Part shown: piece by piece, positions 1 through 64,000 of the stretch
Position numbering within the stretch: the first letter of the stretch is position 1
How the letters are laid out: the number at the start of each line of letters is the position of its first letter
Source of the DNA: Eledone cirrhosa
Taxonomy: Eukaryota
Reading direction: 5' to 3'
Assembly: GCA_964016885.1 (NCBI GenBank)
Contig: OZ024743.1
Location: forward strand, 63,612,001 to 63,676,000
DNA: 64,000 bases
Notes under the pieces: model-generated
What the model saw: only the letters and a program-made list of their open reading frames with translations
What the model was told of the DNA's origin: nothing
Databases searched by the model: none
Made by a program: the position numbers and the translations under genes

Positions 1-58
1 ATGTATATACATACATGTGTGTACATACTCATACGTATATATATATATATACAGACAT

Positions 59-102
<44 letters not shown>

Positions 103-201
103 TATGAAGAGAGAAGAAACATTTAGATATAATTAGTAATAAAATGTATCATACCTAAACTGTTCCTAAATTCCTCGACTACGTAGTTTCGTGGCATAAA
201 C

Positions 202-256
<55 letters not shown>

Positions 257-284
257 TATTTATACACACACACTATATTGACAA

Positions 285-545
285 GTCTTTTGCCTTGTCA
301 TAATCATCTGGCTTATTTGCTCTAACATTGGGAACTGCCCATGTAATGGGTTTATTTCCCATGTTTCACTCAGCTTCAGTATTAATTTCTGTTTGTTTAT
401 TCTTTAGTATTGTTTGATTTCTTTCCTCAATATATGTCCATCTACCATGTAACTGTATATAGATTACTAAATATATTTACCTCTTGTCTCTTGTATATTT
501 ACTTCTTTGCTGTAGAACATAATGATTTCTTTTCCTTTAGGTGCA
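285..545 (-). mobile_element. Highly degenerate R4/Dong-like retrotransposon remnant
   Basis: The minus strand reads ETWEINPLHGQFP, then RANKPDDYDK after a frameshift, resembling KWQEKPLYGKYPERANNPDVDK of the 17.3-18.0 kb element. Confidence 0.4.
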
Positions 546-706
546 AGGTCAACGTTTGTAGGTCTTCCATGCTTGCTGCAGCTGGCAAACTATTTATTCT
601 TTTTTTTAGTCTGTGGCATTCAAGACATTTAGAAGGAAAGAGAACAGGGCTCTGACTACGAGGTTCTTGTCATTGTTGGAGGATTCACATTACTAATGTA
701 CTAGAG

Positions 707-1064
707 CTGAGATTCTCAAACTTTTAGGGCCACCGCCCCCCTCACAGCCACGTAATAGCCTCAAAGACCCCCACCTTTATCTCCAGAGTGACCTGCCTAC
801 ACACAAAATGTAAATAATATATAATAAATAAAATCATTGATTGGTATATAATAAATAATATAACATATACTATGTATAAATAAATATTATATATTTTTTA
901 TTTTACTATATTTATATATAATATGTATCATTTGATATTTAATATACTATTATATCATCTCTACTCCCACCACTTCCCCCCACTGCCTCCATAGGCTACA
1001 GTGGTCCCCTGGACCTTCTCAATGCCCCCAGAGGGGGCGGTAGTACCCACTTTGAGAACCTCTT
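707..1064. mobile_element. hAT-type MITE
   Basis: TIRs ctgagattctcaaa / tttgagaacctctt, inverted subterminal accgccccc / gggggcggt, and a near-identical 8-bp TSD tactagag/aactagag. Confidence 0.7.
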
Positions 1065-2061
1065 AACTAGAGGATTCCTGTGAGGGTGTTTGGTTCTTGT
1101 AACATCTTAACCTCACTATCACCCATGCCAATACTCCCAAAACTATTAAAGAGAAACTCTAGTGCCCTTCGTTGTGGCATGTGATTGAGTGTGTCTTCTC
1201 CCACATATTTTTTTTTTATAGATTATGTTTATTTATATGCATTCAATGGTGGAATGGTTAAGAAGATAAGAAGTTTTGCTTTGAAATCTTAACCTCCAGT
1301 TTTTTTATTACACTTTCATGGAATCTTTGGCAAGTATCGTTTACCATAGCATAAATATATATATAAACTACATAATGCAATGGTTGTTGCCTGATGATAT
1401 TTGTTGCTCTAGAACTAGTGTAGATTTGGTTGTTATTCTAAGAGTGTTTGGGGAGTAGATCTAAAGGGCATTATCGATTTTATTTTATGTCTAGTATCAT
1501 ATATATCTGGTGAGTAAGGATGAGTGTAGGGTTATGGATTATATTTACTTGAGTTGTTTTAGTGTCGATTTTTTTCCATTTAAATTAGGTCAATTAACAG
1601 TCATAGCTATATATGTGTGTGTATTTCAGTCACACAATGGTCTTCATTTAAGATTTATTTAGCATGAAAATGTGGCATGTTTTCTTCAAAGCAACTATGC
1701 TTTGATCTGGGTTCAGTATGGTTACACTGCTTTAGTAGAAGAAAAAGCATTAAAATATTTGTTGTATTTATGTTTATGTTTATGCAATGGGCTTCATTTA
1801 AGACTTTATTTAGCATAGAAATATGGCATAGGGCTATTATGGAATGCTCCTATCATTTTCCTGACTTCTTTGAAAACTCGCTAGAATTCAGAATACTATA
1901 GCAGCAATGTTGTTTAATAGAATCAAGCAGAAATAAAATGTAGATGAAATATTATTAAAGAGAAATACAAATAGTAACAAAATTTAAATAATATAAAAGC
2001 AATTGCCTTATATGAGTGTAAAAGATTTCATTTAAACTATACCATTTATTATTATCATTGT

Positions 2062-2355
2062 TAGGGCAGTGGATTGTCTGTATTGGTAGAACATCAGACA
2101 CCATGCTTTAGAGTTATGTGCCTTTATGTTCTGAGTTCAAATCCCGCCAAGGTTAGCTTTGCCTTTCATCTTTACGGGGTCGATAAAATAAAGCACCAGT
2201 AACACACTGGGGTCGATTTCCCCTCCCTTCAAATTGCTGGCCTTGTGCCTAAAGTAGAAACAATTATTATTATAATTATAGTCGATAAAATAAAGCACCA
2301 GTAATGCACTGGGGCGATTTCTGGCATTGTGCCAAAAGTAGAAACATTATTATTA
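2062..2355 (+). mobile_element. tRNA-derived SINE family A plus a partial 3' copy
   Basis: B-box gttcaaatcc, central tttgcctttcatc..cggggtcgataaaataaag, 3' end gtagaaacaattatt; matches many copies in the window. Confidence 0.8.
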
Positions 2356-2699
2356 TAATTATATTTGCTACTGTTTACTTCAGATGTGTATTGCTTTGGC
2401 TGCCATAAGTTTCTTTCTTTCATTGTTTAAAACACACATATTGTAGCAGTCTCTTGATATTCTCTTGTTAATAAGTTAATAAAGTATCTACTTCACACTG
2501 TAGAGGGCGTAGCTTCTATTTTGCACCTTACAGGGAAGAAATTATTAAAAAAAAGATATTTTTGAATTCTTGGTTGAAGAAGCATCCATCAATAGATTCC
2601 TGATAACCATCAAAACTTAACCCCCACCAAACACAGGCACATTTGCAACAATACCAACTCCATATTCAGAAAGTTTTAAATCTCATGCTCAGTCTGTAA

Positions 2700-3850
2700 A
2701 GAATGCCTTCTCTCTTCTGTATGTGCTGACTGTTGAGACATTATGGTGGAGACTGGAGCTGTTGAAGTGTAAACCAAGACATGGAAGAGTTGCATTAGTA
2801 TATGCAGCTAGCATCACTATGATGGTGTTGAACACCTTAGAGGTGGTTATCACCTCATTAAAAGAGTACAAAATGCTGACAGAAGCAAGACCGATTTGGA
2901 CAACTTCGTGGGTTTGCAGCTTGGCACCTCAAGAAGAAAGTCTATGCTGTCTAGTTAGGTCTGGATCTCCAGATGGACAGGAACTGTGATGAAATAATGA
3001 GTCGGGTAGTCAGTCTCACCTAGAAATGAACTGAGAGGAAGCTATCCTGGATAGAAGTGGCAGATGCATATATCAGCTGTCATACATTACTGCCTGACCT
3101 TGCCCCAAATCTCGTCTAAGCAGATTGGAGCATCTTCTTTTTCATTTCTTATGGCTACACGGCATCTGGAATTTTGTCAGGTGCTTACAGCCCTCTATCA
3201 GTTGAGCAACACTGTAGGTGGAAATTCCCCATTAGCTTTCCATAGAAGACTGGTGGTGGGTAAAAGAGATGACATTCTTAGGGGAATTTTTGGCATTAGC
3301 CATAATGAACTGACTACTTTGTTCTGGGGGGCTTTCAACCCAAGGATTATGGGTAATTTACAGAAATCTCTGGCCTATCAGTGCTACTGGGGAGCACTGC
3401 TGGTTTGAAATAAATTCTACAAGCACAGAAGTGCTGTCAGACAGATTTGTTCAAGATGTGCACTATTCTGCATGAAACTTATTCAGTGTCTGTGATCATT
3501 GCTGACTTGTGAGGTTTTGCCAAACAGCTGTTGATGTATGAAGGATGGATTCAACTGTCAGTCAAAACCATCATGAAGATTACCTTGCCACCTTCTTTTG
3601 CCCAGGAAGGATAGGCAATTTTCCTCTCTTGTGGCTGGGGAACAAGAAATTGTGTGTTGAACAAGGCTGAAAGGACTGAAGACAAATATATTAATAGTCC
3701 CACATGGAAAGGAAGGTAAGGCCTCCCAGTATATTTGTTAAAAGGTGGATGAATGCAGCAAGATTGGCCTGAGTGAATGGCTTACTCTAAGCATGTGCCT
3801 GTAGGCTGGAGAGAATAGAAGAGAGAGGAGTCCTTGCTTATTGAGCCCTT
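2700..3850 (+). mobile_element. Degenerate Tx1-family ORF2 3' fragment
   Basis: Translation LEFCQVLTALYQ...GKRDDILRG...MGNLQKSLAYQCYWGAL matches the ORF2 C-terminus at 23.1-23.4 kb. Confidence 0.8.
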
Positions 3851-3882
3851 GGTGATCAAGGTGTTCAGGATGATCTCAGATT

Positions 3883-4098
3883 TGTATGTACATATGTATG
3901 TATGTATGTACATATGTATGTATGTATGTATGAATGTATGTATGTATGTACATATGTATGTACATATGTATGTATGTACATATGTATGTACATGTGTATG
4001 TACATGTGTATGTACATGTATATGTACATATGTATGTATGGATGTCTGTATGTATGAATGTACATATGTATGTATGTACATATGTATGCATGTATGTT
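3883..4098. repeat. (TATG/TACA)n compound microsatellite
   Basis: Directly visible. Confidence 0.95.
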
Positions 4099-4160
4099 AT
4101 AAAGCAATAATTTCTCTCTTCATTATATTTCCACTATTTATATTTCCACTTTTTCCACTA

Positions 4161-4360
4161 CGGTGGATTGGCAGTATCAGTAGAGGGTCGGACGCCATGC
4201 TTTGACGTATAGAGTTACGGCCCTTGCCATTCTGAGTTCAAATCCCTCCGAGGTTAACTTTGCCTTTCATCCTTACGGGGTCGATAAAATAAAGTACCAG
4301 TAATGCTCTGGGTAATTGCTGGCCTTGTGCCAAACGTAGAAACAATTATATTTCCACTTT
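4161..4360 (+). mobile_element. SINE family A with TSD
   Basis: Full consensus; flanking direct repeat attatatttccact. Confidence 0.88.
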
Positions 4361-4424
4361 AAAATGTCTTCTACCTTCATTGGCCCAGTTTCTATCTAAT
4401 AGCCAGTAACACATCACTCTAACA

Positions 4425-4740
4425 ATGTCTCTCTATTTTTCCATCTCCATTTTTATCCCTCTCTCTACATCACTGTCACTCTCTCTTTCCCTCTTTATCA
4501 CCCCCTCTCTCTTTCTCCTCCATCTCTCCACCCCCTCTCTCTCTTTCTCTCTCCCACCTCCTCTTTTTTTTTATCTCACTTCCTCTCTCTGTTTCTCTGT
4601 TTCTCCCTTTACCTTCCTCTTTCTTTCTCTCATCTGCTCTCTCTCTCTCTCTCTCTTGCTCTCTCTCTGTCACACACAAACACACTATCTCTTTCTCTCT
4701 CCTCCTCCATCACTCTTTTTCTTCCCTGCTCTTTCTGGCC
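4425..4740. repeat. Degenerate (CT)n polypyrimidine tract
   Basis: Directly visible. Confidence 0.85.
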
Positions 4741-4924
4741 ACTCCCTATATTCTCTGTTTAGTGAGAAACTGCCTGGAAATACAATGGATGGACTATGTA
4801 GTTCAAAGAACTAATTCCATATATTCTCAGTCTCCCCCCCACTTCATATTAATTTTTCAGGTTTTTTTCAAAACTGCCACACACTTATGCCCCCCCCCTC
4901 CCAGTTATTAAATTTTGCTAATCT

Positions 4925-5100
4925 ATCCTCTCCTTCTTTCCCCCCTTATTCCTATTCCTGAGAGGGTTGTGGGGCAGAGTCCTCAAACACTCCTTCCAGC
5001 AGGTTCTGTCAGAAGCAACTGCCTCCAGCTGATCCAGCTGGATCCCCAAGTGAGACCAGCCAACCTTGTGGATGTTATCCAACCATCTTGCTTGGGGTCT
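4925..5100 (-). mobile_element. RTE-clade LINE 3' end fragment
   Basis: RPQARWLDNI...DRTCWKECL; same family as 15.5-16.0 kb and 52.35-52.53 kb. Confidence 0.7.
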
Positions 5101-5520
5101 CAAAACCTCTACATAATACTCTTTGTTGACTGTCTGGCCGTGGGAGACCCAGTGGGTGTAGATGATGCCCTTGCTGTCGATGAATGGGATCATCATGAGC
5201 TTCCCAGTGGACCTGCTTTGCCTGGCCTTCTTGGGTCTTGGGGAGTCAGAATATTTCCACTAGGCACTCTGTCTTTTGGTCTCTGGATCATAACAGTAGA
5301 CCCAGCTCTCATCACAGATTACCAGAGACTCAAGGACAATTGGATTTGAGGTGATCCACATGACCATCTCGCTTCTGTGATCAATGCACCTCTGCTTTTG
5401 ATCTTCATTGAGCACCCACAGAACAGAACAAACTTTGCACAAACTTTGCTCATGTTCAGAACGTCATGAATGACTCTGTGCACAGTGCCTTCAGCCACTT
5501 CAAACAGTTTAGCAATTGTC
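5101..5520 (-). mobile_element. Mariner transposase pseudogene fragment
   Basis: LVICDESWVYCYDPETKRQS, then KLMMIPFIDSKGIIYTHW..GQTVNKEYYVEVL (first catalytic D region). Confidence 0.85.
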
Positions 5521-6005
5521 AGAAGAGACTATGGTCTTTGTTATTTTGTGTATCATTGAATGTTGATTGGGCGATCTCAGTTATATCAAATCTTGTTGCA
5601 TTTTGTACAATGAGATATCAATGAATTCTTAAATTGTACACATCTCTCTCTCTCTATATATATATCATAAAAACGTCTATAGAATCACCAGATAAAATAT
5701 ATACCGTTTCCTCTCCCAATTAGCATAATTAACCATATAAAAAATCGATTAGACCAAGCTATAAGAATAAAGGCTTCTATGAAGAAATCTCCGACAAATA
5801 ACCGAAAGCAGCCCTTCGCGGCGGTTGCGACAGAGTATTTATTGAGTATTTCGACAGCGTGTATAAATCAACCAGATAGTCAACCAAACAGAATTAGGTG
5901 TAAAATAAACTAGGAGAAAAGTGAACATATTTAGTTACTTCTACCATGGTTTCGTCCGCATTTTAAGATATCCGATAACATTGGACATATATATATATAT
6001 ATATA

Positions 6006-6563
6006 CAGGGTGGTCCAAAAAGTTGTATCCATTTTATTATTGCTATCATTTCTAAGACTGTGATTTATCAGCAGGATGGAGCAACACTGCATTGTTCCAA
6101 TGCTTCACTCGAATACCTTCATCGTTACTTCCCTGAAGACAGGCTCATCTCCCATCGTACGGACCACCCTTGGCCTGCACATTCTCCTGACCTATACCCT
6201 TTGGATTATTTTCTGTGGGGATTCCTAAAAGTCAGGGTCTATGCTAACAATCCCCAAACTACTGATGCGCTCAAGAATAACATTCGAACAGAGATCAGGA
6301 GAATTCCCCATGACATGTTGGACAGGGTCATTACAAACTTCAATGTGCGAGTAGCCACAGTGATTCAGTGCCAAGGAGCTTGGAGCGAGCACATTATAAA
6401 CTATTGAGCTGTGCTCGCAAAATGGTGGTATGCGAGGAAAAAACTTACACCACACAAAACTTACATGTCTGTAAGACAGGTCTATGAAAAAAATTGTAAA
6501 GTTTTCCTTTCAATAGAAAATGCTACTGTATCAAAAATAGATACATCTTTTTGGACCACCCTG
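6006..6563 (+). mobile_element. Internally deleted Tc1/mariner element of rosa/DD41D type
   Basis: TIRs cagggtggtccaaaaag..gtatc / gatacatctttttggaccaccctg at TA; ORF 6060-6407 QQDGATLH...WPAHSPDLYPLDYFLWG. Confidence 0.9.
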
Positions 6564-7162
6564 TGTATATATATTCATTTTTATCTCTCTATACAACAAC
6601 AACAAGCATTTAAAGGTCATATTCCTCACTAAAGAAAAAGTCAATCTTACGAGTCCTGTGACATGGTGTCCTTTTTGAGGCAACAATTTACAGCCAGATG
6701 CACTTCCTAGTCCCAACCCTTTTAGTCACCTCCTACAACACCCAGTCATTCTAAACTGAATACATTCAGTAACCATTTTCGTCTCTCTATATAAACATAT
6801 TGATATTTCTCTGGATTAGAGGAATGATAGAAGTGAATATGGGCAGCCATTTTCCTCTGCCAAGTAAATTAAGGCAATGGAAAATAAAATGTCAAGCCAG
6901 CAACATAACAAAATAGCCACAGTAGACAGTCAGTAATTTATTGACCATCAGTTAGTTAACCATCCAATACTTTATCTTCTCAGTCATTTTTACATGTGGT
7001 TGATGTATATATAGTCATTGATGATTTATAGAATATATATATTATTAAAAACTAATTATATGTGTATAGTTGTGTACATACAAATCAATATCATGAGAAA
7101 CACACATACACATATGTCCAACTTATGCTACAATGGCACAGCAGTCGTTAAATGATGGTGAT

Positions 7163-7180
7163 GATATATATATATATATA

Positions 7181-7272
<92 letters not shown>

Positions 7273-7438
7273 CATACATACGTGTGTGTGTATATGTGTG
7301 TGTATGTGTGCGTATATATATATATTCATACACACATATACATATATATATAAGTATAGCTATATATAAATATATATATTTGGTGAGTAATATTAAATAT
7401 TACCCAGTTACATTGTACATATATATATATATATATAT
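7163..7438. repeat. (TA)n/(TG)n microsatellite
   Basis: Directly visible. Confidence 0.95.
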
Positions 7439-8391
7439 GAATGAAAAACGGCGAGCTGTGTTGTTGCAAATAGGATACATATAATAAATGAAGAATTAGA
7501 AATAGAAGCCAGGAATATCCGTCATCAGTGGTCTACTAGACATCATAGGTATTTCTTTGTATTACAGACCATATACCTCAGGCTAGGGTGATACAATAAC
7601 TAAATTAAGTTATTGGGATAAAAAGAGTTGGGTGGAGAAAGAGAGACAGGTAAACAAACATGAATGGTGAGGCAACGTAAAGAGAGGAAAACATGAGAAA
7701 ATCAAGTCAATGATTCATTTTGAACATAAGAACTTGTGAATATTGACGAGAAGGCAAGACACATCTTGGCAGTGCGAATGGGAGCGAGGAAAGAATCTCG
7801 TACAGTGTGGGATGATGGAGGAAGTGAGAGAGAGGGTGAGTAGCAGAGAGTGAGTGAGTGAAAGTGTGAGGAAGAGGCTAGCCGAGAGAGGGTGACTAGC
7901 AGAGGGGGTGAGTGAAAGTAAGGGGGAGAAGGAGAGAGAAAGAGGATAGCAGTAAGGGAAGAGAAAAAGACAGGTCACAGCGAAGAGGAAAGCATATATC
8001 AATGAAAAATGGCGAGCTGTGTTGTTGCAAATGGGATATATATAATAAATGAAAAATTAGAAATAGAAGCCAGGAATATCCGTCATCAGTGGTCTACTAG
8101 CCACCATAGGTATTTCTTTGCATTACAGACCATATACGTCAAGCTAGGGCGATACAATAACTAAATTAAGTTATTGGGATATCCTCTCTTTACGTTGCCT
8201 CACCATTCGTGTTTGTTTACCTGTCTCTCTTTTTCCACCCAACTCTTTTTATCCCAATAACTTAATTTAGTTATTGTATCACCCTAGCCTGAGGTATATG
8301 GTCTGTAATACAAAGAAATACCTATGATGTCTAGTAGACCACTGATGACGGATATTCCTGGCTTCTATTTCTAATTCTTCATTTATTATAT
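7439..8391. mobile_element. Penelope-like pLTR structure (direct repeat plus inverted copy)
   Basis: 7439-7620 is repeated at 8002-8181; 8182-8391 is the reverse complement of ~7479-7688; flanked by TA runs. Confidence 0.6.
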
Positions 8392-8405
8392 ACTGTATAT
8401 ATATA

Positions 8406-8740
8406 TCATCATTTCATCATCATTTAATTTTACGTCCGCTTTTCCCTGCTTGCAAGGGTGGGACGGGAACTGATTCTGGCTTGATTTCTACAGCTGGATG
8501 TCCTTCCTAACACCAACCTCATTTACAGTGAGTGATGGGTGGTTTTTTTGCCGTGGCACCTCCACAACCACTTTGCAGTGGAATGATATGGACCCCAGTC
8601 CTATCATCTCATTTCTACAGCTGAGTAAACTGGAGCAATGTGAAATAAAGTGTCTTGCTCAAGGAAACAACACATCACCCGGTCTGAGAATTGAACTCAC
8701 AACCTTTCGATTGCAAGCCCAATGCTCTAACCACTAAGCC

Positions 8741-8742
<2 letters not shown>
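8406..8742 (-). mobile_element. SINE family B (tRNA head + CORE-like domain + RTE 3' tail)
   Basis: Minus strand has A/B boxes (tggcttagtgg, gttcaattc), ccttgagcaagacacttta, an RTE-UTR-like tail and a (TGA)n end. Confidence 0.88.
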
Positions 8743-8772
<30 letters not shown>

Positions 8773-9077
8773 GTATATATATATATATACATATACACAT
8801 GCATATATAGATAAGATGATACTAATTGAAACTAATAAGATCATTATTCAATTTTGTACTCCATACTTTAAGGGAAACAGAGTGTAATTGAGAGAGAGGG
8901 AGAGGGTGGGTGGAGAGAGGGAGAGAGAGAGATAGACAGCTAATAGAGACAGAGATAGACAAATAGTTTGGTAGTCTATGCATATGTACCTAGGTATACA
9001 ATGACATGACATGTTCACAGTTTGGTCTGGAATTAAATAAAGGGAGCCATTGATTATTTTTCTAGTTTTTGTTATTA

Positions 9078-9285
9078 TCAGTGTGTGTGTGTATGTGTGT
9101 GCATGCGTGTGTGGGTGAATGTATGTGTATTGCAAACATGTCTGTGTTGCATGTGTATGTATGTGTTTGCATTTGTGCATATGTGTTTGTGTGCGTGTAT
9201 GCATGCGTGCATGTATGTGTGTGTATGTGTGTTGCATATAAGTGTGTGTGTATGTGCATGTAAGTGTGTATGTATGTGTACGTGA
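9078..9285. repeat. Degenerate (TG/TATG)n
   Basis: Directly visible. Confidence 0.9.
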
Positions 9286-9484
9286 AACCATGAAGTAATA
9301 ACAGCTGTATTTGTGTGTTGCTCTCTATAAAATACATAAAAAGTAAACTTCCAACATGGCAAGTCCTATTCAGTTTGTTAGTGTATCTAGAATAGCACTA
9401 ACCAAACTTCATCTTAAACATTGACACAGAAACATAAGCCAACACTACACATAAGCAAACATGTCAATGACAGAACCTCTACTG

Positions 9485-10349
9485 TAGTGGTTCCCAAACT
9501 TTTACTACCAAGGACCCCTTTTATATAACCATATTTCTAATGAATACCTATAATTTTCAAATAATTTTGAAGTAATGTAAGTGTGAGAGAAAGGCAGAAC
9601 TTGGACGAGCTGAGGGAGAAGCTGAGTTTAAGAGGAATCCAAGGTGGTGTGCAGGAGAGAAGACTGTGTTAATACGGACATGTGATACGCATGGATGATG
9701 ATCACTGGGTGAAAAAGCATGTGCCAGGAAATGCTAGTGGATAGAAGCTGCAGTAGAAGCAGACCAAGAAAGATCTGGGCAGAAGGGGTGAAAGTTGACC
9801 TCAAGTCACTGAGACTCACAGAGGAGATGACGAAGGAACATGGCAAGTGGAGAGATGCTGTGCTGAGAAGGACCTGTTTGACTCATGCAATCATGGAAAA
9901 ATGAATGTAAAAATGATAATTATGATCATAATCATGAATTTGGGGTGATTTAATAAAATTAACTTTGTCAATTTTTAAGTTAGTTTTTGGAATATAACTT
10001 AACAGAGGTTCCTTCATAAAATTATGATGCAAGGTTTTTACATAAATACAAAGACTTTAAAACAAATAATTTTGTAACATAGATCTAAGGCCAGTTCCAG
10101 GCAGTTGGCATCAAAAAGGTTAACTGAAATTTCCCAGGAACTTCAAGTTTTTGAAGCACATCCTCAACTATAATACACTCCCCTCTCAAATTGTTATACT
10201 GTGAGAAAAATAATTGAAAAGAGGGAACAAATTATACTTAGAGAAGAATGGATACCTATTAGTGTGTATATATTATGTTTTTAACAGAGTATTTGGAAAT
10301 TTGCTAATGGACACCCAAGGGTCTCTGAACTCCAGACTAGAAACCACTG
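9485..10349. mobile_element. Probable hAT MITE with nested insertions
   Basis: Ends tagtggttcccaaac / ctagaaaccactg with ggaccc/gggtc subterminal motifs; no clean TSD. Confidence 0.4.
9575..9935 (+). mobile_element. RTE LINE 3' fragment
   Basis: ELREKLSLRGI...RPRKIWAE..DL; similar to 25.1-25.5 kb and the RTE C-terminus at 61 kb. Confidence 0.8.
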
Positions 10350-10768
10350 TTATATGTGCTCACTCAACCTATCATCTAAGAAAAGGACATGCATGATATG
10401 CTCTTAGATTTCATTCATACAGGAAATAGATGGAGGTGTCATGGCGTCCAGCCCTCTACCGATACTGCCAATTCACCACCCTAGCACACATTAAATAATG
10501 TAGCTCTACATACCCCAAACAGCTGAAATAGTCACATTTGGAAAGCTTTTTTATTGCAGGTCAGCTTGACCAGGGTTAATCTGAAGATAAATATCAAAAA
10601 CGATGATGACAACAAGAACAAAGATAACAACAACAACAACAACAACAATAGCCTTTACACAATGTAATACAAACAGCTGTGTGAAACTAATCAAAATTCA
10701 CTTTTTAAAAAAAGCAGGTCACCATAATTTTATTTTCAACCACCTGTGCCACCACTAGCACCACCATC

Positions 10769-10802
<34 letters not shown>

Positions 10803-11249
10803 ACAATGTCATTATCATCATCATTGTATTACAGGTTTTGACATTGTCTTTTATTTCTGATTGCCACGAAACAATAAACAAACATTGATTAGAAATTAAT
10901 TATTCTGAATCATGCATGAATGAGTTTTATCATTAACCATTCCTTCTCTTAATTAAAGTGCTTGTAATTAAACATAGTATCACTAATAGCTTTGGAAATG
11001 AGATGTTGCGACATTTCAACCTTTCCAGATGCAAATTTAGAAAATATGGCTACTATTTCTCCAATGGTGCACCAAATGGCTTTACTATTAAGATGCCATA
11101 CCTTTGACCCCTGATGTACCAAATGGTTTAGGTGTTGATATATTTATATTTGCAATTGTGTGGAGTGTTGTACCACAATGGTAAACTTCCATTAGCAGGT
11201 CTGCAGCAGAAATTCATTTCTTGATTAAGAATTTCAGTTTAATTTACTT

Positions 11250-11800
11250 GTAAAGTGTTCATACTGCTGTCATGATAAAATATACCCAGTACACTTTGTA
11301 AAGTGGTAGTGTTGTTGTCATGATAAAATACACCCAGTACACTCTGTAAAGTGGTAGTGTTGTTGTCACAATAAAATACATGCAGTACACTCTCGTTCCA
11401 CAATAAAATCCACACAATCCACACTGTGAAGGGTTTGTATTATTGTCATGAGAAAATGTACCCAGTACACTTTGTAAAGTGATAGTGTTGTTGTTAAAAT
11501 AAAATATATCCAGTACATTCTTGTTCCACAATAAAATACACACAGTACATACTGTAAAGTGTTAGTGCTGGTGCTGAAATAAAATACATACACCCAGTAC
11601 ACTCTGTAAAGTGGTAATGTTGGTGACACAATAAAATGCACCATTACACTCTGTAGGCTGATGCCTAAATAAAATACACTCAGTACACTCTATAAAACAG
11701 TAGTGCTGGTGTCACAAAAATGCACCTAGTATACTTCAAAAAGTAGTAGTGTAGTAGTGCTGCTGTCACAATAAAATGCATCTAGTAGATTCTGTAAGGT
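11250..11800. repeat. Minisatellite, ~50-bp unit
   Basis: Repeated cacccagtacactctgtaaagtggtagtgttgttgtcacaataaaata. Confidence 0.85.
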
Positions 11801-12384
11801 GATTGGAAATAGGAAATATATACATACCAAAATGGAGCTTATAAGCATGGCATGGTTCCCAGACCCATCTAGTCACAGAATGTACATTGTAAACAGATGT
11901 AAAACAAAGATGATGATGATGATGTACTTGAAATGTTTTTTTGCTATACTCAATATTCTGTAGTCAGATTGGATCTTTATTTGATGACAAAAGTCTTCAG
12001 TAATGGATTTGGTATATTTCTTAGTCAATAATTTGAACCCCATTGGACAGAAATAGCTGTTTTATCAACAATGGTGGCTTAAGCCTCTTGATGCCAAACA
12101 ACCTGAAAATGCCTCTGGTTCTACAATAGAGAAATGTTTATTTTAAAGTGTTTATATTTATCTAAAAAAAACACCTTTGATCATAATTTTATGTAAGAAC
12201 TTTGTTGATTTATGCTTCAAATACCAACTTAATTAGTAAGTTAGTTACATGGCTAAATCCCCCCAAATCTCTTGATTATTTTACAAATGATTTGAAAAGC
12301 ATACACAGTATCTTTTATTAGAAAGATGGCAACAAAAGATTGATATCTATAAACATATGAACTATATGAATGAGAGAACTAAAG

Positions 12385-12833
12385 TTAAACCTTTTGTGGC
12401 CATATTTCTAATGAAATATATTCTATTTCAATTAATTAATGAATAATTTTGAAGAATTTACTAAAATTATTTATTTCATTACTAACTAAAATAGTAACAA
12501 GACATACAGCTCTTATATAAAATTATGTTGGAAGATTCTAATTCAAATAAGAGCCCTTTAACCCTTTAGCATTTACATTACTCTATATGTACTATTGTAT
12601 TTTCGTGGTAAAGGCTTTATCTCACATACTATTGAGTCTCTGAGATTTTGATATTTATTTTGAGAACAATAACTTAACATAAGGATGAGCGGCCGGTTAC
12701 AGCCAGCTTTAACAGAAAGTGGTGAGAGAATACTGGTTGGATATCGTCGGTTTAAATGCTAAAGCATTAAATGGGTAATTTTGTTTCATATAACAAGAGC
12801 TGAATTTTGGCTTGGTTGATATCAAAAGAGTTA
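12385..12833. mobile_element. TTAA-flanked (piggyBac-type) MITE, multi-copy in the window
   Basis: Ends ttaaacctttt / atcaaaagagttaa; related copies near 9.95-10.1, 12.1-12.3, 30.3-31.0, 42.0-42.7 and 46.1-46.7 kb. Confidence 0.55.
12562..12766. mobile_element. Small piggyBac-type MITE nested in the larger MITE
   Basis: TTAA on both sides; TIR ccctttagcattta / taaatgctaaagca; second copy at ~54637-54850. Confidence 0.75.
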
Positions 12834-13121
12834 AAAAGTAAAATTATGAAATATAGTTAATAAACAAACAAGAAGCCTAACATTTTTTAGTTGTAACATC
12901 CTAATTTTTTCCTCATCAAACACATTAATAAATGCTGAAGTTATATGGCTTCATTTAGGATTCAAGACACCGACACAATGGAATAACATTAACAATAATG
13001 GGGTAGCAGCTGTCAAATCAATATGAAGATTAGGAAATGTTGCTGTCAAAGGACCAACAAAAGTTGCAGGGTTTTTTACAGAACATTTCCACCCACTCAT
13101 ATGTGGTGCACAAGCAATAAC

Positions 13122-13161
<40 letters not shown>

Positions 13162-13216
13162 AGTGGTGGTAGTAGTAGTAGTGGTGGTATTAGTAGTAGT
13201 AGTAGTAGTAGTAGTA

Positions 13217-13247
<31 letters not shown>

Positions 13248-13270
13248 CAATAATACTAATAGTAGTAACA
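13122..13270. repeat. Compound (AGT)/(GGT)/(AGC)/(AAC) triplet repeat
   Basis: Directly visible. Confidence 0.95.
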
Positions 13271-13509
13271 CAATCAACAATCTAAACTACAATAAAGTAA
13301 GGTTTGTGGGACTGCGTACGGTTTATTTCTTTTAGTCCAGTTAGTAAAATAAGTTGGATTACTTTGAATAAATAATGAATGAATATTACATAATTTATCT
13401 ATTAAATTTCGTAAACATAAATAATTTTGTAAAAATAAATAATTGAAAATTGACTTCTCTTCAAAGTTGCACTTCCGTTATATCGTCGCCCCCACCACCA
13501 CTTCAACTA

Positions 13510-13900
13510 CCATCATCATCATTATCATCATCCTCGTTTAACGTCTATCTTCCACGCTAACATGGGTTTAGACGGGAATTGTCCCACTTGAGGCAAGATT
13601 GGTTGTCGCGCTCGTATAGGACTGTCTGGCAGGTTTTCTACGGCTGGATGCCCTTCCTAACACCAACCACGTTTACAGTGTGGACTGGGAGATTTTTACC
13701 GTGTTACCTACACGGCCACATTACAGCGTGGACTGTGTGTTTTTTTTGTCGTGACACCTACACAACCTCATTTATTTAGGACTGGATGTTGTGGTACCAA
13801 CATAACTTTACAGAGAAAGGGGTGGTGTTGATGGGGGTGGGGGAGTTGGGGGAGTGGGATGGAGTGTATATTTGATTAAGAGGTGCCTACTGGCTGTAGA
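13510..13900 (-). mobile_element. RTE 3'UTR-only copy
   Basis: Closely matches 60660-61020, the 3'UTR of the long RTE; (TGA)n tail. Confidence 0.85.
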
Positions 13901-14239
13901 AAGAGAGAGTGTGTGATGAGAGAGATAGAGAGAATATTATTTTCTACACGCTGATGCGTATGAGTGTGCACATACATCTATATATATGAGTACATAACTA
14001 TTATGAGTATATAACTATAATCACTAAACACAAACTTATAAAAATAGACGCTCATTGACATAATTCACACAAATACACATACATTCACACATACTTTCAC
14101 ACAAACATACATACATTCACGCATATACATTTACACAAATGCATACATACAACCATGATAGCGTTCGGTGAATTGGAAATGGGAGGGTAAAACAAGTATA
14201 ACGTTTTATTTAGTTATAAACTCTTTATTTATTTATTAA

Positions 14240-14905
14240 CTCTTTTTTTTTTAAACTCATTTAATATAATGGTTACAGAACGAAAACACTAACAAATATA
14301 ATATATACAAAGGAAAGGGAAAGGAAAAAAAGAAAGAAAAAATACACAAGCAGGTAATAGCCACATCTTAGACCACAGAACAATATGTAGGCGAAAGAAT
14401 GGAAAAACGAGCCACTACCAGAGCAAAAGATAGCGATATAGTGAGGAGCACTGGGAAACCTCTCTAATAATTTTTGAGGCAAGCCAGCATGCTCGCAGCG
14501 TTACCTGGGGTGATGGTGTGGCTGAAGTGCTGGAACAACCAAATGCCCTCACAAGCATCACCAGTTACCTCTGTTTGGCGAGCTGCCAGTAAAGATAAGA
14601 ACCTCTCTGTTAGTAGCCCGATTCCCCCAAACGTCTCGAACGCCACAGGCTGGATAATGTAGTTAGCTGACAGATCTCAGTATTTTAGGATTTTGTTCCG
14701 TTCAGCTGCAGATGCTCTACCTCTTGCCCTTACCGCTGCATCCAGAATGTGGGAATAAGCAAAAGAGTCACTAACTGTGAAGTCCCAGGTAAGGCACCTG
14801 CTTCTTGACCAGGAGCACAGAGTAAGACCGTCAAGTCTTTTCCCATCAATTCAGGACAACCCAGACGGTTCCAAAATTGAGGGGATGTTTGCCCGGGCCA
14901 AAGCT
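14240..14905 (-). mobile_element. CRE-clade (RLE) non-LTR retrotransposon 3' fragment
   Basis: DFTVSDSFA...AAERNKILKY*DLSANYIIQPVAFETFGG...WLFQHFSHTITPGNAASML, a CRE-like C-terminus, followed by a 3'UTR and an A-rich end. Confidence 0.7.
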
Positions 14906-15114
14906 CTTGAGTGGTAATAGGACAGTGTGTGTATGTGCGCGTGTGTGAGTTTGGCGGCATTCTTAAATTAGAAACACGTGTGTCTGTGTCACTGTTTTTA
15001 AGTTATATATGTGTGTATCCCTTTCCTTCCTTTTACACACACATACACACATACACATTGCGTGATGGACGGGTGGACAGAAGTCCCTCAAATTTATATA
15101 CATGTGATTGGAGT

Positions 15115-15990
15115 TCTACTGAAGCAGTTAGAGAAGTTCAAGTATCTTGGAGCCATGTTCATGAGTCATGGAATGCAGGAGGCTGAATTAAGTGCAAGAA
15201 TTGCAAAAACTGATGCAGTAAAGTGCTCACTGCCCTCTACTAGGTGGGCAATGCGGAGAGTGGAACTTCCAATCTTGAGTTCTATAGAGGATTAGTGGTG
15301 GGCAAGTGCAACGATGCACTCGGAAAGGCTCTGAGCATCGACAAAGTCGAACAGAGCAGTCTGTTCCGGAAGACTTTCGAGCCAGAGACAATGGATAACT
15401 TCCAGAAATCCCTCGCTTAGCAGTGCTACCGGGGAGGGGGGGGGGGAGGCACTGCCAGTTCAAGATAAGATAAACTCTACAGGTATGGAAGTGCTGTCAG
15501 CAATCAGATGAAGGGGGTAGGTGTAAAAGCCAAACTCGCTGTCTTCCTGGTATTCCTGCCAACTCTTACCGAGGTAATGACCAAAAGAATACAATTGCAA
15601 ATAAAAGTTGCAGAAATGGGATTCCTCCGAAGGGTCTTTGGAGTAATGTTACTCAATAAAGTGCATAACTCAGAGACCAGAGAGTCACTCCTGGTAGAGC
15701 CGCTACTTCTCTGAATTGAGAGATCACAACTCCGATATTATGAGCATGTGGTTAGAATGTCTCAGTAAAGAATCGCTGGACATATTTTACAGGCAAAACC
15801 AACCGGCAAGAGACCCAGAGGTAGACCCTGAGCAAGATAGTTGGATAACCATTAGCTTGACTGGTCACACTTTGGGATCCAGCTGGATCAGTTAGAGATG
15901 TTTGCTACTGACAGATTCTCTGAAAGGAGTGTTTGAGAAGGACTCTGCCCCCATGACCCTCTCAGAAATAAGTGGGTGAAGAAGAAGATA
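15115..15990 (+). mobile_element. RTE LINE 3' fragment interrupted by a Tx1 piece
   Basis: LEKFKYLG...ARIAK (15120-15225); resumes ~15505 with AEMGFLRRVFG and ...GKRPRGRP; (GAA)n end. Confidence 0.8.
15226..15502 (+). mobile_element. Internal Tx1 fragment, near-duplicate of 16207-16472
   Basis: Direct sequence comparison. Confidence 0.85.
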
Positions 15991-16194
15991 TTGTCAATTT
16001 ACTTTTCAATTTACATATATCTATATGCATATATATTTGCGTATAATATCAATATGCAGACTACATATGCTAGCAGAAAACCGCTCTGAGGGTGGTTTTT
16101 CTGCTAGTATTACTAATAGTACAGATAGCAGCATGGTTTTTTTAGACATACACTCCATAATAGTAAAATTGTCATATCTTAGATTTATTATTGT

Positions 16195-17098
16195 CATCTG
16201 CCAGGCACTCACTGCCCTCTACCAGGCGGGCAATGCGGGGAGTGGAACTTCCAATCTTGAGTTCTATAGAGGATTAGTGGTGGGCAAGTGCGATGATGCA
16301 CTCGGAAAGGCTCTGAGCATCGACGAAGTCGAACAAACCAGTCTGTTCCGGAAGACTTTCGAGCCAGGGACAATGGATAACTTCCAGAAATCCCTCGCTT
16401 AGCAGTGCTACCGGGGGAAGGGGGGTGCACTGCCGGTTCAAGATAAACTCTACAGGTATAGAAATGCTGTCAGACGGACCTGTACTGTCGCTTGTAGAAC
16501 GGAACCAGTTATCGACTGAGTCCATAGTGAAGATCGACTCGCCTCCTTCTTTTGGTCAGGAAGAGCAGGCAATTTTCCTCTGTCTGGTGGCTGTTGCGAA
16601 AGAGGTTGTATGGTGGATGAGGTTGAAAGGACTGAAGACAGACACTTTTCTCTTCGACCAATCCCTCATCAACTTTTTCAAGTTTCACTTGGAAAGGAAG
16701 GTGAGGGTAGAGAGAGAAATGCTGCCTCCCCCCCCCCCCCCCCCCCAGTACATTTGCTAAAAGGTGGATGAATGTGGTGAGAATGGCTCATATGAGTGGG
16801 CCTGCTCTGACCATGTGCCTGTAGGCTGGTTAATTTGAGGAGGAGAGGGGGTGGCCTCCCCCAGTGCCTTGGAAGCATTGGGTGGTTCATGATTGGTGGG
16901 GTACCTGAGTCGCCCTTGGATCATTCAAGCCCCTATTGAAGATTTTATTTTGTTGTGTTTATACATAGTTTATTTTATATTTTCATTGTTAAATTAGTTT
17001 TGCTATTGTACAATTTTTATCAAGCTTATTGTAAACCCCCACTGTCTGTGTCTTTGTATTTTCCTCTACATGTGGGCCCTTGTGGCCAATAAATGAAA

Positions 17099-17100
<2 letters not shown>
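16195..17100 (+). mobile_element. 5'-truncated Tx1-family LINE with 3'UTR
   Basis: Homologous to 23.1-24.08 kb; ends aataaatgaaatc(att)n. Confidence 0.9.
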
Positions 17101-17140
<40 letters not shown>

Positions 17141-17142
<2 letters not shown>

Positions 17143-18137
17143 GTTGCATTTATCTTGTTTTATGTTCATACGAGTTATCACTAAGTCACAACTAGTGACC
17201 TCAAGAGACAACAAGGTTCGCCATGTTCAAGAAAGAAAATACATACACACACATGCATCTTTAGGTTTTTAGACTTGTGATGTACTTATATTGACAGAAT
17301 CTTCCTCTATTGGAACGGACATATTAGCAGGCATACCCTCTTTTTAAAGTCCTTCAGTATTATATCAGGTCTATTTGCATCTATTTTTCGGTCTGTTTGG
17401 ATGCTAAAGTTCCACAAGATTGAGATGTGATCTGTTTCAAGTATGGGAGGTGGTTGATGCTCCCACCAATTCTTTTGATGGGGCAGGTGAAAATGCTTAC
17501 ACATTATCCAATGTATGTATTGTGCAGCTCTGTCATGCCTGTTTAGGTATTCGGTTGGAGCTATAGGACTGCACATTGAAATTATATGATCAATGGTCTC
17601 TGGTTGTTTTTTACATACACGGCATAATGGGTTGCATCCATTTTTTATTATGTTGGGTTGGTAATTTTTTGTTGGCAGACACTGATCTTGTGCTGATATA
17701 ATCAGTCCTTCAGTCTCCGATTTCAGTCCAGAAGATGCCAACCACTGATGGGTTAAAGTTTTGTCAACATCAGGATTGTTAGCTCTTTCTGGGTATTTTC
17801 CATACAGAGGCTTTTCTTGCCATTTCTGTAGCAGTTCTTTCTTTGCAGTTACTTTTACCTGCTTTGCTTTTTCTGTGTTTTCCATTTCAGCAGTAAATGG
17901 GACTTCTGAAATTTGTAGTCCATTACTGTATCTTTGTGCATCTTTTGTAATGGAGTATGATTTTTGATGCTTTCGTGTTTCAAAACGAGTTTGATCATCC
18001 AATCATGTGATTCCCTTAGATATGTAGATAATCCAATTGTTACAGTTTTCAACGCAATATCTAACTGGATTAACCCACGTCCTCCTTCTTTCCTAGGGAG
18101 ATATATTCTATCTGTATCTGCCTTAGGGTGATGCATT
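17141..18137 (-). mobile_element. R4/Dong-like RLE retrotransposon, subfamily A, truncated
   Basis: HPKADTDRIYLPRKEGGRGL; CRVC..ETIDHIISMC zinc knuckle; RHD; NRPDIIL; ends in (TAA)n. Confidence 0.88.
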
Positions 18138-18548
18138 CTGCAGCCTCAGACATTCAGGACGTATCAGAAGGTTCTTGCTGTTCCCAGCAAGTATGCCTTT
18201 TGAAGAGTTTCAAAAAACGGGGCTGGACTAATCTTCTTTAACCATCCTTGGAAACTCTTTGAGATAGTACCTAGTGCACCTATGACAATTGGGACGACCT
18301 TGATTTCATGGCAGTTCCAAATCTTTTTTAACTCCCACTTTAAAACCGGGTATCGGTTAATTTTCTCTCTCTCCTTTTCTTGCACTCTCATGTCAAATGG
18401 GCAGGCTACATCTACAATCAGGCACGATCTTTTTTCCTTGTCCAAAACCACTAGGTCAGGCCTATTGTGTTCTAATTTCTTGTCCATCTGTATCCTAAAA
18501 TCCCATAGCACCTTCACCTGATCGTTTTCTCTCACCGACTCTGGCTTA
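18138..18548 (-). mobile_element. R4/Dong-like RLE fragment, subfamily B
   Basis: LWDFRIQMDKKLEHNRPDLVVLD...IVDVACP...PIVIGALG...LQKAYLLGTART. Confidence 0.88.
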
Positions 18549-18566
18549 TATTACTATTATTATTGT

Positions 18567-18800
18567 TATTGTTCTTTGAGTCTCAGTCATTGATGTTATT
18601 TGACTGGAAAGTTTGTTGAAATGAATATCAAGCCGCTTCCTGCAGCCTCAGATATTCAGAACGTATCGGAGGGCTCTTGCTGTTCCCAGCAAGTATGCCT
18701 TTTGAAGAGTTTCAAAAAACGGGGCTGGATTAATCGTTAACCAGCCTTGGAAACTCTTTGAGATAGTACCTAGTGCGCCTATGACAATCGGGATGACCTT
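18567..18800 (-). mobile_element. Second 5'-truncated Dong-like subfamily B copy with 3'UTR
   Basis: 18638-18802 duplicates 18138-18304; ATT/TAA repeats on both sides. Confidence 0.85.
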
Positions 18801-19017
18801 GATTATTATTATGATTATTATTGAATGCCATGGTTGACGGAGGCTCGGCTCTGTAAGGTATAGTCATTTTTAACCGCTATAACAATTGTAAATTGTTTAA
18901 AACTTGAACCAAATTGTAGATAAAAGCACCCTCCTCCTCGTGAGAGGGACCTTCGGGGTTAAATAACCACTTATTGGGGTTTTGTGCCCAATATTAATTT
19001 TAAACCGAAAAAAAAAC

Positions 19018-19393
19018 ATGGCTACAAAAAAGAATTTTCACAAGTCACTCCCACTCTTTCCGTCTTCTTCTTCCTCAATCGTCACTACATCAGAGAGAAG
19101 ATGTCTCTCTCCCCCTCTTCTCTAAATGTGGTGTCGCCTCTTTCGCAAGCGACGCCAGTAAAGAAAAAGAAAAATATAGTTTCTGGTAGCTTTCACCAAG
19201 AGAACGTGCATACCGTGGAACATTTCTCCACGACGACGACAACGACGAAAAATGTGTGGCGTAAATACGGGAAGCCATTTCATTCGTCTGACGTCATGAA
19301 GAATAGCAGCAGCAGCCGTAATAACAGCAGCAGCAGCAAGAGTAACAAGGAAAACACTAGTAGCAGCCGCAACAACATCAGCAGCAGCATAAA

Positions 19394-19425
<32 letters not shown>

Positions 19426-20660
19426 ACAGCATCAGCAGCAGCAGCAACAACAACAACAACCACAGCAACAGCGGCGGTGGCGGTCGTAGTACCAGCAGCA
19501 ACAACAAAAGTAACAGCAGCTCTGACGACAACAACAAGAAAGAAAAACCAATCTCGTTTGCAGGTATCGTAAAGAACCTGTAAACCATCCTTATAACAAA
19601 TGAGGAATTACAGGAAGCAAAGAAGATGGTGACGAAAACCAGACACCGAGCAATCTGCAAGGCAGCCGAGAAATTTTTTCGAAACTCAACAGCACTGTAC
19701 GGTCACGTACCGTACAGTAAGCACAAAATCACGTAGGGTTGAAAGAGCCACAGAGGCTCAAATACAAAAAAGACTTAGGGTCTGTGTGGCAGCGGAAAAC
19801 GCATATCACCCGAGGCAAGAAATATTCCACCGTGGACGTGCTTTTTGCCACACCCCAGGAGGCAAAGGCTCAATCCTTAGTGATCCCAAGGAGCGAGGAA
19901 ATGGTGTTGATGCCCTCCTACTGCAACCATCACCAACAAGAACAAGTGAAAGAGTAGAGCTGGTACCCCTCTCCGACCTTACAGAATCTGACATGGAGTG
20001 TGAGGTGGGAGAGGGATGGCAAAAGGTCGCAAGAAGGCACAAACGCAGAAGCAGCGCATCGTCGCCTTCGAAAAGGGAGGGAAGAAATGAAAAAAAGGGT
20101 AAAGGCTACTGCAAAGAGACTTACAGCAGCAACACCACCAACACCATCACCACCCACACTAGCACCACCATCACCACCGGCGGCAACCCCACCGCCAACA
20201 ACAACAACACCTTCAAAACCACCACCACAAGCACCAACATCGCAAACACAACAACAAAACACATACACTCAGCAACAAGAAAATAGCAGAACCACACCCC
20301 ACCCCCAGAAAAAGAAATGCACAGCAATAAATACACACAAGAAACTAATGACTTACATAATTGAACACAGACATTTCACAGCACGACTACATAATACCAG
20401 CACTAATCAAAACACCAACGAACATAAGACTGGTAAGAATAGCACAGAAACAATACACAAACATTAAAACGAAATTCCCCAACGCAGTTGGTGATTTCAG
20501 AGACCTAGGAGGGACTATCAATCGAAGAGTATATTCGGACATACTCATAGAAGAGCCGACGACCAGCCGAAGGGACGATTCAACGGTCCCTTCACCAGAC
20601 GATCAAGTGAAAAGGGATGGAAAACCATCCCTCCTCTACGAAAAGTACGGTAAGTGATCT
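19018..20660 (+). pseudogene. Tx1 ORF1 pseudogene (low-complexity S/N- and P/T-rich)
   Basis: Stops and frameshifts; HITRGKKYSTVDVLF..MPSY is homologous to YIARGRQYSTILVLF..MYPS at ~35.6 kb. Confidence 0.7.
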
Positions 20661-20688
20661 TTCCCATCTTTTCCACTCTATTTTAAAC

Positions 20689-23600
20689 ATGACCTCACTC
20701 AGAATAGGCAGCATAAATGCGCGTGGCTTGGGGTCGTCATGGAAGCAGGGTCACCTGCTCAACGACCTCAGGTCACTAAACATAGATGTAGTGGCCATCA
20801 GCGAAACCAGAATCTCCGAAGCACGGGCCTTCGCACCGATCTTCGGCGGCTACGATGTATACGCATCTCCCAGCCGTCCTGGATCGGGGGGAGGAGTTGC
20901 TGTGCTTTTTCGGAGAGGTTTGGATCTCGCCATGCGGGCCATCTTCCTGGACCCAGAGGGTAAGTTGGTGGTGCTGGACGTGACCAGCGGAGACGGGCAA
21001 GCTTTCAGGCTAGTGGCCGTCTATGCCCCGACAGGAGCAGGGCGGCCTGATTTCTTCCGGTGTCTGGAGACCTTTCTTGGAACGTCCCGCTCTTTAGTGT
21101 TAGTGGGCGACTGGAACGGGATCTTAGATGCACGCTGGGACTGTGTGGGATTAGCGGATAGGAGTGGAGGGTGCAAGAGCCTCACCAACCTGCTCAGGCG
21201 TTTTGAACTGTCTGACAGGTACCGATTGGATTTCCCGAATGTGCCAATGTGGACTTGGACAAATCGTATAGGGTCATCCAGATCATATCTAGATAGAGTA
21301 TTTTGTAGGGAAATAGATAGGTCTAGCATAGGCTGTCCACAATTCAAGATAGTCAGCTACCCGGACCACAAATTCGTGATCTGTGTGCTTGACTTAGATA
21401 GGCTTCATAGACGAGGACCCGGCTACTGGAAGCTAAACGCGTCCTTACCAGCGCGCAAGGCCTACAGAGACCGGATTAGCGAACTAGTTAAGCGGTGGTT
21501 GACGGGGGCCATCGTCAACAACAAGTGGTGGTTTGCTCTGAAAAGAGCGATTAGAATAGAATCCATTAGGTTTAGTAAGGCTTTAGCAATAGAGAAAAAT
21601 AGAGCAGAGGGAGAACTAGTTAGAAAATTAGACGAGGCGCTTAGCAAAGTCATTGCGACCGACGTGCTGGCGGCGAAATTGGCCCTTGACCAATTCTTCA
21701 ATGCAAAGCACGAAGGCTGCGTTGTCAGAGCTAGGGTGCGTGCTCTCAGACACGAGGGGACGAAAGCCGTTCAATGGGCCCGAGTGGCGGAGGCGCGTCG
21801 TGGAAACAAAGCCACGATCTGGTCTTTGGTGGACCACGACGGGCGCATGCTACTCGATCCCGGGCAAATGTGTGAAGCTTTTCAGCGACACTTCGCTCAG
21901 CTGTTCTGGGGCAGCAGCGGGCCGGATCGAGGGATGGAATTTAGTGTCTACCGCGACGGACTGCCGCGGGTCTCGGCCACTGAGGCGGAGTGTTGCGAAA
22001 AGCCGATATCAGCCGCTGAAGTACGGGAGGCAATGACTGGCTGCACAAGGGGTAAATCGTCTGGTTTGGATGGTCTGCCCTATGAACTTTACGTACAGAT
22101 GCCAGACTTGTTCCGAGGCCTCTTGGCGGACGTCTACTGCAACTGGCAACAGAACGGGAGAATTCCCAGCTCTGTGAGCCGAGGAGCGGTGGCACTGCTG
22201 AGAAAGGATCCGAACAAGGGGGATGACATAGATAATTTCAGGCTTCAGAGGCTGGATCGCTACCTTGCACAGCGACATCTGCTATGTGGTGAGAGTGAAC
22301 GGTCATCTTTCGGAACCGTTCAACATCATGCGCTCGGTCTGCCAAGGATGTCCCCTCTCGTCCCTCTTGTACGTATTGACTCTCGAGCCATTACTGCACA
22401 AACTGGAGACGTTGAGGGGGGTCCCGCGTGAACTAGGATGCGGAAGATCCGTTTAAGCATATGTGGACGATGTCACCGTAGTGGTGTCGAACGCCAAACA
22501 CATCGAGGCGATCGGCATTACACTAAGAGAATACGTGGCGGTGACAGGAGCAATGATTAACCAGGAAAAGTCAATGGGCCTGCAGCTCGGGACCTGGAGA
22601 GGCAGGTCCATGCCACCCAACAGCGTCGTCGGGCGCTGGACGGACAGACCGGTTAAATTGCTAGGGGTCTGGTTCGGTCAGGACCTCCAGACGGACAAAA
22701 ACTGGGATGAGGTGACGAGCAGGGTGTCTTCTCTCACCCAGAAATGGGCGGAGAGGAAGCTATCCCTGAAAGGTCGAGCGGAGGTGGCTAACGTGTACAT
22801 CGCGTCTGTCATCTACTACCGCCTGACCGTCGTACCTTGTCCTAAGCCCTGCCTGACTGCGCTGGAGCGTTTGCTCTTTCGCATTTTGTGGAAGGGATAC
22901 GCTCCGATGGTCAGGCGGTCTATCTGCTGTCAACACCCGCTACGTGGAGGGCTGGGCATGCCGTGGCTGATGATGCGCAGACACGCGCTCAGTCTATGGC
23001 ATCTCCACCTCTTCCTCGACGGTGATCAGGTGTGGTTGCCGTTTGCAAGATGCGTCTTTCCCCAGCTTGTCTCCTTGACAGAGCTGCAGTCCTGGGTCAA
23101 GCGAAGACCGAGAGGGAGCGCTTGGAGACTGGAATGTCTTCAGGCGCTCACAGCCCTCGACCAATCGAGCACTGCGATCGGTGGAATCTCCACCTTGGCG
23201 TTCTATAGAGGATTCGTGGAGGGGAAGTGCGACGACGTACTTGGGGAAACTCTAGGCGTCGACGAAAATCAACTAGCCAATATCTTCAGAAGAACTTTCG
23301 GGCCGGGGCCTATGTAGAACTTCCAGAAATCCCTGGCCTCGCAGTGCTACCGAGGAGCTTTGCCAGTTCGGGATAAACTCTACAAGCATGGAGGTGCCGT
23401 CAGCCGGGCATGTCCGAGATGCACGCAGGGCGACGAAACCATCCTGCATGCACTCGTCCAATGTCTGAGCATTGCTGACCTTTGGGTTTCTGTCGAACAC
23501 CTGCTGTCGCGTGTAGGACGGATCTGGCTATCAGCTGTGTCTATCGTGAGGATTGCCTCGCCCTCTTTCTTTAGCCGGGAAGGGCAGGCAGTTTTTTTCT

Positions 23601-23827
23601 GTCTGGTGGCCATGGCGAAAGAGATAGTATTGTCGACACGTTTGAAAGGGCTGAAGATGAGCACTTACCTCTTCGGTGATGCCCTGATTAACTTTTTCAA
23701 ATTTCATTTGAAAAGGAAAATCAGGGTAGAGAGGGAAGTGCTCTCTTCCCAGCAGTTTGTTGAAAGATGGGTGAGAGAAGCAAGAATGGCCCGAGTGAAT
23801 GGGCCTACTCTGAGTATGTGTCTGTAA
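20689..23827 (+). pseudogene. Tx1 ORF2: APE endonuclease + reverse transcriptase, with internal deletion and stops
   Basis: SINARGL, SET, GDWN, LDR, DH; RT QGCPLS and YVDD; CPRC...HALVQC; deletion near 22240 and stops at ~22455 and ~23316. Confidence 0.92.
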
Positions 23828-24088
23828 ATTAAAGGTGGAAAACTGGGAGAGGGCACTTGCCCTGATGGTCAGGGTCACTGTGCCCTTTTAATGGGCTTTC
23901 TCCACAAATGTCCCTCCGAAGTCTCCCCCCTATTGGGGAATTTTTCATTGTGATTTTTTTGTTACATCCTCTGTTTTTGTTTTTTACACGCAGAAATGCC
24001 CATTTGTACCATCTTGTATTGTCCTGTACTCTCCTTAATGTCTACTTTATGTAAACCCTTGTGGTTAATAAAGAAAGCATTATTATTA

Positions 24089-24476
24089 TGCTTTGACGCA
24101 TAGAGTTACAGCCCTTGCCATTGAGTTCAAATCCCGCCGAGGTTAACTTTGCCTTTCATCCTTACGGGGTCGATAAAATAAAGTACCAGTAATACACTGG
24201 GCAATTGCTAGCCTTGTGCCAAAAGTAGAAACAATTATTATTATTATTATTATTATTATGATGGTGGTGGATAGGCAGTATCGGTGGAGTGTTGGACAAC
24301 CTGCTTTATGGTATAGAGTTACGGATCTTTAAAATCTGATTTCAAATCCCTGTCAAGGTTAGCTTTGCCTTTCATCTTTACAGGGTCAATAAAATAAAGT
24401 ACCAGTCACACACTGGGGCCTATTTAATCGACTTTCCCCTCTCCCCAAAATGCTGGCCTTGTGCCTATATTAGAAA

Positions 24477-24511
<35 letters not shown>

Positions 24512-24830
24512 ATAAAGGTGGATGGATGGCAGTATTGGTAGAGGGTCGGATGCCATGCTTTGACGCATAGAGTTACGGCCCTTGCCATTCTGAGTTCAAA
24601 TCCCGCCTAGGTTAACTTTGCCTTTCATCCTTACGGGGTCGATAAAATAAAGTACCAGTAATACACTGGGTAATTGCTGGCCTTGTGCCTAACGTAGAAA
24701 CAATTATTATTATTATTGCCATATTGATATTTAATTAAGGCACTTTGCATTCTGAGTTCAAACACAACTGAGGTCAACTTTGCCTTTTATCCTTATAGGA
24801 TCAATAAAATAAAGTACCAGTAAATACTGG
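24089..24830 (+). mobile_element. Tandem run of 3-4 SINE family A copies separated by (ATT)n
   Basis: Copies at ~24089-24240, 24264-24480, 24517-24710 and a degenerate one at 24745-24830. Confidence 0.88.
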
Positions 24831-25104
24831 AGTAAGTATTTGATCTGTTACCTCTAAGCTTGAATAACATTGATGAACTAGAGCCCCCATGATCACAGCT
24901 TAAAATATTCATAATGTGACTCTTGTATGTTTATTATGCATAAACCTATCTTATACATCTTCATATATATCTCTATTATGAACCATGCTATGTTAGTGCT
25001 AATATATATGTGGTATATTAATATAAATGCAGAACATTTTGAGGAAAATTACAGAACTGAGGAGGATAAAAATTCACCAACTCCAATTATGGTAGTGAAA
25101 CATG

Positions 25105-25520
25105 GGCTGTGACGCAGAGGACATTCGCAGACTGGAGAGAAATGAAGCAACTGTGTTTTGTTGGATGTGTAATGTAAATGTGAGAGAAAGGCAGAACTTG
25201 GACTAGCTGAGAGAGAAGCTGGGCTTAAAGGGAATCCGAACTGGTGTACAGGAGAGAAGACTGTGTATGTATGGACATGTGATGTGCATAGAGAATGACT
25301 GTTGGGTGAAGAAATGCCAGGAAATCTCAGTGGAAGGAAGTCGAAATAGAGGACGACCAAGAATGATCTGAGCAGAGGTTGTGAGAGCAAACCTCAAATC
25401 GCTATGACTGGCAGAGGAGATGATGAAGGAAGGTGACAAGTGGAGAGATGCCGTGCTGAGAAAGACCCGTCCAACCCATCCAAGCATGAAAAAAGCAGGT
25501 GTAAAAACGATGATGATGTT
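25105..25520 (+). mobile_element. RTE LINE 3' fragment
   Basis: ETWAVTQRTFADW/RLERNEA-like start, GRPR motif, (GAT)n tail. Confidence 0.8.
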
Positions 25521-26411
25521 ATGCAATATTTAAATACCTTTTAACATCTTTTATTCTAAGGAAAATGGATATTACAACAGATGACAATAGAAGCCTTATG
25601 AATAGATTTGAGTACAGTACAGATCAGGGCAAAAGCCAGAAGGCTGCTACTATATATATATATATATAATTTATAAATTGACAAAACCAGTTGGGTAAGG
25701 AGACATTAAATGAACAGAAAATAAAAACAAGGAAAACAACATGGAAATCCGGCTTATCAGTTGTCCCCCATCAGACAATACAGACAGATAGACAGACAGA
25801 CAGACAGATAGAGAGACTGAGAGACAGACAGACAAATAGATAGATATATGAGTTGAACCTAGAGAAAGTGAGAGAGAGAGAAAGAAAGAGAAAGAGAGAT
25901 ATGTGTGTTTATGTGTGTCTGTGTGTGTGTATGTGTGCAAATACATCTATCTCTATCTCTTTCTATATATATACATCTTTCTATATATATTTATATACAT
26001 ATATTATTTATGTTGTGTGGTTTACCAATGGACATAACTGATCCTTCTGGTCAGTAAACTCTGATGTAATAGTAAGAAAAGCTCTCTACATAGTGTGTCT
26101 CATCCATTGTAGATGTTTTAATTCCGTGGCTGCTGCAGGAACAGAGTTAAAAATAGATTAAAACAACCGAAGGCTGGACTGGAAATATTTCATTAAAGTT
26201 TTAATGTTGCAAAAACCTTTATACATATTTCAGTGGCCAAGTTATATCTGACATATATGCGTTTATATGTGTGTGTGTGCATACTAATATATTTCTTCAT
26301 TGTACTGTGCCATTTGTTTTGTTATTTCTGTTTACTTTTTACATATATATATATACACATACACCCATGCTTGGCTATCTAACCCATGCTAGAGTGGAAA
26401 ATGGACGTTAA

Positions 26412-26443
<32 letters not shown>

Positions 26444-26478
26444 ATATATTTGTGTATCTATCTATCTTTATATATACA

Positions 26479-27339
26479 TCTATATATATAATGTTGTATT
26501 CCTGTCTGTTTGTTTAATTGTTTGTTTGTTTGTTCACGAACTACTCCTATGGTTTTGAAGATAGACCCCCATAACTATATATATTCTGAAATTACATTTC
26601 CCAGGGTACTTCATCATCATCATTTTATGTCCGCTTTTCCCTGCTTGCAAGGGTGGGACGGGAACTGATTCTGGCTTGATTTCTACAGCTGGATGCCCTT
26701 CCTAACACCAACCTCATTTACAGTGAGTGCTGGGTGCTTTTTTCTGTGGCATCTCCATGACCACTTTGCAGTGGAATGATAGGGACCCCAGTCCCTATCA
26801 TCTCATTTCTACAGCTGAGTAAACTGGAGCAATGTGAAATAAAGTGTCTTGCTCAAGGAAACAACACATCACCCGGTCGGAGAATTGAACACACAATCTT
26901 TCGATTGCAAGGCCAATGCTCTAAACACTAAGCCATGTGCCTCCATGGATAAGTATATTTCCTTTTAATCAAAGGGTTTCCCGGGGAAACAAATCCCTGC
27001 TGAAAACCCCACTGAAAATTTTTTCCCTTCGATTTATATGAAATTTAAACCATAGGTAAATGACAAGATATGATTCCTATTCACAAAAGTTTTGAATTGA
27101 TATTTTGAAAAAAATTATTTACAAGAAACAAAATAAGAATAAGATTTAATAATGTAAATTTTGATTTGATATATTACAAAAGATAATGTTTTCCAATTTT
27201 TCATACATTACATTTTACATTGAGTAATATTGAAATCCAGAGTTTTTCTCCATAAATTATATCACTGATTTAAAATCAATCATCATTTTCTTACAAAAAA
27301 AATGTGTGAAACGCAGCAACGCGCGGGTAATTCGGCTAG
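26479..27339 (+). mobile_element. Non-autonomous Helitron
   Basis: Starts A|TC tatatatata with (gttt)n; ends in a GC hairpin cgcagcaacgcgcg followed by CTAG|T; no TSD. Confidence 0.75.
26611..26945 (-). mobile_element. SINE family B nested in the Helitron
   Basis: Closely matches 8406-8742. Confidence 0.9.
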
Positions 27340-27571
27340 TGTATGTATATATTTAATAGTGGGTATGAATCAAAGTTGTAGCCACCATATAGCAGGTACT
27401 AATCGAGTTGTTTGAGGCAATATATATATATATGTGTGTGTGGGAGAGAGTGTGTTTGTGTGTATGAGCGTGTTTGTGTGTGTGTACATAGATATTTTCT
27501 AAAATAAGGCTGTTTGCTATCATGTGCTTCAGTGGTAAATATTCAGACTAATGGAATAAGAGATGTTTATT

Positions 27572-27607
27572 GGAGGAGGAGGAGGATGGGGGGGGGGCAG
27601 AGGAAGG

Positions 27608-27640
<33 letters not shown>

Positions 27641-27720
27641 AGAAGAAGAAGAAGAAGAAGAAGAAGAAGAAGACAGACAGACAGACAGACAGACAGACAA
27701 CAACAATAACAACAACAAAA
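27572..27720. repeat. (GAG)/(GAA)/(GACA)/(CAA) compound microsatellite
   Basis: Directly visible. Confidence 0.95.
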
Positions 27721-28173
27721 CAGCCCCGCCACATTTGAAATAGATAGAAATGTTCTGCAAGCAATTATTAGACACAAAACTAGAGGATTTCATTGGTTAG
27801 AAATATTTTGAAATACACAAACAGCAAGCACAGATTTGTGCAACAAAATATAATCTACTTCTGCATGCCAAAATCAAAACAACAACATCAACAACAACAA
27901 TAAAAAATATCTAATTGGAAAGATCAGATGCTTGGTATTGCTACATCGTGTATGTATTATGGTAACTTCACAATCAGAGTGCAAGTTTTGGAGTGTGTAA
28001 AGAGTTCTTATTTTGGGTTAAGGTGAGATGGGTTGAGTTGAGCTGATGTTAGATGAGATGAAATGATGTAGGCTAGATGAGGTATGGTTATATAGAAAAG
28101 TGAAGACTAATGCCCTTAATAAAGTGAGTATAAAGGTTTGGGTGTGTGTAAAACATTCTTACTTTGAATTAAA

Positions 28174-28470
28174 ATGAGCTGAGCTGAGGTGCAATGGATT
28201 TAGCTGATCAAAGATAGAGTAGATTGAACTGAGCTGATGTGCAATACATTGAGCTGAGCTGAGGTACAATGGATTGAGTTGATGTGCAATGAATTGAGCT
28301 GATTTGAGGTGCAATTAATTGAGCTGAGCTGAGGTACAATGGATAGAGCTGATCTGAGGTACAATGGATTGAGCTGATCTGAGCTGCAATGGACTGAGTT
28401 GATCAGAGGTGCAATGGATTGAGCTGATCTGACATGTAATGAGCTGAGCTGTCTTGAATTAAGTTGAGGT
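28174..28470. repeat. Pentamer-based minisatellite (gagct/gaggt/gcaat/ggatt), 25-30-bp units
   Basis: Directly visible. Confidence 0.85.
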
Positions 28471-28789
28471 AAGGACATATACATAGTTAGGTATGGGTTA
28501 ACATAATATAGTGAAAACAATAACAACAACCACAAATGTTTTAAACCCATTGTGCCTGTTAAAGCAGAAGTTAGTATTGCTAGCCTTATGGTAGGTTTCA
28601 TCCTCGTCAATGAGCTCCTTATAGAGGCAATGTTTTACAGTTGAAAACCCTTCATGATACCAATCCTTTTAGTCACCTCTTATAACATACAGGGATACAG
28701 TCCACCTATTCTAAAGTAGGTACATACAGTTGTGTGTGTGTGTTTACATGTGCTGTTTGTTTATGTCTCAACTTGGAAGTTCATCAAAT

Positions 28790-29050
28790 AGAATAGTGGT
28801 TGAGGTGTTCGCCTAACAATTGTGAGGTTTTGAGTTTGATTTCCAGACTGTCCTGTGCAATGTGTCCTTGAGCAAGACACTTTATTTCACATTGTCCCAG
28901 TTGACTCAGCTGTATCAGCTTTCCCTTGAACAACATCAGTATTGTGGAGAGGGATGACTGGCATGATTGAATGACTGCTGGTCTTCCATAAAAATACCTT
29001 GCCTTCAGAGGGGAACTTTCAAGGTACAAAATCCATCATTATTTATGACC
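28790..29050 (+). mobile_element. Older CORE-type SINE with a different tail
   Basis: tRNA-like head and gtgtccttgagcaagacactttatttcaca. Confidence 0.65.
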
Positions 29051-29394
29051 AAAGGGTGGTCTTTTTTACTTTAAATACTAGATTTTAAAAAAAATAGTAC
29101 TGAGGCCAATACAATTAAATAAAATCCCTTCAAGATGATTCCCCAACAGGGCTGCAGTCTGACTGAAACCAATAAAAGACTAAAAGATTAGTCATTATTT
29201 GATCCCATCCCTCAATATTCTGAAAACTCAGTGTACCCAAGCATATTATTATATTTGTTTTACTGATTCAAGTCATTGATTGGTGGCCATGATGTAGCAC
29301 TGTCTTCAATTATATTAGATAATCATACTTATTTTGGTCTTGAGAGGTTTCTATCAAATGACGAAGTCAATTTTTATGTAAACAGATACCATTC

Positions 29395-29640
29395 AACACA
29401 CACATATGCCTGCATACATGCACATGCATACACACATGCACATACATGCATGTACACATATGAATATACACATATATGCACACATATGCATGCATACATG
29501 TGCATGCACACACATGCATGTATACACATATGCATGCACACATACACTTGCATGCACTCACATATACAAGCACATACATATATGCATATACCTGCACATG
29601 CATGCATCCACGCACACAAGTACATACACACTTATATATA
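29395..29640. repeat. Degenerate (CA/CATG)n
   Basis: Directly visible. Confidence 0.9.
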
Positions 29641-30130
29641 TTTTCTGATCATGTAATTGTGGCAATCCCCAATAAAGCATCAGAAAACGCATATTTAAAA
29701 TGTCCTCTTATTTAAAAACAGAAAAAAACTCATCAATGGTCTTAGCCCAAATTAGAATTTTCAACAGATACAACATCAGAAGAAGCAAAGAAAAATAATT
29801 AGCAGCAATCAAACCCAAGTAATTGCAATAATTATATGCATAAAATTCTAAAATGCCAGGAATTATTGTCAAATTAGCTTGTAGAATTTGAGGCATTTAG
29901 GGGAGTTGAGCCACTGACAAGGTTTTTGTCATTGATAGCTGCTCACTGTACTGGCAAATTGGGTGGTGTTCCTGGTAAAGGTGCTTAGTTATTCCAGCAT
30001 CTTAGCCTTGTTATCACCTGTGGCAGTTCTGTGAGTGTGTTAGCTTGCCTAAAACATTATTAAAGGGAAATTCTTGCACCCTATGTTGTAGTGTATAATT
30101 GAATGTGAGTGTTTTTGTTTTAGTTTTTTT

Positions 30131-30161
<31 letters not shown>

Positions 30162-30454
30162 CATTTCCTTTTATTTTTGTTTTTTCTCTGATTATTTTCT
30201 TTCTGTAAATTGATAATCTTTTGATAATCCATGTAAAGGAGATATTAACTTCTGTTAAAAAACAAATGAAAATTGACAACGAAGGGAATGTGAAGGATGA
30301 ATTCACCCTTTCATGACCATATTTCTTGTAAATTACACTATTGGTTTCAGTAAATTTTGAAAGTAATGGAAACTTTAGAAGGACCAAGTCAAATAATTAT
30401 TTTTTTTATTTTTAGTTAGGTATTTGGAACTTAACAAAATTGGGTCTTATCTAA

Positions 30455-31192
30455 AATAATGGTTCTGATTTAGGCACAAGGCCAACAATTTGAGAGGAAG
30501 GGAAAGTTGATCAAATCAACGCCAGTGTATTACTGATACTTTATTTTATTGACCACATAAGGATGAAAGGCAAAACTAACCACAGCAGGATTTGAACTCA
30601 GACCGTAAAGGACAATAACTCTATGCTGCAAAGCATGGTGTCCGACTCTTTACCGATTCTGCCAATCCACCACCCATTAAAATAATTGTTTCTACTTTAG
30701 GCACAAGGCCAGCAATTACCCAGTGCATTACTGGTACTTTATTTTATCGACCCCGTAAGGATGAAAAGCAAAGTCAACCTCGGCGGGATTTAAACTCAGA
30801 TCGTAAAGGGACGTAACTATGCTGCCAATCCACCGCCAATCCACCACCCATTAAAATAATGACGGGAGGTTTTAATTTAACTACGAGCAATTTAAAATCA
30901 GAAGTTTTGTATGGAAATTAGGAGCAGTCATGGCGAGCTGGTACTAAAAGGGTTAAAAGAAAGAGAACATTTTATTTCATTAACTTATAACTGAAATAAT
31001 TGTTTCTACTTTTGGCACAAGGCCAGCAATTACCCAGTACATTACTGGTACTTTATTTTATCGACCCCGTAAGGACGAAAGGCAAAGTTAACCTTGGCGT
31101 GATTTGAACTCAGAATGGCAAGGGGCGTAACTCTATGCACCAAAGCATAGTGTCTGACCCTCTACCGATACTGCCAATCCAACTGAAATAAT
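30455..31192 (-). mobile_element. Three SINE family A copies
   Basis: ~30455-30675, 30681-30848 (TSD attaaaataat) and 30995-31180 (TSD aactgaaataat). Confidence 0.88.
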
Positions 31193-32390
31193 GTTGCAAT
31201 AGAGCACTTCCTGGCATCAAAATTACACTTTATTTCTTTTCTTTTGAAAAAGAAGTTCTAACCTCAAAATATCCTGAAATATAAGGTAAAAGTGTAAACT
31301 GCTGTTTTGTTTTGTTGTTCTTATTTTACTTTACTCCTCTCTAGTTTTCATTCTTGTATTTCTAACTTGCATTGTACTGGCTTTCCCCAAACAATCCTAA
31401 CCACATATTTCACAATGTTTCATATGAACTACAGTGTAATATCTCAATTAGCGATTTGGGTTTGGATTCAAGCTGTGGGAACAAAATATATATAATGTGC
31501 ATGCAAATGATGTGTTTGTCAAAGTGAATAGAAAATTACGTTTTGGAAGAGCGAGTCATTGAAGACGAAATATTTTCTTTGATATAATATAAATGGCTTT
31601 TAGTTATCAATCCGGCATTGTTCGTTTTGTCATTATATATGACAACAAATATAGTTATATGGGTTGATATGAGTTTCTGCAAACATTGGTCTACGTTGGT
31701 TCTTTGAATAAAATGATCATCATTGTTCTTCAACATGATATACTAACAAAGTTTTAAAATCTGTATACTAAATGGAAGATTATTAACTGCTAGTAGTACA
31801 TAACCAATTGTTTTTCAGATGACAGGCAGAATAAGTAATATTCTGCTTCTTCACTAAACTGTAACAAAGCTATGTTTATGGATTGTATATGTATGTATCA
31901 TCATCATCATCGTTTTACATCTAGCGTGGGTTAGACAATGTATGTATGTATATGTACGTCTGTATATATATATGTATGTATATATGTATGGATGTATGTA
32001 TTATCATCATCATCATCACCATGATTTAACATCCCTGCTAGCAAGGGTTAGATACATATATAATTCAGAATGGTTTTCTGAAGGGGATCAAAAGGGAACC
32101 ACAGTTAAATAAGGTATTCAATACATTAATAGAGAAGGTACATATTCATTTCATATAGAAATGACTTCTAGAGCACTAGAATGAATGAAATAGTTCTAGT
32201 CCTGTAGAATTCATATATATATATATCCAAAATAAATTAAATTAAATTAAATTAAGGGAGTCATGTCTGAGACATGCGCCATATTCACCGTAGAATAAGC
32301 TCAAAGATTCCAATGAATAGATCCGAGCATTTTATATCAACTAGAAATTGATTGACATATATATATATTTAAAATAATCACATGAAACAA

Positions 32391-32511
<121 letters not shown>

Positions 32512-32689
32512 CATCATCCTCATTATCATCATCGTTGCTTAATCTCCATTTTCCATGCTTTCATGAGTTAGATAGGTTGTCACATTATGAAACAAGTCAA
32601 GTCAGGTGACCAAAGATTGGTATTTTGGCTTGGCATCTACACTGAATACCCTTCCTAAAACTAACGATTTTACAGAGTTAGAATTTACA

Positions 32690-32833
32690 ATGATTATAGT
32701 AAGGAAGTTAATGTGCAAGTTGGAGTCCACCACGGGTCTGTTCTTAGACCTCTCCTGTTTATTAGTGTCTTGCAGGCTATAATGGAAAAGTTTTAGATTG
32801 GCTGTCCATGAGAACTCTTATTTGCAATTGCTG

Positions 32834-32835
<2 letters not shown>
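32690..32835 (+). mobile_element. RTE RT fragment
   Basis: VQVGVHHGSVLRPLLFISVLQAIMEKF*IGCP*ELL matches the RTE RT at ~62.0 kb. Confidence 0.8.
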
Positions 32836-32899
<64 letters not shown>

Positions 32900-34459
32900 T
32901 ATAGTAGATAAATATACTTAGATATATATATAGAGAGAGACAGATAGACAACACTGTTGGCAGAGAACATTTTAGAATATTCCACCTTCCTTCTTTTCAT
33001 CTTACATTTAAGTTCTATATTCTATGAATTCTAAATAAAAAAAAATGTAGAACATCTACAACAGACCTTAGCATTTGTGTGTGACAGACGATCAAAGTGG
33101 TTGTGCAGTTATTATAATAAAGATTTACTAACAACAGTAAGATAATAGAGCAAATATGGAATAGTATCAAAATATTATAACCTTTTCATGAGTTTGCATA
33201 GAGAACTTTCACAAATCTACATTTTTTTTATGGAAAATAACTGTTTAAAACTATTTTATAGTTTGACAAAATTATCAATGTTTGCTTTGAGCTAGATTGA
33301 TGGTGAAGTTTACTAAAGCAAAACATGAAGGTGTGTTTATTCATGTCCTGTTTTATAGTGGGAGGCAGTGAACTGAGTTCTTAGGTGTAATATTAAGTGC
33401 TTTGGTATTTGTTCTAATTCACTTGAGTTTGACTTCAAATCCTGTCAAAGTCAACTTTGCCTTTCATCCTTTTGAGGTCAAAAAATAAATTATCTGCCCA
33501 GTATTGTGGTTGATTTTCCTCTACCCTACCCTTCTTTATCATTTTCTGTTGCCCTCTCTCCTTTCTCTGAAAGAAATCAGCTGTATTCAGACCTGAGGAG
33601 AGATTGGCTCTGTTAGGTTTGAAATGATCAAGACATGTCTTAGGACTGTCTCTACATTTCCATCAAGAGTTAAAGGCCCTTTCCTTTTCCCTATTTTATG
33701 GTTTAGTCAGAGAAACTGCAATCTGCAACAGGAATATGTAACCCCTGTTTGTGTTAGCTTCTGAAAGGCCAAAATGACAAAGATATTTTGGCCCAAACGG
33801 AAGACCTGGCATAAATAAATAATTTCACAGAACTATATCTTGCTCACATGTTCTATATGTTAGCAATTTAGCAATGTTTCTACAGCAGAATGCCCTTACT
33901 AATAACAATGGTGCCCTTACTAATGCCAAAAATGGCAACAGTAATTTGCGTTTGTAAGACAATTCAATTCCTACTCCTTCTTCCACTCCCCTACCAATGT
34001 AAACATACATTTGTCTGATTCATTAATGACTGAAAGATTTCTCTGTTAGATATTGTTGCTGTTGTTGTTGTAGTAGTTGTGGTTATAACATCATTGTCAT
34101 TTGTATTGACTTCTTTTTCTTATTTTTCTTTCATTCTTTCTCTGAAGGGGGAAATGACAGCAAATTTTAATAGATTTGGAAATACTATATAAAACAGGGT
34201 AATTTTTTTATACTAAAAAAATACTACAAAAAAAATAAAAGTAGATTAATGACATCGGCTCTGGACAGGATAAAAAGCTGTCATATGCAAGTGATATTAA
34301 GACAAGCAATAGGTATTCAACTATGTTTCTTCATGAATATTCATTAAGGTTTCTAGCCAACAGCCATATATTCTAAACAGCCAATATTGGAGTTTATATT
34401 TAACAATAGAAAGAATATTGCTACAAAAATAATAGTAATAATTAAGTAAATAATAATAA

Positions 34460-34650
34460 TAATAATTGTTTCTACTTTTGGCACAAGGCCAGCAATCACC
34501 CAGTGCATTACTGGTACTTTATTTTATCGACCCCGTAAGGATGAAAGGCAAAGTTAACCTCAGCGGGATTTGAACTCAGATCCTAAAGGGACGTAACTCT
34601 ATGCTGCAAAGCATGGTGTCTGACTATCTACCGATACTGCCAATCCACCA
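34460..34650 (-). mobile_element. SINE family A
   Basis: Full consensus between (AAT)n runs. Confidence 0.9.
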
Positions 34651-36040
34651 ATAATAATGGTTTCATTTATTGACCACAAGGGCTGACATATAGGGGACAA
34701 TACAGTAGACAATAAAAAATAGGAAAGCAATAACAATAAACAAGAAAAATACAACAATGAAAATTCCCCAATAGGGGGGGGGGGTAACCACCCAGGGTTG
34801 ACTCAGGGGCACCCGGGAAGGGTACTCCTCTCCTCCTCAAATTCGCATGATCAGAGTAGGCCCACTCACACAGGCCATTCTCGCCACATTCACCCACCTT
34901 TCAGCAAATGGCTCTTCTCTCTCCACCCTCACCTTCTTTTCCAAGTGAAACTTGAAGAAGTTGATCAGAGATTGGCCGAAAAGAAAAGTGTCTGTCTTCA
35001 GTCCTTTCAACCTGGTCCACCGTACAACCTCTTTCGCTACTGACACCAAACAATAGAAAGGTATATGAGGCTTTTGTACCTCCCACTCCTATTGGCTACT
35101 TCCACACAATCCCAGCATGCATCTAAGATGCCATTCCAGTCCCCTGCTAACAGTAAAAAGAAAGGCTTCCAGGCGTCTAAAGAAGTTCAGCCGTCTGGCC
35201 CCAGTAGGGGCAAAGATGGCCACCAGTCTAAAGGCACCACCTTCACTATTGTTCATGTCCAAGACCACCAACTTACTGTCTGGGTCCTGGGAGATCGACC
35301 TTACAACAAAACAATGCGGCCTTCTGCTCTCAGCCATTACATGTACCACATTCTCGTTCTGGAGATGGATGTGGTCCTGGATTGTTTTTACATTCTTGGG
35401 CCTGATCTGGAGAAATATTTCAACCCTGGACCAGTCCGCCCTGGCAGTCCTTGTAACCTCTATCAGGATGGTATCCATCCCCTCTACAATCACGCATCCC
35501 AGGAGCCACCACATATCAAGTCCTGGTGGAATCCTGGGAATGCGGACACGAGCCTTTCGTTTTCCCATACAGGAGGGGTACATAATGAACTTGCTGGTTT
35601 TGCAAGGGGTCATTGCATGTTTCATAGCGAGGGCTTCTGACTTAAACAGCACCAAAATGGTGCTGTATTGTCTGCCCCTTGCTATGTATTCAGTGTCATC
35701 CCTGATGCACCTCAGCGCGGCTTCAATATCTGCCTGGGCAATTAAAGTCACCCTCTTTGTTTCTGCTGAGATGCATTTGAAATGCACCATTCTACGCTCC
35801 ACTGCTCCAATGGCTTCTGCCAGGACAGTTAAGTAGACCCAGCTGGGGGGCTCAGCTATGTTTTTTTTTCGATAACTCTTTTTTTTAGATACACAAAGTT
35901 CAAATATTTGGCCCTTCATGCTAAAGACAGAAGTCTTACGGCCCTTTTTACAAAATGTAATAATTATTACAAATTAAAATAAACTGAAAATTTACCACTT
36001 TTGCAGAGCTCCAAAAAGACATCTACACTGTCTGACAGCC
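34651..36040 (-). mobile_element. Internally deleted Tx1-family element retaining both ends
   Basis: 5'UTR + ORF1 + endonuclease piece (DPDSKLVVLD..AFRLVAIFAPTGA) + ORF2 C-terminus (KGLKTDTFLFGQSLINFFKFHL) + 3'UTR; (ATT)n on both flanks. Confidence 0.88.
35089..35919 (-). pseudogene. In-frame ORF1-endonuclease fusion ORF (276 aa) produced by deletion
   Basis: ORF track; the junction at RPHCFV|VRSISQDP joins ORF1-like to APE-like sequence. Confidence 0.7.
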
Positions 36041-36079
<39 letters not shown>

Positions 36080-36084
<5 letters not shown>

Positions 36085-36275
36085 TTTCTAGTATAGGCAC
36101 AAGGCCCGTAATTTAGGGGAAGGGGAAAGTCGATTAAATCGACCCTAGTGCGTGACTGGTACTTTATTTTATCGACCCCGAAAGGATGAAAGGCAAAGTT
36201 AACCCCGGCGGGATTTGAACTCTGATCATAAAGGGCCGTAACTCTATGCTGCAAAGCATGTTGTCTGATGCTCTA
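36080..36275 (-). mobile_element. SINE family A
   Basis: Consensus; ends tagaaatc(att)n. Confidence 0.9.
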
Positions 36276-36287
36276 AATAATAATAAT

Positions 36288-36420
36288 AATGGTTTCTTTA
36301 TTAGCCACACAGGGTTTACATTAAGAGAACAATAAAGACAGTAGAGGACAATACAATTTGGGGATTTTTTGTGTAAGAGAAAGGTTTATAATGAAGACTA
36401 AAAAAAATAAACATTTAAAA
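36288..36420 (-). mobile_element. Tx1 3'UTR remnant
   Basis: Matches 24.0-24.08 kb (tgtaaaccct.tgtgg.taataaagaaa.cattatt). Confidence 0.7.
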
Positions 36421-37019
36421 AATCAAAACATTACAAATGTAGAGAAGTAAATCAGACTGTGGAACACCACATTAACTGCTCTCTGCTATCCAACCTGTGC
36501 AGCTTAAAAGACTTTGCAGACTTCAATGAAAATGTGAAGAGCCATGTGGAGAGGTAGAAAGCAGCTATATGACCTCTGTACTTACTTCAAAGTAATGACA
36601 GCAAGAAGAAACATACAGACAGTCCACTATATAGCGCATATAAGCCTGATATCATTCTCTCATTCTCCATGACAACAATGACAATAGAATACTAATTATC
36701 GACATAAAAATATCAAACTAGTATAATGTTGTACAGAAGTAAGCTGAAAAACTAAGGAATTAAACTGACCTAGAATTTGAACTTTATGGTTAAGGAATGT
36801 ATTTATTATCATTTCATTTGTAATTGGCAGAACTGGAGGTATGCACAACCATTTCAATAAAGACATTGGCAGATAATTCATATGAATAGATGTAGACAAG
36901 GTTCAGAAAATAACAATACTAAGATATGAAAACATTGTTAAAGTATTCTAAGACAATAATTTGAAAGCCATAAACAATTTTGTTAAATTTAAATATACTC
37001 GTATGTTAACTTTGAATAT

Positions 37020-38670
37020 TTATGTTAACCTAGGATATTTGTCTTAACCCTAAACACCTCTAAACATGTTTTCCACTAACCGTACTTGTTAATCCTAAAT
37101 GCCTCTAAACAGGTTTTCTATTGACCATCCTTGTTACTCTTATACACTTCTAAACATATTTTCTATTGAACATCCATGATAACCCTAAGCACCTCTAAAC
37201 ATGTTTTTCCTTTAACATCCTTGTTAACCCTAAACATATCTAAACTCGTTTCTCACTTACCTTCCTTGTTAACCCTAAACACCTCTAAACATATTTTCCA
37301 CTAACCATGCTTGTTAACCCTAAACACCTCTAAACATGTTTTCCACTAACCATGCTTGTTAACCCTAAACACCTCTAAACATGTTTTCCACTAATCATCC
37401 TTGTTAAACCTAAACACATCTAAACATGTTTTCTATTGACCAACGTTGTTAACCCTAAACACCTCTAAATATATTTCCCACTAACCATCCTTGTTAACCC
37501 TAAACACCTCTAAATGTTTTCTATTGACCATCCTTGTTACCCCTACACACCTCAAAACATGTTTTCTATTGAAAATCCTTGTTACCCCTACACACATCTA
37601 AACATGTTTTCTATTGACCATCCTTGTTACCTTTAAACACCTCTAAACATATTTTCTATTGAACATTCTTGATAGCCCTAAACACCTCTAAATATGTTTT
37701 CAACTTACCCCTAAGTCCCTCTAAGTATGTTTTCCTGTTAACATCTTTGTTAAACCCAAACACCTCTAAACATGTTTTCTATTGAGAATCCTTGTTAACC
37801 CTAAACACTTCTAAACATGTTTCCACTAACCATGCTTCTTAACCCTAAACACCTCTAAGCATGTTTTCTATTGGCCATTCGTGTTACCCCTAAACACCTC
37901 TAAACATGCTTTCTATTGACCATCGTTGTTAACCCTAAACACCTCTAAACATGTTTTCCACTAACCGTACTTGTTAACCCTAAATGCCTCTAAACAGGTT
38001 TTCTATTGACCATCCTTGTTACCCTTATACACCTCTAAACATATTTTCTATTGAACATCCTTGATAATCCTAAGCACCTCTAAACATGTTTTCCCTTTAA
38101 CAACCTTGTTAACCCTAAACATATCTAAACATATTTTCCACTAACGATCCTTGTTAACCCTAAACACCTCTAAACATGATTTCCACTAACGATGCTTGTT
38201 AGCCCTAACACCTCTAAACATGTTTTCTATTGGCCATTGTTGTTAATCCTAAACACCTCTAAACATGTTTTCCACTAACCATCCTTGTTAACCCTAAACA
38301 CCGCTAAACATGTTTTCTATTGAGCATCCTTGTTAACCATAAACAGCTCTAAACATGTTTTCTATTGGCCATTTGTGATAGCCCTAAACACCCCTAAACA
38401 TGCTTTCTATTGACCATCGTTGTTAACCCTAAACATCTCTAAACATGTTTTCCACTAACTGTACTTGTTAATCCTAAATGACTCTAAACATGTTTTCTAT
38501 TTACCATCCTTGTTACCTCTAAACACGTCTAAACAATTTCTATTGAACTTCCTTGATAACCCTAAACACTTCTAAACATATTTTCTATTGAACTTCCTTG
38601 ATAACCCTAAACACCTCAAAACATGTTTTCTATTGACCATTCTTGTTAACCTTAAATATGTCTAAACAGA
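37020..38670. repeat. 45-bp tandem satellite, roughly 36 units
   Basis: Unit ccttgttaaccctaaacacctctaaacatgtttt(ccactaac|ctattgac)cat; period 45 (37271 to 37316). Confidence 0.97.
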
Positions 38671-38939
38671 CAATTTGGTATTAAAAAGTTGTAGATGGTA
38701 GTAAGAAGAAACATTTTTTTCATCATTTTTTTCTGGAGCTTTTGTTGTTCTGTTAAGCACAGCTTGACAAATGTTTGAAGTCATGGTCATCAGCTATGAA
38801 ACTACTAACTACATAAACAATCTGATTGTTTAACACAACCTTTCGATTTCTCCCCTTCTCTTCCCCTATTTCTATTTTATTCAATCTGGTATTATTCGAT
38901 CTAGAGAGGTGTAAAGTTAATCTAAACTAGATTGTCGTC

Positions 38940-39340
38940 ATCATTATCATCATCTTCATCATCATCAATGTTAATTTTCCTTGCTAGCATGGGTTGGACA
39001 CCAGCTCTCAGGAGTTTGTCATGTCTCTAGCACAGGTAAAGAATTCTCTCTACCCTTTATTAGGCAAATTTTCTATGGCTGGATGCTCTTTCTATAAGCA
39101 ACAACTTTACAGAGTGTACTGGGTGTTTTATCATATCGCTAACACTAGAGAGGTTGTCTCTCAACATTACTTTGGCATAGTTTCTACAGTTGAATGTACT
39201 TCCTATCACCTTACAGGGTGTACTGGGGCATGTTTGTGGCACCAACAATAGAAAGGTTTTTGTGTCATGACTAAAGGGTCTTCTCCTTTTTGGCATAGTT
39301 TCTATGGCTGTAAGCCCTTCCTAACACCAACCACTTTAAA
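38940..39340 (-). mobile_element. Degenerate RTE-tail-derived element with internal repeats
   Basis: gctagcatgggttggac, ctggatgc..ttcctaacaccaacc and tacagagtgtactggg motifs. Confidence 0.55.
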
Positions 39341-40313
39341 CAATGTATTTCAGTTATAAATATGTTGCCCCCAGCTGCCCATACATTTCACATTTCAGAT
39401 ATTTGATTTACACAAATCTCAATGTTTCTACTGCATTTAGTATTATTTCCCTATCTGTCATCCTTCCTCCTTATTTTCCTCTAACCAGTGATAAAGTATT
39501 TATTGTGATAAGAATATGATAACTTCATTTGTTATTGGATATCTCCTTAGGGATCATGTGATAATACTCTTGCTATTTGATATCTCCCAAGAAATTTTGT
39601 AACAATGTATGTGTTAAGCTGTGTGCATATATCTTATTTATTCTATTATCAATAATTCAAGCATCTATCTAATATGTTCATTAAATGATGACTATATCTA
39701 TATAATGTGTAATTAGCTGTTATTTCTAAATATTTATTCAGCTTAGTTGTCCTATCAATTGCTTTTGTTATAGAGTTGTCACAATGGTTAAGAAATAGAA
39801 AGCAGGATGATTAGCAAATTTCTTGGTTCTATGTTCAAGTCATACTAGATCTTGATAAAATGTAAGACAGTATTTTACATGAATTGATTCTATTGACTAC
39901 ACTCCTCCTTTACAAAAAGAAAAGAAGCAGATCCTCAGATCAAAACAAAGAATCTGTGTTTCCATTGGTTTTTCCAATGATGATACTATCTGTTGATTGT
40001 AACTCCTGGCAGAAATGGGTGGAACTCAGAATGCAAAGAGCTAGAAGAGATACTGCAAAGCATCCTGGAAAATTGACCAGAACTCCAAGAGTATTATGCT
40101 TTTATGTTTACTTTTACATTTCACGTATAGACATAAGCATGGCTATGGTTATAGGCATAGCTGTGTGGTTAAAGAGTTCATCTCATAACCATGTAATTTG
40201 GGTTCAGTTGCACTACATGGCTCCTTGGGCATTATAGTATGGTATCACGTTAAGCCAAGCCCTGAGAGTGACATTTGATAATTTGATAGACAAAGACTGT
40301 ATAGAAACACATA

Positions 40314-40382
<69 letters not shown>

Positions 40383-40410
40383 TGTGTATGCATGTGGGTG
40401 TGTGTCTTTG
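40314..40410. repeat. (TG)n
   Basis: Directly visible. Confidence 0.97.
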
Positions 40411-41334
40411 TGTTTATGTTTATTGCTTATCTGCACCCCACCCCCTCCCCCTCCCCGTAACTTAGTGGTTTTACAAAATGAGATTGATAAAATAAGTATC
40501 AAACTTAGAAAAAAAAAGTACTGGAGTCGATATCATAGATTAAATCCCTTCAGTATGACCACTGTCTAATGACTGAAATTAGTAAAAGAAACAAAAAAAG
40601 AAAAGAAAAATATGTTCAATAAGAATTTAACTGGTATCAACAACTCAACCTTTCCAAGATGAACTACAAAATTACGAATATTTATTTCTCCAGTATTTTA
40701 TGTCTGCTATAAAACAATGGCCTATCCTAGCACAGTAATGAAATCAGATACTTTGCTGTAGTAGCTTACAAAAGAAAAGTATGATTGCTTTGCAAGGAAT
40801 TTATACGTTGGTCTCCTAGTCTGGTAGGTCTCTGGTCACTTTATCTTATAATAAATAAAATACAATGAATTTGAAATAAAAGCAGGAGAACGCTAAGGTG
40901 GCATTATTTATTTTATTTATACAAGAAAGTAGGTTGTGACTAAATCATCATCATCATATTTTAGAAATGAAAGATAAAGAATCTAGACTTTGAATTGTCA
41001 TTACAGTGTATGAGAAGAAATTTATCTCCCCATGGGAAGTGGTATAAGATAACAACCAGTATATAAATCTATTGAGAGGTCATACCAGCGTTTATTATTT
41101 ACAATTCTTACTTAGCACACAAACATAGTTGGAATGAGATTAAGAACAATGGAAGACAAAGAAGGAATGCTGCAGTAACAAAAGCAACAATGATGAAAGC
41201 ATTAAAAGCATTATTGTGACTCTGGGTTTAGAGTATTGGATTTCTCTTCTGTATATTGTGTATGGTCTAACATTTTATGTTCTTGAGAATCATGTTATTA
41301 TTGTTGATTTTAGTTCCAAGTCTTCCCTGACATT

Positions 41335-41590
41335 TAGTATTATGGTGTACAGGTGAGAGGGTCTTTTGTATTATGGTACAGGTGAGAGGGTCTTATGCAT
41401 CATGGTACAGGTGAGAGGGTCTTAGGTATTATAGTACAGGTAAGAGGGTCTTTGTATTATGCCCCAGATTCTAATCTGTCATCCACTTGTACTCCATAAT
41501 ACCCATAATACAAAAGAACTACTCACCTGTACACCTTAATATACCTTTCACCTGCACACCATAATACAAAAGACCCTCTCACCCGTACCC
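41335..41590. repeat. Fold-back minisatellite (~28-bp unit, direct then inverted copies)
   Basis: tattatggtacaggtgagagggtctt x4-5, then reverse-complement units from ~41495. Confidence 0.8.
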
Positions 41591-42109
41591 GTGGTTTGTG
41601 TTAGGAAAGGCATCCAACCATAGAAACCATACCAAATATGGAATGTATGAGCAGGACAGGTCACTCCGACCTGTCTGGTCTCGGACCATGGCAACCCAAA
41701 CAACACATGCCAGTGTGGAAACATATGTAAAATGATAATGATGATGATGATGATGATGATGATGTTGTTGTTTCAGGCAGTTTTGTATCAGAAAGGTTAA
41801 TAACCCTTTTACCACCTTTTACCAGAAAAGGCTTTTCTGCTCCTCCACCCTTGGTCAACTCTGATCAAATAGATTTATAATCAAACACTTTCCGGCCATG
41901 ACCATCCTGTCACTATCCTGTGATTTTATTATATGCTACATTGTTCTATATGTCCTTCTTTTATTACCATTCTGGTATCAATCTGTCTGGAACTGCTCTG
42001 GGTTCTACAATACAAAACCGTCATAATATGTGTGTTTATCTAAAAATCTTCCATCATAATTTTATGTAAGAACCTTTGTTAATTTATGTTCCAAACACCA
42101 GCTTAAATA

Positions 42110-42545
42110 ATCTTTTCTAACATAGACACAAGGCCAGCAATTTGGAACAAGGGGAAAGTCAGTACTTAACTACGGATATTATTTTATCAACCTCAGAAGA
42201 ATGAAAGGTAAAGTTGATCTCAGCAAGATTTCAACTTACAAAATAAAAAGCTGAAGCAAATACTGCTATGTATTTGTCCAACAATTTAACATTTCTACCA
42301 CCAATCCACTGTCATCACCAGCATAAATAATTATTTCTACCTTTTGGCACAAGGTCAGCAATTTGAAATGAAGGAGAAAGTTGATTAAATCGATCCCAGT
42401 GCATTACTGGTACTTTATTTCCCGTGAGGATGAAAGACAAAGCTAACCTCGATGGGATTTGAACTCAGAATGTAAAGAGCAGTAACTAACTGCTGCAAAA
42501 CATGTTATCTGATGCTCTACCGATACTACCAGTCTACTGCCCTCC
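42110..42545 (-). mobile_element. Two SINE family A copies inserted at one site of a TTAA MITE
   Basis: Target caccag(c/a)(t/a)taaataa occurs three times (~42096, 42316, 42546). Confidence 0.8.
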
Positions 42546-42909
42546 CACCAGAATAAATAACGAGAAAGTTAAATATTTAGCTAAATCCCTCCAAATTCTT
42601 GATTATTTGAAAATCATAAGCAGTGTCTTTCCTTGGAAATATGGTAACAGAAGGGTTAAGATAGTAGGGTGAAGGATATGGAGGTAAATGATGCAAAAAC
42701 TGTGAACATCCAATGGACTTAGTAATGGAGATATCCCATGATCCATTCTATACTGTCAGCCTGATTGCTTATTTTCAAAAGGACTACAGAGGTAGGTGTA
42801 GGTGGGAGGTGGTGTTGGATTTATGTTTGATGTGGCAGAACAACAATCTAGCAGTGTCCCTTGTCATAGAGAAGCAATTTATATTTCAAATGTTTTACTC
42901 TGTGTATGG

Positions 42910-43820
42910 AAATCTGTGTTTCTGTGTATGTACATATGTGTTTGTGTATGTACATGTGTGTCTGTATGTGTGTGTATGTGTATGTGTGTGTGTATGTACA
43001 TGTATATGTGTATGTGTGTGTGTATGTGTATGTACTTGTGTGTATGTGCATGTGTGTGTGTGTGTGTATGTGTGTACATGGGTGTGTGTATGTGCATGTG
43101 TGTGTATGTGTATGTACATGTGTGTGTGTATGTGCATGTGTGTGTATGTGTATGTACATGTGTGTGTATGTGCATGTCTGTGTATGTGCTTGTGTGTGGG
43201 TGTGTATGTGCATGTGTGTGTGTATGTGATTGTGTGTGTGTGTATGTGCATGTGTGTGTATGTGCTTGTGTGTGTGTATGTATGTGCATGTGTGTGTATG
43301 TGCTTGTGTGTGTGTGTATGTGCATGTGTGTGTGTATGTGTATGTAGATGTATGTGTATATGTGTATGTGTATGTGCATGTGTGTGTGTATAAGTGTGTG
43401 TTTGCATGGGAATGTGTCTGCCAATGTTTATATATGTGTATTGTGTGTGCGCATGCCTTTGTATATATACATGTTATTGTGTATATATGTGCGGACACAT
43501 GATGTGCATGTGTTTGTACATGTATGTATATTTGTGTGGGTGGGTGAGTGTGTATATATATGCAGATCTGTGTGTTCATGTGTGTATGTGTGTATATACA
43601 TCTGTGCATGGTATGCTTGTGTGTACATGTATGTCTACCTACTTCTTTGTATGTGTGTATGGTTGTGCCTCTGTGTGTACATGTGTATGTGTCTATATGT
43701 GTAAAGGTACATATGTGCATGTATCTATGTGTGTAAAGGTGCATATGGGTGTAAGGATGCATGTGTGTGTATGTGTCTATGTGTGTAAAGGTACATATGT
43801 GTGTGTGTATGTGTCTATGC
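42910..43820. repeat. Long degenerate (TG/TATG/CATG)n
   Basis: Directly visible. Confidence 0.95.
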
Positions 43821-44190
43821 CATGACCATGACCATTGACAACCTGCCAATCAATATCTATCTATTTCATACATGTATGAAAAATAAAATCAATTGCTTAA
43901 ATTTTCTTAATGAGATGTTTCTATCATGTATCAATGTATCAATGATTCAATGTGTAATTATCCCCCATTTGACTTGAGAAGAAAGGCATATGTACAAGTA
44001 TTAACCATAAGGTGGTACCACCATTTCAATTCACTGCTGAAAATTAAACTGCACTAACAACCTGTGATACGATTTCCTGCTGATCTATACAAGTCAATAA
44101 TGCCACTTTTGTGTATTGCTTCATTCAACCTGCTAGAAATAACAGCTAAATAATTCTTTCCTGACTATATTTCTAATAAAAGACACTGTC

Positions 44191-45248
44191 TTGCTCATTA
44201 TGTAGGAAAGGTGTAGGTAGGAACTCCATTCTCTGCCCCAAATGCAAACAATGGGTACACAAGAGATGTAGCGGGATCTCAGGATGCTTAATTAAGAATG
44301 TAGGCTTCACATGCAGCAGCTGTGCTGGGACAGCAAGCAGCAAACAGCCACAGGAAACAAGTACCACCAATCTCTGGGAGGGCTCTGTAGAAACAGTAGA
44401 CAGCTTCTGCTACCTAGGTGACCGAATTAGCAGCAGAGGTGGGTGTTCAGAAAGTACAATAACTAGGGTAAGAACAGGATGGAAGAAGTTCAGGGAACTA
44501 CTGCCACTGCTAGCTGCAAAAGGCTTCTCCCTCAAAATGAAAGGCAGACTGTATGATGCGTGTATCCAAACAGCAATGTTACATGGTAGTGAGACCTGGA
44601 CGCTGAAGGTGGAAGACTTATGTAGATTGGAAAGAAACGAAGCTTGCATGCTTACGCGAACGGCAAAGCATAAATGAATTGAGAGAGAGACTGAGCATAA
44701 GAGGAATCAAATGGTGTGTGCAGGAGGGGCGGTTGCGTTGGTATGGACATGTGATATGTATGAAGGATGACAGCTGCATAAAAAGGTGCAGAGCACTAGA
44801 AGTCAATGGAAACCGTGGAGTGGGGAGACCCAAGAAGACCTGGGATGAGGTGATAAAAGCCGACCTTACCCAATTACACCTCTCAAAGGCGATGACACAC
44901 GACCGTGACCTCTGGCGTCACGCAGTAATACAGAGTACCCGACCTCCCATGGGTACAAGCTGAAGCATATAGACAATATGCCCCCACACCCTCCCACTGC
45001 AAAGTGGTCGTGGAAGTGCCACAAAAAAAAGCACCCAGCCCACACTGTAAAGTGGACGTGTAGGCGCCACGGAAAAAGCACCCAGCACTCACTGTAAATG
45101 AGGTTGGTGTTAGGAAGGGCATCCAGTTGTAGAAATCAAGCCAAAATAAGTTCCTGTATGAGCAAGGCATGGTCAGCCAACCAGACACTGCCCACAACAG
45201 GACAACCCGTCTAACCCATGCTAGCATGGAAGAACGGACGTAAAACGG

Positions 45249-45280
<32 letters not shown>
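44191..45280 (+). mobile_element. 5'-truncated RTE LINE with 3'UTR and (GAT)n tail
   Basis: CSLCRKGVGRNSILCPKC...YLGD...RLRWYGHV...GRPKKTW; related to the 61-kb RTE. Confidence 0.92.
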
Positions 45281-45331
45281 TCTATGATATAAAGCATTGT
45301 TTCCCCTCAAACTACTAAAAATATAGCTAAA

Positions 45332-45695
45332 TACTCTCAGGTCCCGAATGATGGGGGGAGTGGGAATAAGCAAGGGTGGGGTGAAAAATCTGTAATTTTT
45401 CTAGGTTGTCTCCCTTGACCAGAATTAGTCATTAGTTTACATATTGAGATCCCAACCCATCCTATTTATTTTATAACGTATGAGATTTCTTGTAATCTTT
45501 TTTTGTCAGGTATAATGTATTTTAATGTTCAAAGAAAATTAATTGTTGCAGGAATGTTACCACTTAAAATAAAATGTTGCCAGAGACAGATTAGCAAAAT
45601 TTAATAAGTGGGTGGGGTAGAATAAGAGCCGGGGTGGGATGGACAAATCTGAAAAATTAATAAACGGGGTGGTGGGTATTCGAGACCCGAGAGTA
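45332..45695. mobile_element. TA-flanked MITE
   Basis: TIR tactctcaggtcccgaat / attcgagacccgagagta. Confidence 0.7.
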
Positions 45696-46195
45696 CTTAT
45701 GCAAATCATACTCTATTCTGTTAACATTTTCATTACTATATTTCTAACAAAAAAAAAAACATGGTCTATGATATAATGCATTGCTTTACTTAACTTGCTA
45801 GAAATAGCAGCTAAATTATTCTTCCTTACTACATTTCTAATAAAAAGCACTGTCTGTGATATGATACATTACTTCACTCAACCTGCTATGGCAGCGAAAT
45901 ACTTTGAAATTCAGCAAAATAGCAGTGAAATACTTCTGTAAATCATACTCTACTTTCTTTACTGTTTTGTTACCATATTTCTAATCTTATGATTTTCAAT
46001 TTCGAAAATAACCAAAAATTTTGACAGATTTAATAATATATCTAAGTTTCTCATTATTAAGACAAATTTTAACCCTTTCATTATCATATTTCTATTGAAA
46101 AATATTATCTGTGTTTTTCAAGTAATTTTTGAAAATTAACAAGCATTTGAAAGTATTTAGCAATATAATTATCTTTATCATTATTAAGTTGGTGT

Positions 46196-46505
46196 AGGTT
46201 AACTTTGCCTCGATAAAATAAAGTACCAGTAATACACTGGGTAATTGATGGCCTTCTGCCTAACGTAGAAACAATTATTAAGTAGGTGTAGGGCGGTGGA
46301 TTGGCAGTATCAATAGAGCATCGGACAACATGCTTCACTGCATAGAGTTACATCCCTTTACTTTCTGAGTTCAAATCATACCATGGTTTACTCTGCCTTT
46401 CATCCTTACAAAGTTGATAAATAAAGCCCCAGTAACACATTGGTGTTCATTTAATCGATTTTCCCTTCCCCAAAATTGCTGGCCTTATGCCTAAAGTAGA
46501 AACAA
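46196..46505 (+). mobile_element. Two SINE family A copies inserted at one site of a TTAA MITE
   Basis: 16-bp target attattaagt(t/a)ggtgt occurs three times (46180, 46274, 46505). Confidence 0.88.
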
Positions 46506-47074
46506 TTATTAAGTTGGTGTTTGGAGCATAATTTAACAAAGATTCTTACATAAAATTATAATGGAAGGCTTAAATATATATGTGAACACTTTAAAACATA
46601 CATTTCTTCTTTTTTTTTTTTGTCATAGAACCAGGGGTGATTTCAGGCTGGTTGATAACAAAAGCTTTTAGAAAGGAAAGATACATTGGATAATGTAGTC
46701 CTAGATAAACTATTATCATCATCATTGTCATTTTAATGTTTGCTTTCCCTGCGAGCAAGGAATGGATGGGTTTATGCAGACCAAGCACGTACTGAAGCAG
46801 AGCCACTGATCTCCTAGGAAAGCTAGGGACGTGTGCACTTGTGCGCTTATAGAAACTAATGACCTGATAATCATTATTTGAACACCATTGCTCATATATC
46901 TGCTGGATCATGGCTGAATGGTTGATAGCAGATTCTCTTGAGCATTGGACAAAATACCTTGCAGTATTTAGTTTTATGCTTCAGTTAGTTAATCTGTCTG
47001 AAGCCCAGAAACTCATCAGGATGGAGTTTATCCCAATTTCATTTGAGTATATATATATATATATATATATATAG

Positions 47075-48265
47075 TTGCAACACTTAATGTTGGCATTCTC
47101 AGAGGTAGATCTGCTGAAATAGCGGAGATGCTGGAGAGAAGGCATGTGGATGTGTGCTGCATGCAAGAGGTGAGATGGAAAGGTGCCTCTGCGAGACTAG
47201 TCGTAGGCAAACATCTTAGCTATAAGCTTTTTTGGGTAGGTAAGGATGATGGGTTAGGGGCAGTAGGCATTTTCCTGGCTGAGAGATGGATAAATAAGAC
47301 AATAGAGGTAGTTCAAGTTAGTAATCGAATAATTAAGATTAGATTAGTTGTAGGCAGAAGACTACTGACAATCATCTCTGCCTATGTTCCCCAAGCAGGC
47401 CTAGGCAAAGAAGAGAAAGACTGCTTTTACGAGCAACTTTTACAAACAACCGCAATGACAGAGGATGGAGACATCGTTATGCTAGCAGGGGACTTCAATG
47501 GTCATGTGGAACAGCTCCAGGATGGTTACACTGGGGTACATGGTGGGCACGGTTACGACTCAAGAAATGAAGAAGGAGTGAGACTTCTTGAATTTTGTGA
47601 TGCAAGTACACTGACTATTTGCAACACTAACTTCCAGAAACCTGCCAACCACCTAATAACCTACAAATAAGGTGAGCACATAAGCCAGATTGACTTCTTA
47701 CTAGTTAGGCAGCGGGTGAGGCAGATGGTGTCAAATACCAAGGCATACCCTGGGGGAGAATGTACCCCACAGCATAGGTTAGTCATTAGTGATATCTCAG
47801 TGATCAAGAGATGGAATGAGACATACAGGAAGGTGTGGAGAAGAAAGGTCTGGAAGCTAAAAGACCTTTCACTAAAATACAAATTTAGGAAAGCCCTTCA
47901 AGATGTGTATGACGAAAAAGAAGACGATTTAGAGATGTATGATATAGATAATAACTGGAATTTCTTACGTGACAACTTACTGCAGGCTACTGATGAAACT
48001 TGTGGCTGGAGCAGAGCTCCAACCAGACAGAGAGTGACCTGGTGGTTGAACAGCACAGTAGATAAGGCTATTAGAGACAAAAGACTAGCATGGAAGGCTT
48101 GGAAAAAGGGTGGGAGTAGAGAAGGATATACAGCCGCTAAGAAAGAAGCTAGACATCAGGTGTACTTAGCACGCAGGGAGGCTGAGAGTAGGAGGTTTGC
48201 CAATGTTCTGCAATGGGAAGATCAGAGGCGTGCGGTGTTCCACATTGCAAGGCAGTGTGTCAATG
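47075..48265 (+). mobile_element. RTE LINE 5' fragment (APE endonuclease pseudogene)
   Basis: TLNVG, CMQEVRW, SAYVPQ, GDFNGHV, QID, QHRLV; in-frame stop at ~47670. Confidence 0.92.
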
Positions 48266-48404
48266 CAAATCAATGTCAATGCAAATGTTGTTTCATTTGT
48301 AAGAAATCATAAGGATGATTTCTTATGAATGAAACAGTTCTAGTCCTGTAGAAGTCATTTCTATAATAAAATAAATATATATATATATATATATGTATAT
48401 ATCA

Positions 48405-48632
48405 CCACCATCATCATCATTATCATTTTACGTCCGCTTTTCCCTACTTGCAAGGGTGGGATGGGTCCTATTCAGCACAGCATCACTCCATTCGTCACGG
48501 TCCTTCGTCATCTCCTCCATGAGCTTCAACAATCTGAGATCAGCTCTCACCACCTCTGCCCATATTTTTCGTGGTCTTCCTCTACTATGTCTTCCTTCTA
48601 CTGGGATTTCTTAGCACTTCTTTACCCAGTGG
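48405..48632 (-). mobile_element. RTE 3' end fragment
   Basis: GRPRKIWAEVVRADLRLL; shares the cccacccttgcaag tail with SINE B. Confidence 0.8.
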
Positions 48633-48636
48633 TAAA

Positions 48637-48887
48637 TATCATCATCATCATCATCATCATTTCATTTTACGTCCGCTTTTTCCCTGCTTGCAAGGGTGGG
48701 ACGGGAACTGATTTTGGCTTGATTTCTACAGCTGGATGCCATTCCTAACACCAACCTCATTTACAGTGAGTGCTGGGTGCTTTTTTGCCGTGGCACCTCC
48801 ACGACCACTTTGCAGTGGAATGATAGGGACCCCAGTCTCCATCATCTCATTTCTACAGCTGAGTAAACTGGAGCAATGTGAAATAAA
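48637..48887 (-). mobile_element. SINE family B, 5'-truncated
   Basis: Matches 8406-8650. Confidence 0.88.
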
Positions 48888-48962
48888 TATATATATATAT
48901 TATATATAAGACTATATATCATATATATCATCATCATGATGAATGATGATGATATATATTAT

Positions 48963-49088
48963 ATATAAGAAAGTGTTGGCGCCCAACAGCTGAGCTCTTG
49001 CCATTTGAACAGCTAGTTCCAGACTCGTCTAGAGTTAGCTATTGAAACAGCAAGAGCTCAGCCATCAGGCCCTGGCTCTTTCTAATAT
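48963..49088. repeat. Imperfect ~125-bp palindrome (MITE-like)
   Basis: gctgagctcttgc / gcaagagctcagc arms around the centre agactcgtct. Confidence 0.7.
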
Positions 49089-49176
49089 AGACACACATTA
49101 CTATACCAAGTATCCAGTATTCTGTTGAGTATTGGTCTAACTAGTTTAAAACTGGTTTAATCCTGATATATATATA

Positions 49177-49850
49177 CAGGGTGTCCCCCAAAAAATTGAC
49201 ATCTTGTTTGACTGTGTTCAAGCATATTCTAACACACAAAATGTCTTTTCGTTTCTAGTGAACGTCATTCATCAACCTGAAAAAAAACAAAAAACATTTA
49301 ACATTAAACTTGATTAGTTTTTACACATTTTGTTAAACTTTCAGATCATTTGAGAGATAATTTGCTATGTTATTAGACTACGAAATGTTTTCCCACAGTT
49401 TTTTTCTCCCTCATGGACATGGCCACCAAGTAAATGACCTGTGACCTCACAGAGAAGGCAATAGATAAATTCTCCTGATGGTACAATTTATGGCACCATT
49501 CCTAGGAAGGAGATATTCTTGGGCCATCTGTTATCTATTGAAAATAACTAGCCGTCATTATAAATAGGATGTCCTGTGGTCCTAACACTCAGTCATCTGC
49601 CTCTTCTCTTAGGCAACTCAGTTCACAGCCACTTCACTTGTACAGCACAACCTCACTATACTAGAGTTTACTACTGCCTCTGCTGGTACATACTCTCTGA
49701 CTACAACTAGTCACTTTTTAAGGAAATATCCCACGGTAAACAAAGAGACTCTCGCACAACACAGAAGCCTTATTGAACACTATATTCATTTATGAACACT
49801 ATAATCAAACTTTATATTTATGAATCGAAGTAATCATATTTTTTTCCTTT
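49177..49850 (+). mobile_element. Degenerate Tc1/mariner left portion
   Basis: ta-cagggtgtcccccaaaaa resembles the TIR at 6006; right end not found. Confidence 0.4.
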
Positions 49851-49879
49851 TGCTGAGGTGAAATAAAGATATATATATA

Positions 49880-50140
49880 GTGTTGTTTCCTTGAGCAAGA
49901 CACTTTATTTCACATTGCTCCAGTTTACTCAGCTGTAGAAATGAGATGATAGGACTGGGGTCCCTATCATTCCACTGCAAAGTGGTCGTGGAGGTGCCAC
50001 GGCAAAAAAGCACCCAGCCCACACTGTAAATGAGGTTGGTGTTAGGAAGAGCATCCAGCTGTAGAAATCAAGCCAGAATCAGTTCCCGTCCCACCCTTGC
50101 AAGCAGGGAAAAGTGGACGTAAAATGATGATGATGATGAT
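49880..50140 (+). mobile_element. SINE family B, 5'-truncated
   Basis: Reverse complement of 8406-8670. Confidence 0.88.
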
Positions 50141-51022
50141 ATATACAACCAGAATTGTTGGTATTTGTTTGTTCAACATTTAATCCCCAATTCTTAAAAC
50201 TTCGCTCCCCATATATATATATTCCCATATCCATGCTAGCGTGGAAGATGGACGTTAAACGATGATGATGATGATATATATACATACATACTAAGTTAAG
50301 GTATCATAACATATATATGTATGATGTTTATGTTTCTCAGTAGAAAAGCTCAATGAACATTTGTCCAGAGCATCAAAATTTCAAATTACAAAATGTGAAT
50401 ATATTATAGAGACAGAAAGCTATATGGCTCTTTCTTTCCCTATATATACATATATCTTATAATTTGAATTATATATATATATTGTGGTACTACAGAATAG
50501 GTTCACTGTATCCCTACATGTTGGAGGAAGCAACTGAACAGGTTAGTTCCTGGAAGGACACCTGGTCATCAAATATAGCTTCAAGAAAGACCCATGATAA
50601 ACATGAAAAATTTCATGTGGTTCACAAAGCGAACTCCTGCTTTAACAGAGAACTTGAACTGAATATGCTTGCTGGTGTGTGTACTGTAAGTATTTCTCTG
50701 GGCTTAGGAGGCAAGGTAGATATGAGAAGATCTGTTTGAGGTCCCTGAAGGAAGACCTGCCAGACTTGTGACGGGGTATCTAGTAATGCAGGGTGGAGAT
50801 TTCTTGATGCCCAATGCTCCATAGGGAGCCAAAAGTAACTAAAGAAGAAAGAAAAAAAAGCTATCCCCTCATATCCTTTGCAAAAAAATTAGATAGATAT
50901 TGCTTCACAGACCCATGTGGCATACACTGGTTTGTAGACTACATTAATTGAACATAGAAAATATAGAGCAGAGAGACTCTCCCGTCTTGTCAAACATATG
51001 ACAACTTCTCTAGTGCTAGTGC

Positions 51023-51057
<35 letters not shown>

Positions 51058-51589
51058 ATTCTCTCATGTCCTTTGTAAAACACCAAATAAACTGTTGCTT
51101 CATGGACCTGGATGGTATAAAAATATGTTTGTCTACTAGACTTAAGTGCTAAACAAAAATACCTTGTGATATTTAGTTAAGTCAGTCTATTTATGTTCTG
51201 ATTTCAAATCGCACTGCGTTCAACTTTGCCTTTCATCTTACTGGAGTCAATAAAGTACTAGTTCATTATAACCACTTCAAAATTATTGATGATATGCCAA
51301 AGTATTTTTTTTAATCATTCTGTGGCCTCATGCCAATGTTTCAAACCATTATTATTGAGTACAAGTTAAAATAATGATTTCTTGCATTCTAGAATTTTGA
51401 TTTTCTGCTCACTGTTTCCTTTACACTGAGGGGAAAGAATGAATACCACAATATCCCATTTCCCTAAAAAAAAAAAAAAATCGGTCCAAACTAACCCTTT
51501 TGTTACCAACTCACCATGTACTGTACCATCCTTGGTTATTTGATGTAAAACTGTTTGATTTAATGTCTTCATACTTAAACCCCAACTAG

Positions 51590-51745
51590 AATCATCAATA
51601 CCACTGCTGCCACTGTAACAGCCACTACACCATTTCTGCTGCTGTTGCTACTAGCACCACCACCACCACTCATCATCGCTACCACCACCACAGCCATTGT
51701 CGCCATCACTGCCGCTGCCACCACCACCATCACTATCAACACCAT
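51590..51745. repeat. Degenerate (CAC/CAT/GCC) triplet repeat
   Basis: Directly visible. Confidence 0.85.
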
Positions 51746-52341
51746 TGTTCTTTGGTGCTATACAACAGTGCCTCTACACTACATCATTGCTGTACACTAC
51801 ATCAATGTAAATTAATCAATTCTGTTTTGCTGTGGGGGGTATGTTTGGTGGTGGTGGTGAGGTATAGTGTTACTGTAGTGGTTCATCTTTGTTGTGATGT
51901 AGGAAATGTGCAATATGTGTTGTGTTATGTTGTTTGGTGGTGTTTGTGTTTCATATGTGATGTGTGGGTGGTAGTTATGTACTTTGAGTACTGTTGAGAT
52001 ATATTTAGGCCCATAACTAATAGTGCTACTGCTAATGGGAAGTGTGTTCTTTAGATAGGTGGTGACTTTGTAGCCTTTGTGTTGCGTCAATCATCATGAA
52101 AAGGCCTTGAACTCTTGATGAAGATACAGGAGCACTGTTATAATACACAAGCATTTAAACCTCTCCATAAGGTTGATTGAATTTTGGGGTCAAAACCTAG
52201 CATTTGTATAATAAATCAAAATACATAAAATAATACAATAAAATACAACTTGCTAATACAGGTTTCTCATTTATATATATTTTGTCTTTATTGTCTATTT
52301 AGTTTACATTCTGTTTACTGATTTAGTTATTTACTTATTTA

Positions 52342-52535
52342 TTTTACAGGCAAAACCAACTGGCAGGAGACCCAGTGGTAGACCCTGAGCAGGATGGTTG
52401 GATAACATCCATGAGTTTGGCTGGTCTCGCTTGGGGATCCAGCTGGATCAGTTGGAGATGGTTGCTTCTGACAGGACCAGCTGGAAGGAGTGTTTGAGGA
52501 CTCTGCCTCCATGACCCTCTCAGGAATAAGTGTGC
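52342..52535 (+). mobile_element. RTE 3' end fragment
   Basis: Same family as 4925-5100 and 15790-15975. Confidence 0.8.
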
Positions 52536-53796
52536 AAAGAAGACTTTTGTACATGCCTGGGGTTGATAAAGAGTCAAGGATTCCAAGAACAGATTCAGGG
52601 TCTAAATTGTTTGAGGAGTATGTGTTGTGTGGGTTGTGCAATATTATTGGATGAGAATTGTGTACAATGTGAGTTATTGATGGTGCATTGGGTGTGTCAT
52701 ATTATCAGGTATCAATTTTGATATTTTACTGGGTGGGAATCATCTAAGGTATTTGTTATGTGAGTTATGTTATTATATTGGATAACCTTTGTATTAGGTT
52801 AAGTGTTGAATAGTTTAGAATGCATTAGATATGATGTGTTTCTGAGTTGGAAGTGCCTGATGTAGGTGTCAGATATGGGTTGGGCCAATTTGAATATATT
52901 TGGGGACTGTGAGTAGTGTTGTGTATTCTGGTTTCATTTTGTTTATGCTCTTTCTTCTGCCTCATGTTTTAATTATTATTGAATGCAGACATTGTTCAGT
53001 GGTTTAAAAGTTTTCTTCGCAATTATAAGGTCCCAAGTTTGATTCCACTCTGCGCCATGTTGGCCAAGTGTCTTTATCATAGCCTTGAGTAGATAATGAA
53101 TCTTAGTAGACAGAAACTATTTGGAAGCCCATTGGTTGGATTGTGGCTGTAACACATATTATGCCATGCTGGTTCAGCTTGAGAATTATGTTAGGGGTAC
53201 ACCTGTCTGTGGAATACTCAACCACTTACATATCAATATATGAGGTTGATGGTCAGTTAATCAAACATCTGAATGCTCAATGTTGAAACTGATGGAGGAT
53301 GTATTATCATCATAGGTATAATTTTTCACTTTCATACCCAGACAAATTGTTTATTTCAATTAACAGTTTCTTCATTTTTATCCATGCAATGTTTTAATCA
53401 AAAGAGATTTAGATGTATATAAGTTTACAGATATAGAATGCGGATAGAATGCTTTATGGTATTCGTTCCGGCTCTCTGCTCTTTGAGTTCAAATCCTGCA
53501 GAGGTCAACTTTGCCTTTCATCCTTTTGAGGTCGATAAGAAAAGTACCAGTCTAGTACTTGGGTTGATACTTACTCTATATCTCTTTCTTATTTCCTCTC
53601 TCTCACTTTCTATCTTTCTCTGGAAGAAATCTGCTGTACTCAGGCCTGGAGAGGGATGGACTCCGCCAGGCTTAAAATGACCAAGAAATGCTGTATGTCA
53701 ATACGGTGTACCTACGACTGTATCAAGAGTTACGAGACCATACATACATACATACATACAAGTTTACAGAGATTTTCATTCCTGTCCTTGATGTCA

Positions 53797-53990
53797 GGGC
53801 GGTGGATTGGCAGTATCGGTAGAGGGTCGGACGCCATGCTTTGATGTATAGAGTTACGGCCCTTGCCATTCTGAGTTCAAATCCCGCCGAAGTTAACTTT
53901 GCCTTTCATCCTTACGGGGTCGATAAAATAAAGTACCAGTAATGCACTGGGTTATTGCTGGCCTTGTGCCAAAAGTATAAACAATTATTT
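53797..53990 (+). mobile_element. SINE family A
   Basis: Full consensus. Confidence 0.9.
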
Positions 53991-54636
53991 GTTTGGACAG
54001 GCATATCCCAGATGTTTGTAGCCAAATTATTGGTGTGTACTGTGTTTGGTACATGTTTATACTATAAAATTAACAGAGTCATTAGAGTAAATGCTCAGTG
54101 TACTTTGAGTTCAAATCCCACCAAGAATAACATTGCCTTTCATACTTTCCAGGTTGATAATATAATACCAGTCCAGTTGGCAGTTGATAGGCAGAATAGT
54201 TAACAAGTTGGGTGGGATGCTTTGTGGTTTCTGCTCTAGCACTGTGTGTTCTGAGTTGAAATCCTGCATCATTCTGCCAGGAGGTGCAACCAGTAATGGA
54301 TAGACCAATGAAAACATAGTTTCCTTGACCCAATCTGACGATTGGCACCTTTCTTTATTATGCCACTTCTTATCCATTGTTATATTGAACAGCCAGCATT
54401 TTATCCAGTGGACATAACTGCTGACTCCATTGTGTCTGTGAATATACGTGGACTTTACAAGGTCAAGGCAGTCAGAAATTCTGTGTTTAATTGTCCCATT
54501 GCAATGATGTTAGCGTCTTCAACTCCCCCATCCCACCACCACCACCACCATTATTTTTTATCATTATCATTATTTCTGTTGTTGTTGTTGTAGATTAATA
54601 GAAACATTTGAGCATCAGAAAAACAAAATACCTTAA

Positions 54637-55250
54637 CTCTTTAGCATTTACATTACTCTATATTTACTATTATATTTTCACAGTAAAGGCTTTACCTCAC
54701 ATAATTATCTCACATAATATCGAATCTTTGAGATTTTGATATTATTTATTTTGGGAACAATATCTTAACATAAGTATGAGCAGCTGATTCGAACAGAAAG
54801 AGGTGAGAGAATTCTGCCCGGATACAGACGGTTTAAATGGAAAATGGTTGAAGTATTTGTTCTAGCTCTTTACATTCTGAATTCAAATCCTGCGGAGGTC
54901 AAACATTGCACGCATTCTTCTGGGTCTGATAAAATAAAAAAATTAGTCGACTATGGGAATCAATTTATTTGACTTCCCCTTCTTTCCTAAAGTTGCTAGC
55001 CTTGTGTCTAAATTAGAAACCGCTATTATTATTGTGGTTACTCAGTAGAGCATCAGACAACATACTTTGCAGCATATAGTTACGGTTCTTTATGTTCTGA
55101 GTTCAAATCCTGTTTAAGTTAAACTTTGCCTTTCATCCTTACTGGGTCAACAAAATAAAAGTACCAGTAATTCACTGTGGTTGATTTAATTGACTTTTTA
55201 CTCCTCCAAAATTGTTGGCCTTGTGCCTAAACCAGAAACCATTCTTATTC
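54637..55250 (+). mobile_element. piggyBac-type MITE followed by two older SINE A copies
   Basis: 54637-54850 matches 12562-12766; SINE consensus at ~54850-55025 and 55035-55245. Confidence 0.75.
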
Positions 55251-55409
55251 TTATTATTATCTTCATTATTACGCAGACAACTTGCATGGAAACCAACTCA
55301 TAACCTAATCTTCAATGATTGTCATGTAATATAGTTGTTTAAATGAGGAAGTAGTTGGACAGATGCCCAGTATTTCCTGCAAACATCACAATAATTTTTG
55401 ATATACATA

Positions 55410-55760
55410 CATCATCATCATCATCATCATCATTTCATTTGACGTCTGCTTTTTCCCTGCTTGCAAGGGTGGGGCGGGAACTGATTCTGGCTTGATTTCT
55501 ACAGCTGGATGCCCTTCCTAACACCAGCGTCATTTACTGTGAGTGGTGGGTGCTTTTTTGCTGTGGTACCTCCACGACCACTTTGCAATGGAATGATAGG
55601 GACCCCAGTCCCTATTATCTCATTTCTACAGCTGAGTAAACTGGAGCAATGTGAAATAAAGTGTCTTGCTCAAGGAAACAACACATCACCCGATCTGAGA
55701 ATTGAACTCACAACCTTTCGATTGCAAGGCCAATGCTCTAACCACTAAGCCATGTGCCCT
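55410..55760 (-). mobile_element. SINE family B, full length
   Basis: Matches 8406-8742. Confidence 0.9.
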
Positions 55761-56134
<374 letters not shown>

Positions 56135-56511
56135 CTGGAGCCACTTTTCTAACATTTTAACATAAAAACAGTCTTGGCGCAAAATCAACTTTTTACATTC
56201 ACATGACCTCTACCGACCAATCAAAATTGTTTTGACCACAAGCATTTTTGCAACACAAAAATAACGCTGGAGCCATTTTTTTAACATAAAAACAGGTAGA
56301 ATTCCCAAAACTATTCAGATCAGAGCAAACAGCACGGACACTCTATCTCAAAATTATTTTTGAAAAGCATTTAGAAATGCGCAACCGGTAAAAACTTAAA
56401 AACTTAAAACCACAACTGAATACTAACCCATACAATCACTAATACTCTTTTATTCCTAATTAAACCATTTTTCAACTGTGAACAATTTGTCAGCATTTTC
56501 TATTCCGTTTA

Positions 56512-56552
<41 letters not shown>

Positions 56553-56765
56553 CGTTTCTGAATTTGTTTAGCAAGATTCTTTATCTGAAATCGTGTGTTG
56601 AAACCGATATTGTTATACTTTGGGAGGGTCATGTTGCCAATAAGAAACACACGCACCAGTTGCTTTCACTTCAATTTAATTTATTATATATTTATAAATT
56701 TACAAATTTATAAATTTCTGGTTGGTTGGTTGGTTCCACAACCAGATAGTTGTTTATATATATAT

Positions 56766-56810
56766 AGTCATAGTTCTTTCGTCACACACTCTGTGACCTC
56801 TTCAGTGACT
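56766..56810 (-). ncRNA. Minimal type I hammerhead ribozyme motif (left arm)
   Basis: agtca-CTGAAGA-g-gtcaca[gagtg]tgtgac-GAAA-gaac-TA-tgact. Confidence 0.72.
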
Positions 56811-56943
56811 GGGGATTTCTTTCTTCGTTTCTGTGCCTTTCCTTTCTTCTATCCTACGCCATTTTTTGCCATTTTGCCACACACAAACAAAATGGCGTAG
56901 GATAGAAGAAAGGAAAGGCACAGAAACGAAGAAAGAAATCCCC

Positions 56944-56988
56944 AGTCACTGAAGAGGTCACAAAGTGTGTGACGAAAGAACTATGACT
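56944..56988 (+). ncRNA. Minimal type I hammerhead ribozyme motif (right arm)
   Basis: agtca-CTGAAGA-g-gtcaca[aagtg]tgtgac-GAAA-gaac-TA-tgact; stem I agtca/tgact, stem II gtcaca/tgtgac. Confidence 0.75.
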
Positions 56989-57139
56989 ATATATATATAA
57001 ACAACTATCTGGTTGTGGAACCAACCAACCAACCAGAAATTTATAAATTTGTAAATTTATAAATATATAATAAATTAAATTGAAGTGAAAGCAACTGGTG
57101 CGTGTGTTTCTTATTGGCAACATGACCCTCCCAAAGTAT

Positions 57140-57320
<181 letters not shown>

Positions 57321-57514
57321 GATAAATCTACCAAGAGTTTACGGTAGTGTCCAATCCGTATGAAGAACTCAATGTAATCCGGATATCATGGAAAGAAGAG
57401 ATGCAATGAAAAATCACTTACGGTGAAAGATAAACGGAATACAGAGTCAAGATAAAATATTAAAAAAATAATGAATAAAACAATGAAACAGTTCCTTATA
57501 TTAAACAAAAAAAG

Positions 57515-57669
57515 TTCATTATTTAACGATCGTTTCTAGGATATATATGTGTTAGAATTGGCATGCATATTCAACAGATCTATGTACAAAATTATACAAA
57601 ATTATACAAACTATCAAAATTAAATATACATACCAAACACATATATATGCCGTCTTCAGAAATAATGAA
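57515..57669 (-). ncRNA. Type I hammerhead motif with long stem II (left arm)
   Basis: Reverse complement of 60015-60169. Confidence 0.68.
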
Positions 57670-58099
57670 ATATATTTATTGATAATAACAACAATTCAAA
57701 ATTTCAGGTCCGTTTGGGAACAGAGTTCAAATTGACCAATGAAAATACAAAAAATTTTATGCAGTTAGGTGTGTGTATATACATGTAATTAACTTCGTAC
57801 ACATATTTGCACGAAGATATATGTTCACATGCATACGCATGCCAAAAAGATGTATGTAAATACAAAAATTCAAGGCTAATGTCTCTGTAAGTTTATAATC
57901 TACAGATAAAATGCGTATAGACACGCAAATATAAAATAAATGTATACACACATTCATATACTCACACATATTCGTACACTCACACACACACGCGCGTATA
58001 TGCATAAACATACACATAACTACGAACTTAAGATAACCATAAGTACACCACCAACACATCAAACCAACCACAATATCTCCTCAAACACAGAATTAACGA

Positions 58100-58530
58100 A
58101 AGGCTGCAACTGCAGAAACAAAGCAAACTGCCCACCAAAAGGAAATTGTCCCGCTAACAACATAGTCCACAAATGCAATGTCAAAACCAAAGACTCCACC
58201 TGCTCACACATAGGAGCCACCTCCAACAACCCCAAGACAAGGTTCAACACCCACAAACACAGTTCCAAAAATGCCGCACCGGCTAACACAACATCTCCAG
58301 CAGAAAAAATCAACAGTTATAAAAACAAGAACACAGAACATGATTTGACCCGGAGTGCGCCCAAAAGAGCCACCCCCCACCAAAACAATAGAAATGAATG
58401 CAGATCATGCTCCCAAGAACCACTTGAAATAATGAAATCTAAGGACATCCTATCAAATAAACGACAGGAACCAACCATATCGTGCAATCACAAACCAAAA
58501 AAAACATTTAAATATTACAAACCTAATTAA
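58100..58530 (+). pseudogene. Penelope-type GIY-YIG endonuclease C-terminal fragment, hypermutated T>C
   Basis: CNCR...CP..GNC...NIV(Y)KC...(Y)IGAT...KTRF..HK...C..C..E...NKR.E...C.H pattern of PLE endonucleases. Confidence 0.85.
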
Positions 58531-59436
58531 CAACATCATTCCAGAAACCAACATACAACCCAATTTAAATGCTAGTTAACCCACAAATTTAACCTAACCA
58601 AAATTCCACCACAGATGAGAACACAAAACACTGTGCAACCACAAACTGTGAAAAACCTTCAAATACCACCAACATACACCCAGCAATTCAATCTATAGAT
58701 CAACCCTAATTCACTCAACCCTCCATTAAAACTCCCCCACAGACAAAATACAACAAAATATCGCGTATTCAACGACAGAGAAACAATCCCCAGCACTATA
58801 GACCCAACTAATACACACCCTAGAAATACATCTACAATCCGGTTCCAAACTTGGTCAACCCAAAAACTTAACCCAATTGGCTCAAAAATAGTATCCTAAT
58901 ACAGATGGATTACAGAGTGTCATGTAATCATAGAATGGGATAGGTTTTAGATGTACACCCAGTCAATATATTCCCTACAATTTTTGAAAAAATATGTATA
59001 TGTATGTATATATATGTATGTGTATACATGTATATATATGTGTATATATATGCATGCATATGCATATGTGTATGCATTAATTTCAATCTCTGTTTACCCA
59101 CAACTATATTCCACTATTGATAAAATACAATATCTGTCCCAACTATTACATACCCAATTAACATATACTATAGAAATTAATATATAATTTTCAATTTAGT
59201 TAACCCACAATTCATATTCCACCACCGATGCAATACACCACCTGTCTCTTCCCCACTACCAAATTCACCCCCCAACACTGATACCACAACGTTAATAATT
59301 CCAACCTAGCCACACCATAACCAACACTCTACTACCACCCAACTTCAAAACCCCGCCTCAAACACCACAAACCCAAGCAATTTACACCCCAGAAATCAAC
59401 ACATCAACTATCCTTAGCCCAGCCAACCTACAACCT

Positions 59437-59585
59437 TTGAACCTTGTCTTGGGGTTGTTGGAGGTGGCTCCTATGTGTGAGCAGGTGGAGTCTTTGGTTT
59501 TGACATTGCATTTGTAGACTATGTTGTTAGCGGGACAATTTCCTTTTGGTGGGCAGTTTGCTTTGTTTCTGCAGTTGCAGCCTTT
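59437..59585 (-). pseudogene. Inverted truncated copy of the GIY-YIG fragment
   Basis: ORF 59382-59744 is identical to the left copy except IVYK vs IVHK; breaks off after KTRF. Confidence 0.85.
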
Positions 59586-60014
59586 CGTTAATTCTGTGTT
59601 TGAGGAGATATTGTGGTTGGTTTGATGTGTTGGTGGTGTACTTATGGTTATCTTAAGTTCGTAGTTATGTGTATGTTTATGCATATACGCGCGTGTGTGT
59701 GTGAGTGTACGAATATGTGTGAGTATATGAATGTGTGTATACATTTATTTTATATTTGCGTGTCTATACGCATTTTATCTGTAGATTATAAACTTACAGA
59801 GACATTAGCCTTGAATTTTTGTATTTACATACATCTTTTTGGCATGCGTATGCATGTGAACATATATCTTCGTGCAAATATGTGTACGAAGTTAATTACA
59901 TGTATATACACACACCTAACTGCATAAAATTTTTTGTATTTTCATTGGTCAATTTGAACTCTGTTCCCAAACGGACCTGAAATTTTGAATTGTTGTTATT
60001 ATCAATAAATATAT

Positions 60015-60169
60015 TTCATTATTTCTGAAGACGGCATATATATGTGTTTGGTATGTATATTTAATTTTGATAGTTTGTATAATTTTGTATAATTTTGTAC
60101 ATAGATCTGTTGAATATGCATGCCAATTCTAACACATATATATCCTAGAAACGATCGTTAAATAATGAA
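60015..60169 (+). ncRNA. Type I hammerhead motif with long stem II (right arm)
   Basis: ttcattattt-CTGAAGA-[~116-nt hairpin]-GAAA-cgatcg-TT-aaataatgaa; 10-bp stem I and palindromic stem III. Confidence 0.7.
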
Positions 60170-60519
60170 CTTTTTTTGTTTAATATAAGGAACTGTTTCA
60201 TTGTTTTATTCATTATTTTTTTAATATTTTATATATATATATATATATATAAGCCAACAAACAAAACTAATAGAGAGCTATGCAAAGAGTACTTATGGTA
60301 TAACCCCGAATACAATAGTTCCATTAGTACAACGGTTTAATCAACTGTTATAGAAACACGTGTCAATAAATTCCTTTCAACTAAACTGTATCAATTCAAA
60401 TCTTTCTATTTTTCTCCGGATTACTTTTGGAACTACAACTGGAACCGTCGAGCAAACTCTACGTGAGCTGATAATCTACTGTGTGTAATATTTATATTAC
60501 AACACAACGGAAAATACTG

Positions 60520-64000
<3,481 letters not shown>

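What the first reader, a model, noticed from the sequence alone, without database searches (positions are those of the whole stretch)
57452..60232. ~800-bp fold-back coupling a hammerhead-bearing strand to an antisense endonuclease fragment
Seen: near-perfect inverted arms around a ~1.19-kb spacer. In each arm the hammerhead lies on the strand opposite to the GIY-YIG frame, and that same strand is the one on which the mutations read A>G. Both arms share the mutations, so editing preceded the inversion. The T-poor, C-rich composition continues into the spacer. Inference: a non-autonomous, ribozyme-processed PLE derivative whose RNA is antisense to autonomous PLE mRNA. It could form dsRNA, be edited, and still be copied; any read-through transcript is now a long hairpin (ADAR or siRNA substrate).
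Basis: partly seen in the sequence, partly recalled or inferred. Interest (0 to 1): 0.75.

Follow-up and report, generated by a model that had tools for sequence, protein, structure and literature searches.

The report
ADAR-edited antisense RNA inside Penelope insertion
A jumping-gene insertion carries 233 one-way A-to-G changes on its antisense part and none on its sense part, and its two mirror arms share them, likely because one RNA altered by the editing enzyme ADAR was copied twice into inherited DNA.

Summary
The fold-back is real: 796-nt arms around a 1,189-nt spacer, supported by read contigs of one sample; a second individual carries the edited arm joint. It is one 2.9-kb insertion of a young Hydra-type Penelope-like family (7-kb unit, at least 611 copies) in (TA)n. 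The GIY-YIG/3' piece (58029-59435) has 233 of 533 T>C, that is A>G on the antisense strand, in ADAR context. The hammerhead piece has 0 of 199. In intact units the hammerhead is sense. An inverted hammerhead arm abutting an ORF piece is ordinary 5'-inversion here (7 of 40 junctions, unedited). The joint occurs only at this locus and both ends lie downstream of the predicted ribozyme cut, so a ribozyme-processed non-autonomous family is not supported. The insertion has the family's one long plus one short end (28 of 28). Best reading: a read-through RNA from an earlier inverted copy was edited where antisense and paired, then copied from both target ends; the arms share the joint and 32 of 33 edits. 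Four more edited loci of this family fit hairpin read-through templates (three clearly). No source locus was found. The scan noted edited Penelope copies before, elsewhere in this and other genomes.

The parts
57137..57314 (.). (TA)n target, left side
   Evidence: sequence; family ends sit in (TA)n
57315..58027 (-). Terminal piece of the element (unit 7008 down to about 6294), 'long' outward end, unedited; sense on the - strand
   Evidence: 2 differences in about 710 nt to copy L035, 0 of 199 editable A changed
57452..58247 (.). Left arm of the 796-nt inverted repeat
57515..57669 (-). Type-I hammerhead-like motif (mirror copy)
58028..58028 (.). Head-to-head joint J between the terminal piece and the GIY-YIG piece; one letter that fits neither side
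   Evidence: found only here and in the mirror arm
58029..59435 (+). Hyper-edited piece: end of the ORF (linker and GIY-YIG, frame 58030-58527) plus 3' region, unit 2092 to about 3500; 233 T>C of 533 T, equal to A>G on the antisense strand
59436..59436 (.). Joint of the two arms' inner ends (inferred meeting point of the two cDNAs); one letter that fits neither side
   Evidence: crossed by a 305-nt read contig 59162-59466 in 3 of 3 runs of one sample
59437..59655 (-). Inverted copy of the first 219 nt of the edited piece, 32 of the same 33 edits
   Evidence: contig depth about twice the spacer
59437..60232 (.). Right arm of the inverted repeat
59657..60232 (+). Terminal piece in sense (unit about 6294-6871), 'short' outward end, unedited
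60015..60169 (+). Hammerhead-like motif: stem I 60015-24/60160-69, CUGAAGA 60025-31, long stem II, GAAA 60148-51, palindromic stem III, predicted cut after 60159
60233..60251 (.). (TA)n target, right side
   Evidence: sequence

Best explanation
This is a single Penelope-like insertion whose antisense piece carries 233 A-to-G changes while its sense piece carries none, likely because it was copied from one read-through RNA that ADAR had edited where it was double-stranded. Shown: anatomy, strand and context of the changes, sharing of joint and edits by both arms, one long plus one short end. Inferred steps: (1) an earlier, ordinary 5'-inverted copy held joint J. (2) A transcript ran through it, giving 5'-[antisense GIY-YIG/3' piece]-J-[sense hammerhead piece]-3'. 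(3) The antisense part paired with sense PLE RNA (a tandem copy further along the same transcript, or mRNA in trans) and was about 44% edited, while the sense part stayed unpaired. (4) Protein from an active copy nicked a (TA)n target and started reverse transcription inside the uncut RNA at the family's two start sites, 137 nt apart, one per target end. (5) The two cDNAs (about 2,120 and 796 nt) crossed J into the edited part and were joined at 59436. The product cannot encode the RT and has left no detected daughters.
For: One-way spectrum: 233 of 533 T>C with 6 other differences; 213-236 T>C against each of 93 full-length family hits (some loci counted twice). ADAR context on the antisense strand: 5' U/A 219 of 425 against 5' G/C 13 of 103 (p=1e-13), UAG 28 of 39. 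Sense piece 0 of 199 (p=1e-40). A second independently edited RNA would repeat the shared pattern with p about 10^-14.5. End rule: 28 of 28 two-ended insertions in L062-L121 have one long and one short end. In 10 of those 28 (my reading) the short-ended arm reaches further 5' than the long-ended one, so neither arm can be a copy of the other and two RNA-templated cDNAs are needed. Precedent inside the family: L127, L128 and L129 are edited on one physical strand across a sense and an antisense arm; in L127 the paired part has 33 of 99 edits and the unpaired 137-nt extension 0 of 54. Both pieces are closest to the same genomic locus, L035/L036. In vitro a PLE protein nicks and extends both strands, starts internally at two sites and uses uncut RNA (PMC11167929). 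A second individual has the edited joint J (10 reads).
Against: No source locus with joint J is in the assembly, and the read contig across J does not branch, so step 1 is unobserved. At this locus the long arm contains the whole short arm, so DNA fold-back copying cannot be excluded here. The template strand of the unedited piece is not shown directly. One small palindrome outside the counted set (L037) appears to have two long ends. L130, at a contig end, has edited antisense sequence without a visible sense start and is not explained. The dsRNA partner is unidentified. The second individual's 10 reads share one start and may be one molecule, and they show J only, not the inversion.
Confidence: 0.7

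Rival explanations
1. One-step chimera: the RT started on a sense RNA, stalled near unit 6294, jumped onto a separate ADAR-edited antisense RNA fragment, and the second arm was then made by the cDNA folding back on itself.
For: No source locus with J. One untemplated letter at each joint. Three-piece junctions such as L087, L106 and L117 show jumps. Several arms break near the same place (3 of 80 ends in unit 6260-6310, plus L037 and L040). Self-priming on antisense templates was proposed for PLE palindromes (PMC3846280).
Against: The fold-back would have to stop exactly at the family's short end. 10 of 28 ordinary insertions cannot be fold-backs. I saw no complementarity at 58247/59436 to prime a snap-back. 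L127-L129 show RT crossing head-to-head joints already present in an edited RNA.
Confidence: 0.17
2. ADAR deaminated the antisense cDNA while it was hybridised to sense RNA (DNA editing), and a later DNA-level template switch extended the inverted repeat in place.
For: First-strand cDNA is the antisense strand, which is the edited one. ADAR2 edits the DNA strand of a perfect 90-bp hybrid with the same neighbour preferences (PMC5389660).
Against: The left terminal piece would also be cDNA in a hybrid, yet it shows no A>G on either strand. In that paper only three sites reacted on the 90-bp hybrid. In L127-L129 sense arms are edited A>G too and editing follows RNA hairpin pairing. None of 60 ordinary copies shows a T>C burst (they were selected for one unedited 28-mer).
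Confidence: 0.06
3. One reading: a non-autonomous, ribozyme-processed PLE derivative family whose RNA is antisense to PLE mRNA.
For: The hammerhead core is intact and conserved. Non-autonomous hammerhead elements derived from PLEs are proposed (bioRxiv 10.64898/2026.07.22.740005).
Against: Joint and edits occur only in this locus. The ends do not map to the cut site. The orientation is ordinary 5'-inversion.
Confidence: 0.04
4. Assembly or library artefact (chimeric read, edited cDNA contamination).
For: Perfect palindromes are typical of chimeras. The three supporting runs are one sample that may be the assembly's own.
Against: In 3 of 3 runs the arm contig has about twice the spacer depth and branches into both spacer ends. 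Genomic RAD reads of another sample and study cross J with the edits. The ends obey the family rule.
Confidence: 0.02

Closest known systems
Penelope-like elements, Hydra clade (PMC8557442; passages read)
   Same: RT plus C-terminal GIY-YIG, DKT, CxCx5C linker, CxxC and CxH around E and N, (TA)n targets, hammerhead, head-to-head inverted 5'-truncated copies, optional tail at one end
   Different: The tail is 137 nt rather than 30-40 and strictly on one of the two ends. This copy is hyper-edited, which the passages do not describe.
PAc Poseidon element in vitro (PMC11167929; main text and start of methods read, parts 1-2 of 4)
   Same: Two internal RT start sites, both target strands nicked and extended, AT-rich target, uncut hammerhead RNA as template
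   Different: That work does not show whether both arms come from one RNA. The edits here act as a barcode for that question.
[quoted passage not shown]
   Same: About half of the A changed to G in an inverted-repeat region of a reverse-transcribed RNA
   Different: Those are exogenous retroviruses. This is a germline non-viral retroelement, edited on the antisense part of a chimeric template, and seen in two individuals.
APOBEC-edited LTR elements fixed in genomes (PMC4866542; passages read)
   Same: Deaminase burst fixed in a genomic retroelement copy and read by comparison with sister copies
   Different: G>A from C-to-U on cDNA in vertebrate LTR elements; 19 invertebrate genomes were at noise level there. 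Here it is A>G with ADAR context.
ADAR hyper-editing of repeat dsRNA, including Penelope transcripts in lizard (PMC5625713; passages read)
   Same: 5' G depletion, clustered A>G in repeat-derived duplexes
   Different: Seen in RNA reads, not written into DNA. That paper reports downstream A rather than G enrichment for invertebrates; here 3' G is highest per opportunity (41 of 65), so the 3' signal is weaker evidence.
Non-LTR retrozymes (bioRxiv 10.64898/2026.07.22.740005; passages read)
   Same: Non-coding, hammerhead-bearing, PLE-derived, mobilised in trans
   Different: Retrozymes are multi-copy tandem units; this is a single mirror insertion.

Membership tests
EN+ Penelope-like element, Hydra clade | Single ORF with RT and C-terminal GIY-YIG | tested here: met
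   813-aa ORF in L039; Atlas neighbours at 0.96-0.99 include GIY-YIG/RVT_1 clusters; Pfam gave no hit at E<=0.1 for the intact protein, so this rests on motifs and Atlas
EN+ Penelope-like element, Hydra clade | DKT, RWK-type motif, CxCx5C linker, CxxC and CxH around E and N | tested here: met
   By eye in the L039 protein (RWR instead of RWK) against PMC8557442
EN+ Penelope-like element, Hydra clade | (TA)n targeting, partial tandems, inverted 5'-truncated copies | tested here: met
EN+ Penelope-like element, Hydra clade | Placement in the Hydra clade on an RT tree | not tested
   No reference PLE proteins were fetched
Type-I hammerhead ribozyme | CUGAnGA and GAAA boxes, stem I, NUH site, palindromic stem III | tested here: met
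   core positions conserved in 97-98 of 98 copies
Type-I hammerhead ribozyme | Stem II closing pair adjacent to G12; Rfam match | tested here: not met
   UA lies between the G-C pair and G12; no hammerhead family
Type-I hammerhead ribozyme | Self-cleavage | not testable with these tools
   Needs an in vitro assay
ADAR hyper-editing signature | One-strand A>G cluster near 50%, 5' G depletion, 5' U/A preference | tested here: met
ADAR hyper-editing signature | Confined to double-stranded regions | tested here: inconclusive
   Met in L127 (33 of 99 against 0 of 54); for the window the partner strand is not identified
ADAR hyper-editing signature | Dependence on ADAR, inosine in RNA | not testable with these tools
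   Needs RNA data or enzyme loss
Non-autonomous retrozyme-like family | Multiple copies of the same unit | tested here: not met
   Joint only in the window's two arms
Non-autonomous retrozyme-like family | Ends at ribozyme cut sites | tested here: not met
   Ends lie about 70 and 210 nt downstream of the predicted cut

The most novel reading that the evidence does not exclude
Penelope-like elements build their mirror-image insertions by loading two reverse transcriptases on one uncut RNA at two staggered sites, one per target end, and they copy any read-through RNA that ends in their terminal region, antisense parts included. ADAR marks written into germline DNA are natural barcodes that reveal template strand, pairing state and molecule number, and they favour sense-primed twin initiation over the published antisense self-priming hypothesis.
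Probability: 0.5. Interest if true: 0.8.

Novelty: new variant of a known kind. Interest (0 to 1): 0.62.

Why it matters
It shows RNA editing acting as a heritable mutagen (233 changes in one event, present in two individuals) in a non-viral retroelement. It also gives in vivo evidence on an open question: how PLE inverted ends arise and which strand is the template. PMC3846280 left sense versus antisense template open, and PMC11167929 left the later steps unvalidated. This locus is unusual in joining an edited antisense part to an unedited sense part and repeating both in mirror arms. It has no likely function for the host.

Tried and rejected
Rfam scan: no hammerhead family, only low-complexity miRNA-type matches. 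Pfam on the intact ORF: nothing at E<=0.1. PDB sequence search: one weak unrelated hit, E=0.2. Source search by DNA (best 40 of 343 candidates scored) and by exact pattern: only the two arms. Seven patterns with two forced edits: searches gave only the window; two searches gave none; one search gave one copy that is not hyper-edited (one forced letter proved to be a family polymorphism); two searches gave 5 hits in 4 loci. Each pattern catches only an estimated 20-50% of edited copies, so counts are lower bounds. Splicing as the origin of J: rejected, no GT at the break. The arm mismatch as a sign of two readings of one inosine: dropped, since read contigs show the edited letter and contigs may hide a variant. 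No RNA holder listed. Reads were laid only on 59090-59684. The search for relatives of the 56607-57147 hairpin returned nothing, not even itself, so it is uninformative. Earlier-note look-ups by sequence and near this place were empty. Nine literature searches listed no paper describing ADAR-edited PLE copies fixed in genomic DNA; the library lacks most subscription papers, most hits were seen only as listings, and no supplements were read. The host species was not determined.

Full report
Observation. The window holds arms at 57452-58247 and 59437-60232 (796 nt, 1,189-nt spacer) with one mismatch. The left arm and spacer carry a GIY-YIG-type frame on + (58030-58527). A hammerhead-like motif lies on + at 60015-60169 and mirrored on - at 57515-57669.

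The family. A search of the own genome (3.0 Gb) with 58060-58560 gave 1,236 candidates; of the 40 scored, all but the window itself were 85-86% identical. One unedited 28-mer has 611 exact matches. Intact units are 7,008 nt with an 813-aa ORF. The motifs (DKT, RWR, CxCx5C, CxxC/CxH) and (TA)n targeting fit the Hydra clade as described in PMC8557442 (passages); no tree was built. In intact units the hammerhead is sense, at unit 6665-6800, about 350-500 nt before the next ATG. Free ends fall at two fixed places, unit 6871 ('short') and 7008 ('long'): 43 short, 40 long, 8 tandem, 2 other. All 28 two-ended insertions in L062-L121 have one of each. A small palindrome in L037, outside that set, appears to have two long ends. 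Of 40 direct head-to-head junctions, 14 join a terminal arm to an oppositely oriented ORF or 3' piece; by my reading 7 of these hold the whole hammerhead, and none is edited.

Anatomy of the locus. On the + strand: (TA)n; inverted terminal piece, unit 7008 to about 6294 (57315-58027); joint J with one foreign letter; sense piece, unit 2092 to about 3500 (58029-59435); one foreign letter; the inverse of the first 219 nt of that piece (59437-59655); J again; terminal piece, unit about 6294-6871 (59657-60232); (TA)n. It has one long and one short end, like every counted family insertion.

The edits. Against copy L036 the middle piece has 233 T>C of 533 T and 6 other differences; against 93 full-length hits the T>C count is 213-236 (some loci appear twice). 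Read on the antisense strand this is A>G with 5' U/A 219 of 425, 5' G/C 13 of 103 (p=1e-13), 3' G 41 of 65 against 191 of 463 (p=0.001), and UAG highest at 28 of 39. The 5' G depletion matches the ADAR motif in PMC5625713 (passages); the order U>A>C>G is recalled knowledge. The edits run through coding and non-coding sequence and change 27 of 164 aa, including VYK and YIG. The terminal piece has 0 of 199 such changes and only 2 differences to L035. Both pieces are closest to the same locus, L035/L036, so the event is recent. The arms share J and 32 of 33 edits; an independent RNA would repeat that with p about 10^-14.5.

Reality check. On 59090-59684, three runs of one sample each give a 305-nt contig across 59436 at depth 6-8 and an arm contig at depth 11.5-15 that branches into both spacer ends. 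The arm contig carries the edited letter at 59516, so the assembly's single mismatch is unsupported. Ten genomic RAD reads from another sample and study cross J with the edits (one start site, possibly one molecule). The first sample may be the assembly's own.

Other edited copies. Seven two-edit patterns found four further loci. L127 is a small long/short palindrome with A>G on one physical strand across both arms: 33 of 99 in the paired antisense part, 23 of 65 in the sense arm, 0 of 54 in the unpaired 137-nt extension. L128 and L129 start at a short end, run through an edited sense arm (23 of 62; 25 of 64) and stop inside an edited antisense arm (6 of 19; 12 of 59). L130, at a contig end, has an edited antisense piece (49 of 142) without a visible sense start and is not explained. 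The RT of this family thus copies edited hairpin RNAs through pre-existing head-to-head joints. None of 60 other copies shows a burst, but they were chosen for one unedited motif.

Mechanism. Treating the template as 5'-[antisense piece]-J-[sense terminal piece]-3', the locus is a normal insertion: two 5'-truncated cDNAs of one template, started at the long and short sites and joined inside. In 10 of 28 ordinary insertions each arm holds sequence the other lacks (my reading), so the family normally makes two RNA-templated cDNAs; shared edits then imply one RNA read twice. This agrees with PAc in vitro: both strands nicked and extended, two internal starts, uncut RNA used, dimer predicted (PMC11167929, parts 1-2 of 4). 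The sense piece would stay unedited if it lay in the loop of a tandem-plus-inversion transcript or if the partner was sense mRNA. Both ends lie downstream of the predicted ribozyme cut (after 60159) and the motif is whole, so cleavage did not define the template. The weak point is the missing source: J occurs only in the two arms and the contig across it does not branch. A template jump to a separate edited antisense RNA with cDNA fold-back remains possible (0.17). ADAR action on cDNA in a hybrid is chemically possible (PMC5389660, passages) but fits poorly (0.06).

Comparison with what is known. It works like the A-to-G hypermutated avian retroviral sequences (PMC12925331, passages) and is the RNA-level counterpart of APOBEC-edited LTR elements (PMC4866542, passages). 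It is not a retrozyme-type family (multi-copy and cut-site tests not met). PMC4209133 (passages) notes pairs of minimal hammerheads on opposite strands 100-700 bp apart, in line with these palindromes. My nine literature searches listed no report of germline-fixed ADAR-edited PLE copies; supplements were not read. Earlier notes of this scan describe edited Penelope copies in this and other genomes. They are unchecked leads; I confirmed recurrence only for this family (four loci).

Verdict. Real, and ordinary in architecture, but with a rare record: an edited-antisense, unedited-sense template repeated in mirror arms. New variant of a known kind; interest 0.62.

Noticed in passing
window 56607-57147: A second near-perfect hairpin (259-nt arms, 23-nt loop, one C/T mismatch at 56791/56963) in the same (TA)n tract, with a minimal hammerhead-like motif at 56945-56988 (+) and its mirror; likely a small palindromic insertion of another PLE family. 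A genome search with it returned nothing.
   Followed up: partly
L035 5907-6475, L064 1064-1622, L101 8482-9026, L037 560-1289: Small palindromes in which both arms stop at unit 6656-6660, just upstream of the hammerhead core; may mark an RNA 5' end (promoter) or a fold-back point.
   Followed up: partly
L037, L040, L110, L116, L117, L118 and the window: Arms repeatedly break at unit 6268-6304, at the edge of the microsatellite-rich region; possible RT stall or RNA end.
   Followed up: partly
L127 4657-5221 (G000:C4:21.0 Mb), L128 4900-5147, L129 4925-5293: Hyper-edited small palindromes of this family, A>G on one physical strand across both arms; in L127 editing spares the unpaired 137-nt extension.
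   Followed up: yes
L130 8776-9269 (contig end): Tail-to-tail pieces edited on one strand, antisense piece 49 of 142; no sense start visible. Not explained.
   Followed up: partly
L087, L106, L117, L042: Three-piece junctions with a short extra inverted fragment, pointing to template jumps before the arms are joined.
   Followed up: no
unit about 3500-6290 of the family (L031): About 2.8 kb of microsatellite-like sequence lies between the ORF and the hammerhead region, and other copies insert into it (L035).
   Followed up: no
window 20611-23824 (+), 47047-48309 (+), 61041-63998 (-), 17310-18550 (-): Fragments of non-LTR retrotransposon ORFs (endonuclease/RT-like by eye; family names not tested).
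   Followed up: no
window 51180-55250: Five to six dispersed copies of a SINE-like repeat (families D7, D9, D10).
   Followed up: no

Follow-up and report, generated by a model that had tools for sequence, protein, structure and literature searches.

ADAR-type A-to-G hypermutation has been described in retroviral DNA, namely for RAV-1 (Felder 1994), avian leukosis virus (Hajjar and Linial 1995), and HTLV-2/STLV-3 (PMC8586724), and ADAR-type clusters in BLV proviruses span about 70 bp (PMC8025556). Such marks are rare and consist of A>G changes clustered on one strand and fixed by reverse transcription, as at the locus described here. However, these proviruses are exogenous viruses in infected cells, whereas the present case is an endogenous Penelope-like element with 232 sites over 1.4 kb, in antisense orientation and in two arms. 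Endogenous LTR retrotransposons that were DNA-edited by APOBEC (PMC4866542, PMC2873906) likewise keep deaminase scars of the retroelement cycle in the genome. Those scars are G>A changes caused by cytidine deamination of the cDNA in LTR elements of vertebrates, while here A>G changes attributed to an RNA template are found in a non-LTR element. According to the same sources, 19 invertebrate genomes are devoid of APOBEC DNA editing, and A-to-G changes were used as a filter.

Hyper-editing of repeat-derived dsRNA in metazoans (PMC5625713) resembles our case in its inverted-repeat substrate and its depletion of 5′ G, and it reaches very high levels in Octopus, but there it was seen in RNA reads only and here it is fixed in DNA. 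For L1, ADAR1 has been reported to restrict the element without editing (PMC5224506). Concerning the reverse transcription of Penelope-like elements, the in vitro work on the PAc protein of Poseidon (PMC11167929) and the hypothesis of self-priming and antisense templates (PMC3846280) agree with our locus in two start sites in the pLTR, extension of both target strands, and head-to-head insertions. The spacing of starts or ends is 30–40 nt for Poseidon (PMC11167929) and 137 nt here.

ADAR clusters in proviral DNA are known; for Penelope elements, or any endogenous element of the non-LTR kind, no report of an ADAR burst fixed in the genome was found in the literature covered, which comprised main texts of mostly freely accessible papers. 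The analysis concerns a window of 64,000 nt (the whole stretch of DNA that was analysed, C4:63612001-63676000) from Eledone cirrhosa.

Structure of the insertion

The insertion has the order (TA)n, A, extra base, B, extra base, B′, A′, (TA)n. Reference positions (ref) are those of one real 6.7-kb unit of the family, in which the reading frame lies at about ref 890–3380. The features are as follows.

57137..57317, no strand: (TA)n microsatellite, left target flank, assigned by sequence; family ends adjoin (TA)n at other loci
57318..58027, minus strand: piece A, pLTR/5′ region, ref 789 to 84, unedited; its outer end is the recurrent family end ref 789
57515..57669, minus strand: hammerhead-like motif, unedited mirror of that at 60015–60169, by sequence and fold
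58028..58028, plus strand: non-templated base at the A|B junction; this junction is seen only in the two arms of this locus
58029..59435, plus strand: piece B, sense fragment covering the end of the endonuclease and the 3′ region (ref 2881 to about 4303), 232 T>C (antisense A>G)
58036..58530, plus strand: remnant of the GIY-YIG endonuclease (164 codons and stop) in which T>C alters 25 residues
58879..59226, plus strand: low-editing zone, 0–33% of sites with 5′ U/A edited against 31–85% elsewhere, mostly where family copies differ most
59437..59655, minus strand: piece B′ (ref 3099 to 2881), which repeats the first 219 nt of B in inverted orientation, same edits at 32 of 33 sites
59657..60232, plus strand: piece A′, unedited pLTR from ref 84 to 652; its outer end is the second recurrent family end ref 652
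60015..60169, plus strand: hammerhead-like motif with stem I, CUGAAGA core, long stem II, GAAA, and palindromic stem III
60233..60251, no strand: (TA)n microsatellite, right target flank, assigned by sequence

Both outer ends, ref 652 and ref 789, recur across family copies. Piece A shows two differences in 711 nt from its counterpart in copy L122, neither of them A>G or T>C, and in piece A′ none of the 64 A residues within ref 440–653 is changed. The edits begin 17 nt past the A|B junction.

The arms 57452–58247 and 59437–60232 differ by one base, 58168 C against 59516 T, a single difference which the sequence-only reading had already noticed. They agree at 61 of 62 T sites and share 32 of 33 changes, whereas about 26 disagreements among the 62 would be expected of separately edited molecules (P about 5e-14). 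Such mirror-identical edits mean that editing preceded the formation of the arms, and it is near certain that the two arms go back to a single edited molecule. The inverted arms seen here are therefore not the hairpin that was edited but arose after editing. Inosine was nearly never read as A by three retroviral enzymes (PMC10877575), which leaves the single difference at 58168 unexplained.

The A|B junction was searched for in the assembly and gave two matches, both at this locus, with no source locus elsewhere. It is also absent from the four close sister loci inspected; the nearest sister, at C1:114.84 Mb, lacks it. A splice origin was rejected, the flanks not being GT/AG. We lean slightly towards a junction that was already present in the RNA; a template jump, followed by duplication at the DNA level, is only a little less probable. 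The region of the nearest sister (C1:114839000-114868999, with L140, L122, and L141) is a compound nested inverted locus, 99.7–99.8% identical over piece A, and a possible source relative.

Other repeats were observed in the window. At 56607–57147, sharing the same (TA)n tract, there is a second near-perfect hairpin with 259-nt arms, a 23-nt spacer, and one C/T difference at 56791; it bears a minimal hammerhead-like motif near 56945–56990 and looks like the pLTR arms of another Penelope-type family. At 37042–38668 a unit of about 45 nt is repeated in tandem, with roughly 80% similarity between the copies. Older dispersed repeats form inverted pairs at 44188–44941 and 61048–61827 (72% alike) and at 47146–48269 and 62869–63995 (65% alike).

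Extent and spectrum of the changes

In the alignment with the closest copy, L022, 232 of the 236 substitutions within 58029–59433 are T>C. Two G>A, one A>T, one T>A, and a 2-nt gap make up the rest, and L022 has 531 T across the tract. The changes are thus of a single type, A>G, clustered on the antisense strand, as in ADAR hyper-editing, while sense-strand G>A changes of the APOBEC type number two against 232 T>C. Since only four differences in 1,405 nt from the nearest copy are not of the edited type, the insertion must be very young.

Every full-length alignment with the tract (49 loci compared) gave 210–233 T>C. Ordinary copies aligned to L022 had at most eight, with a mean of 3.0, in 80 alignments that are biased to close relatives and include some loci twice; with this maximum, chance is ruled out for the tract. 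T>C far above all other classes, with ADAR neighbour bias, is what the sequence-only reading had expected of such a tabulation. At two of the 232 sites, 58167 and 58221, the family itself varies, and the changes there may be something other than edits; six further sites coincide with family indels or variants. The tract is about three times as long as the interval 58100–58530, to which that reading had confined it and in which 62 of 125 reference T are now C.

The remaining observations of that reading on this interval stood up well. T is as scarce as counted by hand (37 of 300 in 58101–58400), the frame is open (58036–58527), and in all ten motifs named the guessed ancestral residues match those of the real copy L022. 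Its figure of about 15 changes of one type has grown to 62 T>C among 62 differences, in a tract that is larger still. Over the 164 codons, 67 differences from L022 were found, all T>C, with 25 amino-acid changes, and both core tyrosines of the GIY-YIG domain became His in the frame 58036–58527. These two changes agree with the proposed inactivation of the endonuclease, but that point is of little weight for this copy, which already lacks the first ~660 of 830 codons.

Editing along piece B is negatively correlated with family divergence (Spearman −0.55; 28 non-independent 50-nt windows). A dip where the copies diverge is as expected of an imperfect duplex. The low-editing zone also reaches about 100 nt into conserved sequence, and a strong internal fold was looked for as its cause with none seen.

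Neighbour preference and candidate enzyme

By 5′ neighbour, the antisense A residues of the tract were changed at 134 of 247 sites after U (54%), 85 of 178 after A (48%), 8 of 62 after C (13%), and 5 of 41 after G (12%). The excess of U/A over G (219/425 against 5/41) has p=7e-7, that over C p=3e-9. By 3′ neighbour, the counts are 40/64 for G, 83/179 for A, 23/61 for C, and 86/224 for U. The context with the highest rate is UAG (27/38), in line with the UAG preference suggested beforehand. Depletion of 5′ G is a conserved mark of ADAR (PMC5625713). Two details depart from published patterns: 5′ C is here as poor as 5′ G, although a review classes CA as ADAR-susceptible (PMC8586724), and at the 3′ position G comes first and A second, whereas 3′ A is favoured in invertebrate hyper-editing (PMC5625713). 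Context, strand, and spectrum follow ADAR rules, without a perfect fit at 5′ C and 3′ G.

The ADAR domain PF02137 matches at four loci of the genome. One of them, on C6, is an ADAR2-like gene with intact HAE, PCG, and SCSDK motifs (E 3e-102 against human ADAR2 structures).

Presence of the edited sequence in reads

Three sequencing runs of one sample, of unrecorded library type and probably the assembly's own and so not independent of it, were checked over 57700–58900. Each holds 0.78–0.79 of the words of the queried sequence. Contigs of 236–470 nt from all three runs match 57998–58247, 58218–58453, and 58431–58900 with zero differences, so that the presence in reads on which the sequence-only reading had made its case depend was found over 57998–58900. 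Contig depth is 11.5–15.1 over 57998–58247, which is duplicated in the arms, and 5.8–9.0 over the single-copy remainder. Zero-difference contigs in three runs exclude both a consensus error and a mixture of differently edited RNAs. Coming from one sample, they are also compatible with a clonal somatic event; the germline state is what we infer.

A second contig (467–468 nt, depth 3.7–6.4) occurs in all three runs over 58431–58521, with 91 nt in common and eight differences, and represents another copy, possibly an edited one. In a RAD run from X4, a different individual, 58151–58355 is not covered. One X4 read with at least 90% likeness lies at about 58602–58690, where unedited copies differ at 20 of 89 positions, which is a hint only. 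Among the sequencing runs listed, no RNA run contained the sequence, and edited RNA of the element was not observed.

The Penelope family

The family survey scored 150 of 55,300 candidates in the 3.0-Gb genome, and many of the scored copies sit in open frames of about 830 codons. Sister copies encode a single ORF of 830 aa with YRDD, RWR, and DKT motifs; 113 homologs were found at E<=1e-20, and RWR/RWK and DKT/DKS are present in homologs. The cysteines C24, C26, and C32 of the CxCX5C linker and the CxxC/CxH set C122, C125, E128, N141, C150, and H152 are invariant in 12 of 12 alignment rows. The Hydra clade is characterised by the lack of a CCHH finger within the GIY-YIG core; between the two tyrosine motifs the alignment shows no conserved Cys pair, and the family has two unconserved Cys there. 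PF01541 matches the C-terminal part below the cut-off (E=0.0074) and passes it in the homologs P0102 and P0108. The reverse transcriptase was not named by Pfam, the whole 830-aa frame gave nothing at E<=0.1, and a PDB sequence search with the family protein had no match.

The motif at 60015–60169 was assigned by what we take to be the layout of a hammerhead. Its fold (−46.9 kcal/mol) forms stems I–III of a putative ribozyme. Rfam, run on four sister loci, found no hammerhead and only simple-repeat miRNA-like matches below the gathering score. Insertion into (TA)n is seen at the ends of the window insert and also for L122–L131.

Judged by its motifs rather than by a tree, the family appears to be a Hydra-like Penelope element with a C-terminal GIY-YIG domain. 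It agrees with the Hydra clade (PMC8557442) in the RWR/RWK, DKT, CxCX5C, CxxC, and CxH motifs, in a putative hammerhead-like motif of the pLTR, and in (TA)n targets. Its unit is about 6.7 kb long with a long simple-repeat 3′ region, whereas Hydra elements are generally shorter than 3 kb (PMC8557442).

Head-to-head inversion was found in 12 of 12 pairs (L109–L119, L121), and in L120 and L122 with extra pieces; these 14 ordinary loci had been picked as inverted pairs and are not a random sample. Where reported, arm identity is 91–99.8% over up to 4.7 kb. Long, near-perfect head-to-head insertions are a common structure of the family. L110, L111, and L116 have an unpaired middle that holds the pLTR, the layout required of the parent of the window insert. 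Nine solo-pLTR hairpins (L123–L131) have an identical fold-back loop and ends 789|652 or 652|789; three of them share diagnostic variants in both arms, which suggests a small non-autonomous hairpin family.

Further edited loci

The genome was scanned with degenerate 35-letter patterns that demand at least three of six changes at favoured sites. Sensitivity was estimated as 0.72–0.80 at the editing level of this locus and 0.20–0.24 at half that level. With the endonuclease segment there were two T>C matches (both at this locus), no A>G match, and 1,623 unedited ones. The pLTR segment gave four A>G matches, all hyper-edited, 14 T>C matches, two of them hyper-edited, and 9,896 unedited ones. A T>C pattern at ref 2783 had no match in the genome, without a denominator for comparison. 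The other 12 of the 14 T>C matches (L091–L102) were dropped as an older subfamily with 70–77% identity and mixed spectra, L099 after a recheck. Within this subfamily, L091–L098 recur every ~125–155 kb at C4:203.8–204.7 Mb, which points to a large tandem segmental duplication.

Five further edited loci with differing edit sets were obtained (C4:21.0, C5:127.0, C12:32.4, and C27:10.3 Mb, and C1266), so the search for similar clusters that had been put forward from the one copy succeeded. Edited copies are rare, on the order of one per 1,000 segments; for copies with weak editing this figure is a minimum. The five loci pooled (seven arms, sites up to ref 630 only, with a slight ascertainment bias) were changed at 77/166 sites after 5′ U, 66/141 after A, 11/66 after C, and 4/52 after G, the latter against 143/307 for U/A, and at 15 of 17 UAG sites.

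At C4:21.0 Mb (L103), the edits of both hairpin arms lie on the same strand, at 32/92 (35%) and 23/61 (38%), with 0/12 in the loop. In its unpaired overhang, ref 653–789, none of 54 A is changed, against 55/153 in the stem (p=4e-9). Eight unedited hairpins with the same loop exist. The inward-reading strand carries T>C at the ref-652 ends of L103–L106 and at both ends of the window insert, which places the changed A on the template. The ref-789 end of L103 and L107 (C1266) carry A>G on this strand, the opposite sense, and need the extra assumption of passive copying from a parent locus.

In L103 (5132), L104, L105, and L106 the edits alter the GAAA core of the hammerhead, so these copies would have lost the predicted ribozyme. 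The edits end 13–40 nt before the ref-652 end in all four (ref 630–652); possible reasons are an effect of the helix end, or that the region used for priming was protected or selected. L106:4926-5120 is a short insertion whose 652-primed arm is edited and whose 789 arm, of ~30 nt, is not; it lies in a repeat rich in (CAT)n instead of pure (TA)n.

Discussion

We consider it probable, at roughly 0.85, that duplex Penelope RNA was hyper-edited by ADAR, reverse-transcribed from the two start sites of the family, and inserted into (TA)n. A transcript through a head-to-head inverted insertion would fold back, its stem being edited by ADAR and its unpaired part holding the sense pLTR. The element protein, supplied by intact copies, would prime on both target strands at ref 789 and ref 652, copy the unedited pLTR to ref 84, and then run into the edited antisense arm. 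Copying would reach ref ~4303 on one side and 3099 on the other, and the two products would be joined head to head. A Penelope-type protein, that of Poseidon, does cut and extend both strands in vitro and starts at two internal RNA sites (PMC11167929). Editing of an antisense or fold-back RNA before reverse transcription, as the sequence-only reading had proposed, accords with the spectrum, strand, neighbour bias, contigs, ADAR2-like gene, and five further loci.

Among the alternatives, action of an adenosine deaminase (ADAR or another) on DNA, be it cDNA in an RNA:DNA hybrid, fold-back cDNA, or an R-loop, is improbable but the strongest. In long matched hybrids, full-length ADAR2 does edit the DNA strand, in its usual context (PMC5389660), and no edited parent RNA would be needed; in L107 and in the ref-789 arm of L103 the A>G changes lie on what could be first-strand cDNA. 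However, both inward-reading strands of the window insert carry T>C and not A>G, piece A would have lain in the same hybrid and is yet unedited, and so would part 653–789 of L103 (0/54), whose two arms are equally edited at 35% and 38%. Nor can editing in situ yield mirror-identical changes in two arms. These could also be reached in two steps without copying one inosine-rich RNA twice, if an edited copy had become DNA elsewhere and was later copied from unedited transcripts, or if one arm converted the other. ADAR would still be the cause, and the shared edits would say nothing on the number of RNA molecules that built the insertion. Hairpins with an identical loop recur at eight other loci, so junction-bearing copies can propagate; a second edited copy was nevertheless found neither among the 40 scored of 2598 candidates in a DNA search nor with the edited patterns, the junction search gave no second locus, and the contig depth is that of a single copy. 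As four non-edit differences in 1405 nt leave little time as well, we regard this origin as slightly less probable than deamination of DNA.

To the last two explanations we give very little credence. The locus is a long inverted repeat and the three runs are one sample with the library type off record, so an assembly or sequencing error in a palindrome, or contamination of the DNA library by cDNA of edited RNA, is conceivable. Against such an artefact stand the zero-difference contigs in three of three runs, a 2:1 depth ratio that fits the duplication, family-typical ends in (TA)n with unique junctions, and five other loci with different edit sets, and hyper-edited RNA molecules would each differ. 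Least probable of all is misincorporation by the reverse transcriptase, that is, U:G mispairing at low dATP with U>C on a sense template. This would give sense-strand T>C without any antisense RNA, and biased dNTP pools offer an in vitro precedent for such mispairing. But no such errors occur in piece A, a product of the same enzyme, and the change starts 17 nt after the junction; a neighbour bias and confinement to hairpins would not be expected, and 32 errors would not repeat over two passes.

Editing of duplex RNA followed by reverse transcription may be more than a single event. We find somewhat better than even support for a recurring route from RNA to the germline, in which inverted Penelope insertions give fold-back transcripts, ADAR edits them, and the same machinery writes the edited RNA into inherited DNA. 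The edits would then be a barcode of one RNA copied from both pLTR start sites into two arms. If true, this barcode would settle how inverted insertions form, and the edits would record ADAR activity in germ cells.

To our knowledge, RNA editing is regarded as non-heritable, and the deaminase scars described for endogenous retroelements are mainly APOBEC-type G>A in LTR elements of vertebrates. From ADAR bursts fixed in the genome it would follow that retrotransposition can be completed by inosine-rich RNA; they would record that ADAR is active in cells passing on DNA and be an added source of clustered A>G mutation. For the host the effect is probably small, given the rarity of such copies and the fact that the present one is a dead fragment. 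For Penelope elements, the edits are in vivo evidence on the template strand and the number of template molecules, which goes beyond PMC11167929 and PMC3846280. The template strand and the origin of the head-to-head arms, left open in PMC3846280 and PMC8557442, become testable from genomes alone.
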